From the IMG/VR virus record IMGVR_UViG_3300027710_000011, positions 1 through 64,000 of that record: DNA of 64,000 bases; one strand, 5' to 3'. The notes under the pieces are model-generated. The model did not search any database, was not told where the DNA came from, and saw only the letters and a program-made list of their open reading frames with translations. The position numbers and the translations under genes were made by a program. The number at the start of each line of letters is the position of its first letter. Positions within the stretch are counted from its first letter, which is position 1. Of the stretch, positions 1-64,000 are shown piece after piece.

Positions 1-1112
1 CCGACACCGGCTTCACCGTTGACATCGACGCTGCCTTCAAGGGTCGTGTCTCCGCTGCTGAATCCGGCCTCGCTGCCGAAATCACCCGCGCCACCGCTGC
101 CGAAGGCGTCATCGACGGCAAGGTCGCCGCCGAAGTTACTCGTGCCACTGGTGCCGAGAACGTTCTGACCGCCGCCATCGCGACCGAAAAGTCGCGTGCT
201 GAAGGTGTCGAAGCAACTCTGACTACTGGCCTGGCCAGCGAAGTCAGCCGCGCCACGACCGCCGAAGGCGTGCTGGACGGCAAGATTGCCACCGAGAAGA
301 CCCGTGCCGAAGGCATTGAAGCCGGTCTGCAGTCCGCTCTGGATGCTGAAGTTGTTCGCGCAACCGCAGCCGAAGGCGTGCTCACGACTGCTGTCGCAAC
401 CGAAAAGACTCGCGCTGAAGGCGTCGAGGCTGGTCTGCGCACTGACCTGACTGCCGAGACCGCTCGTGCGACTGCCGCCGAAGGCGTGCTGACCACCGAC
501 TTGGCTGCTGAAGTTGCTCGTGCAACTGCTGCCGAAGGCGTGATCGATGGCAAGGTGACTGCTGAAGTCACCCGTGCCACGGCCGCTGAAGGTGTCCTGA
601 CTACTGCCATCGCTACGGAAAAGACCCGTGCCGAAGGCATTGAAGCCGGCCTGCGTACGGACCTGACCGCTGAAGCTGCTCGCGCCGCTGCTGCTGAAGG
701 TGTCCTGACGACTGACCTGGCTGCTGAAGTCAGCCGCGCGACTGCTGCTGAAGGTGTGTTGTCTGGCAAGGTGGGTAACCTCTCCAGCCTGACCACATCC
801 GCCAAGACCGACCTGGTCTCGGCCATCAACCAAGTTGCAGCTGCCGCCGGCACTGGTACTGGCGCCCTGAAGGATGCCATCAACGCTCAGCGCTTCACCT
901 ACACGGCTGCTGCTGCTGCTTTGACGCACGTCATCAACCACAACCTGAACACCGGCTTCGCCGCTGTGCAAGTGTTGACCAAGGGTGATGATGGTCTGTT
1001 CCGCAACGACATCGTCGCCGTGGAAGAAACCAGCGCCAACGCCATCACCATCACGCTGACCGAAGCGCGCATCGTGAAGGTCGCGATCCAGGCTCTGGAC
1101 GCTTTGGCCTAA
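1..1112 (+). CDS. 5'-truncated coiled-coil tail/fibre-associated protein with AEVxRATAAEGVL repeats
   Basis: The frame is open from position 3 to the stop at 1112. It carries tandem helical repeats (AEVARATAAEGVLTT, TEKTRAEGIEAGL), then GNLSSLTTSAKTDLVSAIN and a C-terminal HVINHNLNT...VQV beta domain. Confidence 0.75.
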   Translation, partial: DTGFTVDIDAAFKGRVSAAESGLAAEITRATAAEGVIDGKVAAEVTRATGAENVLTAAIATEKSRAEGVEATLTTGLASEVSRATTAEGVLDGKIATEKTRAEGIEAGLQSALDAEVVRATAAEGVLTTAVATEKTRAEGVEAGLRTDLTAETARATAAEGVLTTDLAAEVARATAAEGVIDGKVTAEVTRATAAEGVLTTAIATEKTRAEGIEAGLRTDLTAEAARAAAAEGVLTTDLAAEVSRATAAEGVLSGKVGNLSSLTTSAKTDLVSAINQVAAAAGTGTGALKDAINAQRFTYTAAAAALTHVINHNLNTGFAAVQVLTKGDDGLFRNDIVAVEETSANAITITLTEARIVKVAIQALDALA

Positions 1113-1118
1113 TCGGCT

Positions 1119-1162
1119 GGGAGAACTCGCTAGTAAAGGAGTTCTCCCTTTCCCTTCTTTTT
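1119..1162 (+). terminator. intrinsic terminator
   Basis: GGGAGAACTC-loop-GAGTTCTCCC followed by a T-rich tract, directly after the stop codon. Confidence 0.75.
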
Positions 1163-1176
1163 AGCTTTTTCTTATT

Positions 1177-1398
1177 ATGCCAATTCGTCCTCTCGCATCC
1201 TTTAACGTTCAAGAACTACAGTCTGTGGACGACGCGTTGGCAATGCTTGACGCAAACATCGAAGACTTGATGACCATGACTAAAGACCAATTGGTTTATG
1301 GTCCAAATGAGTACTGGATACTGGACAAGAACATTTTGTTCCTTGAACAGTACAGCAACAGGCTGGAAAAGCTAATAAGACAGGAGAATAAAAAATGA
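1177..1398 (+). CDS. hypothetical protein (73 aa)
   Basis: ORF track; co-directional with its neighbours and its stop overlaps the next start (ATGA). Confidence 0.65.
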   Translation: MPIRPLASFNVQELQSVDDALAMLDANIEDLMTMTKDQLVYGPNEYWILDKNILFLEQYSNRLEKLIRQENKK

Positions 1399-1583
1399 GT
1401 CAACCGCACCCTCAGCAACTGCAAGCCTGGTTGGCACGGTGTCGGATGAACTTGGCTAAGTTTCGCGCAATACGTCATACACTGACTGAAGAACAACAAG
1501 TTCAGTTCGTTAATGACCAACAGGTGATTCTTAGAACAAGCGTCAGAGTTGTAAAAGGCCTTGCTCGGTTCGAAGGCGTGTAA
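1395..1583 (+). CDS. hypothetical protein (62 aa)
   Basis: AGGAG Shine-Dalgarno (SD) upstream and an ATGA overlap with the previous gene. Confidence 0.65.
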   Translation: MSQPHPQQLQAWLARCRMNLAKFRAIRHTLTEEQQVQFVNDQQVILRTSVRVVKGLARFEGV

Positions 1584-1600
1584 CTATCCAGGAGTGCATC

Positions 1601-2149
1601 TTGTCAGCATCAATCGTTCGCAATTACACAGACATGGAGCTGCGTGGCTCCCTCATCCACGGTAAGGAGCTGTCGGATTTTCCGGCTACCCCTCGTCGTA
1701 ATGAGCAGGTCCTCATCAACGGGGTTCTCTGGGTCTACACGATGGTCGCTGGGTCTCTGACCTGGTTCCCACTCAACACCAAGAAAAACACCCACACTCA
1801 TACCCAAGCCCTGGCCTCCCAGGACTGGACCGTCCAGCACGGTATGAATACCCAGGACTTCGTTCTCGGCGTCTACGGCCCCGACAACAACCTGGTGATG
1901 CCTTCCAGCATCCAACAAGTCACCGACAATAGCTTCCACATCACGTTCACTGAACCTGTCGCTGGCCGCGCTGTCGCCTTCTTCAATACCGCAGCATTTG
2001 CGCCTACAGTGGTCACGCAGTCTGTCACCGCCAATTCGTTGAATATCTCGAATGGCTTGGTCACTGCAGATCAAACTGGGCTCAAGGTCAACGGCAATCA
2101 AGTTCCAGTCTTGAATGCTGAAGGCCATATGGACTACGGTACTCTCTAA
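1601..2149 (+). CDS. tail fibre adapter/structural protein
   Basis: TTG start with AGGAG SD. The HTHTQALASQDWTVQHGM domain resembles the C-terminal domain of the 1-1112 protein. Confidence 0.7.
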   Translation: MSASIVRNYTDMELRGSLIHGKELSDFPATPRRNEQVLINGVLWVYTMVAGSLTWFPLNTKKNTHTHTQALASQDWTVQHGMNTQDFVLGVYGPDNNLVMPSSIQQVTDNSFHITFTEPVAGRAVAFFNTAAFAPTVVTQSVTANSLNISNGLVTADQTGLKVNGNQVPVLNAEGHMDYGTL

Positions 2150-2176
2150 CACCTTCTGAGCAGGAAAGAAAACGAG

Positions 2177-5100
2177 ATGCATACCCCATTGATCCCTCCC
2201 CGCGGCGGCGCTTCTACCGTCGCGTCTTACGTTGGTCCTGCTGGCTCCATCGTCGTCAACACTGACGCAAAAACAATCCACGTCCATGACGGCGTGACCG
2301 CTGGCGGCTTTGCTTTGTCCAAGGTTGGCCACCAGCACACGCTGAACGAAATCACCGCAGCTTTGGGTTTCACGCCTGCTGCTTTGAACGTCAGTGGTCA
2401 AGTCTCCGTTGCTCAACTGGGTACCGGCACTGCAAATGCGACTAAGGTCCTGTTTGGTGACGGCACTTGGAAAGACGCTCCCACCGGCGGTGGTGGCGGC
2501 TCGAGCAATAGCTTGTCTGGCACTGGCACTGTTTCGCCTTCTACTTCGGTGTCCGGCGTTTACGCTGGTGTTACGGCCGGTGTTGGTGAGATGTATCTGG
2601 TCAACGCTGGCGCAGGTTCCAACGAAAAGGCTATTCAGTTCGCCCAGCGCGCTGATGGTGTTTTCCAGATCAATCTGTACAACGACGCTCTCAACAGCAA
2701 TCCCACGTTCTTCTCGCTGGATCGCACCGGCGCAGTTCCTAACATCGCTACGTTCAATGTGAACTCGATGGTGGTGAACGGCGTTCTTAGCGCCAATTCT
2801 TTCGCCGGCGTGGGCACGGCTCTGACAGCGCTGAACGCTTCGAACCTCGCTTCTGGCACAGTGCCTGTTGCGCGATTGGGTAGCGGTACCGCAAGTGCCA
2901 GTACCTACCTCCGTGGCGACGGTACTTGGGACGCTATCAGTGCAGGCGGCTCCGTTGAAGCTGGGAGCATTCTTCCAGCTGCCGGCACCAGCTCTGTCAC
3001 ACTGACTACTGGTAACCAGATTGGTGCCAACACCAGTGCTGACGTCACTATCGGCTCCGGTTCGTCGGCCAACGGCCTGACTGGTGCAGTCACGATTACT
3101 TCCGGCGGTACCGGTTCACTTGGTTCCGGTAACGTGACCTTGAAATCGGGTCAGACTGGTTCTGGCTACGGCTCGGGCGAAGTGATCATCGGCACCGGTG
3201 CGACCAGTGGTAATTCGGGAACACCTGCTGTTTCTGGCGCTATCACGATTGCTACTGGTGGTTGGACTGGTACGGGTACGAATCAGTCGTCGGGCAGCAT
3301 CACGCTGCAAACCGGAACGAAAGCAGGTTCCGGTGTTGGTGGTGACATCAATCTGACAACCGGTACTGGCGGCGAGATTGTGATGACTTCTTCTGTCATC
3401 ACAACAACCGGCAACCTCGGAGTTGGTGGCTTTGGTGGTAACGGTGCCACGCCTGGTCGAATCTTCGCTGCTTCCGGCGGTATCCAGGTTGATCAAACAT
3501 CCTTGGTACCCTCGAATTCGTTGGGCGGTAGCTTCCGTATCGGTTATCTGAATTCTGCGATCAGCGGAACATCGGATGGCTTCCTGACCTGGATGGGCGC
3601 GGCAGCAACGCTGAATGTGTCCGGTGCCAATGGCTCTGTTCTGCTGGCATCGCGTTCTGATTCCGGCACAGCCGGCGTCAGCGTTGCGACAAACAACACG
3701 GCTCGCCTGTTCATTGCTGGCAATGGCGCGTGGGGTTTGTCTGGCGCTAACTACGGCACAGCTGGTCAAGTGTTGACATCGAGCGGCTCGGGCTCTGCAC
3801 CGACCTGGACGTCGCCTGCTGTTGACACCTTGAACGCCACCGGTCCTCGTGGCTTCAACATCGCGACTGCTGCGGTGACTGCCGGTACTTCGAATGACGG
3901 AACTTATCAGATTCCTTGCATTGGTTTGACTGCGCCTAACGCGCCGTTGAACGAAAAAGTTTGGCAATTCAGCGCAAGTAGCGGTGGTGGTTTTGAACTC
4001 GGCGGTTACAACGACGCGTTGCAGGGTGGCTCGTATAGCGCTTATATCACTATCGGTCGCAATGCCGTCGCAGCAAATACCATGCAGTTCAATGCGGCAG
4101 CGATCACATTGAACGGTGCGGTGACCGGTACGTCGTTTGCAGGTTCTGGCGCTGGCTTGACTGCGCTGAATGCTTCGAACTTCAGCACAGGCGTCATGGC
4201 CACCGCTCGTCTGGGTTCCGGTACAGCTGACGCATCGACGTACTTGCGTGGTGACGGCACGTGGGCGGCAGTTTCGGCTGGCGCATCTACGTCGTTGAGC
4301 GCTACAGCGACATCGCCTGCACCTAGCGGTACTTCTGGTACGACGGGCGTGTACGCATCGTCTGTTGGCGGTCAGCCGACGTTCTGGTTCACCAACTCCA
4401 CAGCGGCTGCCAACACCAAGACATCCGTTATTGACCAGACATCCGGCGGCTTGTTGCGGTTCAATTTCACAAATGACTTGTGGAATACAGCAACGGCATG
4501 GCTGTCGGCACAGCGTGTCAGTGGTTCGAACGTTGCGTCTGCTGTCAAGCTGGATGCGAATTCTGTCAATCTGGCAGGTTTGTCTACGGGTCTGCAGCTG
4601 AACGGCTCTGCCGGTACAGCTGGTCAAGTGTTGACTTCGCAAGGCGCCAGCGCTGCTCCTATCTGGACGTCCGCCAGCGTTACGGCTTTGAACGGCACGG
4701 GTACCTTCACACCATCGACTACGACGACAGGTGTTTTTGCTGGCGCAGCCGGCGCTGAGTCACGCATTGTGTTCTCGGCATCTGGAGCCACTGCTGGTAA
4801 CAAACTGTCAATTTTGGCTGGACATTCAGGCGGCTTCCAAGCTAGCTTTGTCAACGACACGTACGATAGTCAAACAGTCTGGTTGCAGGTTGCTCGTTCT
4901 GGTAATACAGCTACGAACATCACGCTCACAGGCACAGCCATCACGCTGAACGCTGCTGTGACTGGCACGTCGTTTGCAGGTACACACACTGGTGTTGGTA
5001 CTGGCTTGACTGCACTGAATGCTTCGAACCTGGCTTCTGGCACGGTGGCAACTGCTCGCCTGGGTACAGGTACTGCCGATAACAGTACCTACCTCCGTGG

Positions 5101-6577
5101 CGACGGTACCTGGGCAGCGGCTGTGGCTACGTCGAGCACATCGTTGAACGGCACTGCTGCACCGAGCGCTCGTTCGTCCAGCACAAGCGGTGTGTTTGCC
5201 GGTACCATCGGTTATCCGTTGATCACGATGACTGCGTCTGGCGCAGGCGCGAATGCTAAGAGTGCCCAGATTTATCTGGACTCCACTACTGGTGCTTTCG
5301 GCATGTCGTTCTTGCCGGACGGCTTGGCTTCGCAAAATCTGTTCTTCACCGCATCGCGCAACGGCGCAACTGCCGCAACGATCACCTTGACTTCTACAGC
5401 CATGAATTTGGCTGTTGGCACTGGTGGTCTGCAGCTGAACGGCTCTGCCGGCACAGCTGGTCAAGTGTTGACTTCCAATGGTCCTAGCGCCGCCCCTACG
5501 TGGGCTGCTCCTGCTCCAGCTGTCTTGGCTGCCACTGGCAACTACGCGACAGTTCTGACCTCGGGCGTCTACGCTGGTTTGCGCACTAACGCTCCTGCTC
5601 TTCAGTTGGTGAATACCAGCTGTGCAACCGATGCGGAAGTGACATCGCTTGTGCACGACAATGACGGCGTTGTTCGTCTGCGTCTGTGGGCCAACAACTT
5701 CGCATCGAACAACTACGCGTTCGAAGTGGTGCGTAACGGCGCAGCAGTGCCGTCGATGTTCAAGTTGTATGGCACCGCCATCAATTTGGCTGTTGGCACT
5801 GGTGGTCTGCAGCTGAATGGCGTTGCTGGCACAGCTGGTCAAGTCCTGATGTCTGGCGGCGCTGGCGTTGCTCCGACATGGTCGAGCACGTATGCAGGTC
5901 AGATGACATTCTCTGCTGGCATCACATGCTCGTCTGTGACTGCAATGGAAGTCGCTGGCGCCTCTGGCGCTCTGCAGCTCGGTTACCTGAATGCAGCAGT
6001 GACTTCGGTGCAAGATGCATTTGTGGCTTGGGGTGGTACTTCCAGTACTCTGGTGTCCGGCGTCACAGGTGCCAGCTCCAACGGTACTCTGGTGCTGTCT
6101 TCGCGTAACACATCCAACGCGGGTGTCACTATCGCGACTAACAATACTGTTCGACTGGTCACTCAGTTCAACGGTACGGTTCGTCCTGGTGCTGATGCGA
6201 CGCAGGACTTCGGCGCTACGACCTTCCGCTGGAACAACGGCTACTTCGGTGCCCTGTTCACAACAGCCGGTACCGTCAGCGTCTCGGATGAGCGTCTGAA
6301 GACCGACATCTTCGATCTGGAAGATGCTGAAGTGCGCGTGGCCCAGCAACTCAAGCAGTTGCTGAAGAAGTATCGTCTGAAGTCGGAAGTTGCGGCTCAA
6401 GGCGCGAAGGCCAAGTGGCACGTTGGCATCATTGCGCAAGCAGTGGTCAAGGCATTCGCAGATGAAGGTCTGGATGCTCACGACTACGCGATGCTCAGCC
6501 TGACTGATGTTGATGGTGTTGATCAATACGGCGTGAACTACGACGAATTGCTCGCATTCATCATCGCTGCTCTGTGA
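2177..6577 (+). CDS. long tail fibre (Mtd_N-like N-terminus, internal repeats, C-terminal peptidase S74 chaperone)
   Basis: N-terminal RGG...GPAGSIVVNTDAKTIHVHDGVTAGG, a G/S/T-rich body and C-terminal SDERLKTDI...GIIAQ...YGVNYDEL. Confidence 0.88.
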   Translation: MHTPLIPPRGGASTVASYVGPAGSIVVNTDAKTIHVHDGVTAGGFALSKVGHQHTLNEITAALGFTPAALNVSGQVSVAQLGTGTANATKVLFGDGTWKDAPTGGGGGSSNSLSGTGTVSPSTSVSGVYAGVTAGVGEMYLVNAGAGSNEKAIQFAQRADGVFQINLYNDALNSNPTFFSLDRTGAVPNIATFNVNSMVVNGVLSANSFAGVGTALTALNASNLASGTVPVARLGSGTASASTYLRGDGTWDAISAGGSVEAGSILPAAGTSSVTLTTGNQIGANTSADVTIGSGSSANGLTGAVTITSGGTGSLGSGNVTLKSGQTGSGYGSGEVIIGTGATSGNSGTPAVSGAITIATGGWTGTGTNQSSGSITLQTGTKAGSGVGGDINLTTGTGGEIVMTSSVITTTGNLGVGGFGGNGATPGRIFAASGGIQVDQTSLVPSNSLGGSFRIGYLNSAISGTSDGFLTWMGAAATLNVSGANGSVLLASRSDSGTAGVSVATNNTARLFIAGNGAWGLSGANYGTAGQVLTSSGSGSAPTWTSPAVDTLNATGPRGFNIATAAVTAGTSNDGTYQIPCIGLTAPNAPLNEKVWQFSASSGGGFELGGYNDALQGGSYSAYITIGRNAVAANTMQFNAAAITLNGAVTGTSFAGSGAGLTALNASNFSTGVMATARLGSGTADASTYLRGDGTWAAVSAGASTSLSATATSPAPSGTSGTTGVYASSVGGQPTFWFTNSTAAANTKTSVIDQTSGGLLRFNFTNDLWNTATAWLSAQRVSGSNVASAVKLDANSVNLAGLSTGLQLNGSAGTAGQVLTSQGASAAPIWTSASVTALNGTGTFTPSTTTTGVFAGAAGAESRIVFSASGATAGNKLSILAGHSGGFQASFVNDTYDSQTVWLQVARSGNTATNITLTGTAITLNAAVTGTSFAGTHTGVGTGLTALNASNLASGTVATARLGTGTADNSTYLRGDGTWAAAVATSSTSLNGTAAPSARSSSTSGVFAGTIGYPLITMTASGAGANAKSAQIYLDSTTGAFGMSFLPDGLASQNLFFTASRNGATAATITLTSTAMNLAVGTGGLQLNGSAGTAGQVLTSNGPSAAPTWAAPAPAVLAATGNYATVLTSGVYAGLRTNAPALQLVNTSCATDAEVTSLVHDNDGVVRLRLWANNFASNNYAFEVVRNGAAVPSMFKLYGTAINLAVGTGGLQLNGVAGTAGQVLMSGGAGVAPTWSSTYAGQMTFSAGITCSSVTAMEVAGASGALQLGYLNAAVTSVQDAFVAWGGTSSTLVSGVTGASSNGTLVLSSRNTSNAGVTIATNNTVRLVTQFNGTVRPGADATQDFGATTFRWNNGYFGALFTTAGTVSVSDERLKTDIFDLEDAEVRVAQQLKQLLKKYRLKSEVAAQGAKAKWHVGIIAQAVVKAFADEGLDAHDYAMLSLTDVDGVDQYGVNYDELLAFIIAAL

Positions 6578-6594
6578 GCATGTGAAGTGAAGTA

Positions 6595-6627
6595 ATAAAA
6601 GGAGGGGATAAAACCCCTCCTTTTATG
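6595..6627 (+). terminator. hairpin + TTTTATG terminator
   Basis: ATAAAAGGAGGGG-ATAAAA-CCCCTCCTTTTATG. Confidence 0.8.
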
Positions 6628-6663
6628 TTATCGATTTTATGTAACTCTGAGGGAATATCAACA

Positions 6664-7215
6664 ATGCAAGTCGCAAAACTGATTGATGGCGTAGTGACTA
6701 TTTCTGACCTCGCTACGTTCTATCCGAATACCTCATTCACTGAGGAAGGCCCGGATTCGGATTTCATGCAGCAAGAAGGAATCTTCTTGATCAACAACGA
6801 ACTGATCCACAATCCGGCCACTCACAGACTTGAGGACGCTGCGCCGTACATTGACGGTAGTGTGGCGCGATCAAAGATTATCGTCGCGCTTACCCAGCAA
6901 GAGCTCTATCAAATGGCCATGCGTAAAGGCGGGCAAGTCATCGATGAGTTCAAAAAGGAAGCATCCAAACGTCTGGATGAGTTTGCACAGACTCGTGGTT
7001 ACGACAACATCTTGTCTTTGTGCACGTACATCAATGACATCAATCCAGACTATGTCGCAGAAGCTACACGCGGCATTGAGCTGAGAAGTCAATGGTGGAC
7101 AATCCTGACAGGACAGATGAACAGCGTTCTGGCGGGTACAAGACCTATGCCTGCTTCGTTTGAAGAGCTGGCTACTGAGCTGCCAGCTCTGACTTGGAAT
7201 AACGCCCGTCACTAA
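6664..7215 (+). CDS. tail fibre assembly-like protein
   Basis: Follows the fibre gene. The motif RLDEFAQTRGYDNILSLCTY...ELPALTW is typical of fibre assembly proteins. Start moved to ATG 6664, which has a GAGGG SD. Confidence 0.7.
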   Translation: MQVAKLIDGVVTISDLATFYPNTSFTEEGPDSDFMQQEGIFLINNELIHNPATHRLEDAAPYIDGSVARSKIIVALTQQELYQMAMRKGGQVIDEFKKEASKRLDEFAQTRGYDNILSLCTYINDINPDYVAEATRGIELRSQWWTILTGQMNSVLAGTRPMPASFEELATELPALTWNNARH

Positions 7216-7225
7216 AACGAACGTA

Positions 7226-7256
7226 ATAAAGGACGGGTGTAATCCCGTCCTTTATG
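7226..7256. terminator. bidirectional terminator
   Basis: ATAAAGGACGGG-TGTAAT-CCCGTCCTTTATG between convergent genes. Confidence 0.8.
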
Positions 7257-7262
7257 TCGTGC

Positions 7263-8267
7263 TTAAGGTTTTGCAGAAGATGTCGGCGAATTAGCGCCTT
7301 GAGCTTGATGATGGTGCGACTTCACGCCGGTGCCGTCAACCGTAACGTCACCGCCAGTTACAGTCATGGAACCCGACACGGTAGCTGTTGCGCCACCAGA
7401 ACCACCGCTGACAGCCATACCACCTTGGATGGTTGTCTTACCAGTGAACAAAGTCGTTGGGACAGTATTCGTAGTCGTCGAAGCTTTGGTTGTGATAGCT
7501 GTCGTCTTGTCGTTGATAGAAGATCCTGCGTCACTATTGATAGAGCCACCAGCTTTGTGATTGATGTCTTTACCAGCAGAGAGGTTGATAAAGTTGCCAG
7601 CCTTCATGTTGATCGTATCAGGTGCAGTGATATTGATCACCTTACGATTCATGTCAATCCATGAACCATCCGCATTCTTCAACTCAATACGAACGTTCTT
7701 GGAATCGAGTTGAATGTAGTTGCCAATATCATCCTTGATCAACAAGTTACCGTTCGCCGTGTCAAGCTGAATGTCGTACACAAATGGCTCACCATCGGAC
7801 TTCGATGTGTGTACCGTAATGTGTTTACGATGCGTGCTGACTTCCATGTAGTAAGTCGTGTCAGGCGTAGACTTTTTAGTCTCGTCCCGTGTGTTTGAGT
7901 ACGAGTAAATCACAGTCTCCAACTTGCGAAGATCTGCTTCGTAAAACAGAGTTGACCAGTAGTACTTGTCCTGATCACCATACTGCCAGATTTGAATACG
8001 CTCACCACGACGAACGTCGGGAGGCGTGGCACGGTTGCTAATGCCGTCCGGGATCCATTTAGCAAGCACACTGATCGTGGTATCCAAGGAATGCTGATAG
8101 GCTTGACCTTGTGAGTCTGTACCAGACGCCTCGTATTGCTTGACGTTATCAGACAGTTGCCCATCTACGAAGTTCATCTCCTCGATCGGAACGACTTCAA
8201 TCAAATCAGAATCCAGAGCTTTGTTGGCGGCAACAATGCCCAAGCTATAACGACGAAGATTAGACAT
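7263..8267 (-). CDS. baseplate central spike (gpV/gp5-like; phiKZ gp164-like)
   Basis: OB-fold-like N-terminus (PPDVRRGERI), beta-helix repeats (INLSAGKDINHKAGGSINSDAG) and an apex HxH metal motif (KSHHHQ). Confidence 0.8.
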   Translation of the reverse strand: MSNLRRYSLGIVAANKALDSDLIEVVPIEEMNFVDGQLSDNVKQYEASGTDSQGQAYQHSLDTTISVLAKWIPDGISNRATPPDVRRGERIQIWQYGDQDKYYWSTLFYEADLRKLETVIYSYSNTRDETKKSTPDTTYYMEVSTHRKHITVHTSKSDGEPFVYDIQLDTANGNLLIKDDIGNYIQLDSKNVRIELKNADGSWIDMNRKVINITAPDTINMKAGNFINLSAGKDINHKAGGSINSDAGSSINDKTTAITTKASTTTNTVPTTLFTGKTTIQGGMAVSGGSGGATATVSGSMTVTGGDVTVDGTGVKSHHHQAQGANSPTSSAKP

Positions 8268-8331
8268 GGCCCTACTTTCTGTAAAAAATCATGAGATCTC
8301 TTAATGATCTGTAAAGAATCCAGGAGATCCA

Positions 8332-10809
8332 ATGCGAATTGTTTCCATTGAGCTGAACGGATTCAGACGAATGGCGCTCAACGGCATCAAGCATTTCAAG
8401 CTTAAACCTACAGCACGTGTTCAACTGATCCTAGGTGCGAACGGTAGTGGCAAATCGTCACTGATTGCCGAACTTACACCGTTGCCAGCCATACCGGCGA
8501 ACTACACCAAAGATGGTTCAAAAATCATAATCATTGAGCAAGCTGGTGATAATTATATTTTAACCAGTAATTTTGCTTCGAACCAGAAGCACTCCTTCAT
8601 TAAGAATGATGAAGAGCTCAATGATGGTGGAACTGCTTCAGTGCAGAAAGAATTAGTTAAGTCCACTTTCGGTATCACACAAGAATCACACGACGTCTGC
8701 ACAGGCGTTGAACGATTCAGCACAATGAGTCCTTCTCGTAAGCGAGAGATCCTCACTGAGCTTTGTGATAACGACTACGATTACGCGCTCAGAGTCTTTG
8801 CTAAATCCAAAGAATACCTGCGTGATACAACCGGTGCTTTGAAGATGGCTAAGAAGCGTTTGGTGTCAGAGACATCAAAGCTTGTTAGTCCCGAATCCAT
8901 TCAAGCCATCGAAAATGAAATCACTGCTTTGATTGCAGAGATCGATGTCTTGTATCGGAACCGTGTATCTAACTCAAGAACTCAACGCGAGATCGAAGAC
9001 GAACGCGAGAACATTGAGATTGAATTGATTCGTGCTTCCAACAAAGTGCTGTCGTTCAAATTCCCGAATGAGCGCGCCTTCACACCAGAAGAGATCAAGA
9101 GCCAGATCGACATCAGTCGTCAAGAAGTCGCTAGTCTCAATACACGTATCGAGATTGCTACGAGAGAGCACGTGGAATTGAAGAAAAGCCACGAAGTGTT
9201 CTTGAAAACAGGCAATTCAAGCGCCGAGAGTTTGAGGACACAGATCAAAGAGCTCAAGGACAGGCGTAACGGGCTCTTAAGCACGAGAAAACTAGGTCTT
9301 GAGTTCTCGGGTGCTGAAACTGCTAAAACGGCCTTAAACGCCATTTTAGACAATCTCCAGATTGTGCTGGTGGAATTCCCTGAGAATAGTGAGCGAGGAC
9401 TCAGTCAACTGAAGTTGCAAGAATGGCGACAAAAGGTTGATGACGTTAAGCAAGCTGTCATCAAGATCGATACCCAGCTTGAACAACTTGGGCATCAGAA
9501 GTTCCACATGGAAAATCTGCTCAAGGGAGATGAGACTCAATGTCCTAAGTGCACGCACAGATGGCATCCGGGGTACAGCAAGTCTGCACACGACATGGTC
9601 TTGCAATTGATCGATAAACTCGACAATCAAAAGCAAGCTCACAAGTTGGTTCTGACTGAAGCTGAAGACAACGTTCGCAGGAATGAACAGTACGGCGTCT
9701 CGATGAGAGACTACATGCGCATGGTGCGCGCCACGCCAGTACTAGAGCCTTTCTGGTCTCACCTGCGTGACAATGACATTATCCATACTTACCCTCGACA
9801 AGCAGCAATCAAGCTGGAGCAACTCCAACGAGATATCGAACTGAGTTGTCAAGCAGTTGAGGTGGATAAAGAAATTGATCGCATTACTGACCTACTTGAT
9901 CTGGCTTTGAAAACGAGTGACAGTTCTATGGCGGCTGTGACTGAAAAGCTGGAAGAAGTAGAGAACAATCTGGGTTCATTGACGAATCAATTAACTCGGA
10001 CTCAGAACGGCATTCAGCAAGATCAGTTGTGGTTGTCTAAGACCACAGAGTTTCTCGCTAATGAAGAGAAGGTGCGCCAGTATTCTCTTCGTTTGAAAGC
10101 AGCGACCGATGAGATGATTGTTACGATTCGTAATGACATTATCAACGATTGCTTGCGAGAGCTTCAGATCGAATTGGCTAAGCGTCAATCCTTGCTCAGC
10201 GACTTCCGCATGCAGCAAGGCATTGTGGACGACATTGCTAAACAAGTTGGTTTCTTGGAAGAGCAGGAAACCGTCGCTCGTTTGGTGATGAACGAATTGT
10301 CCCCAACAGACGGATTGATTGCTGAAGGACTCTTGGGATTCATTCGCAGCTTTGTGCGAAAGATGAACATCGTCATTCGCAAGATCTGGACCTATCGTCT
10401 TGAAGTTCAGGACTGTAGTGTTGGCGACGGCGATACTGCTGAGCTGGATTACAAGTTCCCTCTTCTTGTCAGCAGTGAAGAAAACATTGTCCCAGATGTC
10501 AAGCTTGCATCAGTAGGCCAGCGTGAAGTCGTAGACATGGCTTTCCGTATTGTGGCTACCAGTTACTACGGATTGAATGATGCACCTTTGAGTCTTGATG
10601 AATTTTCAGCAAGCTTTGATAAGGAACATCGTACAGCCGCAGTGAGCGCCATCAAAGCGATCTTGGAACAGCTCTCGTTCTCACAGTTGTTCTTGGTGAG
10701 TCATTACGAAGAACAACACGGCGCATTCCCCGGTGCGCAGCGTTGTATCCTGACGAAGAATCAAACACTTCAGATGGAGAGCGATAACGAACACGTCGTT
10801 ATTCAATAA
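8332..10809 (+). CDS. sbcC: SbcC/Rad50-like SMC ATPase
   Basis: Walker A GANGSGKS, a long coiled coil with central zinc hook CPKC, signature ASVGQ, Walker B LSLDE and H-loop VSH. Confidence 0.9.
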   Translation: MRIVSIELNGFRRMALNGIKHFKLKPTARVQLILGANGSGKSSLIAELTPLPAIPANYTKDGSKIIIIEQAGDNYILTSNFASNQKHSFIKNDEELNDGGTASVQKELVKSTFGITQESHDVCTGVERFSTMSPSRKREILTELCDNDYDYALRVFAKSKEYLRDTTGALKMAKKRLVSETSKLVSPESIQAIENEITALIAEIDVLYRNRVSNSRTQREIEDERENIEIELIRASNKVLSFKFPNERAFTPEEIKSQIDISRQEVASLNTRIEIATREHVELKKSHEVFLKTGNSSAESLRTQIKELKDRRNGLLSTRKLGLEFSGAETAKTALNAILDNLQIVLVEFPENSERGLSQLKLQEWRQKVDDVKQAVIKIDTQLEQLGHQKFHMENLLKGDETQCPKCTHRWHPGYSKSAHDMVLQLIDKLDNQKQAHKLVLTEAEDNVRRNEQYGVSMRDYMRMVRATPVLEPFWSHLRDNDIIHTYPRQAAIKLEQLQRDIELSCQAVEVDKEIDRITDLLDLALKTSDSSMAAVTEKLEEVENNLGSLTNQLTRTQNGIQQDQLWLSKTTEFLANEEKVRQYSLRLKAATDEMIVTIRNDIINDCLRELQIELAKRQSLLSDFRMQQGIVDDIAKQVGFLEEQETVARLVMNELSPTDGLIAEGLLGFIRSFVRKMNIVIRKIWTYRLEVQDCSVGDGDTAELDYKFPLLVSSEENIVPDVKLASVGQREVVDMAFRIVATSYYGLNDAPLSLDEFSASFDKEHRTAAVSAIKAILEQLSFSQLFLVSHYEEQHGAFPGAQRCILTKNQTLQMESDNEHVVIQ

Positions 10810-10814
10810 AGCAG

Positions 10815-10855
10815 CATAAAGGCCAGTGACGGACAACCGTCACTGGCTCTATGCC
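10815..10855. terminator. bidirectional terminator
   Basis: GCATAAAG-GCCAGTGACGG-ACAA-CCGTCACTGGC-TCTATGCC between convergent genes. Confidence 0.75.
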
Positions 10856-10856
10856 G

Positions 10857-11681
10857 TCAGTAACCTGAAGCAGAGTTTCTGACCATGATCATGGCGTGCA
10901 GCGTACCGCCGTATTTAGTGCTGGCGCCGTCCGTTTGCTTGAATTCTCCGGTACTTTGATCAAAAGTATCGAATACCCAAGGACCGGCGCCCTCCCAATG
11001 CGTATCGCTATTGATGTAAGTCGTCGCCATGCCGTTAGCATGAAGTCCGTATCCAAGAGAGCCGTTGCCGTTCACAACGTCACGCATGAAGTAGTTCATG
11101 TAACTAACATCTTGCATCGCTCCAACGTATCCTTGCATCCACGGTAGACCGGATACGTTGTAAATGCTCAATGTGGCTTTCATCGTGGCTGAAGAAAGCC
11201 AAGGCGTTGCGTTTGAATTGAACAACGTGTCGTAACCGTTAGCTCCAAGCGCCGTGTAGATGCCGAATCGTTTATAGATGAAAGGCCCCCACTCGTTGGT
11301 ATTGACATTCTTTCGATTTCCGACTAGGAACTCTGTGAACTTGTGTCCAGCATCATGCCAATGCCGCCAGCCAATAGAGTACGCTTGTGTGAAACCGGTT
11401 AGTGTGCCAGTTTCATAAGCGTACCAACCCCAAGGTGTGGTATTGGGATCACTGCGCGGATCAGTCCGAGCAACGAGCATCCAGCCGCCACCGTCAGTAG
11501 TCATATCGCAATAGGCTTGTGTCGTTCCGTCTCTGGCAGTGCCTTTGACGTAATAGATGCCATCCGTTTTGCGATAGCCCATCATGCAAACTTCCATGGC
11601 TCCGCGCCCAGCGGTGTAAGGACTCACACCAGTGGGAACGGGACCACGCCTGTGTCTGTTAGCGATAGAACCGATACGCAT
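10857..11681 (-). CDS. fibrinogen-like (FReD/intelectin-type) putative receptor-binding protein
   Basis: DGIYYV...AYCDMTTDGGGWMLVAR signature; immediately downstream of a fibre gene. Confidence 0.75.
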   Translation of the reverse strand: MRIGSIANRHRRGPVPTGVSPYTAGRGAMEVCMMGYRKTDGIYYVKGTARDGTTQAYCDMTTDGGGWMLVARTDPRSDPNTTPWGWYAYETGTLTGFTQAYSIGWRHWHDAGHKFTEFLVGNRKNVNTNEWGPFIYKRFGIYTALGANGYDTLFNSNATPWLSSATMKATLSIYNVSGLPWMQGYVGAMQDVSYMNYFMRDVVNGNGSLGYGLHANGMATTYINSDTHWEGAGPWVFDTFDQSTGEFKQTDGASTKYGGTLHAMIMVRNSASGY

Positions 11682-11683
11682 GA

Positions 11684-13777
11684 TTACACGTACGGAGTTG
11701 CGCTAGCCAGAACAATCCACGTATTGGACGTGGTACGAACCAAAGAGAACACAAACACATCAACGTTGCTCGGAGTCGCAATTGGCAACATCCCGCCAGC
11801 CCATTTAACAGTCACTGCTGTGCCGTTAATCTGAACTGCATTAGGAATGTATCCCGTTGCGCCTTGTTGCACAATCAAAGTGAGCGTCACAATTTGACCA
11901 GTGGTTACTGGAACGTTTGTGAAGTTCGGCGTGAAGTTACCAGACGGGTTCGTTGTGACCCAAGTGGAGATGGTGTTGAAGTCATAAACCACCACGCCAC
12001 TGCCGGCTACCTTATCGAGTGTTTGCTCAACCTGTCTACCCGTAGTCAATACACCAGCCACAGTCAGATGACTGTTTGCTTGAACAGGAACATACGTCGT
12101 AATCAGAGTCGAATTGGCCTGCAGATAGTTGGCGTTACCTCCAGGATTTTGCAACACCACATTTGTACCGCGAACAAACAAGTTGTTGCCGGCATCACAA
12201 CCAAGGATGTTGACCGTACCGGTGCCAAGGAAAACCGTATCACCTCGAACAGTCAAGTTCGAGTTCAGATCAACTCTTACGCCTTCAACGCTGTTGCCGC
12301 CCTTAGCCACCATAATGGCCATACCTGCATTGTTACCGTCACCGCCATGTACGGCACGATTACCAATGTAGACATTACCCCACTGCATCCCGTACCCGCC
12401 AGCAAGATTACCTGCGGTATTTCCAGACATCTGTGATGTCAGCGTACGGAACAATTGCGTGACGACTGTAGGGCCTTTGATGTCAACAACCAACTTGTCC
12501 ACGGTTTCTGGATTGGTAATCCCGATACCGAAACTACCACCAGAAAACACAGCGTGCTGCGTAAAGTTGCCTCCACCACGCAAAGCGTAACTGTCACCAA
12601 CACCGATTTGAATCTGACGATTGGAGCTGGCAATGACAGCCGGACCTGCTGTGCCCAACGAATCGCGATTACCCATCGCGATAGACGATGGACCACTCTG
12701 ACCAGTCAAGGACAGCGAACCACTGGTATCTTCACCAACGTAGTTGATGTGGAGATCACCAATAGCCGTGGCCGCTTGCACACCTCCTATCAACACTTTG
12801 CCGTTGGTTTGCAGTTGCAAAGGACGAATCCAGGCCGTCGTGTTTGCATTACCTGTCCAGAAATCCAAACCGTTCTGAGCATTCAACTGCATCCCGCTGC
12901 CGGTAAAGACCGGATTGTTGACGGGAAATATCCAGAAGCCCTTGGAAGTCTGAGCACCGTTAGAGCCAGTTCCAACAGTTGCAGTTACACCGCCGCCAAC
13001 AGAGAATCCGCCGTTGATGACGGATGCATTGTTAACGCCAGGAATAACCACAGTGCCATCGGTATTGAACCGTGCAAGAGTTTTCGTTGCGGTGCCGATA
13101 GTGGTGTTACCAGCGTAAGCGCCCAGCACCAAGTTTCCTTGGTTGGCACGAACAGCAGTATCGGCAGCAGCACTACCGGTGATGTATTCTCCAGCGGTAG
13201 AAATACCAGCAATTGCGAACGCTGCCATATTGCCACTGCTGCTTCCAGACACAAAAGCTGCTGCAACAGACTGAGAGTTTTGAATAGCTACAGCGCCAGA
13301 CAAAACAGTCAAACCGTTAAGGTCAATTTTGACACGAGACGTGAAGGTTGCAACTTGGTCCGCAGTCCCGATAGGGGCTGTGGCAAACGTGTGTGCGCCA
13401 GCTCGCTGCATGTAGAATGATGCGCCAGCACCTGTCTTGTCATACAGCATGTCGTTGCTGAAAGCACCCGCTGGAGGAGATGCGTTGTTCAGCAGGTAAG
13501 TTCGTTCATCATCCGTACCAACTGTTTGCTGGAGGATGGTTGCGCGCAGTACGCTCTGACTCACGTTCAGAACCATGCCTGAACTTGCAGGAATAATCAC
13601 CGAACCAGAAACGTTAAGTGCGCGCTTGACATTGATGGGACCAGCCGTCCCTGCATTTGGAACTTCGATGTTGAAGCCGTACTTATTCAAAAGCGTCACC
13701 GCTTTGATCAAAGACGACTCCGTCAGTTCCGGAGTTGGGTCGCCGGCCGAAGTGTCCGGTACAGCGTTTTGAGTCAT
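11684..13777 (-). CDS. tail fibre protein
   Basis: G/N/T-rich beta-structured body and a C-terminal LTLIVQQGATG...KWAGG...VDVFVF domain common at fibre tips. Confidence 0.78.
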   Translation of the reverse strand: MTQNAVPDTSAGDPTPELTESSLIKAVTLLNKYGFNIEVPNAGTAGPINVKRALNVSGSVIIPASSGMVLNVSQSVLRATILQQTVGTDDERTYLLNNASPPAGAFSNDMLYDKTGAGASFYMQRAGAHTFATAPIGTADQVATFTSRVKIDLNGLTVLSGAVAIQNSQSVAAAFVSGSSSGNMAAFAIAGISTAGEYITGSAAADTAVRANQGNLVLGAYAGNTTIGTATKTLARFNTDGTVVIPGVNNASVINGGFSVGGGVTATVGTGSNGAQTSKGFWIFPVNNPVFTGSGMQLNAQNGLDFWTGNANTTAWIRPLQLQTNGKVLIGGVQAATAIGDLHINYVGEDTSGSLSLTGQSGPSSIAMGNRDSLGTAGPAVIASSNRQIQIGVGDSYALRGGGNFTQHAVFSGGSFGIGITNPETVDKLVVDIKGPTVVTQLFRTLTSQMSGNTAGNLAGGYGMQWGNVYIGNRAVHGGDGNNAGMAIMVAKGGNSVEGVRVDLNSNLTVRGDTVFLGTGTVNILGCDAGNNLFVRGTNVVLQNPGGNANYLQANSTLITTYVPVQANSHLTVAGVLTTGRQVEQTLDKVAGSGVVVYDFNTISTWVTTNPSGNFTPNFTNVPVTTGQIVTLTLIVQQGATGYIPNAVQINGTAVTVKWAGGMLPIATPSNVDVFVFSLVRTTSNTWIVLASATPYV

Positions 13778-13789
13778 GGTGAGACCTTA

Positions 13790-13981
13790 TTAGGTGATGT
13801 CCTCATTACCCAACAAGTCGCCACGTGCGGTAACTGTACCGATCACCTTGACGTTCTTGATAGTTTTGATGGAAGTAGGATCAACAGGATCCTGGATGAA
13901 GAAATCTTTGCTCTGCATTTGCGTGAGCTTTGCAACCAAAGCGGTTTGCAAACCGCCGAATGCGTCGGATACAGTAGACAT
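13790..13981 (-). CDS. small hypothetical (tail-associated) protein
   Basis: ORF track 13790-14041. The ATG at 13981 has an AGAGGTG SD and lies downstream of the terminator. Confidence 0.6.
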   Translation of the reverse strand: MSTVSDAFGGLQTALVAKLTQMQSKDFFIQDPVDPTSIKTIKNVKVIGTVTARGDLLGNEDIT

Positions 13982-14038
13982 GGAAACACCTCTTTTGAAA
14001 AAGCCAGAGTACACATCATTCCCGTAAAATAAGGACGA

Positions 14039-14080
14039 CATAAGCAGAGAGACCCATGCGGGTCTCTCTGCGTTTATGCC
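14039..14080. terminator. hairpin terminator
   Basis: GCAGAGAGACCC-ATGC-GGGTCTCTCTGC flanked by CATAA and TTTATG. Confidence 0.7.
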
Positions 14081-17000
14081 TTGTTATCGAGATCGCTCAA
14101 ACGTTGAAGGATTCTCTCCATCGTTTGTTTCATCGATAGCAATTCAGACTGCGTGTCTGATAACTGACGTTTTGTTTCTTGTAGTTCATCCATCAACTCT
14201 TGCTGAGACTTAACGATCAGGGGAACAAGTTTGGAGTTATCAACTCCCCACATGCCGGTGATGCCGTCAAACTCAGTGTAGTCTGGAGAACCCACATGAA
14301 CAGCCCACGGCGTAGAACCAACCAGTTCTTGCGCAATGAAACCAAACGTGCAATGTTCCCCACCGTTCTTGAAGTTAAACGATCGAACAACGATAGAGCG
14401 CAAGATGTCTTGTGCCCGAGGTGAGTCGATGATGTTTTCCTTCGCCCGCTTATCGGACGTTGTATTGAACGATGCACTGGAACCGGTGAACGTAATGGAG
14501 CCTGCCAGATTACCTGTCGTGGTACTGACCAAGCGCAAACCGTATGCTTGCGAAGTAGTCTTTGCTTGCGCGTAGAAACAATAGTCAGTTCCATTGGAGG
14601 TACTACCTATTGCTTGAACGCGGTCGACGTAATCACCAGAATTAGTGACGTGTCCACCGAAGATTGTGCAAGCATTGGGCGATATCCAAAGGCATTCGTT
14701 CCAGTTACTGTTCTTATAACTTACGACCTGCAACCCCCCGCTGTTTTCTTGCAACAGCAGATTAGTTGCATTAGTGGCATTCCCAAGCTGAATGTTCGCA
14801 CCCTGACCGATGCCGAAACTACCAGCACCAGTTCTGGAAATGATCACATCTGCATTAGAGTTAGCAGTTGTATTACCGCTAAACCACGCCAGATTGGAAC
14901 CACCACTCATTCCAATGACATTCAAACGAGCACTGGATACCGCAGTATCACCACCTACGATTACACGGCCGCCTGCTCCAGATGTCTGCAAGTACATATC
15001 CGGATTTGTCTTAGAGAGCGCGCTCTCCATCCGAATCATCGTGTAATCGTTGTTAGAGCCAACACCACTAAATCCAGGACGAGTCGTGATGTCGAAGTAG
15101 TCGGCACCGCCATTCTGAGTCGTGACCGGACCGACCTTGATCTTCAGACCAGCGTACTTCTCAGCTGTGGTGATGCACAAAGCAGTCGTCATCGCTGAAA
15201 CAGAGGACGTCGTGGAAATGATGACTTGACCGTCAGTCATCGTTGCGCCAGTACTTTCACCGTGAACATACAAGTGAGCATTAGGTCCAATGGATAGATT
15301 ACCAGCATTAGTCAACGCCATTCTCGTAGACACGAGATTAGCACCGACTGTTGTAGAACCAGTGGTTGTACTACCCCACTGGAAACTATTGGCGGCCTCT
15401 GCCCATCCGCGATACTGACCGGTCGTTCGGTTGTACGAACGCATCTGGATGAAATCCACAACGGGGTCAGGATCTACTTCAAATCCAACACCAGCAGGAA
15501 CTGTGCTGTGTGTAACGTTGAATACCGAGACTGGATTCATTGCATTCACACCGGTATTACCGTTGGACTTTACAATGAAACGACTATTCTGTCCAGCTGA
15601 CCCAGTAGCACCTGGAGCCAGAATAATCGAAGACGGAGTGTTTGTATCCGTCCAATCCTGTTCAGCCTGTATTGTAATTTGTCCCGCAGCTACGTATTGT
15701 GTTCCAGTGTAACCGTGAACATTGAAGAAAGCAAGCGCGTTAGTCGCCAGAATCTTGGTAGGAACAGCAAACGTACCGTTAGCGCGCCGGCCAGTGAAAC
15801 CACCGTATTCGCCAAACGCATCCATCATGACGCGAATGCGCTCGCCGTCATTGCCAATAGCGTGAACGCGATGAGTAGGATTTACCGTGTTGATACCGAA
15901 CATTCCACCAGGAATCAGACAAGCGCCAACGGCCGAAGGAAGACCGTCTGCGTTTGTACCTGCTCTGAAGATCAACTTTCCTGGATTAACTGCTGAACCA
16001 CCGCCGACAAAATCAATCTGCCCACCACGCGCTCCACCGGCAGCTTGTGCCGCGCCCCCTGAGATAGAGATCGTACCGCCTGATGATCCAAAAACCAATG
16101 CAGGTACAGTCGATGGAGTATTGGATTGCAAGTAGATCACACCTTCGCCAGACGGATACGTGTTACCGCCAACCATGGTCAAGCGCGCTGAATCACTAGC
16201 TGTGCCAATCAATACGTTTTGCTGATTGGTAATGCGTACCGCCGGCACATATTGCACAGAGTTCACTTTGGCCGTGGAGAAAATCAATTCACCTGGTGTT
16301 GAAGTAGAGGTTTGAACACCTGAAGCTCTGGCCTCAATCCCAGCAAGATTAGTGTTTAAGTCCGTACCATTACCAGCGCAGAACTGAATCGCACCAACGA
16401 TATCCTGATCTTGAAGAAGAATATTAGAACCAATACCTGTTCCCCTACTCTTACCTAGCGCCAACACTGCGGCATGTATGTCATCAGAGTTACGAACAAT
16501 CGCCAATGAAGCTTGATTGTTAGCATTCTCAATATGCACAAGACGAGTAGCGCCACCAACCGATCTCGATTTACCACCAAATGTCATCCCTGCATTCGAC
16601 AGAGAGAACAACTCGTTATAAGTCAAGTTGTTGCGCGCAGTTGCAGCGGCTGCAAAAGAAAACGACAAACGACCTTGACCGCCTACGTTTAGATCGTGAG
16701 AGATTCTCCAGGACGAAACGTTTGTCGCATTGGCTTGCGAGTTCAGCTCCAGTTTAGCGCCGCTGGCAGCATTGAAAGCGCCGAGGAAAGCACCCTCGAA
16801 GTTCGTTGTGTTTGAAGCAACGTAGATTTCATTGATAGTCGAAGATCCAACTTCACCGATATTCAAGTTAGCTTGGAGAATGCTGTTCTCACCCAAACCT
16901 ACTTGACCCGTGGTATTGATCTTCAAGGCTGTTCGCTGAGTACTGGCATTCAGTACCTTAAGACGCCACAGACCTTGTGGTTGATACCACGACTGTTGAA

Positions 17001-17373
17001 CAGAAGGTGTGATCGTATTCGACCCGTCCCAGAAGTTGATACCACTCAGAGCACTGGCTGTTGTAAAATTGAGAAAAGCTGCACCGGATGTGCTCTCAAT
17101 CAAAACGCTGGAGTTACTGCTATTGTCGCCAGTGGCACTGGTGTTAGAGACACGGATGTTGCGTCCGACGGCGCTGTAAGCCAGTGGCACATTACCGAGG
17201 GATAGATTTCCATCGGCTTCGAGTTGAAGCGCATCAGGCGCAATCAGAAGGTCAGGGGTCTTGAACGTGTATGAGATTCGATTGATCGCTACAACGATAT
17301 CTTTCAAAGATGCACGTACAAGCTTAGGCGTTGCATCGCCAGCATCAAGCTGGTCGGTAGGAATATTGGGCAT
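14074..17373 (-). CDS. tail fibre with C-terminal peptidase S74 chaperone and coiled coil
   Basis: Repeated GNVGIGT-like fibre motifs, TTSDKRAKENI...GFIAQE...VDNSKLVPLIVKSQQEL and a terminal coiled coil. Confidence 0.87.
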   Translation of the reverse strand: MPNIPTDQLDAGDATPKLVRASLKDIVVAINRISYTFKTPDLLIAPDALQLEADGNLSLGNVPLAYSAVGRNIRVSNTSATGDNSSNSSVLIESTSGAAFLNFTTASALSGINFWDGSNTITPSVQQSWYQPQGLWRLKVLNASTQRTALKINTTGQVGLGENSILQANLNIGEVGSSTINEIYVASNTTNFEGAFLGAFNAASGAKLELNSQANATNVSSWRISHDLNVGGQGRLSFSFAAAATARNNLTYNELFSLSNAGMTFGGKSRSVGGATRLVHIENANNQASLAIVRNSDDIHAAVLALGKSRGTGIGSNILLQDQDIVGAIQFCAGNGTDLNTNLAGIEARASGVQTSTSTPGELIFSTAKVNSVQYVPAVRITNQQNVLIGTASDSARLTMVGGNTYPSGEGVIYLQSNTPSTVPALVFGSSGGTISISGGAAQAAGGARGGQIDFVGGGSAVNPGKLIFRAGTNADGLPSAVGACLIPGGMFGINTVNPTHRVHAIGNDGERIRVMMDAFGEYGGFTGRRANGTFAVPTKILATNALAFFNVHGYTGTQYVAAGQITIQAEQDWTDTNTPSSIILAPGATGSAGQNSRFIVKSNGNTGVNAMNPVSVFNVTHSTVPAGVGFEVDPDPVVDFIQMRSYNRTTGQYRGWAEAANSFQWGSTTTGSTTVGANLVSTRMALTNAGNLSIGPNAHLYVHGESTGATMTDGQVIISTTSSVSAMTTALCITTAEKYAGLKIKVGPVTTQNGGADYFDITTRPGFSGVGSNNDYTMIRMESALSKTNPDMYLQTSGAGGRVIVGGDTAVSSARLNVIGMSGGSNLAWFSGNTTANSNADVIISRTGAGSFGIGQGANIQLGNATNATNLLLQENSGGLQVVSYKNSNWNECLWISPNACTIFGGHVTNSGDYVDRVQAIGSTSNGTDYCFYAQAKTTSQAYGLRLVSTTTGNLAGSITFTGSSASFNTTSDKRAKENIIDSPRAQDILRSIVVRSFNFKNGGEHCTFGFIAQELVGSTPWAVHVGSPDYTEFDGITGMWGVDNSKLVPLIVKSQQELMDELQETKRQLSDTQSELLSMKQTMERILQRLSDLDNKA

Positions 17374-17416
17374 GTGTTTTCATCCTGCATTAACGTGATC
17401 CAAAGGATTTCGCGTA

Positions 17417-17452
17417 ATAAATGGAAGTGGGAAACCCCACTTCCATTTATGC
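17417..17452 (-). terminator. hairpin terminator
   Basis: ATAAATGGAAGTGGG-AAAC-CCCACTTCCATTTATG. Confidence 0.75.
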
Positions 17453-17458
17453 GCTGTC

Positions 17459-18019
17459 TTACACGCCGCCGTATTGCAGGAAGCCGGGCAAGAATGGCTT
17501 TGGAACCAACTTGAAGAAGTTGGGATCTGGAGGGTTGTACCCGACAGCAACATCGCCAGTCCAAATATAGGAATTTGGATTAGCACGCAGTACGAACTGA
17601 ACCGCGTCTGGATCGCTGAACTCGTAATCAACAATGTCTTCCGGCCGCAGAGGAAACGGAAGATGCGGGTTGATCTGCGGGAGCATCTCCACCATCATGA
17701 ACGGGAACTTGGTGATATTCAGAGGAGGTAATTCAACATCCTCGAAGTATTCAGCAAATGACCGACGACGATACACGAAGCCAGTCATGCTGGCCAAATG
17801 GTAGTTGTAGTCCGCATCAATCTTGAAAGGCACGAACGTATTGTGATCGTACAGATTGTCAGGCCTCGTATCCAATTCCGTCGGAAGACCATACTTGATC
17901 TTGTCTTCAGGAATACGAAGCTTGTTGGTCTCGTAGATCAGATCGGTCAGCAGTTCGATGTTGGTCTTACCGATGTCGTTCTCATCGATGATCACACATC
18001 CGTTACAATGTAAGTGCAT
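17459..18019 (-). CDS. putative virion structural protein
   Basis: ORF with a GGAG SD in the tail operon. The LIYETNKL...YRRRSF...ANPNSYIWTG pattern recalls phiKZ-like baseplate proteins. Confidence 0.65.
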   Translation of the reverse strand: MHLHCNGCVIIDENDIGKTNIELLTDLIYETNKLRIPEDKIKYGLPTELDTRPDNLYDHNTFVPFKIDADYNYHLASMTGFVYRRRSFAEYFEDVELPPLNITKFPFMMVEMLPQINPHLPFPLRPEDIVDYEFSDPDAVQFVLRANPNSYIWTGDVAVGYNPPDPNFFKLVPKPFLPGFLQYGGV

Positions 18020-18021
18020 GC

Positions 18022-19275
18022 TTACGCTCCAGTTTTAACCAGTTGATCCGTGCCGATCTTCAAGAAATGGGCAAGGGAGAGCGTCGTCCGATTCCACGGT
18101 GTTCGAGATTCATCGATACAAACGATGTTTTCCTCGAGCGTCGTGTTGAAGTCGTAGTTATTACGACGAGCATCTTTGTTGGTGATAGCCCACTGCTTGT
18201 CCTCGTAGACAGACCAGTAGTCGCTGAACTTACCTGCTTGTACGATCAAAGGCCAACGTGGCTTCACGTAACTTGTGTAAGTATTGTGAATTCGTGTTTG
18301 AGCAAGTGCTTGACGTTCAACGAAGATATGTGCGTTGTCAACAAAGACAAGGAACGACTGCGAAAGGGTAGCGTATTTAACCAACACTGCATCACTTTCC
18401 AATTCTGCAGCGTCTGTACGCATAGCATTCGCTGGCTGATGATCCAGACCAAGAGGCTTCAGATCGATCATTCCAACCGAATCAAAGTAACGCTCTCGCA
18501 ATGGGAAGTTTTGGAAATCGATGCAGTAGGTCTGATCACCCACTTGAGAGAAGGTGTTTTGATCCAACACATGCAAATAACCGCCCAATACCAGCATTGG
18601 AGTTTTACCTGGCCGAGGAATCAACCCGTCGACAAACATGCGGCTCTTATAAGGCACGCTTGGATCTTGCTTGTAAATCATGCTCGGAGTAATGTTGACG
18701 AACTCCAGCTCGCCCACATTCAAAAAGCTAGTGATGCCTAGCGTATTCATGCCAGACTGTCGGCATGACTTCATCCCATCGATCACGTAGATCCGCTCAC
18801 CGTCACAATCAGTGCGATGAATGAAACCATTCACCGTAACCAGGCAGTTCTTGAAGAACAAATCCATGTCGGTTTGAGCGCGAGTGATAGATAGCCAATC
18901 ACGATCGCCTGGTGCAATATTGGAACCAATGTGTCCCAACGGAGAAATTGGCTGGATCTTGTAGTTGGCTTTGAATCCGTCCGAGTAACCGGCGTGCTTA
19001 GTCGTAACGGAATAGGTATAGTTCGCCACAGGCAAACTTTGTGTCCCAATGTCCGTTAAGAAATCGTTGAAGGTGCGAGTAGGGCTTGGCTTGAGCGACT
19101 CAATGTCGCTCAGATCCAGGGTTCTTTGTCCGGCGTAGAACGGATTAGTCAACACCGCGTAGACTTTTTCGTACTGACTGAACAAGTCACCCATGAGTTT
19201 GGAGCCAATGTCCAGACTCACCCAGCGCGAGCCAGCTTTGTTTGACCTGGCAATTGCGGAGACGAGTTGATACAT
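18022..19275 (-). CDS. virion structural protein (phiKZ gp130-like baseplate component)
   Basis: NCLVTVNGFIH, LVLGGYLH and TLSQSFLV motifs; divergent from the gp131-like gene, as in phiKZ-like phages. Confidence 0.7.
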   Translation of the reverse strand: MYQLVSAIARSNKAGSRWVSLDIGSKLMGDLFSQYEKVYAVLTNPFYAGQRTLDLSDIESLKPSPTRTFNDFLTDIGTQSLPVANYTYSVTTKHAGYSDGFKANYKIQPISPLGHIGSNIAPGDRDWLSITRAQTDMDLFFKNCLVTVNGFIHRTDCDGERIYVIDGMKSCRQSGMNTLGITSFLNVGELEFVNITPSMIYKQDPSVPYKSRMFVDGLIPRPGKTPMLVLGGYLHVLDQNTFSQVGDQTYCIDFQNFPLRERYFDSVGMIDLKPLGLDHQPANAMRTDAAELESDAVLVKYATLSQSFLVFVDNAHIFVERQALAQTRIHNTYTSYVKPRWPLIVQAGKFSDYWSVYEDKQWAITNKDARRNNYDFNTTLEENIVCIDESRTPWNRTTLSLAHFLKIGTDQLVKTGA

Positions 19276-19446
19276 TTTTTCATTTCCTCAAGGAAGTTTT
19301 GACACGATCGCTATATATGGTCGACGATGCTCTTCAAATAATGTGATCGGTCATCTTTAGGATCACCGCAACATAACCCACGACTGGGCACTTTTTTGCT
19401 TAGTTTTACGGTATTCAGACGCAAGTCTAATCTCTAGAGGTGCCAG

Positions 19447-22203
19447 ATGCCTAACCCAAATATCACTTACGAATTTGACCCGACGGGCCAGAACCCGCTG
19501 AACAAGGTAATCAACGAACAACAACCGATTACCTCGGTCAACTTCCAAGATTACCATTACATTGTTCCGAAGTGGGCGCCGTTCTTTGCCGCTGGTCTGA
19601 CGCTTGCTTTCAACAATCCAGATGGTTCTTCTCGGACTCTGGTGGAGGGCGTCGATTACTACCTCGGCTATCAGTTCATTCAAGCCTCCAAAGCCTGCGC
19701 CAAGCCCTTGTATGGTTCCATCCAGTTCCTGGATACAGACTTGGCCGGTGTTATTCGCATCAGTTATCAGACTGTTGGTGGTAATTGGACGCTGAGCACA
19801 TCTCAGATTGCTGAGTTGCTCGCTAACAAGATGTACAACCCTCGCAACACAAGTTGGGAGATGGTTGTCGCTCGACCCATTGACTTCCCTGTCATTGACC
19901 ACGAGTGGAATCTGGTCGACATGGTGGGTGCCAAGGAGATGGTTGCATCCATCGACAACGTTCGCGCTGCTATTTCTGCCAGCACTGGCGGTGGTTTGCA
20001 AGAGCACGTTTCGAACAAGTCCAATCCTCACGAAACGACTGCTGCTCAAATAGGTCTCGGGAATGTCCAGAACTTCCCGATTGCGACCACACCTCAAGCG
20101 CAAGCTGGTGTGAACACTACGACCTACATGACGCCAGCAACAACGGCGGCCGCCATTCTGGCTTTGGGTTCTTCTAATCTTCAAGCTCACTTGAATGATC
20201 AGAACAACCCGCACGGTACGACCAAAGCTCAAGTGGGTCTGGGTAACGTTCCCAACTACGCCATGGCAACCGGTACAGAAGCACTGGCCGGTATTTCCAC
20301 CACCACGTTCATGTCGCCGGCTTTGACGGCTCAAGTGGTGGCTGTTGTGACTGCTGCGCTGAATGCGCACACAGCCAACACGATGAACCCGCATGCGACC
20401 ACCAAGGATCAAATGCAGTTGTTCAACGTGGCGAACTTCCCGCCAGCTACGTCGCAACAGGCACAAGACGGTACGGACAATGCGTCGTACATGACGCCAC
20501 TGCGTGTCAAGCAAGCCATTTCGTTCCTGGCGAACGTTGACTTGCAGCAGCATTTGAGCGACTTCATGAACCCTCACGCTGTGAACAAATCACAGGTGGG
20601 CCTGGGTAGCGTGGATAACTTTGCAACAGCTACACAAGCTGAAGCAACGAACAATACCGTCGCTACCAAATTCATGACGCCGCAACGTGTGTCGCAAGCC
20701 ATTTCGTTCTATGTCGGTAACGACTTCTTGAATCACTTGAATGCAGCAAACCCTCACGGAGTGACTGCTGCTCAAGTTGGCTTGGAAAACGTACCTAACT
20801 TCATGATGGCGACCAATGCTGAAGCTACGGCTGGTACAGCTATTGATCGTTTCATGTCGCCTGCCCGCACGACTGATGCCATTACTTTCCAGGTTGGAAC
20901 GGCTTTTGCTGATCACGTTGCGTTGTCGAATCCTCACAACACGACAAAGACTGATGTCGGCTTGGGTCAAGTGCAGAACTATGCGATTGCTTCTGATCCA
21001 GAAGCAGCAGCTGGTTTGTCGAGCACGGTGTATTTGACACCTCGCGGTGGTTCCTTGCTTTTGAATGCCAACCTCGGCGGGCACTTGTCGGATACGAATA
21101 ATCCGCATGCAACAACGAAAGAGCAAGTGGGTCTGGGTAACGTCCAGAACTTTGACATTGCTTCTGCCGCCGAAGCCAATGCAGGTACGAGTAATGTCAA
21201 GTACGTCACACCTCAAACAGCAACGTTGATCGCTCAGAACAACGTTAATGCTCACGGTACGCGTCAGGATAACCCTCACGCAGTGACGGCGATTCAGGTT
21301 GGTTTGGGCAACGTCCAGAACTTCCCGATCGCATCATTGTTGCAAGCTCAAACTGGTACAGATAGCGCAACCTACATGACGCCGGCGCGTGTCAAGGACG
21401 CAATCCTGTCCCAAGTGCCAGCATTGGTCAACGTGCACGCAAACCGCACGGACAATCCTCACAGTGTTACGGCAGCTCAGGTTGGTTCGTACACCACTGC
21501 GCAAACCGATCAACTGCTGCTCGCGAAGCTGGGTGTCAACGATACGGCTACCAACTCCGGCAAGCTTGGTGGTTATTCCGTTACGGATTTGCAGAACTTG
21601 CTGACACAGAGCTCTGTGAATGGCGGCTTCTTGGATTCGAAACCTGCGGACGCGGCGAACACCACTGGTTATACCTGGGCACGTTTGGGTACCGTGGGAC
21701 CAATCACCAATTCTGCGAACGGCATTCCTAATGCCACACCGGATTTGATTTGGTTGATCTCTGGCGGTGAATCTCCGACAGCGTTGAAGTCACCAAGCTA
21801 TCGTTTGTCTTTGTCCATCCGCGACATTCCTGCAAACGGCTATGTGAACTACTCGCTGACACCTGAGTCACCGGAACCTGATACTGGCGCGCCTGAGTTT
21901 GGTTTTACGTATGACTCTGCTACCAACATTGCGACCGTTTACGCTCGCATGGGTACCAGCAACAATCCGTTGTCCATCGTGCAGCTGAATAAAGGCGGTG
22001 GCGGTGTTTCGATTGTCCACTTGGGTTATCAGAATCCACCAACGCCAACGATGATGACGAAGTCTTCGTCGAATCAGGCACTGCAGGCACAAGTCAATAC
22101 CTTGCAAACACAACTCGCTCTGTTGCAGGGTCAACTCAATACCCTCACGACAGACGTGGCAACAGGTCTGCAAGCCTTGACGGCCGCTATCAACAATCTG
22201 TAA
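19447..22203 (+). CDS. virion/tail protein with NPH repeats (phiKZ gp131-like N-terminus)
   Basis: N-terminal YEFDPTGQNPLNKVINE...APFF, then nine H-x4-NPH motifs in ~60-aa units (AQVGLGNVQNF...YMTP). Confidence 0.8.
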   Translation: MPNPNITYEFDPTGQNPLNKVINEQQPITSVNFQDYHYIVPKWAPFFAAGLTLAFNNPDGSSRTLVEGVDYYLGYQFIQASKACAKPLYGSIQFLDTDLAGVIRISYQTVGGNWTLSTSQIAELLANKMYNPRNTSWEMVVARPIDFPVIDHEWNLVDMVGAKEMVASIDNVRAAISASTGGGLQEHVSNKSNPHETTAAQIGLGNVQNFPIATTPQAQAGVNTTTYMTPATTAAAILALGSSNLQAHLNDQNNPHGTTKAQVGLGNVPNYAMATGTEALAGISTTTFMSPALTAQVVAVVTAALNAHTANTMNPHATTKDQMQLFNVANFPPATSQQAQDGTDNASYMTPLRVKQAISFLANVDLQQHLSDFMNPHAVNKSQVGLGSVDNFATATQAEATNNTVATKFMTPQRVSQAISFYVGNDFLNHLNAANPHGVTAAQVGLENVPNFMMATNAEATAGTAIDRFMSPARTTDAITFQVGTAFADHVALSNPHNTTKTDVGLGQVQNYAIASDPEAAAGLSSTVYLTPRGGSLLLNANLGGHLSDTNNPHATTKEQVGLGNVQNFDIASAAEANAGTSNVKYVTPQTATLIAQNNVNAHGTRQDNPHAVTAIQVGLGNVQNFPIASLLQAQTGTDSATYMTPARVKDAILSQVPALVNVHANRTDNPHSVTAAQVGSYTTAQTDQLLLAKLGVNDTATNSGKLGGYSVTDLQNLLTQSSVNGGFLDSKPADAANTTGYTWARLGTVGPITNSANGIPNATPDLIWLISGGESPTALKSPSYRLSLSIRDIPANGYVNYSLTPESPEPDTGAPEFGFTYDSATNIATVYARMGTSNNPLSIVQLNKGGGGVSIVHLGYQNPPTPTMMTKSSSNQALQAQVNTLQTQLALLQGQLNTLTTDVATGLQALTAAINNL

Positions 22204-22256
22204 GGTTAGGGGGAGGTAGCTCCTCCCCCTTCCTTATCCAACAATGGATATTTGTC

Positions 22257-24956
22257 ATGCCAGTACCAGTTCCAATTCGATATCCGCTGGATAAGACCGG
22301 TGTGAGTCCCGACAACAAGATTGTCGGTGAACCTCACGATCTTGTCAATCGCCAGGTGCGAGCCATCGCGCCGAACTATGGTCCTTTCTTTACAGAGTCT
22401 TTGGTTGTTCGTGATCTGACAACCGGGTTGACTCTGCGTACGCCGCAGCAATATGTTGCGACTGAATTGGACACCGTTCCTACCGGTATGTTCGGTAAGG
22501 AAATTTGCGGCATCATCTTGATCAAGGACACTGCTGTTTCCAGCAGGATTGAAATTGAATACCAAACAGTTGGTGGTCAATACAGTCTGAATTCCCAAGC
22601 CATTGTTGACATGCTCAACAGTGCAGCTTTCGATAACCGTCCTGTCAACTGGGGTGACATCATCAGCAAGCCTGATGTCTTCACCGCAGCAGCTCACTTC
22701 CACGATGCTGGTGACATCTACGGTTTCGAGTATGTGGTCACAGCGATCGAGCGTTTGCGTAGCGCTATTCTGATCGGTGACTCTGCTTCCCACGATGAGA
22801 TCTATCGTTACATCGATAGCACTTTCACTCTGGTGAATCAACGCATCACGCAGGTTGAAGCCAACATCAATGCTCACAAGGCTGATCTGGCAAACCCGCA
22901 TCAAACAACGAAGGCTCAAGTTGGCTTGGGTAACGTTGACAACTTCTTGACGGCCACACAAGCCCAAGCAGAAGCTGGCACATTGAACAACTTGTTCATG
23001 ACGCCGCTGCGGACAGCGCAAGCAATTGCTCTGCAAGCAGTTGTGCCGTTGAACACGCACATTTCCAACGTCAACAATCCTCACCAGACTACCAAAGCTC
23101 AAGTTGGCTTGGGTAGTGTCAACAACTTCGATATTGCAACCACTGCTGAAGCACAAGCCGGTACAAGCACTGTCAAGTACATGACGCCGTTCTTGACAGC
23201 GCAAGCTATCACGACACAGGCCGGTGCGTTGCTGAACACACACGTCAACGATCGCAATAATCCGCACCAAACAACCAAGGCCCACGTTGGTCTAGGTAAT
23301 GTGCAGAACTTCGGCATTGCAACAACGCCTGAAGCTCAAGCAGGTGTGTCGAATAGCGTCTACATGACACCTGTTCGTACTGCTGAAGAAATTGCTGCCT
23401 TGGTTGGTAATGCTTTCAGTGCGCACGTTAACAACTTGTCGAATCCTCACCAGACCACAAAGGCTCAGGTTGGACTTGGCAACGTTGATAACTTCCCGAC
23501 TGCGTCGCAGGCCCAAGCGCAAGCTGGTTCCGACAACGGTACCTTCATGACACCGCTTCGCGTTGCGCAAGCAATCGGAGTGCAAGCCGGTGCTTTGGTG
23601 AACGCTCACGCTGGACGTACTGACAATCCTCATGCTACTAACAAGTGGCAAGTTGGTTTGGGCAACGTTGAGAATTACACAATTGCTTCACAAGGTGACG
23701 CGGTTGGTGGTTCTAGCAATACGGTCTACATGACGCCTTTGCGTGTTCGTGAAGCCATCAATACGTTCGCTGCACCTGCGTGGTATCAAGGCTGGGTTGG
23801 CGCGCCTGGCTGGGACGCTAACGCATTGCCAGGAAGCCGTTCTGGTTTCACGTACGCCTATAACGCTCCGTATAGCGGACCGTTGGTTTGCTTCGACGGC
23901 GGCGGCTACAACCTGCAGTTGAATTCGGCGTACAGCGGTCAAGGCTTGGCGTACCGCACCCGCAACGGTGACAGTGGCGGTTCATTCAACGGCTGGAAAA
24001 CTGTTGCTCATAGCGACGGTACGAACGTTGGCGGGACATGGCCTATCAATGTCACAGGCAGTGCTTCTAGTGCAAACACAGCTAACACTGCAAACACGTC
24101 CAATTACACCAACGTTCTGAATAACCTTGGCGTTATCAGTAACGGCGCAGGAATGACGCCCGTTGGTGCTACTATGTATAGCGTGTATAGCAGTGGTCAA
24201 CCCACCGCGTACGGTACCATCTTGTCGATGACGGGTGGTGGTTGCGGTCAACTGTTGTTGGGTTGGTCTGGCTCTACTGGCGCTCATGCTGAGAACTATA
24301 TCCGCTCGATGCGCGATACAGGTGGCACATGGTCTCCATGGGCTCGCATCATGACCGACGTTAACGTTGGCGGTGTTTGCTTGTCCTTGGCCAACGGCGG
24401 TACTGTCAGCGGTGCCACAAACTTCAACTCCTCTGTTACCTTCAATTCGACAGTTCAGTTCAACGGTGAACACCGTGGTAATTGGTGGCGCAGTACGGGC
24501 AACACCGGCTGGTACAACGAGACTTACTCTGGCGGCATTTACATGCAGCAAGCTGGTTTCGTTGACGGCTACAATGGCGTTGCTCTGCGTGCTTCTGATC
24601 TGTACACGACTTCAGACCGTCGTATCAAGTCTGAGATCGAACCGATCAAGAATGCGCGTAAGCGTTTGTTCAGCACTGTGACTGGCTGCACGTTCGTCAA
24701 GAACGGAAAGCCTGGCATGGGTTTCATCGCTCAAGACTGTCAAGTCGAGTTCGGCGTGGCTGTGATTGAAACTGCTGATGAGTTGCCGGATGGTTCCAAG
24801 ATCCTGACCGTGAGCTACGGTTCGATGGAAGCTCCAATGCTCGAAGCAATGAAGGAACAAGATGTCGACATCGAATATCTGAAGTCCACCGTTGCTGAAC
24901 AGCAGAAGGAAATCGACGAACTCAAGAGGCTGGTTCAAGCTCTGATCGCTAAGTAA
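22257..24956 (+). CDS. tail fibre with NPH repeats and C-terminal S74 chaperone
   Basis: Paralogous N-terminus YPLDKTGVSPDNKIVGE...GPFF, five NPH repeats, pyocin-knob-like segments and SDRRIKSEI...GFIAQD. Confidence 0.83.
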   Translation: MPVPVPIRYPLDKTGVSPDNKIVGEPHDLVNRQVRAIAPNYGPFFTESLVVRDLTTGLTLRTPQQYVATELDTVPTGMFGKEICGIILIKDTAVSSRIEIEYQTVGGQYSLNSQAIVDMLNSAAFDNRPVNWGDIISKPDVFTAAAHFHDAGDIYGFEYVVTAIERLRSAILIGDSASHDEIYRYIDSTFTLVNQRITQVEANINAHKADLANPHQTTKAQVGLGNVDNFLTATQAQAEAGTLNNLFMTPLRTAQAIALQAVVPLNTHISNVNNPHQTTKAQVGLGSVNNFDIATTAEAQAGTSTVKYMTPFLTAQAITTQAGALLNTHVNDRNNPHQTTKAHVGLGNVQNFGIATTPEAQAGVSNSVYMTPVRTAEEIAALVGNAFSAHVNNLSNPHQTTKAQVGLGNVDNFPTASQAQAQAGSDNGTFMTPLRVAQAIGVQAGALVNAHAGRTDNPHATNKWQVGLGNVENYTIASQGDAVGGSSNTVYMTPLRVREAINTFAAPAWYQGWVGAPGWDANALPGSRSGFTYAYNAPYSGPLVCFDGGGYNLQLNSAYSGQGLAYRTRNGDSGGSFNGWKTVAHSDGTNVGGTWPINVTGSASSANTANTANTSNYTNVLNNLGVISNGAGMTPVGATMYSVYSSGQPTAYGTILSMTGGGCGQLLLGWSGSTGAHAENYIRSMRDTGGTWSPWARIMTDVNVGGVCLSLANGGTVSGATNFNSSVTFNSTVQFNGEHRGNWWRSTGNTGWYNETYSGGIYMQQAGFVDGYNGVALRASDLYTTSDRRIKSEIEPIKNARKRLFSTVTGCTFVKNGKPGMGFIAQDCQVEFGVAVIETADELPDGSKILTVSYGSMEAPMLEAMKEQDVDIEYLKSTVAEQQKEIDELKRLVQALIAK

Positions 24957-24964
24957 CTTGGCGT

Positions 24965-24997
24965 AATAAAGAGGAGGGGAAGACCCTCCTCTTTATG
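24965..24997 (+). terminator. hairpin + TTTATG terminator
   Basis: ATAAAGAGGAGGG-GAAGA-CCCTCCTCTTTATG. Confidence 0.78.
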
Positions 24998-25070
24998 TTC
25001 TTTCAAACACCACCTGCGAGTATTATGAGAGCTGCTTCATTATGAAGCCAACTCCTTTAGGAGAACTAAA

Positions 25071-26957
25071 TTGACTGTCCCAAATAGCTTACCCGTCAAG
25101 TTCAGCGACGTCATCGCTGAGTTTGGCGGATCCAATCCTCCACGAAACCTGAGCGCTTACCGTGCCGGTGGCGGATATACACCTTCGGGTGCAAAAGGCG
25201 GCTCTGCTGCTATTCCGACACCTGGTGGTTTGATCTCCAGCAGTTACGCTGTGAACCTGGGTTCTTTTCCTGGCGCACAGAAGTCGCTGAGCATTACTCA
25301 GTTCTGGCCGTACAAGGATTACTTCCATCGCACGCTTTACAACCATTCGTCTAACCCGCCAGCTACTGATGCTCAGAACGATGACTGCACGCGTCATTGG
25401 AATGATTTTGGTTATGCTGGTCGCGTAGGCAACGGCTGGTTGTGGCAACGCAAGAACTTCAGCAATGAAAATAACTCTGGCTTGCCAGATAGTGCTACGT
25501 GTACTGTATTTTTCATGTTGACCGGTAGTTGGACAACCTACACCAGCACAATGAGTGGTGGCACCAGCTTGTCTGCTCGCGGCCGTGATGCAGTCGGTGA
25601 AGTAATGCACATGACGCCAATTGCGACAGGTCGCTATAACTTCCAAACGAACAACTCCGGTTCGGAAATAGCGATGGCTTACGCCACTTACAACTGCTCC
25701 ATCAAGAAAATCTCTGAAATCTTTACGGCGATGAATGATGGTGGTGGCAATGGCGTTTGGGATGAACTCATCATTCTCCCTGGCAATCGAACTGTCGGCG
25801 AGCAAGCTGTCACGCGGGATGAGAATGGTTCAGACAATCGTCTGGGCGCTCCCATCAATCCAAACGAAGTAGTCATTGGCTTGCGTTACGATGGTGCTGG
25901 TGATTATGAGCAACAGTACTACAACCACACGTTTCCTGATCCGATTCGCTTCTCTGGCTGGTGGGGTAACAATGGCGCTATCAGTATTGAAGCAAACACG
26001 ACTGAAAACTCTACGTGGTTGACCACACAAGTTCGTTGGGATCGCTCGCCTGCTTGCGTGTGGGCAAAAATTGTTCCATACGAAGGTGCCGTCTATTCGC
26101 CTGGTGTAAATCCGGTTTGGCCGTATTTGAATATCAGTGCAAATACCAATTCGTTTACCGTGAAACGTAACGGCGGCATCACGGCTACGATGTACGGTAC
26201 TGCCGTAGATATTCCAGCTTACCAAACGTGTCCTGAAAATTGGTACATCGGCAATCCAATGTCGAGCATGCCTGGCGATCGGTACTGGGTTCGTGTCACG
26301 CCTCAGCCCGGTTATGAAACTGCTTTCGCCGGTAACCTCAGCGGTCCTCGCGGCTATGTTCCGCTTAGTTCGGATCAAACTTGGGAGTTTACCGGCGGCG
26401 TGCCGTTGCAAGTAGACGTCAACATTGCAGATAATCCCGCTGGAACTAACGCTGCGTACCTCGGTGCTGTAGTGTTGAGAACTGGCAGTAGTGGTGGCGG
26501 TGGCGGCGGAGGCGGTGGTGGATCAGTTTCTGTATCCGCTTACATGCCCGGCCATTCATTCGATGTTCGTGCTCGCGACATGCGTCCCGGTCATTCGCTT
26601 GAACTGCTGAACCTTACGCGCGATGGCGTGATGGCTGGTGAAGTCATCAGCAACCGTGTCTCTGAACAAAACCTTCTCACGATGGTTTCTGCGTCTGGCA
26701 TCGAGTTGACTTGCTCTGATAACACACCGCTGACCTTGGAAGATGGCTCGTGCATCAATTCGACAGAAGTGTTGAATAAGCGCTTGCCTGTCCAAGATGA
26801 GAATGGCTTCCGTTGGGAAGAGATTGTTGAACTCCGTGATGCAGGCCGCGGTATGGTTGCAACGATCTTCTGTGATAATCAGTGTTACGCTGCTGGCGAT
26901 TCGCCAGGCCGTTACATCTGGACTCATAACGCTGGTCCAACCAATAGCAAGGAATAA
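25071..26957 (+). CDS. putative fibre-tip adhesin with C-terminal Hint (intein-like) domain
   Basis: TTG start with AGGAG SD. N-terminal fibre-docking-type motif (VKFSDVIAEFGGSNP...LSAY...IPT), a poly-Gly linker and a Hint-like domain ending IWTHN. Confidence 0.72.
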   Translation: MTVPNSLPVKFSDVIAEFGGSNPPRNLSAYRAGGGYTPSGAKGGSAAIPTPGGLISSSYAVNLGSFPGAQKSLSITQFWPYKDYFHRTLYNHSSNPPATDAQNDDCTRHWNDFGYAGRVGNGWLWQRKNFSNENNSGLPDSATCTVFFMLTGSWTTYTSTMSGGTSLSARGRDAVGEVMHMTPIATGRYNFQTNNSGSEIAMAYATYNCSIKKISEIFTAMNDGGGNGVWDELIILPGNRTVGEQAVTRDENGSDNRLGAPINPNEVVIGLRYDGAGDYEQQYYNHTFPDPIRFSGWWGNNGAISIEANTTENSTWLTTQVRWDRSPACVWAKIVPYEGAVYSPGVNPVWPYLNISANTNSFTVKRNGGITATMYGTAVDIPAYQTCPENWYIGNPMSSMPGDRYWVRVTPQPGYETAFAGNLSGPRGYVPLSSDQTWEFTGGVPLQVDVNIADNPAGTNAAYLGAVVLRTGSSGGGGGGGGGGSVSVSAYMPGHSFDVRARDMRPGHSLELLNLTRDGVMAGEVISNRVSEQNLLTMVSASGIELTCSDNTPLTLEDGSCINSTEVLNKRLPVQDENGFRWEEIVELRDAGRGMVATIFCDNQCYAAGDSPGRYIWTHNAGPTNSKE

Positions 26958-26966
26958 GCGAAGTTA

Positions 26967-27000
26967 ATAAAGAGGTAGGTAACCCCTACCTCTTTATGCT
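26967..27000 (+). terminator. hairpin + TTTATG terminator
   Basis: ATAAAGAGGTAGG-TAACC-CCTACCTCTTTATG. Confidence 0.78.
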
Positions 27001-27105
27001 GTCTATAATCGATTTGTTTATTAACGTACCCAATGACATGGAAGTAAAGTTTAAATGCCGTGTAGGCTGTTTAAATGCGTTTTAGAGGTAGTATGAACTA
27101 GATAA

Positions 27106-27137
27106 CATAAAACGAGGGAGTGATCCCTCGTTTTATT
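27106..27137 (-). terminator. hairpin + TTTTATG terminator
   Basis: CATAAAACGAGGGA-GTGA-TCCCTCGTTTTAT, at the end of the minus-strand operon. Confidence 0.78.
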
Positions 27138-27146
27138 AACTGATTC

Positions 27147-27845
27147 TTACGCAGCTTTGTTACCACCTATCGAATCAATGACGAACTCGATAGGTTCTTT
27201 AGACGGCATCAAGATGTACTCGCCATACGTCGTGTAGTACGGAGGTTTTTTATCCTTGTAACTAGGATCAACTTCGTACAACGCGTAACAGAGCTCAAGA
27301 CTGATGTCTAAAAGACGGTTCTTGTATTTGGCCGGATCAAGAGTAGCAATGATCTTGCCATAACTGGATGCCGTGCCTTCGTGATGTGTGAAAGACAAAG
27401 CTCGCTTAGTGACGTGAGTAAACTTGTCACCAGGCTTACCATTGACGTTGAGTTTGCCGTACCAGGTTTTATCCGCAGTAAGCATGTTGTCTTCGTCAAT
27501 CTCGCTGACATCGAAGCCACGGTAGAGTTTCGGATGCATTTTCGGTTTTTGAATTGCCGAAAACACACGCCGTGCTTCTTCCAGTTTTGGAACCAAATCT
27601 TGATCTGGAGTGAAGATCCAGTCGTCGATTACCTTGAGGAGTTCAGGATGCTTGCACATCTTCTCCACGATCCTCATATCGACGTCTTCTTGATCAAACG
27701 TCAATTTGGGGATGTAGGCAACCATGCCGAGGATTTTGATCAAAACTTTTCGACCAATCGAATCATTTCGATCCTTCATCTCCATGACTTTTTCCATTGC
27801 AATTTGCTGTTGCAACAGAGCTTGTTGAATGATGATGTTAGTCAC
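27147..27845 (-). CDS. putative ADP-ribosyltransferase (R-S-E clade) with A-x-E propeptide
   Basis: KLYRG, ALSFT and YGEYIL motifs in the ART order, plus N-terminal QQIAME. Confidence 0.62.
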   Translation of the reverse strand: MTNIIIQQALLQQQIAMEKVMEMKDRNDSIGRKVLIKILGMVAYIPKLTFDQEDVDMRIVEKMCKHPELLKVIDDWIFTPDQDLVPKLEEARRVFSAIQKPKMHPKLYRGFDVSEIDEDNMLTADKTWYGKLNVNGKPGDKFTHVTKRALSFTHHEGTASSYGKIIATLDPAKYKNRLLDISLELCYALYEVDPSYKDKKPPYYTTYGEYILMPSKEPIEFVIDSIGGNKAA

Positions 27846-27848
27846 TTC

Positions 27849-29582
27849 TTACTCCGCACTAGAAACAACTGACTTCTGCAACCACATCAGCAAAGCCTCG
27901 GCGACCTGACTACTCGCATACCGGAATGTAGATTCCAGAACGTAAATAGGATCTATGTACTGATCGCTGAGGGTGCCGATTTTAAAAAGCGCTGTCTCAT
28001 ACATCGGGCAATCTATCTTAGCATGCGCAAAAAGATAGTCGGGAGATGCACACTGCTTGTTAGTTTCAGGCCAACCGTCCTGAGGACGCGGGTAGTAGGT
28101 AACTTGCTGTTGGGCTGGATGGAAAACACCACCTCCTGAAGACATGGTTACTTCAAGAAACTTAATGATCAGCTTTGCAACTTCTTTGGCTTGAGCAGCT
28201 GTGAGCGCTGGGACTTGAGCATCAACTTTAGGCGGCTTTGCTTCCAGCTTAAAGTAATAATCTCCGTCCCACACGTCGTACTTGTCATTCACAGAGTAGA
28301 CGAGACCACCTACCATGTTTTTGCTGTTGGGCAATTTGTTCCACAACGCTTCTGCAGGATGGTGCAAAGCACGCAGCTTCTTTTCCATATCCTCAAACAA
28401 CGAAGCAGCTTCCAGCGTCTGATACTTCACAGCCCAATCTGTGTAAGCTTCATTGCCGCTAGGTTCAGGCGGTGTTCGCTGGCACAAAGCTTCCACCGGA
28501 GCTACGATTGTTTGAACTTGCTTGACAAACGAAACGTAGGCATTGAAGAGCGTAGTTTCAGTCCGCGCAATGATTGCGAGTGTGTCGTTGATAGTTTCAA
28601 TCGGATTGGGATTGAACTTACCATTTACGGAAAGCCACTTCGCAATCTCAGTGCCAGCGATATCACCTGTCTTGAAGGTCTGCTTAGAAACCCAAGCATC
28701 GTTCAAGAAGGTATTCTTCAACGTCCTGACGACCTTGTGAATTTCTTCGTCGAAAATGTCGAGATCCTTGTTCTTGTCCTTAACGTAGGCTTTCCACTTG
28801 TCGTGACCCCACATGAAGAGGTTAGCCACTCCAATCAAAGCTAAGAAACCAAAACCAAGTTTCTCACCAGTTGAAAAAGTAACTGTTGTTGTAGCTTCTT
28901 GCGCAATAGACAAGTGTTCCAATGCCAGCACGGCGTCAGCATCAAACTTGTTCTTCGTGATGAAGTACTTGTCGAAGTACTCCGTGATCTTCTTGCGCTC
29001 ACTCGAATCCGTGGTGTCGCCCTTGATGCAGGACTTCACTTGAATCGGCAATTCAGGAATCTCAGCATCCATGCTCTTGACTTCCAGATCGATCTTGGCC
29101 ACCGGATGGTAACCGCCTTCTGGATTCACGAACATGTCGACTTCAAAGACCAAGTCGCCCACAGGGAAGTGATAGCGATGCTTGATCATGCCGGACTCGC
29201 TCAGCATAGCGAACAGATTGAACGCATCAACTGTTGTCGGAACAGGCACTTCCAGACGACGACCAACGCCTTGATCCACCTTGGTGTTCAAGACGTACTG
29301 AGGCTCGCCTTCAGGCCTTTGATCAGCACCTGCCTTGGGATCGCCTTTGACGATCTGGCGAATACGCAAAGCACCCTTAGCGGCATTCTTAGAACTCTTG
29401 CCGATCTTGATGTTCCATTGCTCTTGCAGATCCATTGATTCAGCATTCTTCAACTGTTCGAAGTCTTCGATCTCGACGTAGAACTCATGCTCATGTTCTT
29501 TGAACGTCTTACCGTCTTGAACATCTTGTTCCAAGGCAATCTGAGCGTTTGCCTTTTTGATCATTTCAAAAATGAGTTTCAC
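27849..29582 (-). CDS. CYTH/triphosphate-tunnel domain fused to a second domain; putative internal head protein
   Basis: GTG start with GGAG SD. CYTH pattern EHEHEF...QEQW...LRIR...KHRYHF...FEVDMF...KIDLEV, ALE/AQE motifs and a hydrophobic helix after the junction. Confidence 0.68.
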   Translation of the reverse strand: MKLIFEMIKKANAQIALEQDVQDGKTFKEHEHEFYVEIEDFEQLKNAESMDLQEQWNIKIGKSSKNAAKGALRIRQIVKGDPKAGADQRPEGEPQYVLNTKVDQGVGRRLEVPVPTTVDAFNLFAMLSESGMIKHRYHFPVGDLVFEVDMFVNPEGGYHPVAKIDLEVKSMDAEIPELPIQVKSCIKGDTTDSSERKKITEYFDKYFITKNKFDADAVLALEHLSIAQEATTTVTFSTGEKLGFGFLALIGVANLFMWGHDKWKAYVKDKNKDLDIFDEEIHKVVRTLKNTFLNDAWVSKQTFKTGDIAGTEIAKWLSVNGKFNPNPIETINDTLAIIARTETTLFNAYVSFVKQVQTIVAPVEALCQRTPPEPSGNEAYTDWAVKYQTLEAASLFEDMEKKLRALHHPAEALWNKLPNSKNMVGGLVYSVNDKYDVWDGDYYFKLEAKPPKVDAQVPALTAAQAKEVAKLIIKFLEVTMSSGGGVFHPAQQQVTYYPRPQDGWPETNKQCASPDYLFAHAKIDCPMYETALFKIGTLSDQYIDPIYVLESTFRYASSQVAEALLMWLQKSVVSSAE

Positions 29583-29700
29583 GATTACTCCAAAATAGGG
29601 GTTAGTGGTTAGCACTACAACACAAGATAAACGGAATAAAACCCCCACACGACCTACCATCGTTCGGTAGTGTCGTATAGGGATTTCTAAACCAGTAAAA

Positions 29701-30015
29701 CTAGCTGGTTTTCATGATTTTGAACATCTCCAGGAGAGTATCCAGGAACGTCTTAATCACACTTGCGTCAGCGCCACTATTCGGCCCCTTCACCACGGAC
29801 ATATAAATGAAGGCCGAGCAGGCAACGGAGAACATGAGTGCCACCACACTCACGATGACCTTAATCACCCAGTGTTTCAACTGGCGATCTGCTTTCTCTG
29901 CTTCGTACTTACCAATATCTGCTACCGTGGGAGTTGATGGCACGATAGGCACAGCGGGCGCTACAGGCACGACTGGAGGAACCAGGGTGCTTTCTGCAGT
30001 ATCCTTATCACTCAT
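29701..30015 (-). CDS. small membrane protein (holin-like candidate)
   Basis: One strong transmembrane helix (VIKVIVSVVALMFSVACSAFIYMSV), directly downstream of the spanins. Confidence 0.55.
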   Translation of the reverse strand: MSDKDTAESTLVPPVVPVAPAVPIVPSTPTVADIGKYEAEKADRQLKHWVIKVIVSVVALMFSVACSAFIYMSVVKGPNSGADASVIKTFLDTLLEMFKIMKTS

Positions 30016-30050
30016 CGTATTCTCCCAGAGTTGTTTCAGATCTGATCGTA

Positions 30051-30365
30051 TCAGTTCTTCTTGTCCTTGTAAAGCTCGAGTTGTTCAGCTTTCCAAGAAC
30101 GCAAGTTTTTGAGCCTGATATTGCATTTGGCGATATTCACCAATTGCTTTTGGCTCATGTCGATTAGAACGCCTTCTTTCAGCGTCCATTCGGGCAGCTT
30201 CAAATAATCATCAATATTCGGAGGAGCTTCTGTATCGCAGTCCAACAACAGACTATCCTCAGGCGCAATGACGATCGTTTTGTATTTGATTACGGGTTCT
30301 GGCTGTGTTGTTGTACATCCTGAGAGAATGAACGCAACCAGAAAAAGGAAGAGGAGAGGACGCAT
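30051..30365 (-). CDS. o-spanin (Rz1-like lipoprotein)
   Basis: Lipobox ILSGC, a Pro-rich segment and LLLDC...KCNIRL. Confidence 0.78.
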   Translation of the reverse strand: MRPLLFLFLVAFILSGCTTTQPEPVIKYKTIVIAPEDSLLLDCDTEAPPNIDDYLKLPEWTLKEGVLIDMSQKQLVNIAKCNIRLKNLRSWKAEQLELYKDKKN

Positions 30366-30383
30366 GAAAAGTACCTCGAACTG

Positions 30384-30896
30384 TTATGGCTTTGAAGCAG
30401 ATGAGGCAATGGGCATTGCAACGTGCGGTTGCGAACACCTGGCTTCAGACGGATTAGCGATGCAGTACACTTCCCATAAACGGGTCAGGCGATCTGCACT
30501 AATTTCATCCATCTTTGCTTTTTCATTGTCCGGTGTCTTCGGAAGCTGTTCGTATTTCTTTTCAATGTCCTTGAGCTTGGTCAGGTGCTCAGTTGTGATT
30601 TGACCTGTGGTTTTTTCCACAGACCCCATCTCTTGAATCACCTTCAACTGCACCTTCTCATTGATGTTGTCAGACGCTTCTTTCTTGTCGATCGTAACTT
30701 GCAAATCCTTGTTCTCTGCCCTGCGAGTCACAAGTTCAGCATTTGCCTTTATCAACGACGCCTGAGTTTGCTTGTAGTCGTGCCAGAAGTAAGCGCCAAG
30801 CACGAGTGCTGAAATGACGCCGGCACCAATGAGTATCCATTTGATCACATTCATCTTGGCCTTTACAGGAGCCAAGACGGTATCGATAATGCTCAT
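30384..30896 (-). CDS. i-spanin (Rz-like)
   Basis: N-terminal TM helix, periplasmic coiled coil and C-terminal Cys pair; directly upstream of the o-spanin. Confidence 0.75.
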   Translation of the reverse strand: MSIIDTVLAPVKAKMNVIKWILIGAGVISALVLGAYFWHDYKQTQASLIKANAELVTRRAENKDLQVTIDKKEASDNINEKVQLKVIQEMGSVEKTTGQITTEHLTKLKDIEKKYEQLPKTPDNEKAKMDEISADRLTRLWEVYCIANPSEARCSQPHVAMPIASSASKP

Positions 30897-31471
30897 AGCC
30901 TGTTCCTTCTAAACTCAATCAGTTTGGAGTAAGCCACTGCAATCGCATCGATAGAGTGCTCATCCAGTGAACCCAATGGAGTCTGGCCTTGATAATTGAG
31001 TTCATCAATCATCAAAACACGACGTTGGACCTCTTCCTTCTTAGCATTGCCGGCCCCACCAACAGCTCTTTTAACGCTAGGTGGATCAATGTAGTTCAAC
31101 GATTTGTAAACGTCAAACATACTGACAGCATGCCGTATCATCTCGATTGTCTCAATCAGCGCCTGATATGCGTTTGGACGTAACGCATTAAAGAACGGTG
31201 ATTCAGTAACGACACAGACTGGATTGACGTAATGCAGCACTTGAAGAATGTTCTGTTGAAGCGTCTTCAAGCGCGAATGTCTATCGCAATGAATCTCAGC
31301 ATACCAAGGGCTGGGACTCATTTTGTCTGCTGTGAGCAAAAGAGATTGCGTACGAACGATTTGCAGAGTAACAGCGTCAAAGCTAATCCAAGCTAGACCC
31401 AGGTTGTTTGTTCCTGGGTCTAAACCTAAGATCGTGACAATGCTCTCTGCATTGTACGGCATCAGATGCAT
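30893..31471 (-). CDS. ruvC: RuvC-like Holliday junction resolvase
   Basis: ILGLDPGTNNLG, VTESPF, PPSVKRAVGG and DEHSIDAIAVA. Confidence 0.88.
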   Translation of the reverse strand: MHLMPYNAESIVTILGLDPGTNNLGLAWISFDAVTLQIVRTQSLLLTADKMSPSPWYAEIHCDRHSRLKTLQQNILQVLHYVNPVCVVTESPFFNALRPNAYQALIETIEMIRHAVSMFDVYKSLNYIDPPSVKRAVGGAGNAKKEEVQRRVLMIDELNYQGQTPLGSLDEHSIDAIAVAYSKLIEFRRNRL

Positions 31472-31477
31472 TGAGAT

Positions 31478-32320
31478 TTAATGCATCAAGGCCAGCAGTG
31501 GTTCTGTGGAACCCACGTTCAGCACCACGTCGGCGCCAGACGGATTGAAGTTCACAGGGATCATTGCTGGACTGAAAGCAGCGATCTGAGCCACGATGAT
31601 TTCATTCATCGAGAAGTTACCAGCTGTGGAAGTGACGGAGACCACCTTGTCCACGCTGGTCACCAGACCGATTTCGGAGATGATGGCGTAACCTTCATCT
31701 TTGTACAGCACCTTGGCCACGTTCAGCAACTCAGCAGCTTCAGCTTCCGAGATTGCGATAGTCAACGTCGCCACGGCGGAAACGTAGCTGCCGTCGGTTG
31801 TGTTGACACCAGTGGACGAAACCACTGGAGGCACTGGATTCAGGTTGGAGCTGTTGGGCACAAACGGAGTCGTTGTTTCAACACCGTTAGTCACGGTCTT
31901 GATCAACATCTGCGTGACCATGTTGGTCTTGTCCAGACGACGAGCGTAGTAAGCCGCATAACGAATGCCGTCATGAACTTCTTCAGTACGCAGTGCGTAC
32001 TTCGCACGATCTGTCTGCGACAGGTCGTTGTTCATGGGACGCAGAACAAACGGGATGTGGCCGTACAGTGCCGCATCGGTAGCGCGATGTTGAACAGGTT
32101 CCGACTTGGCGATACCTTCGGCACCAACAACAGTCTGATGACCGCGGTTGCCGATCACGTAGCAGTTCAGCGACGGAGTGTCCGTTGTAGACGGCAAAAT
32201 TCGAGCGTTGATACCGAACTTCTCGTTCAGTGTTGTGTTGTCCGGATAAGCTTGCGCCGTCTTCAGAAAAAGATTTGTCTGAATAGACGCAGCGTAGACG
32301 GTGCGAGTGATGTTTTCCAT
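31478..32320 (-). CDS. virion structural protein (phiKZ gp127-like)
   Basis: NTTLNEKF, IGNRGH, IPFVLR, ISEIGL and GSTEPL motifs; start at MENITRT with an AAGGAAG SD. Confidence 0.72.
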   Translation of the reverse strand: MENITRTVYAASIQTNLFLKTAQAYPDNTTLNEKFGINARILPSTTDTPSLNCYVIGNRGHQTVVGAEGIAKSEPVQHRATDAALYGHIPFVLRPMNNDLSQTDRAKYALRTEEVHDGIRYAAYYARRLDKTNMVTQMLIKTVTNGVETTTPFVPNSSNLNPVPPVVSSTGVNTTDGSYVSAVATLTIAISEAEAAELLNVAKVLYKDEGYAIISEIGLVTSVDKVVSVTSTAGNFSMNEIIVAQIAAFSPAMIPVNFNPSGADVVLNVGSTEPLLALMH

Positions 32321-32419
32321 GTTCTTCCTTGACAGATTTTTTCGCAAGAATATCGTGGCGTCTTTGAGTCCACGTTGACGGACTCAAAGACGCGTCACAA
32401 TAATTGAAGGGCGTATTTA

Positions 32420-34621
32420 TTATCCCTGTTGTTCTGGCCAGAAAGATGGGATCTTCAATTGATCTTCCAGGGGCAACAAAAGGAACTTATCCATACCGAG
32501 AACCGGTGTTAGCTTTCTTGGATTAGGAGGAAGCTCCGGCCAGTCGTACTTGTACCCAGTTGTCGAAAGCATGGCGATACGATGCCTAGCAGAATGCGGC
32601 GCTGACGTCACGGACGATGTGGATTTGACATCAATGCGCATCCAAGTCTTTACCGACGCAATCCAGTCATCATCAAAGACATCAAAATCAATCCTTGATT
32701 TCAGATGAGGAATCAGCTTATCGACACAAGGAGGAATCGAACAGACGATCTTGCCGTGAACCTTGGCTGTGAAATCGTCGTAACGGATACTGCCTGTGTT
32801 CGCATCAGTGACCTTACCGTTGTTGATCTTCGCAACGTATTGAACACTGTAGCTTGACAAGTCTCCCATGAGGCGAATCATCGCGGCTTGGATATCCTTC
32901 AGCGTAATTGCGCCTGCAGAATCCACACCTGTTGCTGCAGCGAGCAAATCGTTAGCAATAGTTGCCAGATCAGCTCTCGTGTATTCAGAGATCAGGATGT
33001 TGCGCTGAGTAAACCAATCAGCGTAAAACTGATCAACTTGATCCCCTGTCTTCACACCGGTGTCAGACCAGCAGCGATTGATGATGCCGTATTTCTGACC
33101 ATATGCATCCATTGCAGTTTCTTGACACAGTGTGTAATACTGCGACAATGAAGCACGATGCAACGCTACACAGTACTGATAGAAGCTATCAACACTGATC
33201 ATGGTCTGTGGAACAGGCAACAGGCCAATCATGCTTTCAGCAAAACTGCGAGGAACAACTCTGACGTCAGCAGCAGTCATCAAGTCATCAATCGATGGTC
33301 GAGGTGTGCGGATGACGCGCTTAGCAATCACAGCAGGTAGCTTTGTCAGCGTAATCCCGATGATCGCGCAACTTGCGTACACATAGAACTCGAAAGCTTC
33401 CTTGACAGTCAAGCTCATTGTTTCATTCGTAGCAGGTGATGTCACCTGAACGTACGAACGATACTGACCAGTTGAGCTGAGCGAAATCCAGTGATACAGT
33501 AAAGTATCAGCCAGCGTGTAGTGCTCAGAACCCGTGTAATCAATGATGGTCGATTCCAGCAACTTGGTGTTCAAGCGATTGGATTTCGAGTACTGCATGA
33601 TTTGGAGAGCGCGAGCCTCTTCGTCATCGCGATACTTCGCATTGTCACGAGCCAGTGGTTCTTCTTTATTGAAGACCTGCCCCAGCGTGTACTGATCAAC
33701 TTGGTCGTAGTTGTAACCAGTGTTCAAAGGGATCTTTTCAAACGACAACGTAGGCTTGAGTTCAGCCGGCTGTTCCGACAAGTCGTGTCGCATTTCAAAC
33801 TTAGCCAACGGCAAGCCGCGCTCAGTCATGATGTGCTGCATCAACCAATCGAATGTCGCAGCCTTACCGCTGTTGCGATAAATGTAAGCAATATTCCTGT
33901 AGAGAAACAGCGATTGCTTGCGAGTCAGATACGAGATGTAGACATCCAGCATTCCGTTACTTGCAAGATACTGGCGAACATGGTAGCTGTGGGCTTCATT
34001 CGTCTTCGTCATAGACAGACGAGCCGTAATGATTGCCGGAACCAAGTTCATGTACATGATGGCTTGCACCGTGACAGCGTACAAGTCATCAGTAAGCGTG
34101 TACTGACGGTTATACCAGCGTGTCAGGTACGCATAAATCCATTTCTGGATATTCGGGATCAACGAGTATTCCCATGTCTCCACGAACTGTGGCGGATACG
34201 ACATGATCGTACCATCCCGTGCATCGACGCAGGTTTGAATGTCGGGCGCCGGATACAAAATACCCAAGATCAATTGTTCTTGTTTCGGATACCGGTTAAC
34301 CAGTTCCTTGTAGTACGTTGAGCCGTACGCGTAAGCCTTTGCTGTACCGCGGTGAAACTGTAAGTTTTGCCGGGTAAAATCAATTGTTTGTAACGTATCG
34401 ACTGATACCACCTGGATCGGTGTATCGGTGGGATGATACTCACCGATCATATTCAGGTAATATTTCCAAGTGGTCGGATCATGCTGATCCACGGCGTTAT
34501 CGCCGTAAGCAATTCGGAGTCCTGTGTTGATCAAATTCGCAGTGTCCGATGACTTAATGACCATACTTGAGGCCAGCTGCATCACCGAATCAATGTAGAT
34601 TTGGTAGTAGTTGTTTTCCAT
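32420..34621 (-). CDS. virion structural protein (phiKZ gp128-like baseplate protein)
   Basis: TWKYYLNMIGEYH, EAHSYHVRQYLAS and LSSYSVQY motifs; syntenic position. Confidence 0.72.
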   Translation of the reverse strand: MENNYYQIYIDSVMQLASSMVIKSSDTANLINTGLRIAYGDNAVDQHDPTTWKYYLNMIGEYHPTDTPIQVVSVDTLQTIDFTRQNLQFHRGTAKAYAYGSTYYKELVNRYPKQEQLILGILYPAPDIQTCVDARDGTIMSYPPQFVETWEYSLIPNIQKWIYAYLTRWYNRQYTLTDDLYAVTVQAIMYMNLVPAIITARLSMTKTNEAHSYHVRQYLASNGMLDVYISYLTRKQSLFLYRNIAYIYRNSGKAATFDWLMQHIMTERGLPLAKFEMRHDLSEQPAELKPTLSFEKIPLNTGYNYDQVDQYTLGQVFNKEEPLARDNAKYRDDEEARALQIMQYSKSNRLNTKLLESTIIDYTGSEHYTLADTLLYHWISLSSTGQYRSYVQVTSPATNETMSLTVKEAFEFYVYASCAIIGITLTKLPAVIAKRVIRTPRPSIDDLMTAADVRVVPRSFAESMIGLLPVPQTMISVDSFYQYCVALHRASLSQYYTLCQETAMDAYGQKYGIINRCWSDTGVKTGDQVDQFYADWFTQRNILISEYTRADLATIANDLLAAATGVDSAGAITLKDIQAAMIRLMGDLSSYSVQYVAKINNGKVTDANTGSIRYDDFTAKVHGKIVCSIPPCVDKLIPHLKSRIDFDVFDDDWIASVKTWMRIDVKSTSSVTSAPHSARHRIAMLSTTGYKYDWPELPPNPRKLTPVLGMDKFLLLPLEDQLKIPSFWPEQQG

Positions 34622-34652
34622 AAATCCTTGCCTCTACGATGAGTAAAGCGCC

Positions 34653-37550
34653 ATGAGCAAAAAATCAGAAATTTTGAAGCAGGTTGTTGCAATGGATGGC
34701 GGGGAGAAATTCCCAGTGCTATCCGTCATTCGCAACAATCCTGGATTGGCTGCTGCAATCAGCAAACTGCGCAGCGATAATCAGCAGCCAAGGTATACCC
34801 AAGGCGGTCAACGTGAGTTGATGCAGCCAAATTCGATGGCCTTTCGGCAACAAGCTGAAAGGACGATGAACGAAGTCAAGGACGCTGAAGGCGTCATGCA
34901 GATTCTGCCGGACATTGAGTTGTCTGCGCAAATTCTGGTAAGCTCGATCCTGTCTCCCAAAGATATGGTGACTGTCGAGTTACTTTACTCCGGCCCTGAA
35001 GGTGTCCTTCCGAACCAGCTGAGCATGGAGATCTTGGCTCTCATGCGAAACCATTTCGATCAAACCTATAAAATAAAGAACGATCTGGAACAAATTCTAC
35101 GTGATTCTCTTTTCGACAAGGGCGCTCACGTTCGGATGGTTCTTCCAGAAAACAGTCTGGATGAGTTCATTAACCGCCACGCACCTCTCGCAATGGCGAT
35201 GGAATCTTTGAATACAGGATTCCACAAGGTCTACGATAACAACGGTCGTCCTAAAGGGATTGGCTTGTTGGGACCAGGCATGGTTACTGCATCCGGCACT
35301 CAAGCTCAGGCGGAATCTGCCATTAAGTTTGAAAGCTTTGGCAAGGCAGTTCAGACCACCGTTGATGGTGAAATCTCTATCGAGAGCTTCAAAGCCTACA
35401 ACGACAAGGGTCAGCCGACCAGCACAGAGAAGACGGTTGAGAAGAACGATTTCTTGTTCGTGACCGACAACTTCGCTGTTCTGTCGACGCCTCGTGCCGC
35501 CGCAGCTGTTCGTTCAATTCGTGTTTCCGAAGCAATTCGTAACAACCGTAACCGTGGCAGTGTCGCTATGGAAAGTATGGTTGACAAGAACTTCGAGGAC
35601 AAAAAGAATATTGCACGGAAGAAGCTCACTGATCGTGAACTGTCGGCCGCATTGTTCAAGAATTCCAATGCCAGGGCAGATAACGTTTCGTCTTTGAAGA
35701 CGCAGCAACAATTGGAACGTACCACCATCGGTAATCCATTGGTGCTGGAGTTGCCTACCGAGTCAGTGATTCCCGTGCACGTTCCAGGTCAGCCCGAGAA
35801 GCACGTAGGTTACTTCGTTCTGCTGGACAACACCGGTCACCCTATCTCGATTAAGAGTCGTTCAGACTACTACTCGGATTTGGCTGGTCGCATGGGTACG
35901 AACACCGGTACGAGTTCTTTGCCGTCTCAAGTGATTGCTCGTACAAAGAGCATGATGGGCGGATTTGATTGCTCGAACTCCGAGCACTTGGATTACAGCG
36001 CTCGCGTTTACGGTGATTTGATCACTGCTGACTTGTTGGCTCGCCTGCGTAACGGTGTTTACACCAACGGTGTTGCTCTGGGTACTAACGACGACGTGTA
36101 CCGGATCATGCTGGCACGTACGCTGCAACAACAACGCACACAGATCTTGTTCGTTCCCGTAGAACTGGTGACCTATTTTGCCTTCCGCTTCAATGCCGAC
36201 GGTATTGGTCGCTCTATTCTGTCAGACACCAAGATCATCAACGCACTGCGCTCGACACTGATGTTTGCCAACACCATGGCAGCCATCCGTAACTCGATCG
36301 GGATGACGACTGTGGACTTTAAGCTGGATCCGGAAGATCCAGATCCGACGAAGTCCTTGGAAATCATGATGAACGAAGTTGTTCGCAGCCGCCAGCAAGC
36401 GTTTCCGTTGAACACAGCTTCGCCTGCTGACATCGTGTATCAGTTGCAGCGCGGTGGTTATCAGTTCACCTACAGCGATCACCCTGGTTTGCCAGACGTG
36501 AAGGTTGAGTTTGGCGAGCGTGCTTCTAACTATCCGAAACCGGATACTGATTTGGAAGAAAGCTTGCGTAAGCGCTCCATCATGGCTTACGGTCTGAATC
36601 CTGAAACAGTGGATACAGCGTTCAGCGGTGAGTTTGCAACTACGGTGACGCAGAACAACATTCTGCTGACTCGTCGCGTGATGCAATTGCAAGATCGCTT
36701 CACGCCGTTGCTGACGCAACACATCGTTAAGTACATCCGTGCAAGCGAAGGCATGATGCGCGACATCGAGCAATTGATCGAGGATAACTACGACAAGATC
36801 AATATTCCCAATCAGATCAAAGAGAAGTTCAACTTTGGCGAAGACGTTGATCTGCGCACCAAGGTTGAAAAATCGATCATGGTGGAGTATTTGGTTGATC
36901 TGTATCTGGAAGGCGTGGAAGTCGGATTGCCTCGTCCTGATACGGTTACCATTGAGAATCAGGCTGCTGCGTTTGAAGCTTACGTCAAACTGCTTGATCA
37001 AGCACTTGACGCTTGGCTGAACAAAGAGTTCTTCTCTCAAGAACTTGCCGGCGACATCACTGCTGTCATCGATTCGGTTCGCGCGTCTGTTAAGGCTTAC
37101 TACGTTCGCAAGTGGTTTGCTGATAACGGCGTCATGCCTGAACTGGCCGAAATGACTGCTCAGGATTCTGAAGGTGTTCCGCGTATTCATTTCTGGAATG
37201 AACAGAAAACGCACATTGAATCTCTGATGAAGTCCTTGGCTGGTCTGACCGCTGGTTTGAAACCCATGCAAGAAGCCGTCAACAAGGTTGCTGGAGACGT
37301 CGGTCTTGACGCCGGTGGCGGTGGAGGCTTCGGTGGCGGCTCAGGTGGCGGATTTGGTGGTGATGCTGGTGGTTTTGGTAGTGACACGGGCGGTGGCGGT
37401 GAATTCGACATGCCAGGGCTTGATGATGCGGGTGGTGCTCCAGGTGACAATACACCGGAAGCTCCAGATGCTAATGCAACTCCGGGCTTGGATGATCAGC
37501 CAACTCCTGATGATGAAACTCCTACTCCTCCTGAGGATGAGTTGAAGTGA
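34653..37550 (+). CDS. probable portal protein (phiKZ gp129-like)
   Basis: LPDIELSAQILVSSILSPKDM, LPTESVIPVH...GYFVLLD, GIGRSIL and an acidic Gly/Pro-rich C-terminal tail like T4-type portals; internal A-x-E sites. Confidence 0.72.
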   Translation: MSKKSEILKQVVAMDGGEKFPVLSVIRNNPGLAAAISKLRSDNQQPRYTQGGQRELMQPNSMAFRQQAERTMNEVKDAEGVMQILPDIELSAQILVSSILSPKDMVTVELLYSGPEGVLPNQLSMEILALMRNHFDQTYKIKNDLEQILRDSLFDKGAHVRMVLPENSLDEFINRHAPLAMAMESLNTGFHKVYDNNGRPKGIGLLGPGMVTASGTQAQAESAIKFESFGKAVQTTVDGEISIESFKAYNDKGQPTSTEKTVEKNDFLFVTDNFAVLSTPRAAAAVRSIRVSEAIRNNRNRGSVAMESMVDKNFEDKKNIARKKLTDRELSAALFKNSNARADNVSSLKTQQQLERTTIGNPLVLELPTESVIPVHVPGQPEKHVGYFVLLDNTGHPISIKSRSDYYSDLAGRMGTNTGTSSLPSQVIARTKSMMGGFDCSNSEHLDYSARVYGDLITADLLARLRNGVYTNGVALGTNDDVYRIMLARTLQQQRTQILFVPVELVTYFAFRFNADGIGRSILSDTKIINALRSTLMFANTMAAIRNSIGMTTVDFKLDPEDPDPTKSLEIMMNEVVRSRQQAFPLNTASPADIVYQLQRGGYQFTYSDHPGLPDVKVEFGERASNYPKPDTDLEESLRKRSIMAYGLNPETVDTAFSGEFATTVTQNNILLTRRVMQLQDRFTPLLTQHIVKYIRASEGMMRDIEQLIEDNYDKINIPNQIKEKFNFGEDVDLRTKVEKSIMVEYLVDLYLEGVEVGLPRPDTVTIENQAAAFEAYVKLLDQALDAWLNKEFFSQELAGDITAVIDSVRASVKAYYVRKWFADNGVMPELAEMTAQDSEGVPRIHFWNEQKTHIESLMKSLAGLTAGLKPMQEAVNKVAGDVGLDAGGGGGFGGGSGGGFGGDAGGFGSDTGGGGEFDMPGLDDAGGAPGDNTPEAPDANATPGLDDQPTPDDETPTPPEDELK

Positions 37551-37574
37551 AATAAGCCAAAAAAATAAAGGCTG

Positions 37575-37613
37575 CATAAGGCCAGTACCGGTTACCCGGT
37601 ACTGGCCTCTATG
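37575..37613. terminator. bidirectional terminator
   Basis: AGGCCAGTACCGG-TTAC-CCGGTACTGGCCT flanked by CATA and TATG, between convergent genes. Confidence 0.78.
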
Positions 37614-37628
37614 TCGTCTTACTTTTGC

Positions 37629-39701
37629 TTACGCAACTTCACGCACACGGCGGATCAAGTACGCATCGCTCTTGATGTAACCGCGAGCCAGCAGCAACTG
37701 AATGCCGTCTTGAGTGACGATGTAATGCCGACGACCATCGGTACAACGTTCATTGCTCAAGATCTGGTCAGCAAGAGACCAAAGCTCAGGAGTTGTTTGC
37801 TCACCCAGCACACCGGTTTCACCAGGCTTCAAGTTGAAGTTCAACTCGTAGCTCGGCAGATTCAGGTGAGTGAAGCTGGTTTCCCAAGGCAACTTCACGA
37901 AGCTACCGACCCAGCCTTGAGGATTCATCGTCTTGTTGTCGATGTATTCTTCATTCAGGAAGGCTGTGTGCTCATCCAGCGTTTCACGACTGATGTCCAT
38001 CACGAACTCAGTAAAGAAACGACGTTGCTTGGCCATGAAGGTTTGGCTGACGGCCGGACCACGCTTCTTCGCGATTGCGGGCAGGACGGCCATCACGTCA
38101 GTGAAGAAGTCATCCATCCAGAAGGTGCCGAAGTTCATGATCAGCACGTTGTTGAGCTCTTGCGTCAGCAACCGATTGATACGGTTGAAGAACAAGCGAT
38201 CAGCAGGCGTGTCATGGATACCGTCGAGAATGGCAACGGCTTTCTCGAACGTGTCGCAAGCAGCGAGTTGCTCGATGACGGCCATGTGGCGTTCAGCGGT
38301 TTCATTATCTTCCACCGAGATCGCTTCAATCATGATCGCAGGGTAGCACTTGGCTGCCGAACGAGATTGGTTGGCCTTGTTGATTGCGTAACGCAGCCCG
38401 GTGATTTGCGAAGTGATGCCAGTGGACAATTCCAGCAGGAACGAATCGTTGAATTCCAGATCAAACGTCGGGACTTCAACAGTGCGGTCCGTGATTGCTT
38501 CGGGTTCCGCATTAATGCCAGTCGCGTCATACCGTGGCAGGGGTGGCCGGGTTAACGCGTGTTCGTCGATGTTCATGTTGTCTTTTTCCTCCGGGGTAAG
38601 TGGTTTCAGAACGGCAATAGTGTCTTCGCCAACTTTCACAAGGCTGCTCTTGTACTTCGTGAAGTCGTAAACAAGCTTGTATGGTTGAATTTCGCTCGGT
38701 TGCCAGACAAGTTCAACATCTGCTTGAACGGCAATGGGCTTTGTGGCGATGGCTTTGACTTCCGCCTGGGATGGTTGAGACACGTCCTGTTCTTGAACGG
38801 TCGGTTTGGGCAACGGCATCGTCGTCGATGGTTTCGCAACACGGGTGATTGGTTGGAAGCCTGTAGTCTTCTCACCAGCTTGCGGTGCAGTGCTCGGCAC
38901 TCGATAAGAGGCCTGATAAGTGCTGCGCGCCAGTTGCTGCTCTTCTGCCTTTTGACGGGCTTGACGAGCATAGCGAGAAACTTGACCATCGTTGACGGGC
39001 GTCATGACTGACGTTTGCACTGTTTGTGCAGCATTGTTCTCGAATAAACGATTTGCTGCAGAACCAGCGCCAGACAATGCAGCCGCGTGGACAGGTTGAC
39101 GCTGCTGGCCCATGCCAACAGTAGCAACGCGACCACTCATTTGTCCATTGACAAATTGCTGCTGCACACCGCGATTGCCCATTTGCTGTTGCTGCTTGAC
39201 CTGGGTGATCAAGTTAGCAATTTGCTGCATACCAGCAATCGCGGGATTCACGTGGTTGGCCGTGTTCGCATCCAGAAACTGATACAGATCTGGAAAGTAC
39301 AAGGTCAACGCCAAGCAATATTTTCCAACGAGATCAGGGATGACGTCGTTCAAACATTGCTCGAGTGATACGTTTTGGTTCGTACGCATCACTGCGTCAA
39401 TGTAATCCGTGGTCACTTGACACAGATTAACGAACTCATTGGTTTGGAAGTTGTTCGGCGCCATGTAGTTGTAAGCATACATGCGCGCCGAATTCAGCGT
39501 CATCTTGTTCTGCAGCTCCGACATCAGGGACGTGACGATGTAGCCGTAGTAGTTTTGCAATTCACCCGGACACTGGATGTTCGGAACGAACGGCGGATTA
39601 CCGGGCTGCACCATGATGTTGGGCACAGTCTGAGTCGTAGGATCAGCCTGCAGGGGTTGCTGCTGAACTTGCGATTGTTGTTGCATCATTTGGGGATACA
39701 T
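37629..39701 (-). CDS. conserved hypothetical protein with Gln-rich low-complexity region
   Basis: 690-aa ORF co-transcribed with the RNAP subunit; Q-rich N-terminus and linker. Confidence 0.75.
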   Translation of the reverse strand: MYPQMMQQQSQVQQQPLQADPTTQTVPNIMVQPGNPPFVPNIQCPGELQNYYGYIVTSLMSELQNKMTLNSARMYAYNYMAPNNFQTNEFVNLCQVTTDYIDAVMRTNQNVSLEQCLNDVIPDLVGKYCLALTLYFPDLYQFLDANTANHVNPAIAGMQQIANLITQVKQQQQMGNRGVQQQFVNGQMSGRVATVGMGQQRQPVHAAALSGAGSAANRLFENNAAQTVQTSVMTPVNDGQVSRYARQARQKAEEQQLARSTYQASYRVPSTAPQAGEKTTGFQPITRVAKPSTTMPLPKPTVQEQDVSQPSQAEVKAIATKPIAVQADVELVWQPSEIQPYKLVYDFTKYKSSLVKVGEDTIAVLKPLTPEEKDNMNIDEHALTRPPLPRYDATGINAEPEAITDRTVEVPTFDLEFNDSFLLELSTGITSQITGLRYAINKANQSRSAAKCYPAIMIEAISVEDNETAERHMAVIEQLAACDTFEKAVAILDGIHDTPADRLFFNRINRLLTQELNNVLIMNFGTFWMDDFFTDVMAVLPAIAKKRGPAVSQTFMAKQRRFFTEFVMDISRETLDEHTAFLNEEYIDNKTMNPQGWVGSFVKLPWETSFTHLNLPSYELNFNLKPGETGVLGEQTTPELWSLADQILSNERCTDGRRHYIVTQDGIQLLLARGYIKSDAYLIRRVREVA

Positions 39702-39724
39702 GGCTTCCTTTTTTCGCGCCTGGT

Positions 39725-41398
39725 TTAACGCGTAGTAATCATTTCTTGCACTTGGTCGAGCAACGGCTTGAGTTCTTCGTCACGGGTGATGACGAATTTG
39801 TCATTGAGCTGCACGCACAGATTGAGTTTGCTACGACCTGACGGATCACTCTTGCTCATGCCTGAGTAAGAGCCAACCTCAGCCACGGAAACGTGAAGCT
39901 GACGGCTAGGATCGGAAATCGAACCACGACCACCGCCACGGCCTCCTTTACCCTTGGTAGAGTCTTTCTGGAGAACCAACTGGCTGGTAATCTTGAATGC
40001 CTTGCAATCACCACTGTAACCGGTAGATGTGATCTCGCCATGGTTCTTGACGATGCGGTGAATGAGTCGAGGATTGAAAGCCCGATCAAGCATCGCGTTC
40101 ACATCACGTTCGGTCAGACCACGACGAGTACCGTCGGGATCATTGGTGTTTTTCTTTGCCGCAGCAGTCAACTGGAAGTTGAACTTGAAAATGTTCTTGA
40201 TCAGATCGAACATCACGTAGTACAGGACACTGAGTTCCTTGTCGTACATGGTGCTGACCTTGTCGCTACCTTTCAAGATCTCTTCATCGAAGCGTTCGAT
40301 GATGTATGCGAAGAAGTCGTAGATCGTATCCACGTTCACGCCGATGTCAGCCAAGTTTGCCTTGGTGATGATGTCGACATACTCGTCCAGCGAATTCAAG
40401 TGACTGTTCATCTTGTCGTACAGACGACCAACGCCGTTGTTGGCCGAGAACAAGATGTAAGCCATCACCGTCATCCATTGACGCGTGCTGTCCAGATGGT
40501 CAGCCGTGATGTGGGATGGGAAACGATCAGCAACGTAGAAGAAGCCGGCAACCAATCCACGAACCAGGGTCGTGTACTGACCGACAGGGATTGCTAACTT
40601 CAGCCCCTGTTGTTTGGTTGGGTCGCCAAACACCTTTCCAGCAGCGCGAGAAGTCATTCCGATCGATGAGCAAATCATCCAATCCGACTCAGGATACTGA
40701 GCAGGGTCGAAGTAGTTTGACACCAACGGAACAAAGCCGCAATACTTCTTGAATGTTTCAGTGAAGCCGTACTTGCAGAACAAGTAATGCGCCATGCAGG
40801 TTTCTGCTTTGATGGCCGGCTTATCGTCAGTGCCCGTTCCTTGATCATGGTGAATCAGGGAATGAACCATCTGAACGTTTTCGCGTACTCCATTGTTCGT
40901 GAACAGCGTCGGAGCACGTTTGAACGTGATGCGATCGCAGAACAAACGAACGAAGATACTGTCTGTACCGATGGAGATGACGCGGTCAGCTAGCACAGGA
41001 GCGATATTGAAATCACTACCGTTGATGGTGATGCTACCTGCTTCACCCACGAAGGGGAGGTAAACATACCGAGGTTCCAATTTCACATCGTGAAAGCGGA
41101 AGAACAACTTGATCATGACCGCGTCAGTGCGAGCCATGTCCACAGTCTTCTTCGGATTCTTGCGTGGTTGTCGCGTAGGGGTTCGGCGACGAATGTTGAC
41201 AGCGTATTCTTCCGAGGGGGTGCAACGCGCCCAACCCAGATAATGCAGGCCTTCGTGGGAACCACGCGAAGCTGCACGAATCACGTCGTCAATGTACTTT
41301 TCGACATGAGGCATTTGCACAGTGGCCAGGCCGTTGGCCAATTGTGGATTGAGCTTTGGCGTAACGCCTTGCATCAACCGGAACATCTCTTTATCCAT
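39725..41398 (-). CDS. non-virion RNA polymerase, split beta-subunit N-terminal part (phiKZ gp123-like)
   Basis: VYLPFV...ITING...PVLADRVIS, HYLFCKYGF and C-terminal LHVSVAEVGSY...PSGRSKLN (beta-like motifs); synteny with the capsid and DnaB genes. Confidence 0.8.
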   Translation of the reverse strand: MDKEMFRLMQGVTPKLNPQLANGLATVQMPHVEKYIDDVIRAASRGSHEGLHYLGWARCTPSEEYAVNIRRRTPTRQPRKNPKKTVDMARTDAVMIKLFFRFHDVKLEPRYVYLPFVGEAGSITINGSDFNIAPVLADRVISIGTDSIFVRLFCDRITFKRAPTLFTNNGVRENVQMVHSLIHHDQGTGTDDKPAIKAETCMAHYLFCKYGFTETFKKYCGFVPLVSNYFDPAQYPESDWMICSSIGMTSRAAGKVFGDPTKQQGLKLAIPVGQYTTLVRGLVAGFFYVADRFPSHITADHLDSTRQWMTVMAYILFSANNGVGRLYDKMNSHLNSLDEYVDIITKANLADIGVNVDTIYDFFAYIIERFDEEILKGSDKVSTMYDKELSVLYYVMFDLIKNIFKFNFQLTAAAKKNTNDPDGTRRGLTERDVNAMLDRAFNPRLIHRIVKNHGEITSTGYSGDCKAFKITSQLVLQKDSTKGKGGRGGGRGSISDPSRQLHVSVAEVGSYSGMSKSDPSGRSKLNLCVQLNDKFVITRDEELKPLLDQVQEMITTR

Positions 41399-41417
41399 TT
41401 TCGCCCTTTTGTGTCAT

Positions 41418-42605
41418 CTACTTGAGCCATTTGCTTGCAATTACAAGCAAACCTATAATACCGGTCAGAAGGGCACCAACAACCTTGATGGTCTCGTTAG
41501 CATTCTTCTGTCCTTGAGTGATCTTCTCGTGTTCGAATTTGATCTTCTCATTTTCGAACCGCTCTCGCTCAAGTTCACTTTGCGCCTGTTCCTGTCGCAT
41601 CGTTTCCCGAATGGATTCCATTTCACGCTCATGATTACGTTCAGCTTCTTCGTTCTTTCGAATCTGTTGCTGAACATCATCTTGCAGCTTATCCGTGTCA
41701 TGCTTGGCTTTAGTCAGTCTGTTTTCTAGATCGATTTCTTTTATTCTTCGTTCTTCGATAACAGTCTGTAGTTTCACCAACGTCTCAGAGTTGTTGGCAG
41801 CTAAAGCTTCTTGATACGTTTTGTAGATTGGGAAGTCCAACTCTTCTTCCGTCTGTTTAAAGTCGGAGATGGGGACCGAGTGTTCATGAGCGTCGGTAAC
41901 TGGTTTATTTCTGACGACATAAAACCCATCGGTGCTGTTCGGATCTAGACTGGATTTTATCTGGTAAACACTGCCATGAATGTTTATCCATCTTTGTCCT
42001 ATCTTTCCGGCATTGTCAATAATAAACACGCTCCAGGTAAAAAACCGACGTGCGCCACCAGCTACGTCGACTAAATCACCCTTAACCGCATTGTGTCTAT
42101 TCTTTAATTGTGCTTGATGAGAGTATGGATGAGAGTCGATGTAGCCCTCCAAGCATACGACCATATCCAAGTCTCTAACGTAGAAACATTTTCTGGCTCG
42201 AAGTGTTTCTTCGTCAATTGCGTACATGAATTGTTCCAACGAACTCATGTGGGTTGTGGCTGATGGAGTTTGTATTTTACTCCACTTTTCTAAAAGATGT
42301 GAAAGCTCCTTGCTATTTGAAATGTCGTCGGTGGTCGCGATGTGTTTGAGATCATGCCGGGCTTGTGCTGATAGCCCGTAGCCTTTCAGGAATACCAGCT
42401 TACCCTTAGCCGCTAAAGCTGTGCGTGGAATCTTGAACTTCATGTTCTGTCGATTAACGACATAAACGTCAAAGCTCATCGAGTTATACATGTCCATACG
42501 GAAATTTATACCCGAACTCATTCCACGAACATTGCGTTCTTGGGTTAACAAATAAGTTTCTGATGGCCCCATCGGAACCACAGTGCTACAATTAAGATGC
42601 TCCAT
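41418..42605 (-). CDS. hypothetical protein with C-terminal coiled coil and membrane anchor (gp122-like)
   Basis: E/K/R-rich coiled coil followed by VVGALLTGIIGLLVIA; first gene after a promoter motif. Confidence 0.7.
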   Translation of the reverse strand: MEHLNCSTVVPMGPSETYLLTQERNVRGMSSGINFRMDMYNSMSFDVYVVNRQNMKFKIPRTALAAKGKLVFLKGYGLSAQARHDLKHIATTDDISNSKELSHLLEKWSKIQTPSATTHMSSLEQFMYAIDEETLRARKCFYVRDLDMVVCLEGYIDSHPYSHQAQLKNRHNAVKGDLVDVAGGARRFFTWSVFIIDNAGKIGQRWINIHGSVYQIKSSLDPNSTDGFYVVRNKPVTDAHEHSVPISDFKQTEEELDFPIYKTYQEALAANNSETLVKLQTVIEERRIKEIDLENRLTKAKHDTDKLQDDVQQQIRKNEEAERNHEREMESIRETMRQEQAQSELERERFENEKIKFEHEKITQGQKNANETIKVVGALLTGIIGLLVIASKWLK

Positions 42606-42665
42606 GGTTCAACACTTATAACGTATTATTGAATCTTGCGCAGTTTGCACAAGCATGACAAGTAC

Positions 42666-42690
42666 GTGATATGTAACTGAAACAAATTAG
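42666..42690 (-). promoter_or_regulatory. early-type phage promoter motif
   Basis: Minus strand CTAA-N12-ACATATCAC upstream of the RNAP-subunit operon; resembles the phiKZ early TATATTAC consensus. Confidence 0.68.
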
Positions 42691-42724
42691 GCTTCAATCA
42701 GATTAGACGGAATAAATAGACAAA

Positions 42725-42756
42725 ATAAAAGGAGGCCCGAAGGCCTCCTTTTATGC
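42725..42756 (-). terminator. terminator of capsid gene
   Basis: AAAAGGAGGCC-TTCG-GGCCTCCTTTTAT on the minus strand (UUCG loop). Confidence 0.85.
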
Positions 42757-42795
42757 TGTTCACCCAAGCAAGCCCGAAGGCTTGTGCTGGATTAC

Positions 42796-44949
42796 TTAGA
42801 TGACGTGATTGTGGATCGCGACCTTCTTGTCGATCACATCTTCCCAGCCCTTGATCGTGATCACGGCCATGATAGGCATGTTCGTGATGTGACGGAAGGC
42901 CGGTTGCACGGTCAGTTCCTTGCTGTTCGCACCGTTGCGGTGGATCGGCAGAGCCAACACCAGCTCAGGCTGATAAGCCATGTTGCCGAAGTTCAGCACG
43001 TTCGGGACGCCTTCCGAAGCATTGGGAGCCTTCAGAGTCATCACGATCTTGCCGTTCATCAGCTTGTTGGGAGTGGAAACCACTTCCAACGACATGCCTT
43101 CACCCAGAGTGCGCATGTCGCCAGTGACCATCAGCCAGCCTTCGGTCACTTGGTCGGTACCGGCCAAGACGATCGGGTCCACGTCGTTGCCGCCGTTCAG
43201 AGCAGCAGCGGCTTGACGCCAGCCGGAGTCACGCACCATGCGATACGACATTTCGCGCATCTTGTTGGTGATGGCTTGCTGGATGTCTTCAGCCAGGTTG
43301 TGCGACTGGATGTTGTTGACGATGGTGCCCAGATCCAGCTCGAACTCTTCGTAGAACGGAGTGATCAAGTGACGCGACACGCCCAGGATGTCCAGGGTAT
43401 CGCCGATCAGGCCTTGCGAACCAACGTAGCGGCTCAGCACGTCCTTGACGCGCAGCAGCTCGTCCACGGCGCCGTTGCTGGCGCGGATGCGAGTGGTGGT
43501 GATCAGAGCGTTCAGGTCGCTGGTGTCGGTGTCATCGCCTTGGCCCAGAGGACGGGGAGCGGTGATAGGCGACAGCAGAGGCACCGAGTAGCACTGGTTG
43601 TACACCGTGATGTCCAGCAGGTCGCCACGCTGACGACGGTTGCTGTTGGTACGACGAGCGTCGATGTTGTAGCCGATCAGCTTGGCGTCGACGAAGGCAG
43701 CGAAGATGGCCTGGATGCCAGCCGGATTGGACGCACCGGGAACGTACTTCACGCCGTTCTGGGTCACCGAAGTCACGGTCACTTCACCAGCCAACAGATT
43801 CATGGTGCCGGTCTGCAGATCCAGCGAACCCGAAACCATGAAGCCCAGACGCACTTCCACGCCGGGAACCACGCCAGCCAGTTCGCCCGGCTTGGCGCCG
43901 TCGATAGCCAGGGTGCTCGAAGTCACCATCACCGACTTGTTTTCGAAGTTCAGGGTGACGCGCTTTTCCGAACCTTGCGGGTTGTAGACGAAGTTCGAAG
44001 TGAACAGGTCCTTGGTCGGGAAGTAGATCACGTCGCCAGTTGCGTCCTTCAGTTGCAAGTAGGCGCCGGCCAGGTGCACGTCACGGTCCACAGCGTCGGT
44101 CGAGTCCATCAGGCCAGATTGCACCAGCGAGTCGACTTGCGACAGGCCGATCAGGCTCATCTGCTGGCCGAACTTCAGAGCGCCGGTGACCACGGCTTCG
44201 CCGTTCTGGTCCACGGTGCTGTGCGGGATGATGGCGCTGTCGACGAACTTGTTGGCAGCTTCGTTGCGGAACACCGGGATGATCGTGGTCTGGTTGTTGC
44301 GCAGGATGTCGGGATCGCGCAGAGCGAACACGATGTTGCGACGCTTGAAGTCGTTCACGTCGCCGGAGGTGGCGCGACGCACTTCGTCCATGACGCTGAT
44401 CAGTTGGATCGAGATCAAGTAGCCGACCTGGTCACGAGTCACCACCACGGTGGGGTAGAAGGCTTCGCCGAACTTGTCTTGCTGAGCCGCTTGCATGTTG
44501 TACGTCACTGTGTACGCAGACATGTTGCGGTTCGATGCGTCGTCGTAGGCTTCCATGGCGGTAGCCAGGCGCTCGACGCCGCCAGCAGCAGCGATCATCA
44601 CGTTGTTGCCATCTTGCGGCAGGCTCGGAGCCTTGCCACCCAGGTAGCTCTTGCCAGCTTGAGCGATCATGGCGGCGCCCAGAGCGGCGTCACGACGAGC
44701 GGGAGTCAGCTTGCCCAGGCCGGAGTCGTTGGCGTAGCCTTCCAGAGCAACACGCAGACGATCCAAGCCGCCGCCGAAGGACTCTTGTTCGGAGTCGTTC
44801 ATGCTTTCCAGAGCGATGCCGGAGCGCACGCCAGCGATCAACGAGGTGCCGCCGTTGGACTGCGCTTCGTTCTTGACAGCGTTCAGGAGACCAGACAGAC
44901 CAGTAGCCGGGATGCGACCAGCCAGGAGACGTTGAACTGCATTTTTCAT
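42796..44949 (-). CDS. major capsid protein (phiKZ gp120-like)
   Basis: YNMQAAQQDKFGEAFYPTV, ARRTNSNRRQRG and KELTVQP motifs; propeptide with ALE/ALE/AME sites; strong codon bias. Start placed at ATG 44949. Confidence 0.88.
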   Translation of the reverse strand: MKNAVQRLLAGRIPATGLSGLLNAVKNEAQSNGGTSLIAGVRSGIALESMNDSEQESFGGGLDRLRVALEGYANDSGLGKLTPARRDAALGAAMIAQAGKSYLGGKAPSLPQDGNNVMIAAAGGVERLATAMEAYDDASNRNMSAYTVTYNMQAAQQDKFGEAFYPTVVVTRDQVGYLISIQLISVMDEVRRATSGDVNDFKRRNIVFALRDPDILRNNQTTIIPVFRNEAANKFVDSAIIPHSTVDQNGEAVVTGALKFGQQMSLIGLSQVDSLVQSGLMDSTDAVDRDVHLAGAYLQLKDATGDVIYFPTKDLFTSNFVYNPQGSEKRVTLNFENKSVMVTSSTLAIDGAKPGELAGVVPGVEVRLGFMVSGSLDLQTGTMNLLAGEVTVTSVTQNGVKYVPGASNPAGIQAIFAAFVDAKLIGYNIDARRTNSNRRQRGDLLDITVYNQCYSVPLLSPITAPRPLGQGDDTDTSDLNALITTTRIRASNGAVDELLRVKDVLSRYVGSQGLIGDTLDILGVSRHLITPFYEEFELDLGTIVNNIQSHNLAEDIQQAITNKMREMSYRMVRDSGWRQAAAALNGGNDVDPIVLAGTDQVTEGWLMVTGDMRTLGEGMSLEVVSTPNKLMNGKIVMTLKAPNASEGVPNVLNFGNMAYQPELVLALPIHRNGANSKELTVQPAFRHITNMPIMAVITIKGWEDVIDKKVAIHNHVI

Positions 44950-44999
44950 GATTTGGTTTTCCGTAGAAGAAAGAGAAAAGAATGACAATCGGAATTGGT

Positions 45000-45611
45000 T
45001 TAGGCCACCGCTACCTTACGGCGCAGAAGCGTTCGAAGATACAAGCCATAAACGAAGCTCTCGGCGACCTTCGTTGGTTGCTCATAAACATATAGCTGTT
45101 TCACGATCTCGCGAACCAGCTGATATTCTAATTCACGCACGTCACTCACCTTGGCGATGGTGTTGTACAGAATCACTCCGACGGCTTGATCTCGCAATGC
45201 GACGACTTCAAAGCCGCGAGCAGGATCAGACTTGGAGATAGACACATCCGTTTGGCTTGATGCGTCTTCAGAATATAGGCGTCTTTTCAGTTCATCAAAC
45301 GCTTCAGGTTGCAAGGCCAACTTGCTTTCCAAAGTATTGGTGACTGCAATTGATTCTTGGGTGTTGTTGTCCGTGAACCACCAACTACCAAAGATGTTGT
45401 CGCTCTTGTGCTGACGAGAAGGGAAGAGATCCAATCCCAATTTGTGAATGCACAAAAGATCCGTCAGGTCGTTCTGAGACAGAACTTGGCTGGCCTTCTG
45501 GTAATCCAGAAGATCACACATCTTCATGTTCTTGCGACGGATCGTACTTGCCACCCAATAAGGGATGGCGTAAATGCGCCGACGCATCGGAAAAAGCAGT
45601 TTCATTTCCAT
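45000..45611 (-). CDS. conserved hypothetical protein upstream of major capsid gene
   Basis: 203-aa ORF between the capsid and DnaB genes, as in phiKZ-like phages. Confidence 0.68.
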   Translation of the reverse strand: MEMKLLFPMRRRIYAIPYWVASTIRRKNMKMCDLLDYQKASQVLSQNDLTDLLCIHKLGLDLFPSRQHKSDNIFGSWWFTDNNTQESIAVTNTLESKLALQPEAFDELKRRLYSEDASSQTDVSISKSDPARGFEVVALRDQAVGVILYNTIAKVSDVRELEYQLVREIVKQLYVYEQPTKVAESFVYGLYLRTLLRRKVAVA

Positions 45612-45738
45612 AACGAATACCCGTGGTATAAGGTTGGCATTGTAGCAGTGGTAGAAATTTCCACTTCAAAGCATTAGTATGTTCACAGCCGGGACATTTT
45701 CTTAATCCCGATGACAATAAACAAAATGACGCTCTCAA

Positions 45739-47280
45739 ATGGACAAAAAAATACTTCTCATTAAGGGTGTTACGCTGTTGTTTCGTGAGAGTCAAATTCC
45801 GAACAACGCTGACAACTCAGCGGCGCTGGTTAAAACACTCTTGGAGGGCGTAACGCTCCCAGACGTAAGTGTTGGTGCCATTGACACCGAACGAGAGATC
45901 CTAGGGGCTCTCAAGCAGATTTGTCTTGAGATGTGTGGACAATCGCCTACACATCAATACGTTGCAGTTGAACTGCTACAAAAGATTCACCACGCCACAC
46001 GGCATGACGAAACTCTATACCATACGTTTCGTGAAGGTATCGAAACTCAGTTGTCAGAAGATGAGCTCAAACGCTTTTGTCTGAATCTGGAAGCTGACGT
46101 TAACGAACATGTCCGTGAAGAAAAGATCAGTAAGCTGATTCTTGATGCAGGAATGCAGCTCAAGTTCAAGCGCGATACCGTTGGCAATATGCAAAGCTTT
46201 GCTGCCGACATCGTTCAAAAGCTTGAGCCTTATAGCGTCAGTGCAAGTAAGGAAGATCCTGGTGTTGTTGGTACGGTTGACTTCGGCAACCGTGAACAGA
46301 TGAACCAGATGATCGAAGAGGGTAAGACCCTGAACAGTTCTGAAGGTATTCTTCGTTTGGGTTGGCAAGGTGTCAACCGAATGACTGAAGGTGGTCTGCG
46401 CCGCGGCGAGTTCGTCACAGTGGCGGCCTTGCAACATAACTTCAAGACCGGTTTCTCTATAAATCTGTTCGAGCATATTGCGATGTATAACACACCGCAC
46501 ATGATCAACGTAATGAAGCGTCCGTTGTTGCTTCGGATCACGTTTGAAGATCCGTTGTCTACCAACATGACTTACATGTATCGCAACATCTACGAGAACA
46601 AAACTCGTCAGATGGCCGACGTGATGGGTACACCGACTGCGGAAATGACAGAGTACGTTTATAACGCTCTGACTGCAACGGGTTATGAGATCATGATGAT
46701 GCACGTTAATCCGTCCGAGTGGACGTATCGACACATCACAAACAAGGTCTTGGAACTTGAAGCCCAGGGCTATGAGATCCATGTTCTGGCATTGGACTAT
46801 CTGGCCATGGTTCCTACAACAGGTTGCCGTGTGACCGGTCCTACTGGTTCAGACATCCGAGATATGTTCCGTCGTATGCGTAACTTCTGTGGTCCTCGCA
46901 AGATCACCTGCATCACGCCTCACCAGTTGTCGACTGAAGCCAAGAAGTTGACACGGATGGGTAACGAAGAGAACTTCGTCAAGGACGTGGCTAACAAGGG
47001 TTACTACGATAGCTGTTCTACCATTGACCAAGAGATCGATCTGGAACTCTACATCCACATCGTGAAGGCCGATGGTGCATCCTACTTGACAGTACAGCGC
47101 GGTAAGCACCGTGGCTTCAACCGTACGCCTGAAGCTCACAAGTTCTGCGTGTTGAAGTTTGAAGACGTTGGCGACATCATCCATGACGTTGACGGTGTTG
47201 ATCTGACTCGCAAGCGTCCAGGCGGTGGGCCAATGGGTAGTCCGGATGAGAAACCTCATTGGGACTTTTCCATCGATTAA
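45739..47280 (+). CDS. dnaB: DnaB-like replicative helicase (phiKZ gp118-like)
   Basis: GLRRGE...ALQHNFKTG (variant Walker A), ITFED, LDYL, TPHQLS and QRGKHR. Confidence 0.88.
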   Translation: MDKKILLIKGVTLLFRESQIPNNADNSAALVKTLLEGVTLPDVSVGAIDTEREILGALKQICLEMCGQSPTHQYVAVELLQKIHHATRHDETLYHTFREGIETQLSEDELKRFCLNLEADVNEHVREEKISKLILDAGMQLKFKRDTVGNMQSFAADIVQKLEPYSVSASKEDPGVVGTVDFGNREQMNQMIEEGKTLNSSEGILRLGWQGVNRMTEGGLRRGEFVTVAALQHNFKTGFSINLFEHIAMYNTPHMINVMKRPLLLRITFEDPLSTNMTYMYRNIYENKTRQMADVMGTPTAEMTEYVYNALTATGYEIMMMHVNPSEWTYRHITNKVLELEAQGYEIHVLALDYLAMVPTTGCRVTGPTGSDIRDMFRRMRNFCGPRKITCITPHQLSTEAKKLTRMGNEENFVKDVANKGYYDSCSTIDQEIDLELYIHIVKADGASYLTVQRGKHRGFNRTPEAHKFCVLKFEDVGDIIHDVDGVDLTRKRPGGGPMGSPDEKPHWDFSID

Positions 47281-47283
47281 TGC

Positions 47284-47476
47284 AAAAAAAAAAAGAGGTG
47301 ATCAACAGGTCGGCGCATCGGGACACCCCGATGCGCTAGGAGCACCCGCTCCTTGACATGTTGATCACCTAAAAGACCTCTTGAGCAAAAACTCGTCGAG
47401 GGCTGAGGGAGGAGGGAGTCAGCAGCAACCAAACTACTGAACCCCAGAGACAGGACAACCAATCCTATCTCACCTT
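47284..47476 (-). ncRNA. putative ~190-nt structured small RNA
   Basis: Has its own promoter motif at 47478-47502, two hairpins with UUGGUU loops, a CU-rich tract, a three-way junction and a U11 tail; no credible ORF. Confidence 0.65.
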
Positions 47477-47477
47477 A

Positions 47478-47502
47478 GTCATATGTAACCAAAATAATCT
47501 TC
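47478..47502 (-). promoter_or_regulatory. early-type promoter motif driving the small RNA
   Basis: Minus strand GAAG-N12-ACATATGAC. Confidence 0.58.
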
Positions 47503-47513
47503 ATTGTACGAAA

Positions 47514-48218
47514 ATGGGCACTTCACAATCTATCGAAGTTACAGCTGCGATGAAAAGTCCACGGAAGTCTCGCACTGAGCAAGAGATCATCAAGATTTTT
47601 GATTCTGAGTTGCAGTTGTTCAATCATAGCCGGAACATTGTGAAGGCCAGTCGTATTGGTTCTAAGAATCAAAGCGTCTGTGAAGATGTTCGTGAGCTGA
47701 AGATGGATTTCTTGATTAAAGAGATCAAGAAAGTCATTGGACCGATTGGTAAGCTCAGTGGCGAACGACGAGCGGCTGCCGAAGTGATGGCGTGTGAAAG
47801 CTATTACTTGATTCTGGAAGGGTTGACGCAACTCCATCCAAGCGAGCAGTACGTCAAGAACCTAATGCTCAAGGCATGGGAAGCTGTTCGAGACAACAAG
47901 GGCATTGGTTACTTCAGTCCATTCAACAAGACGGAAGAAGCGCTGTACTGGCTGTATCGTTTCGTGCATGACGGTAACATCCGTTTTAGCAAGTTCCATT
48001 CACACGTTCAAGCTCACTTCGCTCTTGTTGAGTATCGTCTGCGTAACGGCTGCTTGATTAACAAGTACGATCCGAAGTGGACAAAGCTTCAGGAGGATTC
48101 CAGGGTCGTCCACAAATGGGCGGGTAAAGATGGAATGAATCTCAACCCTGAAGCGTATCGTTTCAAGATTGCCGACCTGCACCGAGAAATTACGGGTCGG
48201 CTACATTCAGGCATGTAA
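47514..48218 (+). CDS. hypothetical protein (234 aa)
   Basis: ORF track; no recognisable motif. Confidence 0.65.
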   Translation: MGTSQSIEVTAAMKSPRKSRTEQEIIKIFDSELQLFNHSRNIVKASRIGSKNQSVCEDVRELKMDFLIKEIKKVIGPIGKLSGERRAAAEVMACESYYLILEGLTQLHPSEQYVKNLMLKAWEAVRDNKGIGYFSPFNKTEEALYWLYRFVHDGNIRFSKFHSHVQAHFALVEYRLRNGCLINKYDPKWTKLQEDSRVVHKWAGKDGMNLNPEAYRFKIADLHREITGRLHSGM

Positions 48219-48230
48219 AAAGGATTTCAC

Positions 48231-48920
48231 ATGTTTAAAGATTTACAACCTCAGCCTAACCAATCCCACTTGGCTTGGCTGCTCCCGTTCCAAAAGGCCC
48301 AGGAGATCCATGATCGCCTGTACTGCCGCGATGTGGCATGTATGGCACCCACAGACCGTGCTGTGTTTCTGACAATGTTGCTAGCCAAGTACATTAGCAA
48401 CATTCAAGCAGACATGTACACGTCCAATAACGGCATCACTACTGGCAAGCGTGTCACTGACATCTTGATCACCACAACCTCTTTGCTGACTGCATTGGGC
48501 GTGAGCATTCAAGAGCGTTTGGAAAAACTCAACGTTCCTTCACACGTGAATGGTGAGCAGGCCCTGATGCAATGGTTGAGCAACAACTACGTTTTTGACA
48601 TGGGTCCTACCACGGCTTCTGTCAGCGATGTTTACGATCGCAATATGCAGTACATGGTGGCAATGCCTGTTCAGCTCTACAAGGCTATTGACGCGGCTGA
48701 AAACACCAAGCTGATGCAGACGGCAAGTAACTCTCGCTCAGTACTTGTGAACGCCGCCATGCACTTATGGGTTCAGGCTGTGATCTCTCATACACGCCAT
48801 CGCCATACGTCGTTCATTTACGACATGACGGAACGATTGCATGAAGTGGAGTTGAAGTCAATTCACTCCCAATCATTCGGTCTGTTCCCGAATTACTCGT
48901 TGGACAGTTTGTACCGGTGA
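48231..48920 (+). CDS. hypothetical protein, possibly all-alpha NTP pyrophosphohydrolase-like
   Basis: AAGGA SD. The Q..HDRLY...LAKY...VTDILI helical pattern is only a weak resemblance. Confidence 0.55.
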   Translation: MFKDLQPQPNQSHLAWLLPFQKAQEIHDRLYCRDVACMAPTDRAVFLTMLLAKYISNIQADMYTSNNGITTGKRVTDILITTTSLLTALGVSIQERLEKLNVPSHVNGEQALMQWLSNNYVFDMGPTTASVSDVYDRNMQYMVAMPVQLYKAIDAAENTKLMQTASNSRSVLVNAAMHLWVQAVISHTRHRHTSFIYDMTERLHEVELKSIHSQSFGLFPNYSLDSLYR

Positions 48921-48951
48921 TAAAGAGAGGACTTCGGTCCTCCCTTTATGC
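48920..48951 (+). terminator. hairpin + TTTATG terminator
   Basis: AAAGAGAGGAC-TTCG-GTCCTCCCTTTATG. Confidence 0.8.
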
Positions 48952-49033
48952 CGTCAAATAAACAAAAAATAAAAGACAGAATAACACCCCTGACAGGCTT
49001 TCGCACTGTCAGGGGATTACGTACTGATGGGAA

Positions 49034-50209
49034 TTACTTGTTCAGCTTGTCCAGGATCAGGACGAGAGTCTTGGTGAGACTCTTGTTCGTTTCCAGGAGT
49101 TCAGCGTTAACCTTGCGGGTTTCACGAACTTCACGTTGCACAGCTTGGTTGAAACTGTGAACGGTTTCCAATTTCTGGTGGAGTTCGCGATTGTCAACGA
49201 CAAGTGCTTCGATCATTTCAGTCAGGTGATCAACACGACCTTCGTTGTGATCACCTTGGCTTTCGATCTCTTGCAACTGACGCTGAGTGTCACGATTTCC
49301 GACCGCGATCGCATCCAACACTTGCGAGTGAAGGCTGTATGCGTTATCACGCGGCGCACGGTCATGGTTAGTGCCGTACTGATTGGTAGGCTTTTCGGCC
49401 TTGTTCTTCTTTACTTCTTTTTCTTTGACCTCAACCTTAGGTTTGGTCTTGGTCTTGGTTTCAGGCTGAGGTTCGGGCACCACGTCGTAAACAAGCGGAC
49501 CGCCAATGTCGGCCAGCTTGAGAACCAACTCAGCACTCATCTGTCCAACCAGACGATACTTCATCACCGCCTTTTCGCCTTCGATCTGATACGAGATAGA
49601 GATCAGCCCACTGACAATGGGGCCGGTCGCTTTCTTCGCATTCGTGATCAAACGGCTGCCGACAGAGATGTAACGCAGGCCCTTGGTCAGGAGCGTTGTC
49701 ACATCGCCAACTTGTGCGATGTAGTCGCGCAGTTTGGCCAAGTTCTTCATATCGCCTTCATCGCGAATCGCAGTATTGTCACCGACGGAGTCAAGAACGG
49801 TGAGGAATTCGTGCGTTTCTTCGGCGAGCAGCTCGATCACTGCTTTGGTTTCTTCGACACCGATAGGGGAACCGGAAGTGAAGTTGCCGTGTTTATGAAG
49901 CCAGTCGCTGCCTTCATTAGCGATGTAGAACTCATAGGTGTCATCGTTATTTGCACGACGATTGACAACAAGGTTCAAGCTTTCATGAGACGTAAAAGCT
50001 TTGTGGGTCGGATTGGTGGGTGCCTGAGATTCGGGTTGCTCAATCACCGGGTCGGCAGCGTCAGCGACCGCGTCGTCGCTGTTGCTTGCTTGCTGGGTGG
50101 ATGCATCAGCGACAGCTTCGGCTGGAGGCGCAATGAGTTCCGGGGTAGGAACTTGTTGTGCTTCAGCTTCGATGACAGCAGCTGCGCTTTGAGTGTTCAG
50201 ATCGTACAT
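49034..50209 (-). CDS. hypothetical protein (acidic disordered N-terminus, Lys-rich linker, C-terminal coiled coil)
   Basis: GGAG SD; 391-aa ORF. Confidence 0.75.
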   Translation of the reverse strand: MYDLNTQSAAAVIEAEAQQVPTPELIAPPAEAVADASTQQASNSDDAVADAADPVIEQPESQAPTNPTHKAFTSHESLNLVVNRRANNDDTYEFYIANEGSDWLHKHGNFTSGSPIGVEETKAVIELLAEETHEFLTVLDSVGDNTAIRDEGDMKNLAKLRDYIAQVGDVTTLLTKGLRYISVGSRLITNAKKATGPIVSGLISISYQIEGEKAVMKYRLVGQMSAELVLKLADIGGPLVYDVVPEPQPETKTKTKPKVEVKEKEVKKNKAEKPTNQYGTNHDRAPRDNAYSLHSQVLDAIAVGNRDTQRQLQEIESQGDHNEGRVDHLTEMIEALVVDNRELHQKLETVHSFNQAVQREVRETRKVNAELLETNKSLTKTLVLILDKLNK

Positions 50210-50430
50210 TCTAGTGACTCCGTTAAAATCGTATTTGTTGTTCTATTACAAATACGTCTTGTTTACCAAAGCTCGTGGGTTGTTCACAAACTTTGATCCC
50301 CTTTTTACGTGCGAATACTTACTACTGTATCTGACGTAATTCTCTTTACATTGCCTTTCGCATACTTTTTTGAGCACGCTCAGACATAGGACTTTACAAG
50401 CTGGTATTTTTTACCATCTTTCAAGGGACA

Positions 50431-51380
50431 GCATAAGGGGAGTAGGAGGCGCCCAGCCTCCTACTCCCGATAGCCGGGTCATCGCTGACCCTAAGTGTGG
50501 GTGAGCTAGGGTGGTCAACCAAAAAACCACCGTAACTCACGCCCCTTCCACACTCCTCACAATGCTGTCTGCTCCGACATTTCTATCAGGCACTGGGTCA
50601 GCTCCCCAGCTCATTGTAAGATCAGATTCGCCGAACCTGACTTTCGCTCTTGTTGAGGCTACTCCAGAACTCACCTCAGTTTAATGCTCCGCCATCTGGA
50701 TTGAGCATTTTTCTCTTACCGTATTGCGTGTACGAACCGAACAAACTCCTACAATACAATACGTGAGAAAACGGCGCACCAATGACTTCAGCGAGTCTAG
50801 TGCGCCTTCATTGAAGACGTATACTGGGGGTAGCCCAGCACACGTCGTCAACGTATGAACAGCATAGACAACGAACACTCAACTCCCCGAAAGGAGTCGA
50901 GCATTCGCTTCTATACTGTTTAATGATAATCCTAGGTCACCATCCAAGTCGCCAAGCCGTTGCGTACAGCCTGGTTTGAGCGCCCTCCACAAGAGCCAGT
51001 GTTGCTGGCAATCATGCTTTCAGGTGACTAAGGGCTATCATCGTCTAGTCCTCCGCGCTTCACAGATCTTGGGATTGTTAAGCCCGCTTTCGGGGGCGCC
51101 CTTAATCTCCACGCGATGGCGCTATCTTTCAGATAACTTGCTAGTTAAGATGTCACCTTAACTAACCTGATGCGGCATGGGTTGACAACCCACCCTAGAG
51201 CCAACTTTCGTCGGCCCCATTCAACTATCATGTGTTTACGCTTTCGCGCTATGATAGTGCCTAAGGCATCACTCTTGGCCACTGATGAATTACTCCAAGC
51301 CGGAGCCTATTCCATCAGGTGATCTTCTTCACACGATCGTCTTGCACGTAAAAACTTGCATTACAACCAGCGATTCCACG
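50431..51380 (-). ncRNA. putative ~950-nt highly structured large non-coding RNA
   Basis: Largest gene-free gap in the window. It has a promoter motif at 51384-51408, a terminator at 50432-50468, and more than 15 helices with GAAA/GCGA/UUCG loops and G-U pairs that form only on the minus strand. Confidence 0.8.
50432..50468 (-). terminator. terminator of the large ncRNA
   Basis: Minus strand GGGAGTAGGAGGC-TGGGC-GCCTCCTACTCCC-CTTATGC; same hairpin+TTATG type as the other terminators. Confidence 0.75.
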
Positions 51381-51383
51381 TTT

Positions 51384-51408
51384 GTGATATGTGGCTGTGC
51401 AAATCTAG
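51384..51408 (-). promoter_or_regulatory. early-type promoter motif driving the large ncRNA
   Basis: Minus strand CTAG-N12-ACATATCAC; the core is identical to the 42666 and 62835 copies. Confidence 0.7.
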
Positions 51409-51409
51409 A

Positions 51410-52018
51410 TTACAGCTCAAGCCACTTCTGCAGCTGATGCAATTGATATTCAGCAATTGCATCAATGTGCTCACCTTGTAATCTTTGCGCCACAATCTGT
51501 TCTGGACCAGCCATATCCAATAACCGGACAACGCTGATATAGAAGTAACTACCAAAACTCTTGCGCTGCGCTTCAGAGAAGTGACCTGATATCAACAAGA
51601 CCGCCTTGGTGTTCTTGTCGTAGAAACAACCTTCCCACAACGGAATGTCTTCCGATTCAGGAGATATGTTGTAATTGAACCACGCAGTAGCAACGTTATC
51701 GTTCTCTACGTGGATTCCTAATGAATTGTGGAATGATTCAAATAAAACCACTCCCACCCGTTGTTCATTTTGACAAGTAAGCAGGTCGTTATGACAAGTA
51801 AACAAATATTTAGTTACATCCTGAATCGCGTCTTCTCGCATCTCCGCTATAAAAACTTGTTTGTGCACGATCTGTAGTTTTGCCTTTCTGTTCTTATCAC
51901 AGCCCATTGAACGAGCTTCTTGCTTGAAGACGTCAGTCACAATGTCTTCAAGCATACTGCTAATGACTTGGCGTAATTTGCGATGTTGTATTCTGAACAT
52001 CTCTTTAAGAATTGTCAT
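51410..52018 (-). CDS. hypothetical protein (202 aa)
   Basis: AAGGAG SD; ORF track. Confidence 0.72.
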   Translation of the reverse strand: MTILKEMFRIQHRKLRQVISSMLEDIVTDVFKQEARSMGCDKNRKAKLQIVHKQVFIAEMREDAIQDVTKYLFTCHNDLLTCQNEQRVGVVLFESFHNSLGIHVENDNVATAWFNYNISPESEDIPLWEGCFYDKNTKAVLLISGHFSEAQRKSFGSYFYISVVRLLDMAGPEQIVAQRLQGEHIDAIAEYQLHQLQKWLEL

Positions 52019-52040
52019 ATCGATCTCCTTTGTGAAATAA

Positions 52041-52077
52041 ATAAAAGAGAGGAGGGGAAACCCTCCTCTCTTTATGC
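52041..52077 (-). terminator. hairpin terminator
   Basis: AAAGAGAGGAGGG-GAAA-CCCTCCTCTCTTT, overlapping the stop codon. Confidence 0.78.
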
Positions 52078-52620
52078 CGTAGCTTTTGCCTTGTCGCGAA
52101 TGTAGTTCACAGCCATGACGTGGTTCGAATTACCTGTCAACTTCAAAGTGATTCTGACAATCATGTCAATGCCGAGTTCTTCGCGCCAGTCGCACAGGAA
52201 CTTAAAGTCCTGCCGACATGTACGTCCAGCACGCCATTCGGTTCTTTGACTAACAACGCTTACACCGTGGATATCATGGAAGACATCCAGCGCTGCAACA
52301 CGTGCAGGTTCAATCCAAACCGACTTCGTAAAGGCCTCAATGAGAACTTGACAGATGTCGTAGTATTGCTTACCGAGCTCACACTCGCCGGCTCGATCAT
52401 GCGTGCGTGTATATTGCGCCCGTGTGCTGAACACAGTTGCATCATGATTGGCAGAGCCGAGTCCTTTAGAGAACACGTTCTGTTCCTCAAGGCGGCACAG
52501 TGGCAGCAACAGCGCCTTAAGGTCGAACATTTTGTTTCGAACAGTCTCAGCGTTCTTGCAATCAACGATATACGAAGCCATGGTTTTTGATCCTTTTTGG
52601 CACAATTCAATCAATGACAC
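52072..52620 (-). CDS. hypothetical protein
   Basis: ORF track; the true start may be ATG 52581 (MASY, AAGGA SD). Confidence 0.65.
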   Translation of the reverse strand: MSLIELCQKGSKTMASYIVDCKNAETVRNKMFDLKALLLPLCRLEEQNVFSKGLGSANHDATVFSTRAQYTRTHDRAGECELGKQYYDICQVLIEAFTKSVWIEPARVAALDVFHDIHGVSVVSQRTEWRAGRTCRQDFKFLCDWREELGIDMIVRITLKLTGNSNHVMAVNYIRDKAKATA

Positions 52621-53041
52621 TGATGCTCATGTGTGGCAAGTAATCATTGTTCCAATACTTGAACGTAAAATCGTCCACTTGAATTGTGCATTCTACGAAA
52701 CACTCCGAGAGGAGCGTGCCTGGGTTGAAATTATTGAGCTGCAACTTTTTGACGACATGACGTCGTTCTTTTTTGCAGTAATCGATGAACCCCTGTAACG
52801 TCCGGGGGTCAATCAATCTGAGTTTGATAAATGCAAATTCAAACTCTTTCAAACATTCCAAGAGCCTCTGACTGAAAATGTCAGTAGGAATTCTGGTTCC
52901 ATTAGGAATATCAGAATCCCAGCGTACCGTTACAGTACCCACAGGTCCGACTTGGTCTGTCAGATACTTGTGGGCTTTTATCACTTCCGACATGTGAGCG
53001 GCGAGGTGCCAATAGCGCCAGCTCAGTTCATCTTCGGACAT
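52607..53041 (-). CDS. hypothetical protein (144 aa)
   Basis: AGGGG SD; tiles with its neighbours. Confidence 0.65.
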   Translation of the reverse strand: MSEDELSWRYWHLAAHMSEVIKAHKYLTDQVGPVGTVTVRWDSDIPNGTRIPTDIFSQRLLECLKEFEFAFIKLRLIDPRTLQGFIDYCKKERRHVVKKLQLNNFNPGTLLSECFVECTIQVDDFTFKYWNNDYLPHMSISVID

Positions 53042-53056
53042 GACATCCCCCTGACT

Positions 53057-53443
53057 CTAGTCGAAATTCTCGCTGCGTATTTCCAGCATGAAATGTTTTC
53101 CAACAATTATCCACGAAGAGACATTGTCGCCGACACACACGATTGAACTTATCAAATAACCTTCGTTTTCCAAGGTTGTTCTTGACTCGGTGTCAAATTT
53201 CCCACTGAGATCAATAAGTGCTTTCTTGCTAAAGTAGCCAGCCATGTCGATATCCGTACGCAAACTGTCACCAGCTTGGAAAGAATACGGCTTGTCCAGC
53301 ATGAATGCCGCACGGTCGGATTGCGGATCCTTGTAGTACATAGAGCGACGCTCCGGATACTCCAAACGCCGATCAATCCAGCGCAACGCAGATAGCGCTG
53401 AATTAGTCGATGTCGGGAGCGCTAACTGAGGACGTGCGGACAT
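53057..53443 (-). CDS. hypothetical protein (128 aa)
   Basis: GGAG SD; tiles with its neighbours. Confidence 0.65.
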   Translation of the reverse strand: MSARPQLALPTSTNSALSALRWIDRRLEYPERRSMYYKDPQSDRAAFMLDKPYSFQAGDSLRTDIDMAGYFSKKALIDLSGKFDTESRTTLENEGYLISSIVCVGDNVSSWIIVGKHFMLEIRSENFD

Positions 53444-53446
53444 AAT

Positions 53447-53809
53447 TCATTCTCCGAACCAAAAGAAGTTCAATCCTTCGATAACGAAGAATACACCGAG
53501 TTGAGTTTCTCGCAACGTCACGGTGCAACCAAACACGTGAGTGCGATCATTGAGCAGCTTGACGATGGCGTTGGTTTTAGGCAAAGCAGCCACGCTGGTT
53601 TTCAAAATAGTGAAGCACAAAGAGTAAGGCGTCCAACGCGCCTGCAGTCTTCGCGATCCTTCCAGATTCAGCCATCCCGTAGGCTGTAGGAATTTCTTAG
53701 CGTTTTGCTCATCCGAAAAGAACTTGTCGAGCTTCTGGATCGAAGTCACGATTAAGTCTATCTCTGATTGACTAACGTTTTTTGTTATTGCTGGTTGCTG
53801 TGTGTGCAC
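53447..53809 (-). CDS. hypothetical protein (120 aa)
   Basis: GTG start with a GAGGG SD. Confidence 0.62.
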   Translation of the reverse strand: MHTQQPAITKNVSQSEIDLIVTSIQKLDKFFSDEQNAKKFLQPTGWLNLEGSRRLQARWTPYSLCFTILKTSVAALPKTNAIVKLLNDRTHVFGCTVTLRETQLGVFFVIEGLNFFWFGE

Positions 53810-53958
53810 GGTTGTTTACCCTCGGGAGTTGAGCTACTTGGTAGCTACTTTTGTTGCAGTAATAGGTTCATTACTTGCATTGGTTGCTTTCCTCTAATGG
53901 ATCCTGACGTAATGACAAATGTCGTCAGTGGCTGTCCATCATACAAAACTGATCTTCT

Positions 53959-54423
53959 TCACTCGACACTGATGGTTAGGTCAAATGTCGGTGCAGTGAT
54001 AATCAAGTAAGCTTCACCCACTATTGTACTAACGCGTGTGGGATGGTTGTTTTCGTCCAGAAATGCCTTCAGCAATCCAAGCTGTTTAGTGCTGGTGTTT
54101 TCAACCATTTTGTTGATTGCGTCAAAGACAAGAACGATGCGAAATGGATCATCTTGATCCACTTCTGTTATGTTCGGGTTGGTGACTGAATGGATGGTTA
54201 GTCCAAGATAGTCAATCCCGCGCTCATCGTTGCGATAGATTTCGCCTTGGGGTGAGTGCAGGAGTTTTCCGAATTCAACCAGGAGCTCTAAAAACTTCTT
54301 TGTGTCAACCGTAGTGGAACTCGAAGTCTTCGCTACAGATACGACCGCTGAGCCAGCCAAAACTGTCTCCTGAGCCTTTACGGATGCTGTACCCGTAGGC
54401 TTCCATTGATCTGTGGTTGGCAT
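53959..54423 (-). CDS. hypothetical protein (154 aa)
   Basis: GGGAG SD; overlaps the upstream gene by 119 nt. Confidence 0.55.
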   Translation of the reverse strand: MPTTDQWKPTGTASVKAQETVLAGSAVVSVAKTSSSTTVDTKKFLELLVEFGKLLHSPQGEIYRNDERGIDYLGLTIHSVTNPNITEVDQDDPFRIVLVFDAINKMVENTSTKQLGLLKAFLDENNHPTRVSTIVGEAYLIITAPTFDLTISVE

Positions 54424-54733
54424 AATCGCAATCTCCCTTTTCTGTTATTAAGATATTGTCAGCAATCGATGACACTGCATTGTGCAGCGCCAGAATGTGG
54501 CGGTCAGTACCTTCCGGGTACTTTTGTAAGTAATGAGGATATGGCCACGCCAACTCAGTGACTGGATCCAAGTCTTCACAACACATATCCTGGACTTGCT
54601 CGCAAATCTCAGGGACGAAAACCTTCAAACAACGATTACCTTGCGTGACACATTCAGGATTATTTGTAATGTATTTCCGAATGGCATCCAAGTACTTCAC
54701 CAGTTCAGTAACATTGTAAATTTTGTTTACCAT
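54305..54733 (-). CDS. phage hypothetical protein (GDSFGWL family)
   Basis: First gene after a promoter motif; C-terminal GY...GDSFGWLSGRI motif recalled from other phage proteins. Confidence 0.68.
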   Translation of the reverse strand: MVNKIYNVTELVKYLDAIRKYITNNPECVTQGNRCLKVFVPEICEQVQDMCCEDLDPVTELAWPYPHYLQKYPEGTDRHILALHNAVSSIADNILITEKGDCDYANHRSMEAYGYSIRKGSGDSFGWLSGRICSEDFEFHYG

Positions 54734-54779
54734 TGTTATTCCCTTGGGTTTTTTATTGCGTGTGACCTATGTACACGTC

Positions 54780-54804
54780 GTTATATGTGTTTGTATTTTT
54801 CTAC
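54780..54804 (-). promoter_or_regulatory. early-type promoter motif
   Basis: Minus strand GTAG-N12-ACATATAAC. Confidence 0.62.
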
Positions 54805-54838
54805 AATATCAACCCAATCAAATAAAAAAAGAAGTGTA

Positions 54839-54872
54839 ACTAGAGTGGGGGAACCCCACTCTAGTGTTTATG
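54839..54872 (-). terminator. hairpin terminator
   Basis: ACTAGAGTGGGG-GAA-CCCCACTCTAGT at the stop of 54868-55407. Confidence 0.7.
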
Positions 54873-55407
54873 CAGGCTGCTTTTCCTGCACTTCTTCTTT
54901 TACTTGAATCGGATACTTCAGGTCAAACTCTTTGAGCATTTCCAGCACCACGTCGTTAACAGCTTTGTAGGTTGTGACAAAGTGTTTACGATGTAAGCTA
55001 TCGTGCATGCTGATGACTTTGCAATGCATGTCCAGCATCGTAGCGTATTCAGAAGCAGTTATGCTCCAACGATTCTGACGAGGATCTTCCAACTCTGTTT
55101 GATTGCGCTCTTTGATACTTAAGCACATCTCGTAGGTTTTGTCGAAGAATTCTTGATCCGCTGGTACACAGAACTTCACCGCCATCATCTTTCCAACCAA
55201 TGCGCGGTAAAGTGCATTATGGAAATCAACGACAGACGCACCACCTGCGCCTAGCCTATGGATTGCAACGTCAATCGGTTGATGAATGCGATTGCGTTGT
55301 TCTTCACCCAGGCCGCCCACTTTCTTACCGACTACGCTAACAAAGCGTGTGGTGGGCGATGGTTTATTCGGGTTGTACTTCTTATTTGGTTTCTTATTTC
55401 CAGCCAT
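54868..55407 (-). CDS. hypothetical protein (basic N-terminus)
   Basis: MAGNKKPNKKYNP start, a helical body and tiling with its neighbours. Confidence 0.7.
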   Translation of the reverse strand: MAGNKKPNKKYNPNKPSPTTRFVSVVGKKVGGLGEEQRNRIHQPIDVAIHRLGAGGASVVDFHNALYRALVGKMMAVKFCVPADQEFFDKTYEMCLSIKERNQTELEDPRQNRWSITASEYATMLDMHCKVISMHDSLHRKHFVTTYKAVNDVVLEMLKEFDLKYPIQVKEEVQEKQPA

Positions 55408-55409
55408 GT

Positions 55410-55610
55410 TTACTCGTTTGGGGTTGGATGTCGTTTACGTACTTTGATGCAAAATGCATAAACAAGACCGGCCACGGCGGAGGTAGCGTAGACAGTCAGT
55501 AATTCTGAGAGATGGAAATGGAACAGCCAAATACCGATAGCTGTAATGGCGGCAAGAAGACCCATTCCTAGGAACAGGTTTTCCATGGTGCGGATGCGTG
55601 GTAGTTTCAT
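55410..55610 (-). CDS. small two-TM membrane protein
   Basis: Two hydrophobic helices and an ATGA overlap with the upstream gene. Confidence 0.62.
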   Translation of the reverse strand: MKLPRIRTMENLFLGMGLLAAITAIGIWLFHFHLSELLTVYATSAVAGLVYAFCIKVRKRHPTPNE

Positions 55611-56053
55611 ACGAGTGACATCAGTTGAGCAAACCGATCGCCAGATCCACCGTTCTTTTTGACGAGTTCAGGCCACTTGGTTGAGTAGGGCGCCGTTTCG
55701 TCATTGAAGGTGATATGAAAGTTGTAACGCTTGCAAGAGTACGTGAGCGTAGCTTGCAATTCGATCACACCGTTCACCATGTCGAAGTTCATCTTCAAAC
55801 CGCTGAGCAGTTCGTGTTGAACTTCGAACCCGTAGATGTCAGACAGCTGTACGGCCAGCCATTTGTACATCGACCCATATCCCGCTCGAAGCGTCATGGG
55901 CTCAACCTTGCTAGGCGCAAAGCCCGACAAGGTATTCAGACACGAACTCGCAAGTTGAGTCAGTTCTGAAAAGTACGACTTCAGGAGAGTTACCTCCTTT
56001 TTGTTTTTCACCCTTAACCGCCGTATAGCGGTGTCGACAAGTACTTGGTCCAT
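55607..56053 (-). CDS. hypothetical protein (148 aa)
   Basis: ORF track; tiles with its neighbours. Confidence 0.65.
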   Translation of the reverse strand: MDQVLVDTAIRRLRVKNKKEVTLLKSYFSELTQLASSCLNTLSGFAPSKVEPMTLRAGYGSMYKWLAVQLSDIYGFEVQHELLSGLKMNFDMVNGVIELQATLTYSCKRYNFHITFNDETAPYSTKWPELVKKNGGSGDRFAQLMSLV

Positions 56054-56062
56054 GACAGTTGT

Positions 56063-56497
56063 CTATTCGTTAGTTACACGCTTATAGCGATGCAAGTTGT
56101 TAGGATGAGGGACAAGCTCACCTTGGAACTCAACCGAGTGTCCCAAGGTTTGTAGGTAAGTGACACCGAGCATAGCAAAAAGATGTCGGTGGCAAAAACT
56201 ACCAGGCGCACAGTAACAGGCCAAAGCAAATGTCTTGTGTTTCGTGAGTACTTCCCATTCCTTAGGTGCTATGCGAAGTGTCGGTATGACCTTTTCATAG
56301 TACCGTAAAGAATACTCACGGTTATCCATTTCACCGCGCCTGTACGCCATTAAATCTTCCCAATGCGGAGCGAAAGCTTTGATCCCTGATTTTGCAGTGA
56401 TATCAATTACCGGTATATTCAAGTCTCTCGCTAAGCGCCACATTGGGATCTGGATCGTGAAGATCCAGTATTCGCCGCCAGTGTTATTGGCTTGCAC
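56063..56497 (-). CDS. DUF488-like protein
   Basis: DITAKSG...FAPHW...Y...Y...ALACYC....FCHRHL pattern. Confidence 0.68.
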   Translation of the reverse strand: MQANNTGGEYWIFTIQIPMWRLARDLNIPVIDITAKSGIKAFAPHWEDLMAYRRGEMDNREYSLRYYEKVIPTLRIAPKEWEVLTKHKTFALACYCAPGSFCHRHLFAMLGVTYLQTLGHSVEFQGELVPHPNNLHRYKRVTNE

Positions 56498-57920
56498 TTT
56501 CGTCTTCCTGGAGCTTATTCAACTTGGTAATAACACCAAGCAAAGCATACAGAGTACGAAGTGTCAGGTGTTGGTTGCTCATCACCAGCTTAGGTTCTTC
56601 GCCCTCTTGCACCAGAATGCCGAATTCCACTGTATGTTGACCACCACGCAAATCAAGGTAGCCTGTTACGCTCTCGATCGCTTCAGGTGCGAACAAATGT
56701 TGCACCTTACTGTAATTCAGCTGAACATTCCAGATGCCATTGCTTTTCTGTTCACTACCTGCCGCGCTATGGAAGTGCGTTGAGAATTGAATGTACTCGC
56801 CGGCGCTCTTCTTCCGAATCTGATATCTACCTTTGTCATCGCTGCCTTTGACAGCGTCGAGCAGCGCCAAAGTAACTTCCTTTTCAGTCAACACCTTCGA
56901 CGGCGTGACGGGATAGTAACCGTTGTGACGCAAGAACTCACGGATACCTGCACGAATAGCGCGCCTAGGAATCAAGCTATCGGTGCCGAAGTGGATAGTG
57001 TTTTCCAATTCGTTATACACCTCAACCGCTACTGAGAGAGGATCACGCAACTCGTAGTGATCCGGCGGATAGATGTCGTACGGTGTGCGTACGGCATTAT
57101 TGTCGCTGAAATGAATCAACTCTCGTGCAGTCATCGCGAGTTGACCAGGTCGCGATGATCCCGTGAGTGGTGAGATGTGAAGATACACGCCACAGACGTG
57201 GAGATACTCACCACTCCAGATGATATTGAAGAATGTGCGAACCTTCCAGTGTTGATCGGGCTTTGCAGGCGAATCATAAATCTCACACTGAACTTGCCAA
57301 AGCTTCTCCACCGCGTTAGGACGGTTGGATTGGATTTGCGGAATGAAACGCATATGCAACTCACGATCGTTCTCCAAGCCAACAGTATGATTAAAGTCTT
57401 CATGACCTGCTGTGAAGGCATCCTTGTTGATTTCAAAGATGTCAACAATATCAACGTCCTTTGTACCCCAACGCGGTTTCATGGTTGTCGGAATCAACCC
57501 AGTCAACAACGTGTGTGGCTCGTACTGCTCACAAGGAGCGTAATCTTGATTAAACGTGATCTGGAAGTTTGCAGACTTCAAGTCTTCAATAGTCAGCTTG
57601 CGCAGCGGACGATATTGCTGAGGCAGAGTCGTCAGTCGCTTTGCTTCACCCTTCATCACGCCATCGACGTTATTTAGCCGGGAGAAGAGCTTGGTAACTG
57701 GCGTGACGCCGTTGAGCAAGTCATAGTGCGTGAGCAACTCGTCGTTGAGATAATTCCGCATCTGCGTGGCTTGAGACGCGTTAACGTACGTACCTAAGCT
57801 ATGCAACGCAGGAATGGCCTGCATGCCATTGAAATCCATACAAGGCCGCGCGTCTTGCGCTTGGCTGCTAATGCGCTGAGCCAGCAGAGCGAACTTCAAG
57901 ATCAAATCGGTAGGTTTCAT
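56484..57920 (-). CDS. hypothetical protein (~478 aa)
   Basis: Long ORF; start placed at ATG 57920 (GAGG SD). Confidence 0.72.
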   Translation of the reverse strand: MKPTDLILKFALLAQRISSQAQDARPCMDFNGMQAIPALHSLGTYVNASQATQMRNYLNDELLTHYDLLNGVTPVTKLFSRLNNVDGVMKGEAKRLTTLPQQYRPLRKLTIEDLKSANFQITFNQDYAPCEQYEPHTLLTGLIPTTMKPRWGTKDVDIVDIFEINKDAFTAGHEDFNHTVGLENDRELHMRFIPQIQSNRPNAVEKLWQVQCEIYDSPAKPDQHWKVRTFFNIIWSGEYLHVCGVYLHISPLTGSSRPGQLAMTARELIHFSDNNAVRTPYDIYPPDHYELRDPLSVAVEVYNELENTIHFGTDSLIPRRAIRAGIREFLRHNGYYPVTPSKVLTEKEVTLALLDAVKGSDDKGRYQIRKKSAGEYIQFSTHFHSAAGSEQKSNGIWNVQLNYSKVQHLFAPEAIESVTGYLDLRGGQHTVEFGILVQEGEEPKLVMSNQHLTLRTLYALLGVITKLNKLQEDESASQ

Positions 57921-57935
57921 TTTGTCCTCTTTCAA

Positions 57936-58259
57936 TTAGAAATGCAGTTGTTCGTATTTGGGATTATAGTCTGCGCCGACACGACATTGATGTCTTACGG
58001 CTTCAGCAAACAAGCCTTTCCATTCACCACCTTCAGGATGTTGATGGATGCGGTGCGGAATCTTTTCTTCAAACAGTATCTGAATCACAAGCTCAAGCTT
58101 GTCGTCTGAGACTCGAAATTGATCACTACCCCAATATCCGTCACTGGTGATGTAGCTATCTACCAGTTCAGCAATATCGTACATCTTACTAATGGCGTTG
58201 GTTGCACCATTATCGACGGCTAGTAAACCGACGTTTAGATAAATCAAATAAGATTTCAA
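57936..58259 (-). CDS. hypothetical protein
   Basis: The start must lie downstream of the 58288 promoter, either TTG 58259 or ATG 58184. Confidence 0.5.
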   Translation of the reverse strand: MKSYLIYLNVGLLAVDNGATNAISKMYDIAELVDSYITSDGYWGSDQFRVSDDKLELVIQILFEEKIPHRIHQHPEGGEWKGLFAEAVRHQCRVGADYNPKYEQLHF

Positions 58260-58287
58260 AAGGCCCCCGCTGTTATAAGTCTGTGAT

Positions 58288-58312
58288 GTAATATGTGTTT
58301 GATAAAATCTAC
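58288..58312 (-). promoter_or_regulatory. early-type promoter motif
   Basis: Minus strand GTAG-N12-ACATATTAC. Confidence 0.68.
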
Positions 58313-58404
58313 ACACCAGCGCAGCTTTATCATTCAGACTTTGTACATAGCTTTTACTTGTCCCGTTAGTAATTACTTCTAATCAGACAAAATAAAAAAG
58401 GCAG

Positions 58405-58433
58405 CATAGACTGGAGGCCGAAGCCTCCAGTCG
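58405..58433 (-). terminator. hairpin terminator
   Basis: Minus strand GACTGGAGGC-TTCG-GCCTCCAGTC-TATGC followed by a T-run. Confidence 0.78.
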
Positions 58434-58589
58434 TACGGGATGAAGCTCATCACTTGGATTTTCTATCTGCTTGTCACCATCGGCTCTCATGCGAAACAAT
58501 TAAGAACGCTAGCACTAGGAGACATTAAAGCGCACGTTACACAAACGTACTGATTTAGCAGGGGCTTGGCGATACAGCCTATATAATTG

Positions 58590-59006
58590 TTAAGGAGTTA
58601 CATGACTATCCTGCTCCGCTGCTTTCCAGAACATCCCGAAGGACAAGGCCAGCAGCAAGCCGGTGAAAGTCATCAAAATCCAAAGACCCAACGTATTGGT
58701 CATCGGTTTTTGGACGTAATACAAAACGCTCAACGTCATGAGACACGCGCCCGTCAAAGGAAGCATGTACGCAAACGAGAACATCTGCATGATGGTACGA
58801 CTGCGCGCATGTACGTAACCGTACAGCGAGAACAGCGCGAAAATGAGTCCCAGCATGAATGCTGTCTGAAAGTCAGCACCCTTGTACAACAACTTGAACT
58901 CCTCCAAGCCCGTCAGCATGAGACTGATCATGGCGTTAAAGAAGTACACCACGCCTGCCAGCACCAGCATTTGTAGCTTCAAGATTTTTGTTGTGTTTGA
59001 TTTCAT
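58590..59006 (-). CDS. four-TM membrane protein
   Basis: Four hydrophobic segments and an ATGA overlap. Confidence 0.68.
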   Translation of the reverse strand: MKSNTTKILKLQMLVLAGVVYFFNAMISLMLTGLEEFKLLYKGADFQTAFMLGLIFALFSLYGYVHARSRTIMQMFSFAYMLPLTGACLMTLSVLYYVQKPMTNTLGLWILMTFTGLLLALSFGMFWKAAEQDSHVTP

Positions 59007-59539
59007 TTTGTTGCCTCAGTAGCCGAGTTTGGTTTTGGAGTAACACGATCACCTGGTCGGCGACCAATTCGTGTATAACCGTGTTTGCGAATTTCAAACC
59101 ATCTGTCAATTAATTCATAGTAAAACAGAACCATTGACAAAATGGAGATGACTGAGTTGATCAGAATCACGGCGCTAATGTACGGGTTGACCAAGACTTG
59201 CAATGGTACTAATACCGCATATAAGATTCCAATTCCTAAAAAGAATCCACCAATGATCACTGAATGCACAATGATTGCACCGATGAATCTCTCCAACAGC
59301 AAGAACATGATCGTTGCGATCGCGTAGATGCAAAACACAAAGTTCAGTTCTGGGATCAACTGCATTTTCTGCAAGTCGAGCTTGTGGATTTCACTATGCA
59401 TGCCCGGCCAGTTAAGAACCAGCGTCATGTAAGCGTTTGCCAGAATATAGGGCATCATCGCGTAAAACGCAGAGCCTACTGTGGCGCGAAAATGAATATT
59501 CTTGATAGTCATCGCTGGCCCCGATTGGTTGTTCATCAT
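59003..59539 (-). CDS. four-TM membrane protein
   Basis: Four hydrophobic segments and a basic C-terminal tail. Confidence 0.68.
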   Translation of the reverse strand: MMNNQSGPAMTIKNIHFRATVGSAFYAMMPYILANAYMTLVLNWPGMHSEIHKLDLQKMQLIPELNFVFCIYAIATIMFLLLERFIGAIIVHSVIIGGFFLGIGILYAVLVPLQVLVNPYISAVILINSVISILSMVLFYYELIDRWFEIRKHGYTRIGRRPGDRVTPKPNSATEATK

Positions 59540-59628
59540 ATGTTTATAGTTCTTATCTCATAAAAAGACAGTAGTCTCTATGAGGCGTGTGTTCGCACTA
59601 CTCTGTTCCCACACCTATTGGAGTGTAA

Positions 59629-59991
59629 ATGAAGAAGCTTGAAGTTGTTTTGATCGAAGACTGGCGCAAAGCCTGGACAATGTACTCAGTGTGGTTCTTT
59701 GGCCTGCTGATGGCATTCCCGGAGCTGTACAACGCAGCAATCGCATCTGGCTTGATCACACAAGACCAAGTGCCTCCTCTGTTCAGCAAACTCGTGACAA
59801 CAATCTCCTTCATCGGCTTGTGCTCGCGCCTGGTTGGTCAGAAGAAGAAGTCGATCGAGGAACTTTCTCCTGAAGCCCAGAAGAACGTTGCGCTCGGTAT
59901 CGAGACGCTGGAAGAAGCCATGGAAGAGAAAACGAAACCCATTGCGGAAGTCGTGATCTCTGAAGAAGCACCTGCGAAACCTGGCCAGTAA
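59629..59991 (+). CDS. holin-like two-TM protein
   Basis: GGAG SD. LIEDWRKAWTMYSVW...RLVGQK is a pattern typical of a small phage holin family. The gene is isolated on the plus strand with its own terminator. Confidence 0.62.
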   Translation: MKKLEVVLIEDWRKAWTMYSVWFFGLLMAFPELYNAAIASGLITQDQVPPLFSKLVTTISFIGLCSRLVGQKKKSIEELSPEAQKNVALGIETLEEAMEEKTKPIAEVVISEEAPAKPGQ

Positions 59992-60001
59992 GGCTTTGGT
60001 G

Positions 60002-60096
60002 TAAATGGAGGGAGTCATTCCCTCCATTTATGACGCCCTATTTGTAACCGTGCTTTATAGCAAAATAAAAAGAGAGGATGACCTCTCCTTTTATGT
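60002..60096. terminator. two back-to-back terminators
   Basis: TAAATGGAGGGA-GTCAT-TCCCTCCATTTATG and AAAAAGAGAGG-ATGA-CCTCTCCTTTTATG between convergent genes. Confidence 0.72.
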
Positions 60097-60104
60097 CGTG
60101 TTGT

Positions 60105-60479
60105 TTAACGGCCGTTGGACTCAGCGAGCTTATTCAAGTCCTTGTGGAACTCATTGAGCATGTTGATGAAGTACGTCTTAAGTGCTTCACGAACAATGCC
60201 GGCCGCAGTATCGTCTTTCACATGGTTAAGAATAGTCCACACAGCCTGCGCGGCCGCGGCATTTTTTAACACCAGTGTTTTCAGATGCTCATCAGAAACA
60301 ACGATCTTACCTTCACCCATTTCCTTCGTCAGTTCGATGATTTTCTTACCATCGATTGCAAAGATGTAGGACGTAGGCTTGATGTTCGCTGCGGCAACGA
60401 TACCGTAACCCCCAGGGAAGTTGGGAGGCGTGATGACGCCTTGGCAATTCGTATTCAAGTGGTTTTCTTGATCACTCAT
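60105..60479 (-). CDS. hypothetical protein, tandem paralog 3
   Basis: C-terminal INMLNEFHK motif shared with the two upstream genes. Confidence 0.68.
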   Translation of the reverse strand: MSDQENHLNTNCQGVITPPNFPGGYGIVAAANIKPTSYIFAIDGKKIIELTKEMGEGKIVVSDEHLKTLVLKNAAAAQAVWTILNHVKDDTAAGIVREALKTYFINMLNEFHKDLNKLAESNGR

Positions 60480-60909
60480 CTTTGGCCTTATTTGAAGGGT
60501 AGGTATCTTCGCGAGTGAGTCGCTGAACCATGCGCTTGTGGAAGCCGTTCAGGAAGCACACCAGGAGAGGATCCAGCATGTCGTGCAGCTCTTCCTCGGA
60601 CATACCGCTTGCTTGGAGCAAGTGATCGTACGCCTGCGTGTTTCTCCGGATGCGATCAGCGTTACCGTGCGTAATGCCGGCGTTGAGGCAGTCCAAGATC
60701 ATCTCTTTGTCCATAGAGATGTCCGCTTGTGCTTGATCGGCATCAATGATGAGGACGGTTTTGCCTTCACCATTTCGCATTTCAAGCAGATGAGGAATTT
60801 TGTCTTTGTACCTGCTTAAATCACCCGAGACCCAGTTAGGGTTAGCAGGCATGCCGATCCAAGTGCCGGTAGAGCACTCTACTTTGACTTGATTTTCTTC
60901 AGCCGACAT
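60472..60909 (-). CDS. hypothetical protein, tandem paralog 2
   Basis: Start at MSAEEN with an AGGAG SD; CFLNGFHK motif. Confidence 0.68.
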   Translation of the reverse strand: MSAEENQVKVECSTGTWIGMPANPNWVSGDLSRYKDKIPHLLEMRNGEGKTVLIIDADQAQADISMDKEMILDCLNAGITHGNADRIRRNTQAYDHLLQASGMSEEELHDMLDPLLVCFLNGFHKRMVQRLTREDTYPSNKAKDE

Positions 60910-61303
60910 TTGGTTCTCCTGTATTGTTAGGCATCGGTGTGCCGCTGTTCGCGTAGCACATCGCATACACGTTTTGGTGGAAAGCGTTGATGGCGCTGGA
61001 CAACAACACGTGCAGAACGTCGTTGAACGTGCGTTCGTTCTGACCATCAATGGCCAGCACTTCATTGCGCAGTTCGTTATAAACATTCATTGCTTCTGGT
61101 TTTGACAGCGTCAACATCCGCAACCATTCTTCATCGAGCTTGATGTCCACCGTACCCATCTTCTCGCTGATCACCAGCAACTGTTTGTATGGTTCATCTT
61201 GGCGGAAGACGATTGTGTTTGGTGGCGGAACATTCTCAGACAGATCGTTGCGATCCGAAAAGGGATGGGTAAAATCCGCATCAGAAGCTTGTTGATTATC
61301 CAT
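60899..61303 (-). CDS. hypothetical protein, tandem paralog 1
   Basis: AAGGAG SD; SAINAFHQ motif. Confidence 0.7.
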   Translation of the reverse strand: MDNQQASDADFTHPFSDRNDLSENVPPPNTIVFRQDEPYKQLLVISEKMGTVDIKLDEEWLRMLTLSKPEAMNVYNELRNEVLAIDGQNERTFNDVLHVLLSSAINAFHQNVYAMCYANSGTPMPNNTGEPNVG

Positions 61304-61361
61304 GACTTGGTTCTCCTTTTTAAGTCATAGGAGTCCCAAGTCACGTAAAAAAGATCATCCG

Positions 61362-61679
61362 TCAGAACAATCCTAAGAATTTCTTTCGCGGGGTGATATT
61401 CAGCGTCTGAAGGGTTTCAACGAAACCAGCCATCTTCAAAGCGCGAAGATTCTCAGGCTTGCTGATTTCTTCCACAAAACCATTCACCGCTGCCTGCGCA
61501 GAACGATCCCAGGTCTCATCCACGAGACCTTCTAGCGTGGCCACCAAGGAATCATCGTCACCGATGGAACCGATGAACTTATCCTTGTAGTAGATGTGTC
61601 TGACACCAGACTCCATCACTACCAAACGAACCACCGAGTTCTCACCAGGAGCTTTGTGCTCGCTTTTGATACCAGACAT
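61362..61679 (-). CDS. hypothetical protein with C-terminal amphipathic KKFLGLF
   Basis: AGGAG SD; terminal RKKFLGLF resembles a MinD-type membrane-targeting sequence. Confidence 0.68.
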   Translation of the reverse strand: MSGIKSEHKAPGENSVVRLVVMESGVRHIYYKDKFIGSIGDDDSLVATLEGLVDETWDRSAQAAVNGFVEEISKPENLRALKMAGFVETLQTLNITPRKKFLGLF

Positions 61680-61692
61680 CTTGATCTCCTAG

Positions 61693-62196
61693 TTAGTTGT
61701 AGAACTTCATCTGCATTTGACGCATGACGTCTTTGTGTTCAGTAGTTTTGATAACTGCTGTGCAGCTGAAGGAAAAGAAGAAGCATTCGCTATCTTTGTC
61801 TTCCTCATACTTGATTTCGATTGTCATCACAGGACACTTGTCAGTAGTCACCGGATCTTTGCCTTGGTGCTTGTTGTAAAAGGAGTGCATAAAGACACCT
61901 AACACAGCAGAGAACTCGCTGGCGTAAGCTTGGCCCGTCACGATTGGTTCATCAGCGTGGTGATTGAACTTATCGATGAGGACTTCCAAGATTTCCATAA
62001 TCAAGTCGTGATGCAGTCTGACAGTTCTTTCTAAATTATCCAAATTAGCGGGCGGTTCCAGAAACGGTACACCGCTGATAACAGCATAGTTTCGGCTGAA
62101 CTTGATCTTGCTCACGTACGAAGCAGCTACCTCATTAAACAAGGCAGCGCTGTTGTTTGGTTTGGTCAAGCGATTCATGATTGCGTCTTTGTCCAT
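61693..62196 (-). CDS. hypothetical protein (167 aa)
   Basis: AAGGA SD; ORF track. Confidence 0.68.
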   Translation of the reverse strand: MDKDAIMNRLTKPNNSAALFNEVAASYVSKIKFSRNYAVISGVPFLEPPANLDNLERTVRLHHDLIMEILEVLIDKFNHHADEPIVTGQAYASEFSAVLGVFMHSFYNKHQGKDPVTTDKCPVMTIEIKYEEDKDSECFFFSFSCTAVIKTTEHKDVMRQMQMKFYN

Positions 62197-62213
62197 TTTC
62201 TTTTATCCTTTAT

Positions 62214-62795
62214 TTAGTTGCCGTATACGTTTTGCGGGAAACCAGCGACGTCGTAGTTTGGTTCATCCGGGAGCACATTGAATCGATCAGAGCACACGAG
62301 TTGGATCAATTTGACATCAGCTGTCTTAAATCCATAGCGGTCGACAGAGAGGATCACTTCCTCTCTGGTTTTCATCCAGTCCAAGAGTTTGATCTTGATG
62401 CGCGAGCGCTGAGGTTCGTCGTCAATAATGACGCAATAATCACGTTCTTCGAGAACCTCATCAAGCAAACGCTGGTAGTTCTCCTGGGTGAATTCAGGGC
62501 TATCCAGCATTTTCTGCGACAAGAGATTCATCAGGTTAGCAAGAGTTTTACTCGTGCTACCGGACACAAGGATTTCCGGAATACCGGCCCCAGTGTTACC
62601 GATCGTATACAAGTAAGGAAGATTACTATCATCGCCATTAACGCCCTGAATAGCACGGCCCTGCTTAGAGATGATTTTCATCATTGATTGCTTGTAGGCT
62701 TTTATTTTCTGTGCAAACTTCTTCAAGACAAATTGCGCGCGCGCGACCACGATGTGCTTGCGTGCACGGACTTTATTTGTTTTGACAATGCTCAT
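62214..62795 (-). CDS. DUF4262-like protein
   Basis: YLYTIGN...GIPEILVSG and QLVCSDRFNVLPDEPNY motifs. Confidence 0.65.
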   Translation of the reverse strand: MSIVKTNKVRARKHIVVARAQFVLKKFAQKIKAYKQSMMKIISKQGRAIQGVNGDDSNLPYLYTIGNTGAGIPEILVSGSTSKTLANLMNLLSQKMLDSPEFTQENYQRLLDEVLEERDYCVIIDDEPQRSRIKIKLLDWMKTREEVILSVDRYGFKTADVKLIQLVCSDRFNVLPDEPNYDVAGFPQNVYGN

Positions 62796-62834
62796 TTCTT
62801 TTTATCCTATCTAAGTTGGTTGTTAGGTCAAGCA

Positions 62835-62859
62835 GTGATATGTAATTAAAAAAGAATAG
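62835..62859 (-). promoter_or_regulatory. early-type promoter motif
   Basis: Minus strand CTAT-N12-ACATATCAC, just downstream of a terminator. Confidence 0.68.
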
Positions 62860-62862
62860 ACT

Positions 62863-62897
62863 GCATAAAGGGAGAGGCAAACGCCTCTCCCTTTATT
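62863..62897 (-). terminator. hairpin + TTTATG terminator
   Basis: GCATAAAGGGAGAGGC-AAAC-GCCTCTCCCTTTAT. Confidence 0.8.
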
Positions 62898-63318
62898 AAC
62901 TCTGTTGCAGACCGATGGTTTTATAGAGTTCTTGTGCCTCCGTAACCGTCAGGTCAAGGAACTCCTGATTAGGAATGGGAGCAAGAAAAGTGTTGTACTC
63001 CCACGAGCCGTTGGCATAATTATTGTTGTAACACACCGAACCAATCAGCTTGTCTTCGCTGAGATACTTGTAAACGGTCACGAACTTGACCAAAGCGGCC
63101 TCAGGATTGACCGTCAAGGCATGTTGCATAACCGCGACCACACCCAGAAGCATGCCGACAGTAGGCGCCGTCAACACGGTGAACAAGCCTTCTGCGTACA
63201 CCAGCTTTGCGCACGTAATCGCTTCGCCCGGAGACTCAAAGCTGCCGATGCGAGTCAGCATGTATTTGTCTTGAATTTTGTTCAAAACGAAGTACTCGCG
63301 GAGATTGTTGGGTTTCAT
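62896..63318 (-). CDS. hypothetical protein (~140 aa)
   Basis: Start at MKPNNL (AAGGA SD), downstream of the 63338-63366 hairpin. Confidence 0.62.
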   Translation of the reverse strand: MKPNNLREYFVLNKIQDKYMLTRIGSFESPGEAITCAKLVYAEGLFTVLTAPTVGMLLGVVAVMQHALTVNPEAALVKFVTVYKYLSEDKLIGSVCYNNNYANGSWEYNTFLAPIPNQEFLDLTVTEAQELYKTIGLQQS

Positions 63319-63370
63319 AGTTTTCCTTTTTGACGACATAAAGGAGGAGGCGAAATGCCTCCTTGTGGGG

Positions 63371-63982
63371 TTACGTGTAGAAGATGTGTCCACCAAGCCG
63401 ATAGCGAGCTGCGTAGCGCTTCAGAAATGGCTTTTCATGGACACCGTGGAAGTAGACGCTGCGGCCGACTGGATTGGGCTCGAGCTTGAGTAGGACCCGA
63501 CGTGCGATATCTCGAACATCGTCGAATTCCTTGGAAGGTTTGATAACGTCACTCCTCCCGTCGCAGTACCAGCCGAATTGGCATTGGTTCTTTACTGCTT
63601 TCCCGTTGATATGTTTTCCCTGGCGAACAACACCGCACACGGTGTCAGGGAATCGCTTGTCAGCTGCGCGATTGGTTACCACGTAACCTACAGCAGCCAG
63701 GCCTTTGCGGCCTTCACCCCTTGCTTCGAAATACATCGCTTGCGTTAGGCAGTTGAGACTATTCTCATCAGGCTGTTGCACTGACGGAACTTCGTCTTCC
63801 ACGATGAATGTCGCCGGCCCAAGTATTCGTGGATGGGGCTTGATTTCTTCAGAAACCTGTTTTGTGACAACCGGAGCTTGTTCAGCCAACACGGATTGCA
63901 CTTGACGAGTTTCTATCTCCGCTTGATGCGAAGAGATTGTCGAACAACCGACAAGGATAGCTAACATGAAGAACGTCAGCAT
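63371..63982 (-). CDS. SleB/Hydrolase_2 cell wall hydrolase with lipoprotein signal
   Basis: CLTQAMYFEARGE, AVGYVVTNR, FPDTVCGVV, CQFGW and LGGHIFY motifs, plus an N-terminal LVGC lipobox. The frame stays open to the window edge, so the start may lie further upstream. Confidence 0.88.
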   Translation of the reverse strand: MLTFFMLAILVGCSTISSHQAEIETRQVQSVLAEQAPVVTKQVSEEIKPHPRILGPATFIVEDEVPSVQQPDENSLNCLTQAMYFEARGEGRKGLAAVGYVVTNRAADKRFPDTVCGVVRQGKHINGKAVKNQCQFGWYCDGRSDVIKPSKEFDDVRDIARRVLLKLEPNPVGRSVYFHGVHEKPFLKRYAARYRLGGHIFYT

Positions 63983-64000
63983 AAGGCCTTTGACGGAGCC

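What the first reader, a model, noticed from the sequence alone, without database searches (positions are those of the whole stretch)
50654..50709. Kissing-loop (pseudoknot) candidate inside the large RNA
Seen: two adjacent minus-strand hairpins, AAUGCUC-[AAUCCAGAUGGCG]-GAGCAUU and UGAGG-[UGAGUUCUGGAGUAG]-CCUCA, carry exactly complementary loop hexamers, UCCAGA (50695-50700) and UCUGGA (50663-50668). Inference: a loop-loop tertiary contact, either within one molecule or between copies. This would indicate a compact 3D fold or multimerisation rather than a chain of independent hairpins.
Basis: partly seen in the sequence, partly recalled or inferred. Interest (0 to 1): 0.6.

Follow-up and report, generated by a model that had tools for sequence, protein, structure and literature searches.

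The report
Conserved complementary loops in phage RNA
Two neighbouring hairpins in a previously undescribed ~950-base structured RNA of an uncultivated jumbo phage carry exactly complementary six-base loop sequences that stay unchanged in five diverged phage lineages, so a loop-loop "kissing" contact is plausible but still unproven.

Summary
On the minus strand, hairpin 1 (50709-50683) and hairpin 2 (50678-50654) carry UCCAGA (50700-50695) and UCUGGA (50668-50663) in 13-nt loops.

They lie in the 3' core of a ~950-nt non-coding RNA. It is bounded by the phage's own promoter motif (ACATATCAC, 51392-51384) and terminator type (hairpin plus TTATGCNGTC, 50468-50427). The host genome is a 276.8-kb phiKZ/RP12-like jumbo phage. 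The fold z-score is -19.8, and no Rfam family matches.

I recovered homologues from four further lineages through the downstream 391-aa gene. RNA core identity falls to 59% and the neighbouring protein to 28%. Even so, both hexamers are invariant, and hairpin 2's loop lies in the longest invariant run of the core. The outer stem pairs change compensatorily (U-A/U-G/C-G; A-U to G-C). The 3' half of loop 1 varies while its hexamer does not.

Chance complementarity of this loop pair is about 1%, or about 9% for any two of the six conserved islands. Because neither loop varies, covariation, the decisive test, could not be applied.

Verdict: a credible kissing-loop candidate (about 0.5). Whether the contact is within or between molecules is unresolved. 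The main rival is that the loops are conserved as protein- or trans-binding sites.

The parts
50683..50709 (-). Hairpin 1. Stem AAUGCUC/GAGCAUU, 13-nt loop AAUCCAGAUGGCG (50702-50690).
   Evidence: Sequence. It is in the consensus fold. The core 5 bp are invariant and the 6th pair changes A-U to G-C in L109.
50695..50700 (-). Loop 1 hexamer UCCAGA.
   Evidence: Coordinates. Invariant in 5 lineages, within the 14-nt invariant run UGCUCAAUCCAGAU.
50679..50682 (-). A-rich linker between the hairpins (AAAC; 4-6 nt in the homologues).
50654..50678 (-). Hairpin 2. Stem UGAGGU/GCCUCA, 13-nt loop GAGUUCUGGAGUA (50672-50660).
   Evidence: The outer pair is U-A, U-G or C-G in different lineages. The closing pair is U-G, U-A or U.C. 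The core 4 bp are invariant.
50663..50668 (-). Loop 2 hexamer UCUGGA.
   Evidence: Coordinates. Invariant in 5 lineages, inside the longest invariant run of the core (18 nt, 50677-50660).
51384..51392 (-). Phage promoter-type motif ACATATCAC in front of the RNA.
   Evidence: There are 17 copies in the genome, all on the minus strand, none on the plus strand, against about 1 expected. Conservation with L102 and L106 begins here. The motif fits the ~10-nt early (virion RNAP) motif class described in PMC7598289.
50427..51383 (-). Body of the ~950-nt structured non-coding RNA. The exact 5' and 3' ends are inferred, not mapped.
   Evidence: MFE -427 kcal/mol, z = -19.8. It sits in the largest ORF-free gap of the genome. 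No conserved ORF. No Rfam family. Between two lineages, 379 consensus pairs include 13 double-compensatory changes.
50427..50468 (-). Terminator-type element: 13-bp GC-rich hairpin (50468-50438) followed by UUAUGCUGUC (50436-50427).
   Evidence: The same hairpin-plus-TTATGCNGTC arrangement occurs 10 times in the genome; 9 have a stable hairpin directly before the motif and 8 lie at gene ends or in front of promoter motifs. The stem covaries heavily in the homologues.
50210..50426 (-). Conserved leader between the terminator and the start codon of the 391-aa gene.
   Evidence: 91% identical to L102, falling to 37-62% in the more distant lineages.
49034..50209 (-). Co-occurring 391-aa gene: acidic tail, unknown globular domain, Lys-rich linker, C-terminal coiled coil.
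   Evidence: Homologues at 83-28% identity were found. In the three contigs read far enough upstream (L102/103/104 type, L106), a ~1.2-kb gap aligns along its whole length, and the shorter upstream stretches of L107, L109 and L110 align with the 3' core. Two contigs seen only as gene tables have gaps of ~1.2 kb and ~0.8 kb. The model shows no fold match beyond the coiled coil.

Best explanation
The two hairpins are conserved elements of the 3' core of a discrete ~950-nt non-coding RNA. The RNA is made from a phage-specific, probably early (virion-RNA-polymerase) promoter of an uncultivated phiKZ/RP12-like jumbo phage.

Their 13-nt loops present UCCAGA and UCUGGA, which pair to form a 6-bp loop-loop (kissing) helix. 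The pair is heterotypic, meaning each hexamer matches the other perfectly but matches itself at only 4 of 6 positions. The same contact can therefore be made in two ways. It can form inside one molecule, as a bridge across two side-by-side stems of equal height. Or it can form between copies, loop 1 of one chain with loop 2 of the next, giving a symmetric dimer or a head-to-tail ring.

Shown: the hairpins, the complementarity, the invariance of the hexamers and the transcript-unit signals. Inferred: that the loops actually pair, and the geometry. A coaxial kissing stack of about 19 bp cannot be closed by the 4-6-nt linker. An intramolecular contact would therefore have to be strongly bent, whereas a reciprocal dimer fits without strain.
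For: Exact 6-nt complementarity in the loops of adjacent hairpins; shuffle probability 0.009 for this pair and 0.016 for any adjacent pair.

Both hexamers are invariant in 5 lineages whose RNA core is 92, 75, 67 and 59% identical to the window and whose neighbouring protein is 63, 42, 33 and 28% identical. Hairpin 2's loop lies in the longest invariant run of the core and hairpin 1's in the third longest, against a background of 42% invariant columns.

The 3' part of loop 1 varies (GGCG to ACCUG) while the hexamer does not, as expected if that part is a spacer. The stems are kept by pair-preserving changes.

These are the only large loops in an RNA otherwise capped by 3-6-nt loops, including several GAAA tetraloops. 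The duplex energy of the two loops is -8.9 kcal/mol.

There is precedent. In GOLLD, ROOL and OLE, conserved loops without covariation (GOLLD L21b, ROOL L18) proved to be intermolecular kissing loops in cryo-EM (bioRxiv 10.1101/2024.12.08.627333).
Against: No covariation: every candidate kissing pair is invariant, which says nothing for or against pairing.

With the look-elsewhere correction the complementarity is only marginal. The probability is 0.086 among the six invariant islands and 0.20 among all loops. A longer 7-nt complement elsewhere in the same RNA is not kept intact in L106.

The loop nucleotides flanking the hexamer in loop 2 (GAGU and GUA) are also invariant, so something beyond a 6-bp helix constrains that loop.

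Only 5 lineages were available. All were found through the same neighbouring gene, and L107, L109 and L110 are truncated contigs. There are no probing or structural data.
Confidence: 0.5

Rival explanations
1. Each loop is conserved because it is a binding site for a protein, and the complementarity is incidental. Candidates are the co-occurring Lys-rich coiled-coil 391-aa protein or a host factor. Both hexamers fit one half-palindromic word, UCYRGA, which a dimeric protein could read twice.
For: The whole of loop 2 (13 nt) and 9 nt of loop 1 are invariant, more than a 6-bp helix needs. UCCAGA and UCUGGA share 4 of 6 positions. The RNA lies upstream of the 391-aa gene in every lineage recovered, and that protein has a basic linker and an oligomerising coiled coil.
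Against: UCYRGA occurs only at these two loops in the RNA, so there is no wider motif family. The protein shows no recognisable RNA-binding fold. The linkage of RNA and gene is biased by the way the homologues were found. Protein binding and kissing do not exclude each other.
Confidence: 0.25
2. The loops pair with other partners. One option is another segment of the same RNA, for example loop 1's 3' half GAUGGCG with CGCCAUC at 51121-51115. Another is a phage or host RNA in trans.
For: There is a 7-nt perfect complement between loop 1 (50696-50690) and 51121-51115. Loop 2 contains a Shine-Dalgarno-like GGAG.
Against: In L106 the loop keeps GAUGGCG, but the aligned 5'-domain segment reads GGUAUCA, which weakens the helix to 3 bp plus a wobble. 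In L109 the loop part changes, but its 5' domain could not be retrieved. Two mutually complementary loops cannot both target one single-stranded partner. No trans target was identified.
Confidence: 0.1
3. The hexamers form an ordinary helix in an alternative secondary structure that replaces both hairpins, making a conformational switch.
For: In L109 the local minimum-energy fold pairs UCCAGAUACCU with AGGUGAGUUCUGGA instead of forming the two hairpins. RNAalifold on five sequences also offers UGCUC pairing with a downstream GAGCR.
Against: In four of five lineages the two-hairpin fold is the local optimum, at about -16 to -17 kcal/mol. The possible GCU/AGC extension of the alternative helix is broken in L102, L106 and L107, where the third base varies G/A/C. 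The alternative UGCUC/GAGCR helix is broken (C.A) in L107 and L109.
Confidence: 0.08
4. The complementarity has no structural meaning, and the loops are conserved for unrelated or DNA-level reasons.
For: The look-elsewhere-corrected probability is only 0.09-0.2.
Against: The hexamers sit in the two large apical loops of adjacent hairpins, and both are among the most conserved islands of an RNA under clear structural selection. A DNA-level operator is unlikely, because the stems evolve by RNA-type G-U intermediates.
Confidence: 0.07

Closest known systems
Quaternary and tertiary kissing loops of the large ornate RNAs GOLLD, ROOL and OLE (Kretsch et al., bioRxiv 10.1101/2024.12.08.627333)
   Same: They are large (0.6-0.8 kb), hairpin-rich, GNRA-rich non-coding RNAs (my own knowledge: GOLLD and ROOL are often phage- or prophage-borne). 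Conserved apical loops form 4-7-bp kissing helices that fix the fold or join copies into dimers and cages. Some of those loops are invariant, so covariation was impossible there too.
   Different: There is no sequence or covariance-model similarity. The pair here is heterotypic, between two neighbouring hairpins; the symmetric kissing loops named in the passages read (OLE L9.3, GOLLD L21a and L21b, ROOL L18) pair a loop with its own copy in another chain. No structure or oligomer has been shown here. The host is a phiKZ-like jumbo phage with its own RNA polymerases.
Classical hairpin kissing complexes: HIV-1 DIS, ColE1 RNAI/RNAII, TAR/TAR* (own knowledge)
   Same: Six to seven Watson-Crick pairs form between apical loops. 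Purines flank the pairing hexamer (AA before UCCAGA).
   Different: Those loops are 6-9 nt and the partners are separate molecules. Here the loops are 13 nt and the hairpins are tethered by 4-6 nt.
Side-by-side loop-loop contacts of adjacent helices in riboswitches: purine L2-L3, lysine L2-L3 (own knowledge)
   Same: Two neighbouring hairpins of similar height are joined at their tips to lock a parallel arrangement.
   Different: The riboswitch contacts use few Watson-Crick pairs plus non-canonical layers and sit on a ligand-binding junction. Nothing of that kind is seen here.
Syntenic structured gaps of Ralstonia phages RP12 and FLC1-1B and IMG/VR locus L006
   Same: They occupy the same genomic neighbourhood, downstream of the DnaB-like helicase and ahead of a block of small genes. 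They have a similar length (0.7-0.9 kb), no ORF, and z-scores of -5.8 (FLC1-1B) and -6.5 (RP12); L006 was not folded.
   Different: They are not alignable with the window's RNA. No counterpart of the two hairpins was identified.

Membership tests
Kissing-loop (loop-loop) interaction | Two stable hairpins whose stems are supported in homologues | tested here: met
   Consensus folds and per-lineage pairs. The cores are invariant and the outer pairs change U-A/U-G/C-G and A-U to G-C. The support is modest because few stem positions vary.
Kissing-loop (loop-loop) interaction | At least 5-6 contiguous Watson-Crick complementary bases located in the two loops | tested here: met
   UCCAGA 50700-50695 and UCUGGA 50668-50663; shuffle probability 0.009 for this pair.
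Kissing-loop (loop-loop) interaction | Complementarity maintained across homologues | tested here: met
   Both hexamers are identical in own, L102, L106, L107 and L109/L110, with core identity down to 59%.
Kissing-loop (loop-loop) interaction | Compensatory (covarying) changes between the loops | tested here: inconclusive
   No substitution occurs in either hexamer in any lineage, so there is nothing to score. Scans for further lineages were blank or returned only chance matches.
Kissing-loop (loop-loop) interaction | Physical evidence of pairing (probing, mutate-and-rescue, structure) | not testable with these tools
   No RNA 3D or pseudoknot predictor and no probing data were available.
Rfam large RNAs (GOLLD, ROOL, OLE, HEARO, group I/II introns and others) | Match to the family covariance model | tested here: not met
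   No family reached the gathering score in the window. Nothing relevant appeared at E up to 10 in 49800-51800. Nothing matched the homologous RNAs.
Independent non-coding transcript unit of the phage | Own promoter and terminator of the types used elsewhere in the genome, and no conserved ORF | tested here: met
   Promoter motif, 17 copies all on the minus strand. Terminator type, 10 copies. ORFs differ in frame between lineages. The transcript ends themselves were not mapped.
Homo-oligomeric 'ornate' RNA assembly (ROOL/GOLLD-like) | Demonstrated multimer or symmetric intermolecular contacts | not testable with these tools
   There is only a geometric argument: a 4-6-nt linker against a coaxial stack of about 19 bp.

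The most novel reading that the evidence does not exclude
The RNA is the founding member of a new class of ~1-kb ornate RNAs of uncultivated phiKZ/RP12-like jumbo phages. It would be transcribed early by the virion RNA polymerase. It would homo-oligomerise through the heterotypic H1:H2' kissing contact into a dimer, ring or cage, possibly together with the co-occurring Lys-rich coiled-coil protein. That would extend the ROOL/GOLLD type of RNA quaternary structure to jumbo phages that carry their own RNA polymerases.
Probability: 0.2. Interest if true: 0.85.

Novelty: new variant of a known kind. Interest (0 to 1): 0.6.

Why it matters
Large ornate bacterial and phage RNAs (GOLLD, ROOL, OLE) were recently shown to build protein-free dimers and cages through kissing loops, yet their functions remain unknown. 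Here a different, unannotated ~950-nt RNA has an equally extreme predicted structure. It sits in a jumbo phage with its own RNA polymerases, carries that phage's own promoter and terminator signals, and is far better conserved than its neighbouring genes.

The conserved complementary loop pair gives a concrete hypothesis that two mutations can test, whether it governs folding or self-assembly of the RNA. The fixed neighbouring gene offers a candidate protein partner. A 2026 review of jumbo phage biology mentions non-coding RNAs only in passing (PMC13282480), so the RNA itself appears to be new.

Tried and rejected
Searches for homologues that gave nothing:
- Rfam at the gathering score and at E up to 10.
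- blastn of the RNA against GenBank phages, and tblastn of the 391-aa protein against the same.
- Flanking proteins and the helicase as single queries in IMG/VR.
- 80 IMG/VR loci fetched with a helicase alignment. None holds the RNA by blastn, single-sequence nhmmer or profile nhmmer. Five whole related genomes searched by DNA gave only short chance matches; one of them led to the promoter motif.
- Pattern scans. The hairpin-1 19-mer found nothing in IMG/VR. In JGI metagenomes it found six matches, all chance hits in unrelated high-GC coding DNA. The U-rich hairpin island found nothing in IMG/VR or in GTDB genomes. The hairpin-2 18-mer found nothing in IMG/VR (one search failed), and the combined H1..H2 pattern found nothing in GTDB genomes.
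- The 202-aa upstream gene has no relatives. Its other contigs are identical in the RNA.

Contigs I could not read: the P0006 lineage (SRR20217178), a second P0007 contig (ERZ27279563) and P0011 (ERZ27297709) returned 'no DNA'. No longer contig exists for the L109 lineage (one search failed).

The difference table was truncated, so I did not use it for covariation. Short contigs of the RNA in two RNA-type libraries do not prove transcription.

Ideas rejected:
- A hidden ORF: the frames differ between lineages.
- An extended single hairpin using GCU/AGC: broken in three lineages.
- A UCYRGA motif family: only the two copies exist.

Structure prediction of the 391-aa protein gave a confident but unmatched globular domain plus a generic coiled coil.

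I did not build a covariance model. Every candidate kissing pair is invariant, so a formal pair count could add nothing.

Full report
**1. The observation**

Read on the minus strand, window 50709-50654 is AAUGCUC AAUCCAGAUGGCG GAGCAUU AAAC UGAGG UGAGUUCUGGAGUAG CCUCA. UCCAGA lies at 50700-50695 and UCUGGA at 50668-50663.

**2. The setting**

- The window is the first 64 kb of a 276,772-bp IMG/VR virus record.
- Its DnaB-like helicase is closest to Ralstonia phages RP12 and RP31, at 53% identity. A phiKZ-type major head protein and an RNA-polymerase-type subunit lie nearby. It is therefore an uncultivated phiKZ/RP12-like jumbo phage.
- The hairpins sit in the largest ORF-free gap of the whole genome, 50210-51409.
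- On the minus strand this gap folds to -427 kcal/mol. Twenty dinucleotide shuffles averaged -326 kcal/mol with a standard deviation of 5, which gives z = -19.8.
- The fold is a chain of about 25 hairpins. Most are capped by 3-6-nt loops, including several GAAA tetraloops.
- No Rfam family matches, either at the gathering score or at E up to 10.

**3. A discrete transcript unit**

The motif ACATATCAC at 51392-51384, preceded by a T-rich stretch, occurs 17 times in the genome. All copies are on the minus strand and none on the plus strand, against about 1 expected. Most stand in front of genes. This fits the ~10-nt conserved motif class that marks the early, virion-RNA-polymerase promoters of jumbo phages (PMC7598289). 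The timing is inferred, not measured.

At the other end is a 13-bp GC-rich hairpin (50468-50438) followed by UUAUGCUGUC (50436-50427). The same hairpin-plus-TTATGCNGTC arrangement occurs 10 times in the genome. Nine copies have a stable hairpin directly before the motif, and eight lie at gene ends or directly in front of promoter motifs.

The RNA therefore runs from about 51384 to about 50427, roughly 950 nt. The exact ends are unmapped.

**4. Homologues**

Direct routes failed, as listed under Tried and rejected. Public-run screening showed that parts of the RNA occur in about 20 runs from 15 studies, covering sediment, freshwater, wastewater, pond and drinking water. One sediment run holds a ~93% relative and a much more distant one.

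The gene directly downstream encodes a 391-aa protein (49034-50209, minus strand), and it opened the way to homologues. A word search and then a full HMMER search found relatives at 83, 63, 42, 36, 33, 30 and 28% identity. What lies upstream of these genes:
- L102/L103/L104 (63% protein) and L106 (42% protein) were read far enough upstream to show the whole RNA.
- L107 (33% protein) and L109/L110 (28% protein) are truncated, but their shorter upstream stretches align with the 3' core.
- L108 and L111 reach only 165 and 405 nt upstream, short of the hairpins.
- Two contigs seen only as gene tables have gaps of about 1.2 kb and about 0.8 kb.

That gives five lineages including the window. One bias must be stated: all were found through the same gene, so the RNA-gene linkage cannot be judged independently.

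**5. The RNA is under structural selection**

- Against L102, the 3' core is 92% identical and the whole RNA 87%. The protein next door is only 63% identical, and the flanking DNA averages about 84%.
- Conservation begins exactly at the promoter motif.
- RNAalifold on the two sequences gives 379 pairs. None is broken, 13 show double compensatory changes and about 30 show pair-preserving single changes. A consensus fold avoids broken pairs by construction, so the compensatory changes are the informative part.
- Three hairpin tips are replaced wholesale.
- Short ORFs differ in frame between lineages, so the region is not coding.
- Core identity to the window is 92, 75, 67 and 59% for L102, L106, L107 and L109.

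**6. The two hairpins in five lineages**

| Element | What is invariant | What varies |
|---|---|---|
| Hairpin 1 stem | core CG-UA-CG-GC-UA | 6th pair A-U to G-C in L109; 7th pair kept in three lineages |
| Hairpin 2 stem | core GC-GC-AU-GC | outer pair U-A, then U-G, then C-G; closing pair U-G, U-A or U.C |
| Linker | A-rich | length 4-6 nt |
| Loop 2 | GAGUUCUGGAGUA, all 13 nt | nothing |
| Loop 1 | AAUCCAGAU | remainder GGCG becomes ACCUG in L109/L110 |

The change in loop 1's remainder also abolishes the CC/GG pairing inside the loop that single-sequence folding had suggested.

Over 413 aligned core columns, 42% are invariant. The longest invariant run (18 nt) is GAGGUGAGUUCUGGAGUA. A 14-nt run is UGCUCAAUCCAGAU. 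The two hexamers therefore lie in two of the six most conserved islands of the RNA. In loop 1, selection visibly falls on the hexamer side of the loop and not on the rest.

**7. Is the complementarity more than chance?**

| Comparison | Probability of a complement of at least 6 nt |
|---|---|
| This loop pair | 0.009 |
| Any adjacent hairpin pair | 0.016 |
| Any loop pair in the RNA | 0.20 |
| Any two of the six invariant islands | 0.086 |

The estimates come from shuffling the loop or island sequences. One warning applies. Loop 1's 3' half, GAUGGCG, has a 7-nt perfect complement at 51121-51115. That match is degraded in L106 while the loop is unchanged. Taken together, the signal is suggestive but not decisive on statistics alone.

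**8. What could not be tested**

Neither hexamer varies, so there is no covariation to count. A pair that never varies says nothing for or against pairing. Further scans for additional lineages were blank or returned only chance matches. Three relevant contigs could not be read.

**9. Mechanism**

My best reading, at about 0.5, is a 6-bp loop-loop helix. Its duplex energy is -8.9 kcal/mol.

The following geometry is inference from standard A-form dimensions.
- A coaxial stack of H1, the kissing helix and H2 is 7+6+6 bp, about 50 A long. A 4-6-nt linker cannot close that distance.
- An intramolecular contact would therefore need the two stems, which are nearly equal in height, to stand side by side. 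The loop-loop helix would then bridge their tips. The seven spare nucleotides in each loop make this possible.
- A reciprocal dimer (H1 of chain A with H2 of chain B, and the reverse) or a head-to-tail ring needs no strain.
- The pair is heterotypic: each hexamer matches itself at only 4 of 6 positions. This favours defined H1:H2 contacts over self-pairing.

There is precedent in GOLLD, ROOL and OLE. There, conserved loops proved to be intermolecular bridges, including loops that could not be tested by covariation.

**10. Rivals**

- Protein-binding sites (0.25). The invariance extends beyond the hexamers, both hexamers fit UCYRGA, and a Lys-rich coiled-coil protein is encoded next door. However, the word occurs only twice in the RNA, and the protein has no recognisable RNA-binding fold.
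- Other cis or trans partners (0.1).
- An alternative-fold switch (0.08). Its extensions are not conserved.
- Meaningless complementarity (0.07).

**11. Comparison with known systems, and novelty**

The motif type, a kissing loop, is well known. The RNA that carries it matches no curated family and has no counterpart in GenBank phages. It is not described in the literature I could search: a 2026 review of jumbo phage biology mentions only that phiKZ expresses non-coding RNAs.

I file it as a new variant of the 'large ornate phage RNA with conserved loop-loop contacts' kind. It works like, but is not a member of, GOLLD, ROOL or OLE.
Noticed in passing
L002:17829-18767 (-), L003:18110-18930 (-), L006:17944-18680 (-); L004:17070-18055 (-): The nearest cultured relatives (Ralstonia phages RP12 and FLC1-1B) and two IMG/VR relatives also have an ORF-free gap of 0.7-1 kb in the same neighbourhood. 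The three gaps folded (RP12, FLC1-1B, L004) gave z-scores of -6.5, -5.8 and -4.4. The RP12, FLC1-1B and L006 gaps align with each other (nhmmer E 1e-34 to 1e-39) but not with the window's RNA. This may be a class of jumbo-phage RNAs that is conserved in position but divergent in sequence.
   Followed up: partly
window 42674, 51392, 62843 (-), and 14 more in G000 (for example 84814, 186467, 191625, 201880, 254204): The promoter-type motif ACATATCAC, with a T-rich upstream stretch, occurs 17 times, always on the minus strand. Several copies precede stretches with no obvious start codon nearby, so further non-coding transcripts may exist.
   Followed up: partly
window 26994, 48946 (+), 50436, 62868 (-), and six more in G000: A genome-wide terminator-type signal: a GC-rich hairpin immediately followed by TTATGCNGTC. 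It occurs 10 times on both strands, and nine copies have a stable hairpin directly before the motif. It is often followed about 20 nt later by the promoter motif, forming a terminator-promoter cassette.
   Followed up: partly
window 50690-50696 and 51115-51121 (-): There is a 7-nt perfect complement between loop 1's 3' half (GAUGGCG) and CGCCAUC in the 5' domain. It is weakened in L106, where the partner reads GGUAUCA. L109's changed loop (GAUACC) would match a GGUAUC partner, but the 5' domain of that lineage could not be retrieved.
   Followed up: partly
window 49034-50209 (-): The 391-aa protein downstream of the RNA in the lineages read has four parts: an acidic disordered N-terminus (~70 aa), a confidently modelled globular domain (~75-245) with no match in Pfam, PHROGs or the PDB, a Lys-rich linker, and a ~70-aa C-terminal coiled coil. 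It is a candidate partner of the RNA.
   Followed up: partly
L102:8478-8763 (-): In the L102 lineage the DnaB-like helicase gene is interrupted by a group I intron (Rfam RF00028, 84 bits). Next to it is an ORF with a weak HNH_3 hit. The window's helicase (45739-47280) is uninterrupted.
   Followed up: no
window 51410-52018 (-): The 202-aa gene directly upstream of the RNA has no relative in 5.8 billion proteins. It is absent from the L102 lineage, where a terminator hairpin takes its place. L106 has a 200-aa gene at that position, which I did not compare.
   Followed up: partly
window 1-1000, 2000-6000, 43000-45000: Patches of 57-63% GC stand out against about 48% elsewhere. They include the major head protein gene (42796-44988), which also shows a full-length antisense shadow ORF (42784-44985, +).
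   Followed up: no
window 51016-51303: In a sediment metatranscriptome and in wastewater 'RNA-Seq' libraries, the only contigs laid on the 2-kb stretch fall in the RNA's 5' domain (99% identical). None falls on the flanking genes. This is compatible with an abundant stable RNA but is not proof of transcription.
   Followed up: no
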